Assembly: GCF_002571385.2 (NCBI RefSeq)
Contig: NW_019218189.1
Span: 62,001-119,456 of the forward strand
Direction: 5' to 3'
Source: Stylophora pistillata
Lineage: Eukaryota
Length of the DNA: 57,456 nucleotides
Shown here piece after piece: positions 1 through 57,456 of the stretch. The notes beneath the pieces were generated by a model. The model was not told the origin of the DNA. It ran no database searches and saw only the letters and a program-made list of their open reading frames with translations. Position numbers and translations under genes: made by a program. How positions within the stretch are numbered: the first letter of the stretch is position 1; the number at the start of each line of letters is the position of its first letter.

Positions 1-37200: not shown

Positions 37201-40052
37201 TTACATCCCGTACTAACCAGCACAGAGAAGATGCAGGAGACAGGACCCATGGCCCAGTGTTTTTCCTCCCTATCCGAGAAGACTAGAGTGTCTAACCATT
37301 TGGAGATGTCATAACAAAGGCAGCTCATTCTCCTCAGTTATTTTAGGACCGCGACTGTTGGTCACCTCTGACGCTTGACCCCTCAACCTCCAGCAGGGCA
37401 GTGTGGCGCTCAACAACATGAGCTAACCAGGCAGCGGTGCTCCAAAAAAAGCTGATCTTTGGTCAACTTCTTATTTTTAAATGTATTTTGCAATTGAAAT
37501 AATTCTTTTTAATACTGATGTTAATTTTGTGTATTTCTTAAACCATATGCACAATGAAATAATTTGGATATATCAACAAAGTTGAAATGGTAAATTGGCC
37601 AGCATAACAATTACAAAAGCTTTCGTAATCGTTACGGTGGCCAATTTACCGTTTCAACTTTGTTGACATATCCAGATTATTTCGTTACCCCCACTGACGT
37701 AGCCCCAAACAGTTTCTTTAGAAACTATCAGCCTTTATATGCACAATGTATTCTTTTATTTTGTAAAGGAACTGGCCATAAATATGGGTAAAGGTGATGA
37801 AAATTTGGATCAAGATGTCATCTTAAAGTTTATTCAGGTAAACTACAGATTGTGCTTGTACAGAAATTGTTAATTATGGAGAATTGAAGTATATTAAACT
37901 GTCATTTGGATAAAGCCATGGATAAAATAACAGACATGTACGTGATCCAAGAATGCAGCAGATGACCCACAGCTGAGCATTTCATTGATGTTCTTGCCAC
38001 ATTTTGATGTCAACTCTGATCTATTACTAACAGTAACTGTACAGACCCATGGTGACATGGAATCTCTTTGTTAATGAGATATCTATTTGTTTTGTTTTCT
38101 TTTCAGTTTCTCCTTGGTTTGTGGGCTAAGGATTGCAAAACCAGATCTGACGATAGCAAAAGAAGCTTAGAGGTAGCACACTGCAGTAACACTCTTGTGT
38201 GTTTCTGTCTCAACAGCACTAAGATGCTGAGTATATTGACCAACTAATTTGTTGTGCAATCTTTATTTATTTTGTTGAATAGGCAAAATTGGCAGGTGCC
38301 ACTCAAAGACAAACAGAATCATATCTAAAGCCATTGTTGAGAAAACTTAAAAATAAGGTAAACAAAAAATAATGAAAAACTGCTTTTTTTTGGTAATAAT
38401 AGAATTTCAAAGTCATCAATAACAACAACCATAACTATCAAAGTGTGATAACCTTCATTTGAAAATATGACATAGATTTTCTCCATACTAGGAAGATTTT
38501 CATTTCATTTAAAAAGAAAGATGTTGTATCCATCAAATGTCATCAAAAAACCTCAGACACTTGCTCTCATTGATGTCTGATTTGTTTGTTGTTTCCCAAC
38601 AGAAAACACCTCAAGATATTCTTGGTGCATTGACAACCATCATTATGAATCTGTTAGACAGAGAGTATGTAAAGGTATGAAGTCAACTTAGATTTTCTAA
38701 CTTTAATTTTACTTCAATCTTTTATGAATTTTATTTATTGTTGATTTGATAAAAAAAATTTCATCTTGAGACTATGCTCTACCTCAGCCTTTTGACTCCT
38801 AAGAGTGATGAGCATCTAATTTCTTCTTACAATATCACCACTGAATCAAACAATAAGGTCAGGAGAATAAAGGAAATGATCACCAACTAAAGAGGCACTC
38901 AACTGTTAAACAAATTCTCCTTGTCAGCACCTTAGGAAATGTATAGAGAACAGTATGGAGAATATGCACACTGATGCTAGGGTACAAAGGATTAAAAGAA
39001 AGTTAGGAAACCTTTGAATGGGACTTCAAAGGGAAATCTTTAGTCGCTAAAGAAGGATACCTTAAAGGAAAACTTATTTTGACGAGCGTCACTGTCTGTT
39101 ATCCCCCAGGCCAATGATTCGTATCTTCAGATGGCAATAGGAAATGCACCTTGGCCTATTGGTGTAACAATGGTGGGAATTCATGCAAGAACAGGAAGAG
39201 AAAAAATCTTTGCTCAAAATGTGGCTCGTATCCTTTTTAGAAATTTTAATTACGGGTTTGATGTTTGCTGTTTTACAGATAAGTTTCCAATTAATTTTGA
39301 GGCTTAATTACAATGAACACACTTCTCTTAAACTTTTAACTCCCACGAGAGACCAAGACAGAATTTCTCCTTACAATATCAGTACAATATCACGCAGTCA
39401 ATTGATGGGAATAAACAACAACAACAACAGCAACAAATTTATTTAAGCTTAATAAGAAATTACAATGCTTGGGCCCGCAAGTAGCAAGGGCTATTTGAGG
39501 CAGGCATAAGAGAGGAAAATAAAAAAAAAAAGAAAAGAATTCTACAGAAAAAGAATATTTTTTTAAAGAAAAAATTAATGTCAACAAGGAGATTAAATGT
39601 TGATTCAATACTAAATTCTCTGAACTCACACCACAAGAATTGTGTAGCAGACAGTATGGAGAATTAATAACGAGATCTTGGAAATTAAAAGGATTCACAC
39701 TCACTCCCACCCAGACAATGCAGCTTATAAAACTTTCAGTTCTTGCTATGTTCCCTTAGCTTTTGTTTAATCAGATGTTCTTAATGATGAAACTCAAAGG
39801 AAGTACATTCAGGTAAAGAAAAAGATGAACAATGATGATCAAAAATAGTTATTTTAAAACAAATATGATGTGTTTTATAAAGTCGCACACATGCTGTGAA
39901 GTATTGCATAATTTTTTGACTGAAGGTTACAATATAAATGAAAAGTAACCAGTTTTGTTCTTTGTCAGGGACTGAAACGTCTGATGACATTTTGCCAAAA
40001 GAAGTTTCCAGCAGATCCATCAAAGTCTGTGGAATACAATGCTGTAAAGTAA
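31261..40052 (+). CDS. PRPF18: Pre-mRNA-splicing factor 18 (~348 aa, 15 exons)
   Basis: Exons 31261-31326, 32479-32547, 32648-32668, 33038-33139, 34108-34187, 35112-35145, 35460-35534, 36926-37003, 37769-37837, 38107-38172, 38283-38357, 38603-38674, 39110-39227, 39775-39812, 39969-40052. Hallmarks: [72 protein letters not shown]. Confidence 0.97.
32003..32225. mobile_element. Hairpin element (same family as 7628-7725)
   Basis: Palindrome cttattaaccgag...cttggttaataag. Confidence 0.7.
32804..32966. mobile_element. hAT5-like MITE (CAGGGCT termini, 5-bp TSD actta)
   Basis: cagggctcgacac / gtgtcgagccctg, flanked by actta on both sides. A homologous copy is at 45538-45713. Confidence 0.7.
33225..33440. 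mobile_element. Inverted Penelope-like termini with degenerate hammerheads (related copies at ~2490-2590, 34712-34825, 37557-37730)
   Basis: ctgacgaagggctaatgcttgcaacatcagc and its inverse. The best-preserved copy, at 34773-34807 (-), reads gct-CCGACGA-agggc taac gctc-GAAA-cg-TC-agc. Confidence 0.65.
35917..36353. mobile_element. Hairpin element (palindrome plus inverted pair ending TAATAA)
   Basis: Palindrome at 35920-36066; ttgttacatccattttgaaat (36068-36088) / atttcaaaatggatgtaataa (36333-36353). Confidence 0.7.
36586..36875 (+). mobile_element. Degenerate tRNA-derived SINE
   Basis: Head ggcacagtggcctgatggtaag and body ...gactagcatcccatccag...tcatgctatggaaactgggataa. Confidence 0.55.
38787..38996. 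mobile_element. piggyBac-like MITE family (ttaaccctttaactccc-type termini); relatives at ~5060, 36355, 39330, 41520, 43895, 45147, 53480
   Basis: Shared internal aatttctccttacaatatc...ggagaat motifs and TTAA|CCC-like ends. Confidence 0.6.
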
Positions 40053-40869
40053 CAGAACAGATGAAAGGAACAACAACAAAAAAGACTCCTGAACTGCAAG
40101 TGCAAAAGAAGATTTATTATTGTTCTCTCATACTGGCTTTCAATAAGAACTTTGTTGAAATTCTCAATGTGGTAATGCTTGAATGTAAACAACCTTTGTG
40201 AAAAACTCACAAAAATAGTGTTATTAAAAGACATTTTATATTTACAAACAAAATGAGTGAAGCAACAGACTCGAAAAGGTCAGGGGTGAACAGCAACTTC
40301 ATCACAGGTTGGAGCTTCACAACAAAACCAGATAAGCTGTTTAACACTCATTTTTAAATCTCTCATTATTTGACTGTCTAGAATGTTCATAGACCTCTGT
40401 TAATTTCACATACACTGTATTATCTCTGGAGAGGGTAGCAAAGGGGTTACACATGATGATTAAGCCCAAAGTTTTAATCAAATGTGTGAATTTTACAGAA
40501 TGGCAAGGTGAGATTTAAAGTTTTCCCTTGTAAATTTGTGTTGCATGAAATATTGTTTAAAGTACTCACAATGCATGAATTTTTCTAAAAATCTTGCATA
40601 AAATGGGATCTGCCATCCCTTGCTATCCTCTCTGTACAAACCATGTTGTAAGTAAATTTGCTTTTCTCAAGAATAAACAATTGAAAGTATTGGTCAGTTG
40701 TTTCTGTTGATATATCAATAAATAAATTTAATGGAGATCATGCCAATGTTGGTCTTGCATGTTAACTCACTGAAAGTATATGATCCATCTTAAAACTTTT
40801 TTCCTGAGTCTTTTATCTGAATTAGAACACTTAAGTCCCAGAGTTACTTATTTTGATAATAAGTTTGTG

Positions 40870-43800
40870 CTATCTGTATGTAAACTTCAACTTTGCGGTG
40901 ACCATCATATGATCTGAAGGGAACATCTCTTCGACAATTCTTCCATTTACGGTTTCCAAGGTGTCTCTTAGTAAAGACATTGTGATAAAGTAAAGAGCAA
41001 TCATCAAACAAACAACAGCTATTCCCAGTGTTCTATTAGAGAACAAAAACAAAACCCTGGAGTGAACTCTTCTTTTCGTTGCGAAACATCTTTGTATCAG
41101 TATTTTTATGAGAATGTACAAGATAAATACCACAGCTGTGGAATAAAGCACAAAAAGTAATAAAAAATTGTTGAAGTGTTCAGCATCGCATTCGTAGCAG
41201 AAAGGCAACTCGCAGTTATTTTTATCTCCTCCTTTGACACAGACACCGCAGCGACATGATCCATGAGGGCCACAATCTTGATGACAAGTGTACTTGAAAT
41301 GTGGACCATTTGCAGTTTCTTTGGCCATGAGGAATACTTTCTTGAGCCTTTGCCATTTATTTTGCAAGCTGTACTTTTGTTGGTAAACTTTTCCATCTCC
41401 ATGAATCTCAGCAGACACAACTTGAAGTCCAGTTACAGAAACGAGTATTCTGTCTGGCCGACTAACGAGTCCAGGTTCTGGCTGCGAGAAAAAATAAACT
41501 TGTCATTAGTTAATGCTGTTAACCCTTTAACTCCCAGAAGTGATTGATCTGTAACTTCTCCCTATAATATCCATACATGATCCAGCAAACAAGTAACAAG
41601 AATACTCAAACTTATCAGGTAGAAGTTGTTATCTGATCTAACACCAAATTCTTGTAACAAAATAATTTACAAGGGAATGTGTAACAGCTGGAGGGAGAAT
41701 ATTAGGCAATTAGGGATTTGAAATGAGTGTTGAGACATCAGAACAACACAATACAGCTAATGTTCCATTAGAAAAAAATCAATAAACAAGAAAAATCAAT
41801 GAGAATTTGATGCAAATTCACTTGCAGTGGAAAGGGTACAAGACTAGGTGACATTGGTTAAAAGGAATGTGTTATGTTTCTGTTATTTTTTTTTATTTAA
41901 CCGCCTCCCGGTTAGCTCAATTGATAGAGCGCTGGACTGATGTGTGGGAGGTCGAGGGTTCAAGCCCTGGCCGGACCAACACTCAAGATCTTAAAATAAT
42001 TGAGAAGAATATGCTTCCTTTCTATAACATCAAGAAATGGTTTAGATATTCTAGTCTTCTCGGATAGGGGCGAATAAATGGAGGTCCTGTCTCCTGCAGG
42101 GTTGGGGTGGGAGACGTTAATTTCCCACGTACGAGATTACTGTGTGATGGTTGTCCTCCCCTGGGGTGGGATGGCTGGGTGTTGTCTTGAGATTATATGA
42201 GCCTCTGGCTCGGGCCCCACGCAAAGATATTAAACTTGATTACAGGAACACAGAAGCAGAGAAGCGCTAAGAAGCTAGCCAAATACTGTCAGCAATCTGC
42301 ATTTGCAGCCTGTTTTAAAAGTACAACTGAAAGAGGATGACCACTGACGTAACCAACACCACAGATGAAATTTAACCCTTTTGNNNNNNNNNNNNNNNNN
42401 NNNNNNNNNNNNNNNNNNNNNNNNNNNNNNNNNNNNNNNNNNNNNNNNNNNNNNNNNNNNNNNNNNNNNNNNNNNNNNNNNNNNNNNNNNNNNNNNNNNN
42501 NNNNNNNNNNNNNNNNNNNNNNNNNNNNNNNNNNNNNNNNNNNNNNNNNNNNNNNNNNNNNNNNNNNNNNNNNNNNNNNNNNNNNNNNNNNNNNNNNNNN
42601 NNNNNNNNNNNNNNNNNNNNNNNNNNNNNNNNNNNNNNNNNNNNNNNNNNNNNNNNNNNNNNNNNNNNNNNNNNNNNNNNNNNNNNNNNNNNNNNNNNNN
42701 NNNNNNNNNNNNNNNNNNNNNNNNNNNNNNNNNNNNNNNNNNNNNNNNNNNNNNNNNNNNNNNNNNNNNNNNNNNNNNNNNNNNNNNNNNNNNNNNNNNN
42801 NNNNNNNNNNNNNNNNNNNNNNNNNNNNNNNNNNNNNNNNNNNNNNNNNNNNNNNNNNNNNNNNNNNNNNNNNNNNNNNNNNNNNNNNNNNNNNNNNNNN
42901 NNNNNNNNNNNNNNNNNNNNNNNNNNNNNNNNNNNNNNNNNNNNNNNNNNNNNNNNNNNNNNNNNNNNNNNNNNNNNNNNNNNNNNNNNNNNNNNNNNNN
43001 TTAGTTAATGCTGTTAACCCTTTAACTCCCAGAAGTGATTGATCTGTAACTTCTCCCTATAATATCCATACATGATCCAGCAAACAAGTAACAAGAATAC
43101 TCAAACTTATCAGGTAGAAGTTGTTATCTGATCTAACACCAAATTCTTGTAACAAAATAATTTACAAGGGAATGTGTAACAGCTGTAGGGAGAATATTAG
43201 GCAATTAGGGATTTGAAATGAGTGTTGAGACATCAGAACAACACAATACAGCTAATGTTCCATTAGAAAAAAATCAATAAACAAGAAAAATCAATGAGAA
43301 TTTGATGCAAATTCACTTGCAGTGGAAAGGGTACAAGACTAGGTGACATTGGTTAAAAGGAATGTGTTATGTTTCTGTTATTTTTTTTTATTTAACCGCC
43401 TCCCGGTTAGCTCAATTGATAGAGCGCTGGACTGATGTGTGGGAGGTCGAGGGTTCAAGCCCTGGCCGGACCAACACTCAAGATCTTAAAATAATTGAGA
43501 AGAATATGCTTCCTTTCTATAACATCAAGAAATGGTTTAGATATTCTAGTCTTCTCGAATAGGGATGAATAAATGGAGGTCCCATCTCCTGCAGGGTTAG
43601 GGGTAGGAGACGTTAATTTTCCATGCACGAGATTACTGTGTGATGGTTTTCCTCCCCTGGAGTGAGATGGGTGGGTGTTGTCTTGCGATTATATGAGCCT
43701 CTGGCTCGGGCAATATGGGCAACCATGCCCCACGCAAAGACATTAAACTTGATTACAGGATTACAGGAACACAGAAGCAGAGAAGCGCTAAGAAGCTAGC

Positions 43801-46106
43801 CAAATACTGTCAGCAATCTGCATTTGCAGCCTGTTTTAAAAGTACAACTGAAAGAGGATGACCACTGACGTAACCAACACCACAGATGTTATTGAACCCT
43901 TTTGCCCCTCAGATCTCATTAGTAATTCTCCCTACTGGGTGTCATACAATTCTTATGAAGTTACTTTGAAGAATTTGGTATCTGATCAACTATTAATCCC
44001 CTGGGCCTGGTTGTTTGAAGGCTGATTAGCACTAACCCAGGATTAAAATTAAATCCAGGTTTCTCTATTTGTCTGTTCAATAGCCTTTTTAGGAAAATTT
44101 TCTCTATTCTTTTTAGAATATGCAATCATCAAATTGCAGACATAGAGATTCAAACTCAGCTTTCTTTTAAAGCTTTCAGATCTGCAATTTCATGCTAACC
44201 CTAGGTTACCTTAACCCGGCTTTGAAAAACCCGGCCCTGGTTGATATTTTCCTATATTCTCAGCACTTGTCCTCTTGATGTTGTATTGGCATTATGAGGA
44301 GAAATTCTGCCCTGGTCACTCATGGGGAGTGAAAGAGTAAACACACAAACAGTGGTAGACCATGTATACAAAGGTGTTGCAGGCAAACACTTTCACAACA
44401 CACCATATTGCTGAAGGTGTATCCCTTGCTGTTCCCATTTGCTGTCACCCAGGCATCTACAAAGCCATATCCTTGGTTTGATCCTTGTGGGTCAAAATAA
44501 CTGGATGCATGGCAAGGGCCTTCCTTGTCAAAAGACCCTTTCATTATTCCATTTACAGGCCAATGGAAATCATCGTATGCATTAAAGTCACCCAGTAAAA
44601 CAGAGCGCTCACTCCCCATGGATGCAATATAGTTAATGACATCCACTGCATTTTGGCACTGCTGAGTTTTGTCATAAGATAAGTGAAGCACTGTTATGTC
44701 CAGTTCTTCTCCATCAATATCAACTTGGACGTGAAGTACAGCTCGCTTGTTGCGATCCACACCACCTTTCCCAATTGTTAAGTTAACAACATGACTTAAT
44801 ATTATGGGATGTTTACTGAGCAGTCCCAGGCCTTCCTGTTCCCACCCTGGTGGGTCTTGTCGACCAGCTGGAGGTGTAACCATGGCAACAGGGTGATAAA
44901 CTAAATGTTTGTAGTGTGGAATTAACTCTTGAAGTTCAGTTAACTGGTTTCTGTCATCTTTTGCATCAGCACGCACTTCTTGGAAACCAATTACATCTGG
45001 GTTAACTTTATTTATCTGAAAAAATTAAAAGCAAGAAACTAACGGGCAATTTCAAATTTATTATAGCAGGGTCTCCACACAAAAGCTTGATTTTATTTGC
45101 AGTCCGAGTTGAATCACTACAAAACAGCACTAAAAGAATACACTTTAAATCTTTCACTCACAAGATCTCATTAGCAATTCTCCTTACTGTCTGCCATACA
45201 ATTGTTATGATGTCAGTTCAGAGAATTTGGTCTTGGATCAACTGATAATCCCCTAATTAATATTTGTCTATTTTCTCAACATTTGTGTACTTGATATTGT
45301 ATTGATTTTGTTAGAAGAAATTCTCTCTTGGTCACTCGTGGGAGTTAGAGAGTTAAATAAACTTGGGCTACCAGTCTGTACAAACATCATTCCGTTTTGT
45401 TTCCAGTTTGACCTTGACCTATCTTTCTATCAAACAAAAACCAGAAAAAAATGGACCACTGATGGAATGATACTTTGTCATGATGTGAAAACAAAACAAA
45501 GAAATAAAATCAACATGAATAAAATCAATATAAATATCAGGGCTCGACACTAACTTTTCAACTTATTAGCCAAGTGGCTAGTGACATCTTAGATGTTAGG
45601 ACAATTTCAGTTTGTTTACTAGCCAAACTGGCTAGTGGAAATCGAAAACCACCAGCCAAAACTGAATTTCTACAGGTCTGTGGCTAGTGAGCTACAGTTG
45701 GTGTTGAGCCCTGAATAAGCCGTTGGGTTGATGTCAACATGAAACAAATGAAAAAATTTCAATCCTTCCAAAACACATGAACACGGGTATCGTAAGGTGA
45801 ACCAGGCTTTACCACCTTTTTTCGTTTATACACTTCCAAACATTTTATAAACATTAAAAAAAAAAAAAAACCGGAGTCTCACGATCTTCAATTTAAGAAT
45901 CTCTTATATTTAAGAGTTGCAAAAATCTTTGTCAAACATAATAACGTTAAATTTTAAATATCAAATGTCGGTTCCTGTGGTAAATAATTTATTCCTGAAG
46001 TACAAAGATAAAAATAAAAAAAAAATTCTTTATTTTTGCTCTTCCTTGCATTGAATGAATCCGGAAAAATAGTATCCTAACTTGCCAAATAATTAACACT
46101 AAAAAA

Positions 46107-46150
<44 letters not shown>

Positions 46151-46406
46151 CCAAGAAACAAAACAGCGGGAAATACATAAATATTTGAAGGTTGAACATT
46201 CATAACAAGAAACGGACAAGAAATTATATGGAAAAAACGTGAAAAATTACCATATCCGCAATGTAGTATTTTCTTGTTTCCCACTGGAACATAACATTCC
46301 AAATGTTGTAGTTTGCAACTTTTACAATTTTATGTGCTGATACACGGCAGTAAATATTGAAATAAGCAGAGAAAAAGAGTAAAAATATACATGTTCGAAC
46401 CGCCAT
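40870..46406 (-). CDS. Signal-peptide EEP (endonuclease/exonuclease/phosphatase) family protein, ~459 aa, with a Cys-rich plus two-TM insertion
   Basis: Exons 46406-46251, 45015-44404 and 41481-40870, all phase 0. Motifs NYNIWN, PDVIGFQEV, VLHL, LLGDFN, YTF, RPDRILV and PSDH; hydrophobic N-terminus. Confidence 0.88.
41900..42070 (+). mobile_element. tRNA-derived SINE (duplicate at 43396-43565, start of another at 50607, minus copy ~37200-37437)
   Basis: tagctcaattgatagagcg A-box and ggttcaagccc B-box followed by a non-tRNA body. Confidence 0.7.
42384..43000. other. Assembly gap flanked by duplicated sequence
   Basis: N run; 41506-42383 is repeated at 43001-43903. Confidence 0.95.
46111..46146. 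repeat. (CA)n microsatellite in intron 1 of the EEP gene
   Basis: Tandem ca. Confidence 0.95.
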
Positions 46407-46562
46407 TTAAACCACGGGGGACGACACGGGGATTATGAGTCTGCGTCGGTCTGGGAATGAGTTGCTCAAAATATCTCAGCTTTCACGTTTGTAGTCAGCG
46501 GTTTATAAATTCTTCATAGCAATTTGCTTGAAGTGTATTCTCCAGAAAATAGAGTTCAACCC

Positions 46563-46749
46563 ATAGACCACTTTCATAAATGGCTGCCGAATAAATATTC
46601 TTTTGTTTAAATTTAAATTAGCCCTACTGGCCTCGCTTGAGATAATGTATTTTTTTTTNAATTTTGTACTGGAGAACGAGGCCAGTAGGGCTAATTTAAA
46701 TTTAAACAAAAGAATATTAATCCAGCAGCCATTTATGAAAGTGGTCTAT
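46563..46749. mobile_element. Foldback MITE upstream of the EEP gene
   Basis: ~70-bp inverted termini atagaccactttcataaatggctgc / gcagccatttatgaaagtggtctat. Confidence 0.75.
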
Positions 46750-47315
46750 TAGCTTTGATGCCGCCCCCTTAGCCTGAGGCAAAAGAAAAGTGCTGTTTAT
46801 TATTCCAAAAACATTTCAAAAACATTTGCTTACAATTTTTGCATAAGCGGTCAAAATTTGTATTGACATAGTTGCAGAGATGCCTGCTGCATCCCCCTCG
46901 CCAACTAAAAAATAGATGCCCACTTTGATCAAATCAATCTCCCTTCCACAAAAAAAAATAGAAAACAAAGAACAACTGCAAGACCAGTTTGAGAAACAAG
47001 AAAAAAATTGTTTTGATTTGAGTAAATCTGGTGATATGATGTTAGCCAACAGTGGAGCAAAGCCTTTGAAAGGGTGAACCACATGGGAGACCGGGAGACT
47101 CTTTCTGCATCCAGGAGATTCCCTGATAATCCAGGAGAGTCACTTAAATACTGACATTTAACCCTAACTTTGAGGGGTAATTTAATGGAAGTTTTGCCAG
47201 ACCTTGTAAATTTATACACGGCTGATCACAGAACAAGAGATTAGAATAGAATATTTTACAAGAAAATGAATGAAAGTTGGAAAGGAAAATTAAAAACCAC
47301 AGTGGAGTACAAGGT

Positions 47316-48155
47316 TCAATGCTTCCATCCTACTGCATGACCATCCTCCATTTGAGGCTCAAGAAATCCACGGAAGACTTTTCCATCATAACTCCATCTT
47401 GCGCCATATCCTTCAATACACCTCACTTCAATAACTTTAAGTCCATGTGGCAGACAGTGGATATTAATCCATGAAGCATCCTCTAGTATACGCATTACAA
47501 CTGTATTAGCATGTTCATTTTTAACTTGTTCGCTACCTGCACAGACACCCCACCATTCACTGGAGTCCCTGTGGCAATGTTTTGATAAGGCTCTTGCACC
47601 AACTGTCAAATTGGCATTTGGTCTGTGTTTCTTATTAAAGGATTCTATAAGAACTTCCACAGGAGAAGGAAAAATATCAACACTGCCTTGCGTGCGACGA
47701 ATATTAAGCAGATCAAGCAGTCCTCTCACGCCGAGAAATTTTAAGATAGATGAAAACTGTTGACACTTTTCTTTATCAGATATTTCTGTCCAAGAATCAT
47801 TAAGGGAGGACAATAAAAGCCAAATTTTTTCAGAAATTTCTTTTCTCTCTTCAGTGAAGTCTTCCTCTGATAGAGATCCACAAGATTGGCTTTTTGCAGG
47901 AAAATTCCCAGTAGTCATCCACTGGTATAACTTTTTAGAAATTTCCAAATAAAGTGGATATCTAGGATACTTTCCTTCTTTTGCTGGTAAGGTACGGAAA
48001 GTCTCTTCGGAAAGTAACAAAGTTTCGCACTGCCCTTTGGACATTATTCCAGCTTCCTGAACAATCCACGTTTCTAAGACTTTCTTAACGACCGTAGCTA
48101 TACCATGGACAGAAACCATCTTTCGGATTGAGAGACACATTATACTCATGTACAC
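47316..48155 (-). CDS. Intronless protein resembling plant 'ASCH-domain' proteins but lacking ASCH; C-terminal polymorphic-toxin-like domain (likely start 48119)
   Basis: 279-aa ORF. C-terminal LTVGARALSKHCHR..WWG...KN...WINIH...EVR...YGARW..DG..FRGFLEP..EDGH..GWKH. aagATGg context at 48119. Confidence 0.75.
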   Translation of the reverse strand: MYMSIMCLSIRKMVSVHGIATVVKKVLETWIVQEAGIMSKGQCETLLLSEETFRTLPAKEGKYPRYPLYLEISKKLYQWMTTGNFPAKSQSCGSLSEEDFTEERKEISEKIWLLLSSLNDSWTEISDKEKCQQFSSILKFLGVRGLLDLLNIRRTQGSVDIFPSPVEVLIESFNKKHRPNANLTVGARALSKHCHRDSSEWWGVCAGSEQVKNEHANTVVMRILEDASWINIHCLPHGLKVIEVRCIEGYGARWSYDGKVFRGFLEPQMEDGHAVGWKH

Positions 48156-48218
48156 TATGGAGAAAATGGAAAATTCCTCCCCAGGCTCTCACGGAGTTAA
48201 TATTCTGTTAGTTTCAAG

Positions 48219-57456: not shown

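What the first reader, a model, noticed from the sequence alone, without database searches (positions are those of the whole stretch)
40870..41481. EEP enzyme whose final catalytic SDH motif lies beyond a Cys-rich module and two TM helices
Established: in EEP folds (DNase I, APE1, neutral sphingomyelinase, inositol 5-phosphatase) the D-x-I strand is followed within a few dozen residues by SDH. Seen: ~170 residues separate RPDRILV from PSDHMMVTAKL here. They contain CHQDCGPHGSCRCGVC...CELPFCYEC, TM1 (FLLLFVLYSTAVVFILYILIKILI), a basic loop (KRRVHSR) and TM2 (LGIAVVCLMIALYFITM). With the signal peptide, the hairpin would return SDH to the extracellular side. Inference: an ecto-enzyme anchored by a membrane hairpin inserted inside its active-site fold, which could couple membrane state to nuclease or lipid-phosphodiesterase activity.
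Basis: partly seen in the sequence, partly recalled or inferred. Interest (0 to 1): 0.7.

Follow-up and report, generated by a model that had tools for sequence, protein, structure and literature searches.

The report
Enzyme with membrane anchor inside fold
This coral gene encodes a member of an unnamed, ancient family of DNase I-like enzymes in which two membrane-spanning segments sit inside the catalytic fold, likely holding the enzyme on the outer or lumenal face of a membrane where it would cut the phosphate head groups of lipids; no substrate has been tested.

Summary
The gene has three exons (459 aa); RNA contigs keep the insert in 8 of 8 runs laid. All six EEP catalytic motifs are intact, but motif v Asp266 and motif vi His447 are 181 residues apart, against 23-31 in 8 other EEPs of this genome. 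The insert (helix, 8-Cys module, two TM helices, helix) is a family trait: 76 of 85 parsable relatives have it, in cnidarians, Trichoplax, molluscs, annelids, a brachiopod, echinoderms, hemichordates and choanoflagellates. An AlphaFold model (pLDDT 88) aligns to whole EEP chains including their last strand, so SDH returns to the fold. Loops between the TMs are basic in 78 of 78, and most leaders are hydrophobic: the catalytic domain likely faces outside or the lumen. The insert lies in the beta11-beta12 loop, where bacterial sphingomyelinases carry their membrane-docking hairpin. Best reading: a membrane-tethered lipid head-group phosphodiesterase; substrate untested.

The parts
46251..46406 (-). 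Exon 1: start codon, hydrophobic leader (about residues 1-24, likely signal peptide), motif i N34-x-W36-N37
   Evidence: intron joint 45015/46251 in RNA contigs; coordinates
44404..45015 (-). Exon 2: EEP core with motifs ii (E65), iii (H163), iv (D195-x-N197), D139-x-N-x-R143 loop, invariant C172 and C220 (likely a disulfide), sequon N130
   Evidence: PF03372 44 bits, cut-off 24.5; conservation; RNA
40870..41481 (-). Exon 3 (the finding): motif v, insert, motif vi, last strand, stop
41440..41460 (-). RPDRILV, motif v (Asp266) leading into strand beta10
   Evidence: D in 50 of 50 aligned members
41308..41394 (-). Insert helix A (residues 286-314), basic and aromatic, with invariant Arg301 and near-invariant Tyr289
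   Evidence: model; R 50 of 50, Y 48 of 50
41188..41286 (-). 8-Cys module (C322-C354) with a small beta hairpin; likely disulfide-bonded
   Evidence: first five Cys 50 of 50, last three 48-49 of 50; model
41095..41166 (-). TM1 (about residues 362-385)
   Evidence: hydropathy; helix in models
41035..41094 (-). Basic loop, likely cytosolic; Cys388 at its start is common in the family (possible palmitoylation site, inferred)
40975..41028 (-). TM2 (about residues 408-425)
   Evidence: hydropathy; models
40918..40974 (-). Amphipathic return helix B and the conserved E440-E441
   Evidence: hydrophobic moment above shuffle in 47 of 47; E 49 of 50 and 48 of 50
40873..40917 (-). S445-D446-H447 (motif vi) and last strand beta12
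   Evidence: D and H 50 of 50; strand aligned to the last strand of solved EEPs

Best explanation
The gene encodes an intact EEP-fold enzyme carrying two membrane-spanning segments between its last two catalytic motifs, and it likely works as a metal-dependent phosphodiesterase tethered to the outer or lumenal face of a membrane, where it would cut the phosphate or phosphonate head group off a lipid or glycolipid, as a phospholipase C or sphingomyelinase does. Steps: (1) shown: the transcript keeps the insert and all six catalytic motifs are conserved; (2) predicted: the leader sends the core into the ER lumen, TM1 stops transfer, the basic loop stays in the cytosol and TM2 returns the last 30 residues to the lumen; (3) predicted: Asp446-His447 and strand beta12 complete the sandwich, with helix A and helix B as a stalk, possibly clamped by the invariant Arg301 and Glu440/Glu441 (inferred from conservation only); (4) inferred: because the beta11-beta12 loop leaves the fold right beside the catalytic His, the hairpin holds the active-site edge at the bilayer, replacing the aromatic docking hairpin that bacterial sphingomyelinases have in the same loop; (5) inferred: the substrate is a membrane lipid head group.
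For: Six EEP motifs as defined in PMC12988330 (section read) are conserved over alignment A2: Asn 37 of 40, Glu 47 of 48, His 48 of 49, Asp 50 of 50 and Asn 47 of 50, Asp 50 of 50, Asp-His 50 of 50. Model of the 85%-identical relative P0003: pLDDT 88.3, pTM 0.86; it aligns over model residues 25-460 to entire EEP chains (e.g. TDP2 4fpv Z 23.3, 231 of 250 residues, rmsd 2.4; SMPD2 8j2f Z 23.9, 244 residues). Topology: inter-TM loop has more K+R than D+E in 78 of 78 two-TM members (rows include close relatives); a hydrophobic leader in 37 of 45 members with an N-terminus; ten conserved Cys on the catalytic side; one sequon column shared by 17 of 50; one unnamed relative (P0132) has a WCGHC thioredoxin domain in frame inside the core. 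Same loop: W284/F285 membrane hairpin lies just before H296 in Bc-SMase (PMC9710629 passages), and PMC12988330 names the beta11-beta12 loop as the bacterial SMase membrane-insertion loop. Spacing from the loop base to motif iii matches nSMase1: R143 to H163 is 20 residues, as K116 to H136. A core-only tree groups cnidarians (98/96) and lophotrochozoans (95/92) as expected for vertical descent; one copy of exon 3 in this genome.
Against: No activity or localisation data. Structure neighbours are tied across unrelated substrates (Z 22.5-25.3: unknown bacterial EEPs, SMPD2, CNOT6L, TDP2, nocturnin, PDE12), and the best sequence matches are uncharacterised bacterial EEPs 3teb, 4ruw, 3g6s, ahead of sphingomyelinases. 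nSMase marks are not kept: Arg instead of the D-K loop Lys with a shorter spacing, Arg instead of the W51 equivalent; TIGR03395 matched 1 of 50 at E 0.002. Helix A is not clearly amphipathic (17 of 50 above shuffle for its first part). Some protist members have no TM hairpin (4 of 85 parsed lack it, two of them probably gene-model errors), so the hairpin is not essential everywhere. I had no model coordinates, so the distance of His447 to the other catalytic residues and the tilt to the membrane were not measured.
Confidence: 0.5

Rival explanations
1. Same topology, but an ER/Golgi enzyme that removes or exchanges phosphodiester substituents (phosphoethanolamine, phosphocholine, aminoethylphosphonate, sugar phosphate) on glycans or GPI anchors, like GlcNAc-PDase or the EEP domain of Cwh43/PGAP2IP.
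For: 8 of 50 members match PF23226 (PGAP2IP EEP domain) at E up to 0.1, best 3.3e-06; mannosyl-6-phosphatase 4c1r is among the sequence hits; several protist members have a type II-like N-terminal anchor and stem (P0117, P0126, P0127); such modifications are common on invertebrate glycoconjugates (PMC6994554 passages); GlcNAc-PDase is a secreted EEP grouping with Cwh43/PGAP2IP (PMC10704324 sections 5, 7, 8).
Against: P0003 scores 13.5 bits on PF23226, cut-off 27. No named insect or nematode hit among 35 organism-named rows of 120, although these animals carry PC/PE glycans.
Confidence: 0.22
2. A cell-surface nuclease or nucleotide phosphodiesterase that scavenges phosphate from extracellular DNA, RNA or nucleotides.
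For: Many EEPs are nucleases; weak matches to MnuA (25 of 50 members) and ExeM/NucH (12 of 50) models; TDP2, CNOT6L, nocturnin and PDE12 are among the tied fold neighbours.
Against: All these matches are far under cut-off (P0003: 20.9 of 185 bits, 15 of 300). DNase I-type chains rank lower (DNase1L3 Z 18.6). A bulky Cys module and stalk next to the catalytic His, and a rigid tether to the bilayer, fit a polymer substrate poorly (inference).
Confidence: 0.13
3. One reading: the hairpin is a sensor, and bilayer thickness, tension or a cytosolic signal moves His447 in or out of the active site.
For: His447 lies only about 20 residues after TM2; helix B and the EE-x-x-P-S-D-H segment are conserved; in bilaterians the cytosolic loop is Cys- and Arg-rich.
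Against: No conserved TM column; loop length 5-254 residues; TM-less natural members exist; the last strand is a core strand of the sandwich in the model.
Confidence: 0.1
4. Inverse topology: catalytic domain in the cytosol, Cys module binding zinc, enzyme acting on cytosolic-leaflet lipids such as phosphoinositides.
For: CxxC-like spacings occur in the module; 8 of 45 leaders fall under the hydrophobicity mark.
Against: Basic loop in 78 of 78; hydrophobic leader in 37 of 45; inositol 5-phosphatases are the weakest EEP fold matches (Z 13.8-15.5).
Confidence: 0.05

Closest known systems
Neutral sphingomyelinase 1 / Isc1 (human SMPD2, PDB 8j2f)
   Same: EEP core plus a two-helix membrane hairpin; fold match Z 23.9 over 244 residues; Asp...basic-residue loop 20 residues before motif iii His.
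   Different: In SMPD2 the hairpin is C-terminal to the catalytic H272 (structural match ends at chain residue 284, PMC10682184 passages); here it is before His. No Cys module is described there; here a leader points to a lumenal or outer catalytic domain; Lys of the D-K loop and W51 are Arg here.
Bacterial sphingomyelinase C (Bc-SMase, SmcL)
   Same: Secreted EEP whose membrane-binding element sits in the loop just before the last Asp-His.
   Different: There a short aromatic beta-hairpin docks on the surface; here about 155 residues with two membrane-crossing helices. Sequence match weak (E about 2e-4 with a profile).
EEPD1
   Same: Uses an extended beta11-beta12 loop for a special purpose (dimer contact; PMC12988330); fold match Z 18.9.
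   Different: EEPD1 has lost motif iv Asn and has HhH domains; this family keeps Asp-x-Asn and has TMs in the loop.
GlcNAc-PDase and Cwh43/PGAP2IP group
   Same: Secretory-side EEP enzymes acting on, or tied to, head-group phosphodiesters (PMC10704324); weak PF23226 matches.
   Different: GlcNAc-PDase has no TM; Cwh43/PGAP2IP has its TMs N-terminal to the EEP domain (recalled).
Uncharacterised bacterial EEPs 3teb, 4ruw, 3g6s, 3mpr
   Same: Best sequence-profile (E 1.7e-13 to 5.6e-05) and fold matches (Z 22.5-25.3).
   Different: No insert; no substrate given in the entries' titles.

Membership tests
EEP (DNase I-like) superfamily | Six catalytic motifs WN, QE, H, DxN, D, DH | tested here: met
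   definition from PMC12988330
EEP (DNase I-like) superfamily | PF03372 over cut-off and four-layer sandwich including the last strand | tested here: met
   PF03372 44 bits for exon 2, matched by 50 of 50 members at E up to 0.1; Z up to 25.3 over model residues 25-460
EEP (DNase I-like) superfamily | Metal-dependent phospho(di)ester hydrolysis | not testable with these tools
   needs an assay
Neutral sphingomyelinase 1 / Isc1 | TM hairpin C-terminal to the catalytic His | tested here: not met
   hairpin precedes His447; SMPD2 arrangement
Neutral sphingomyelinase 1 / Isc1 | D-K loop (D111-x4-K116) and W51 | tested here: not met
   family has D-x3-R (D 49, R 49 of 50) and QEVR (R 46 of 48); equivalence inferred from spacing to motifs ii and iii, not from a residue-level superposition
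Bacterial sphingomyelinase C | Aromatic beta-hairpin before the last His; TIGR03395 | tested here: not met
   loop holds a helical/TM insert; 1 of 50 members at E 0.002
Cwh43/PGAP2IP and GlcNAc-PDase group | PF23226 over cut-off | tested here: inconclusive
   P0003 13.5 bits of 27; 8 of 50 members match, best E 3.3e-06, bit scores of those not shown; no tree with characterised members could be built
Extracellular nucleases MnuA, ExeM/NucH, ExoIII | NCBIfam model over cut-off | tested here: not met
   P0003 20.9/185, 15/300, 15.4/99 bits
Integrin-type EGF module (for the Cys module) | C-x3-G-x-C-x-C-G-x-C-x-C pattern (recalled) and PF23105 | tested here: inconclusive
   pattern met except the last Cys; only P0072 touches PF23105, E 0.34, 11.4 of 27 bits; the window's module matches nothing

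The most novel reading that the evidence does not exclude
The family is the lumenal or cell-surface enzyme that turns over (or, Cwh43-like, exchanges) the head group of ceramide aminoethylphosphonate and related phosphono-glycolipids, the major sphingolipids of corals and molluscs; it would be an EEP enzyme built with a membrane hairpin threaded through its catalytic fold, kept from choanoflagellates to hemichordates and lost in vertebrates and arthropods that use sphingomyelin or CPE instead.
Probability: 0.12. Interest if true: 0.78.

Novelty: new variant of a known kind. Interest (0 to 1): 0.52.

Why it matters
It defines an ancient, apparently single-copy enzyme family whose named records are all 'uncharacterized' or generic EEP, with a topology not seen among the solved EEP chains listed here: the last catalytic Asp-His is made after the chain has crossed the membrane twice. 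It shows the beta11-beta12 loop as a reusable membrane-attachment site (surface hairpin in bacterial sphingomyelinases, dimer loop in EEPD1, full TM hairpin here). It also explains why annotation misses it: Pfam coverage stops before the insert, and gene predictors splice the insert out (P0141, probably P0043 and P0037). If its substrate is CAEP or another invertebrate phosphono- or zwitterionic lipid, it gives a direct handle on the turnover of a main membrane lipid of corals and molluscs, testable in Nematostella and Salpingoeca.

Tried and rejected
Insert spliced out: rejected; 8 of 8 runs keep it. A cryptic acceptor at 41034 matches the junction of a database model that drops part of the insert (P0141), so such models look like predictor errors; the TM-less Nematostella and Elysia crispata models nest among TM-bearing relatives and are read the same way, untested by RNA. 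Contigs drop rare isoforms, so a minor soluble isoform is not excluded. Fold of the insert alone (model pLDDT 90): only generic helical-hairpin matches over residues 70-154, best Z 9.0; nothing listed for the Cys module; no Pfam, PDB-sequence or Atlas hit; this does not show a new fold. Homodimer prediction: no verdict, score 0.00, alignment not used. Net charge of the core does not separate this family from 13 other EEP frames of the genome (median +1 in both): uninformative on DNA versus lipid. Amphipathic helix A: not supported. Prokaryotic or viral relatives: none confirmed among 42 and 44 pattern matches; pattern-limited. Placing the family against outgroups: deep branches unresolved and long branches meet. 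A link of 3teb to a sugar-phosphate phosphatase (recalled) found no paper. Bc-SMase motif v numbering could not be confirmed in papers. CAEP idea: this genome has a PF13714 (PEP mutase family) locus and Acropora has the AEP pathway (PMC3640398 passages), CAEP is reported in cnidarians and molluscs and not in five crabs (PMC8708635 passages), but I found no statement of CAEP in echinoderms, hemichordates or choanoflagellates, so co-occurrence is partial. Searches for a description of the family in print found none (listings only); subscription journals are not covered. Earlier scan notes: none.

Full report
Gene and observation. The finding is the last exon of a three-exon gene on the minus strand: 46406-46251, 45015-44404, 41481-40870, 459 codons, GT-AG introns. 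Exon 3 is 85% identical to a cluster that holds Pocillopora proteins, so the window is from a stony coral. RNA contigs skip intron 2 at 41481/44404 in 4 of 4 runs and intron 1 at 45015/46251 in 3 of 4, and one contig covers all three exons; four more runs each give one unbroken contig across the insert with no internal joint. Motif v Asp266 and motif vi His447 are 181 residues apart. Controls: 23-31 in 8 of 20 other EEP loci of the same genome that could be parsed, 44 in the insert-less relative P0074, 34 in human SMPD2 (PMC10682184, passages). Exon 3 has one match in the genome.

Family. Three word-index searches and one full HMMER search returned 28, 73, 120 and 82 proteins. In one search, 35 of 120 rows carry an organism name: all are cnidarians, molluscs (marine, freshwater and land), an annelid, echinoderms or hemichordates. 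Look-ups add a jellyfish, Trichoplax, Capitella, Lingula and two choanoflagellates, and an MMETSP protist without a species name. No named vertebrate, arthropod, nematode, fungus or plant appeared; most rows are unnamed, so loss is suggested, not shown. No prokaryotic or viral relative was confirmed. Of the 137 ids P0003-P0139, 85 had both flanking motifs by my patterns: 76 have the Cys module and two hydrophobic segments, 3 have a second segment just under the mark, 4 have no TM, 2 have TMs without Cys module (one row's insert length was mis-parsed, P0074/P0075 were not picked up). A tree of catalytic cores (39 rows, insert left out) groups cnidarians and lophotrochozoans with support and leaves the protists unresolved. 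The two animal records without TMs nest among TM-bearing ones; a Pocillopora model drops part of the insert at a cryptic acceptor that RNA does not use. A transcript-derived protist member (P0072/P0210) and a metagenome protein (P0127) lack TMs and may be real soluble or N-anchored variants.

Fold. The model of P0003 (50-row alignment) has pLDDT 88.3, pTM 0.86; strands 267-272 and 276-284 are followed by helix 287-314, the Cys module, helices 357-390, 406-427, 429-443 and a last strand 450-457. Structural alignment to 38 EEP chains spans model residues about 25 to 460 and runs to the end of their catalytic domains, 192-261 residues at rmsd 2.4-4.6. So the last strand, and the Asp-His before it, are placed back in the sandwich. 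I had no coordinates, so active-site distances were not measured. With the strand numbering of PMC12988330 (motif v before beta10, motif vi before beta12; section read) the insert is in the beta11-beta12 loop. That paper says bacterial sphingomyelinases have an outreaching loop there for membrane insertion and EEPD1 uses it to dimerise (passage; its supplementary figure S12 was not seen and may show other long loops); PMC9710629 places the W284/F285 hairpin just before H296 (passages). Human SMPD2 also has a TM hairpin, but after the catalytic His.

Catalysis and conservation (P0003 numbers are window numbers plus one). All six motifs are near invariant. Family marks: TFSNMPxPG before RPDR, D-x-N-x-R, Cys173 and Cys221, Tyr290, Arg302 (50 of 50), Glu441-Glu442. 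Mean column conservation: Cys module 0.67, end segment 0.64, N-core 0.53, TM1 0.30, TM2 0.31. The hairpin is kept as hydrophobicity, not as sequence, which fits an anchor. The Cys module folds with confidence alone but matched nothing listed; its spacing recalls the integrin EGF motif (recalled), with one sub-threshold Pfam touch.

Topology. The loop between the TMs is net basic in 78 of 78 members, while the outer flanks are neutral or acidic in 66 of 78 (relatives are not independent). 37 of 45 members with an N-terminus have a hydrophobic leader; in some protists it looks like a type II anchor with a stem. Ten conserved Cys and a shared sequon column (17 of 50) lie on the catalytic side. 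The catalytic domain is therefore predicted to be lumenal or extracellular. Surface versus Golgi/ER is open.

Substrate. Not determined. Fold neighbours with different substrates are tied; the best sequence neighbours are uncharacterised bacterial EEPs. nSMase-specific residues are not kept, so this is not an nSMase family member, though it likely works like one: a bilayer anchor grafted next to the catalytic His in the loop that other EEPs use for lipid docking. Glycan/GPI head-group editing is the main rival, ecto-nuclease next. The range of the family overlaps that of the phosphonolipid CAEP (cnidarians, molluscs; not five crabs), which gives the bold case, but the overlap is partial and no paper on CAEP hydrolysis was found in one listing.

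Context. Neighbours are Prp18 and THOC7 exons on the plus strand and an intron-less-looking 290-aa ORF upstream; nothing there points to function.

Verdict. Real, expressed, conserved; a new architectural variant of a well-known enzyme superfamily. Three paper searches found no description (open-access library only, listings only). Anchoring inside the fold: about 0.85. Lipid head-group phosphodiesterase: about 0.5. Sensor role: about 0.1. Interest 0.52.

Noticed in passing
window 47316-48188 (-): A 290-aa open frame just upstream of the EEP gene, no Pfam family; its last 90 residues match PDB 6d7y_A (E 7.8e-05), an entry I recall as a bacterial contact-dependent inhibition RNase domain. A coral gene with such a domain may deserve its own look.
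   Followed up: partly
window 41506-42383 and 43001-43904: A 904-base near-duplicate (95%) on both sides of an N gap inside intron 2: probably two haplotypes placed in tandem by the assembly; the true intron may be shorter.
   Followed up: no
window 39083-39307 (+) and 48335-48861 (+): Exons of Prp18 (PF02840) and THOC7 (PF05615) flank the locus on the opposite strand.
   Followed up: partly
protein P0132 (unnamed transcript record): A family member with a WCGHC thioredoxin-like domain in frame inside the catalytic core, between motif iv and TFSNM; may be a real fusion or a chimeric contig.
   Followed up: no
proteins P0071, P0073, P0072/P0210, P0127: Modular variants of the insert: TM hairpin without Cys module, and Cys module without TMs; all keep helix A and E-E/D-x-x-P-S-D-H.
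   Followed up: partly
proteins P0074, P0075: Sister proteins with a type II-like anchor and long stem, the same RPDR motif and both core Cys, but no insert: a possible insert-less outgroup.
   Followed up: partly
window 41034 (-): Cryptic splice acceptor inside the insert, used by a database gene model (P0141) but not by any RNA contig laid.
   Followed up: yes

Follow-up and report, generated by a model that had tools for sequence, protein, structure and literature searches.

CdiA-CT PABL017 is a tRNase of the BECR fold that, according to PMC9086364, prefers tRNA-Gln and tRNA-Pro and has His3372 as its catalytic residue. It forms the tip of a secreted filamentous protein and comes with a separate immunity protein, and a meeting abstract describes the H3372A form as catalytically null and the toxin as able to cut eukaryotic tRNA (PMC12791740). 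The general mechanism given for BECR RNases in PMC9424270 is acid-base cleavage through the 2'-OH, and other members of the group also cut rRNA or mRNA (PMC9424270, PMC9086364). EndoU/XendoU is described as a BECR-fold RNase that occurs both as a polymorphic-toxin tip and as a cellular protein of eukaryotes, and the same source lists Ntox49 with stramenopiles and green plants (PMC3482391). Here we describe a eukaryotic protein family, represented in the coral Stylophora pistillata by a single gene, whose C-terminal domain is, by sequence and predicted structure, homologous to the CdiA-CT PABL017 tRNase clade. Toxin-related eukaryotic RNases have a precedent in EndoU, and the link between this family and BECR toxin RNases appears to be new: a search of open-access papers, PMC3482391 without its Additional File 1 among them, found none tying the family to the PABL017 structure (6D7Y) or to BECR RNases.

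The coral gene lies on the minus strand of a 57,456-nucleotide stretch of contig NW_019218189.1 (the window) as an intact open reading frame (ORF) of 277 codons from its first ATG (47316..48149). The true start is likely Met11 (codon at 48117-48119), giving a protein of 267 residues, because 267-268 aa is the length of the database copy and of most stony-coral orthologs. The original prediction covered the last 114 codons; it gave the length as 279 residues, two too many, and had the motifs right. Every one of them is present (LTVGARALSKH at residues 181-191, N211, EVR at 241-243, GYGARW at 247-252, DG at 255-256, FRGFLEP at 259-265 and a terminal GWKH), and 338 homologous proteins at E<=1e-3 rule out a chance pattern. 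Contigs assembled from three polyA runs, at a depth of about 5-20, span 46967..48206 and cross the whole ORF with no splice joint, and the protein has no Pfam ASCH domain, so it does lack introns and ASCH as predicted. In the same three runs depth is 0 in the introns of the neighboring THOC7 gene and in the flank at 46835-46921, and 35-119 in the THOC7 exons; in a fourth run, sparse raw reads show mates oriented opposite to THOC7. Searching the 398-Mb genome with the C-terminal domain returned one match, the ORF itself. Eleven read differences fall within the ORF, eight of them synonymous and none at a conserved residue, and the GC content of the gene region is similar to that of the rest of the window.

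THOC7 is encoded head-to-head with the coral gene on the plus strand (Pfam THOC7, E 1.2e-7). Its first three exons span 48219..48832 (48219-48231, taken directly from the sequence, 48336-48456 and 48705-48832), and the GT..AG joint 48456-48705 is present in all four runs. The two start codons are 69 bp apart, or 99 bp counted from Met11, and a bidirectional promoter likely lies between the genes. Directly downstream of the coral gene the window holds no ORF of at least 100 aa.

Residues 168-264 (47358..47648, minus strand) form the predicted BECR-fold nuclease domain, for which the original prediction of kinship to toxin RNases is borne out by four separate comparisons. Against solved structures, 6D7Y_A was the sole significant match both in a phmmer search (E 7.4e-5) and with a profile of 42 eukaryotic sequences (E 6e-7). 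The AlphaFold2 model of the coral protein (pLDDT 91.7, pTM 0.89) consists of a helical N-terminal domain and a helix-helix-four-strand C-terminal domain, with helices at 183-194 and 207-223 and strands at 227-232, 238-243, 249-253 and 259-263, mostly at pLDDT >90. With this model Foldseek returned a single match at E<=1e-3, 6D7Y_A (E 7.6e-4, TM 0.83 by target), and VIA-align superposed 92 of 92 residues at Z 12.2, rmsd 1.8 Å and 32% identity. The runners-up in VIA-align were the tRNase domains of colicin D (5ZNM and 1TFK, Z 6.7 and 5.7), so that the BECR core is recovered by superposition on both toxins. CdiA-CT Kp342, NC101, O32:H37 and BrnT share that core at Z 3.6-4.5; among BECR relatives after 6D7Y, the colicin D rows alone rise above the background of unrelated rows. 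All of these, colicin D included, differ from the coral protein in having only 4-12% identity to it and, as set out in Table 1 of PMC9086364, other catalytic sets. Strand 4 of the coral domain, FRGFL, is without Ser/Thr, as is that of 6D7Y; PMC3482391 describes a Ser/Thr at this strand as conserved in many, not all, clades. EndoU, with its duplicated core and His-His-Lys triad, is a different BECR enzyme, and no Pfam or structural match to it is listed for the coral protein. Domain libraries were silent: Pfam, NCBIfam, PADLOC and PHROGs gave zero matches to the coral protein (in PADLOC, none at a meaningful score), and a Pfam scan of 42 eukaryotic members, three toxin tips and two prokaryotic relatives returned ASCH only, which bears on the named toxin clades Ntox35, Ntox41 and Ntox49 as far as Pfam models them.

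The shared motifs (ALSKH..R, WG, N, E.R, G.G.R and F.GF) bring the toxin's catalytic histidine into register with the coral sequence. Chain 6D7Y_A is numbered 3352-3443, 92 observed of 96 residues, with coral model residue 168 aligned to position 5 and residue 264 to position 96; this numbering places His3372 at chain position 25, where ALSKH has its H, opposite coral His191, and the two other histidines of that segment do not fit. From this numbering we infer that His191, in the Lys190-His191 pair (47577..47582, minus strand), is the equivalent of the toxin's catalytic residue. Thirteen positions (K190, H191, R194, W200, N211, W227, N229, H231, E241, R243, R251, R260 and E264) are invariant in all 42 aligned eukaryotic sequences, the predicted KH, E and R residues among them, and K190, H191, R194, W200, N211, E241, R243 and R251 are identical in 6D7Y. 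The KH pattern is kept in 128 of 132 eukaryotic proteins, in all 120 of the prokaryotic proteins listed and in nine of ten toxin tips. Glu241, Arg243 and Arg251 of GYGARW (47394..47429, minus strand), invariant polar residues of the sheet within E-x-R and G-x-G-x-R motifs found in 6D7Y too, likely form the floor of the active site. Identity to the coral residue averages 0.67 over residues 181-264 versus 0.20-0.42 in the N-terminal domain. Because 6D7Y has no counterparts of the eukaryotic histidines H231, H235, H271 and H277, the chemistry may have changed relative to the toxin.

Unlike the toxin, the coral protein stands alone at 267-277 aa and adds to the nuclease domain a helical N-terminal domain, the extra histidines and a C-terminal tail. 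The N-terminal domain is all-helical in the structure models and covers residues 11-157 (147 aa; 47679..48119, minus strand). Foldseek gave zero matches to it at E<=1e-3, and VIA-align over 48,161 chains reached a best Z of 4.2, with none at Z>=5; as modeled, the domain resembles no solved fold, a search result that falls short of proving a new one. Its last helix and an LL..R.T.GS linker are common to a family of prokaryotic two-domain proteins described below. Aligned against that family with HHalign, residues 55-158 score 92.6% (E 4.7e-7), and E 0.019 when the last helix and linker are removed, so that sequence-level kinship appears secure across the last helix and linker and weak in the helices that precede them. 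The idea that the domain is an immunity protein like the toxin's own, fused to the nuclease, is rejected (HHalign 0.1% against the immunity alignment). Pfam and NCBIfam found no RHS, filamentous haemagglutinin, HINT or VENN delivery region in the coral protein. There is no strong hydrophobic segment; the best 19-residue window scores 1.47 and lies upstream of or at Met11. With no delivery region, no immunity gene and a single genomic match, the coral protein is not a polymorphic toxin system, which would have a delivery region, immunity gene or cassettes; a search of the coral genome with one toxin immunity protein, a weak test, gave no match. The tail, QMEDGHxxGWxH (residues 266-277; 47319..47354, minus strand), carries two conserved histidines, H271 and H277 (98%), and its last residues have low pLDDT. 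Its pattern occurs in 112 of 132 eukaryotic proteins and in none of the 120 prokaryotic proteins listed, and is absent from the toxin tips.

We see about an even chance that the protein is a metal-independent endoribonuclease that works inside the cell, probably on tRNA, and that the helical domain likely restrains or aims its nuclease domain. His191, together with Lys190, Arg194, Arg243, Arg251 and Glu241, would carry out acid-base cleavage of RNA through the 2'-OH, and the choice of tRNA as the probable substrate is carried over by analogy from one homolog at 32% identity. The N-terminal domain, whose packing is fixed in the model (pTM 0.89), is likely a regulator or substrate selector because an unchecked tRNase would be intolerable and no conserved partner gene accompanies the family; it would stand in for the separate immunity protein and so let the cell keep the enzyme. 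The added invariant histidines and the eukaryote-only tail also suit a reading in which the fold was kept and the reaction changed. The protein might then process RNA termini or nucleotides that carry modifications, for instance by opening 2',3'-cyclic phosphates, possibly through a metal that the extra histidines coordinate, or it might simply bind RNA. An ASCH insertion in some members, a fold that PMC7641849 ties to modified bases, a HIT hydrolase as the next gene in two bacterial loci, and the additional cCMP hydrolysis that PMC9086364 reports for a contact-dependent (CDI) RNase of related RNase A/BECR type point the same way. However, the residues in common with the active toxin are all invariant, which a pure binder would not need, and the added histidines are differently placed in the prokaryotic family; we judge a changed reaction quite improbable.

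The 338 homologs (120 listed) are spread widely over eukaryotes, and a further search gave twelve longer ones. Named matches among those listed come from stony corals, anemones, an octocoral and sponges; from molluscs, annelids, a nemertean, echinoderms and a hemichordate; and, outside animals, from Monosiga, Balamuthia, Pelomyxa, Physarum, Gonapodya, Zychaea, volvocine algae, Klebsormidium and Closterium. The family thus takes in invertebrates, a choanoflagellate, amoebozoans, early-branching fungi, green algae and stramenopiles, and ESM Atlas clusters made up mainly of oomycetes and streptophytes are a further lead. Vertebrates, insects and yeast do not appear among the named matches listed, which does not establish absence, and no land-plant sequence is among the matches listed. 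The original prediction had pointed to plant "RNA-binding ASCH domain" proteins with the same C-terminus and a shared YPLY. Klebsormidium and Closterium do carry Pfam ASCH and share the N-terminal domain, nuclease domain and tail, but they read RPLV and RPLY at the YPLY site. ASCH is inserted within the N-terminal domain of these streptophyte algae, near coral residue 120, and the annotation mentions it alone; it is found in one of 42 aligned members, plus Closterium, whereas the coral protein and most members are without it. Records among those listed are "uncharacterized" throughout, or named after ASCH in green lineages. PMC7112179 reports normal pollen transmission (49.33%) for an insertion in a maize gene that bears the "RNA-binding ASCH domain protein" annotation and is linked to this family by that annotation only.

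Prokaryotic relatives are of two kinds. The original prediction had pointed to an LTxAGRALxKH...GFLEP pattern of bacterial toxin tips, and tips with LTxAGRALQKH...G.R...GFLEP were indeed recovered in RHS, CdiA, VENN and HINT proteins; examples are an RHS protein, a 2754-aa CdiA-type protein and VENN/HINT/RHS modules on plasmids (13 records). In the seven toxin-tip loci aligned, an ORF of 72-80 aa follows directly behind the tip. These small ORFs, such as L006:6266-6502, L007:8264-8482, L008:8267-8494 and L031:1793-2032, make up an immunity family whose members are loosely related and match nothing in Pfam or PDB, nor the immunity chain of 6D7Y. The second kind is an apparently undescribed family of stand-alone two-domain proteins of about 220-255 aa (187 matches, 120 listed), of which a search of open-access papers and PMC3482391 apart from its supplement found no description. 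It aligns with the eukaryotic family at an HHalign probability of 100% over 197 columns.

Two-domain genes are sparse. One occurs in six of 401 genomes of the phylum of genome G001, a 401-genome sample around genome G004 gave no prokaryotic match, and tblastn located the gene in 16 metagenome loci, 15 of them strong. One record (P0148), on a 44-kb contig, is labelled Candidatus Hermodarchaeota (Asgard archaea), and some loci look like Bacteroidota. Three of five GTDB loci (L002-L004) were rejected as bacterial members and are likely eukaryotic contamination of metagenome-assembled genomes: L002 has the eukaryote-type tail and repeats, and in L003 and L004 the matches are split into exon-like pieces. 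Their contigs carry the labels Planctomycetaceae, Stappiaceae and "bacterium". Across the 16 loci no neighbors are shared beyond three pairs of near-relatives, and hence there is no conserved immunity gene; weak immunity-like matches in two of four genomes that carry the gene lie far from it. One related pair from a single lineage (planctomycete-group, 9-Mb genomes) has the order pfk, tyrS, two-domain gene, HIT, ileS in an apparent operon (L051:4899-10479 and L052:2880-8431), in which the gene overlaps the start of HIT. The location by tyrS and HIT-ileS in these two genomes, like the ASCH insertion in streptophytes, suggests a link of the family to RNA.

Sparse occurrence with changing neighbors is typical of defense genes too. 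Abortive-infection tRNases stop translation, and the family could be a conditional defense or cell-death effector of prokaryotes and eukaryotes alike, its N-terminal domain sensing infection or damage and unleashing the RNase to halt translation. Toxin homology, the singleton prokaryotic members, the sensor-plus-effector layout and the apparent eukaryotic losses (of vertebrates, insects and yeast, judged from the named matches listed) agree with such a role. Yet PADLOC gave no meaningful score, and no defense gene was recognized among the scanned neighbors, which are a minority of all neighbors. Viral and phage collections hold no relative (nine pattern matches in an IMG/VR scan, none confirmed; none in phage records or BFVD folds), and the coral gene is single copy, strongly conserved and shares its promoter region with housekeeping THOC7. 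We consider a defense effector unlikely. A cellular role has roughly balanced chances and is the one we favor because of the single copy, slow evolution, low steady expression and upstream region shared with THOC7; the enzyme might then serve tRNA turnover, quality control or stress-triggered slowing of translation. Of the domesticated effector first proposed, the homology to toxin RNases stands, but the wide, old and single-copy distribution fits a cellular role better than fast-evolving defense.

The closest relatives of the eukaryotic family appear to be the prokaryotic two-domain proteins and not the toxin tips: the eukaryotic profile gives 83-125 bits to 23 two-domain nuclease domains versus 12-43 bits to ten toxin tips. 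A tree of 59 nuclease domains over 108 columns, from which three eukaryotic long-insert rows were dropped and three interrupted tips and 6D7Y left out, separates toxins (100/100), prokaryotic two-domain proteins (94/92) and eukaryotes (96/79). A second tree, of full-length sequences, kept 26 eukaryotic rows and 14 prokaryotic ones after 12 of 52 had been dropped; in it the split between eukaryotes and prokaryotes has 100/100 support, deep eukaryotic branches are unresolved, and stony corals, molluscs, lophotrochozoans and homoscleromorph sponges form starred clades; a quick tree recovers an opisthokont group at SH-aLRT 83. This pattern fits one early eukaryotic acquisition of the two-domain form followed by vertical descent with losses. 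An Asgard origin by way of P0148 is unsupported: the record ranks 110 of 120 listed by the eukaryotic profile and falls inside a starred prokaryotic clade, although an AU test does not reject a sister relation to eukaryotes (p 0.66).

Animal Dae/Tae amidases are captured antibacterial toxins, and the intronless coral gene could likewise encode an antibacterial toxin that corals captured recently or secrete. Forcing two corals with the toxin tips is not rejected by an AU test on the short domain (p 0.31), where it is uncertain at which point the long toxin branch attaches. Against capture, full-length homologs with the same N-terminal domain and tail occur across eukaryotes, the starred clades follow animal groups, the toxin tips score poorly with the eukaryotic profile, and the protein has neither a strong hydrophobic segment nor a GC content unlike that of the window. 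Capture is largely refuted by the phylogeny and highly improbable; given its wide occurrence across eukaryotes, the sequences indicate that the family is old there. Toxin tips and stand-alone proteins share an ancestor, and the tree, having no independent root, accommodates either direction of descent. If a toxin did become a stand-alone protein, that step most likely took place in prokaryotes rather than by direct eukaryotic capture of a tip, because the nearest relatives are prokaryotic two-domain proteins with no delivery domain or immunity gene. The domestication of a toxin proposed at the outset is thus right as to kinship with the tips, but the nearest relatives are the two-domain proteins and the unrooted tree gives no direction.

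The enzymes behind stress-induced tRNA cleavage in invertebrates, algae and protists are only partly known. If active, the coral protein would add, alongside EndoU, another family of eukaryotic RNases akin to interbacterial toxins and would point to a self-controlled prokaryotic version. More tentatively, and as a doubtful extension drawn from sequence comparison, the family could be an ancient unrecognized eukaryotic tRNA endoribonuclease that persisted in lineages from amoebae and algae to corals, molluscs and sea urchins, with the active site of a contact-dependent bacterial tRNase toxin and its own switch in a new-fold helical domain. With its prokaryotic sister family it would represent a self-gated tRNase module encoded by one gene, and it would supply the missing origin of the tRNA fragments that arise under stress where angiogenin is lacking. 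His191 offers a single-residue handle on a family that lacks a Pfam model and is called "uncharacterized" or misnamed after ASCH, and tractable models (Nematostella, oyster, sea urchin and volvocine algae) carry the gene.

Elsewhere in the window, a short palindromic repeat element at 46560-46750, with arms such as ...GCCGAATAAATATTCTTTTG / CAAAAGAATATTAATCCAGC, has very high RNA read depth and is probably a multi-copy MITE. An exon at 44320-44883 (minus strand) encodes part of an endonuclease/exonuclease/phosphatase-family protein (Pfam E 1.3e-4), and a fragment at 5758-6624 (minus strand) is like the reverse-transcriptase ORF of a non-LTR retrotransposon. An intronless 585-aa multi-pass membrane protein at 28590-30347 (minus strand), with no Pfam match at threshold, presumably resembles otopetrin-like channels. 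Two related ORFs of 140-158 aa (3233-3709 and 8625-9047 on the plus strand), also with no Pfam match, lie near an ankyrin-repeat-like exon (10-336 on the minus strand); we take them to resemble TIR/SEFIR-type domains, and the region is possibly an immune gene cluster.
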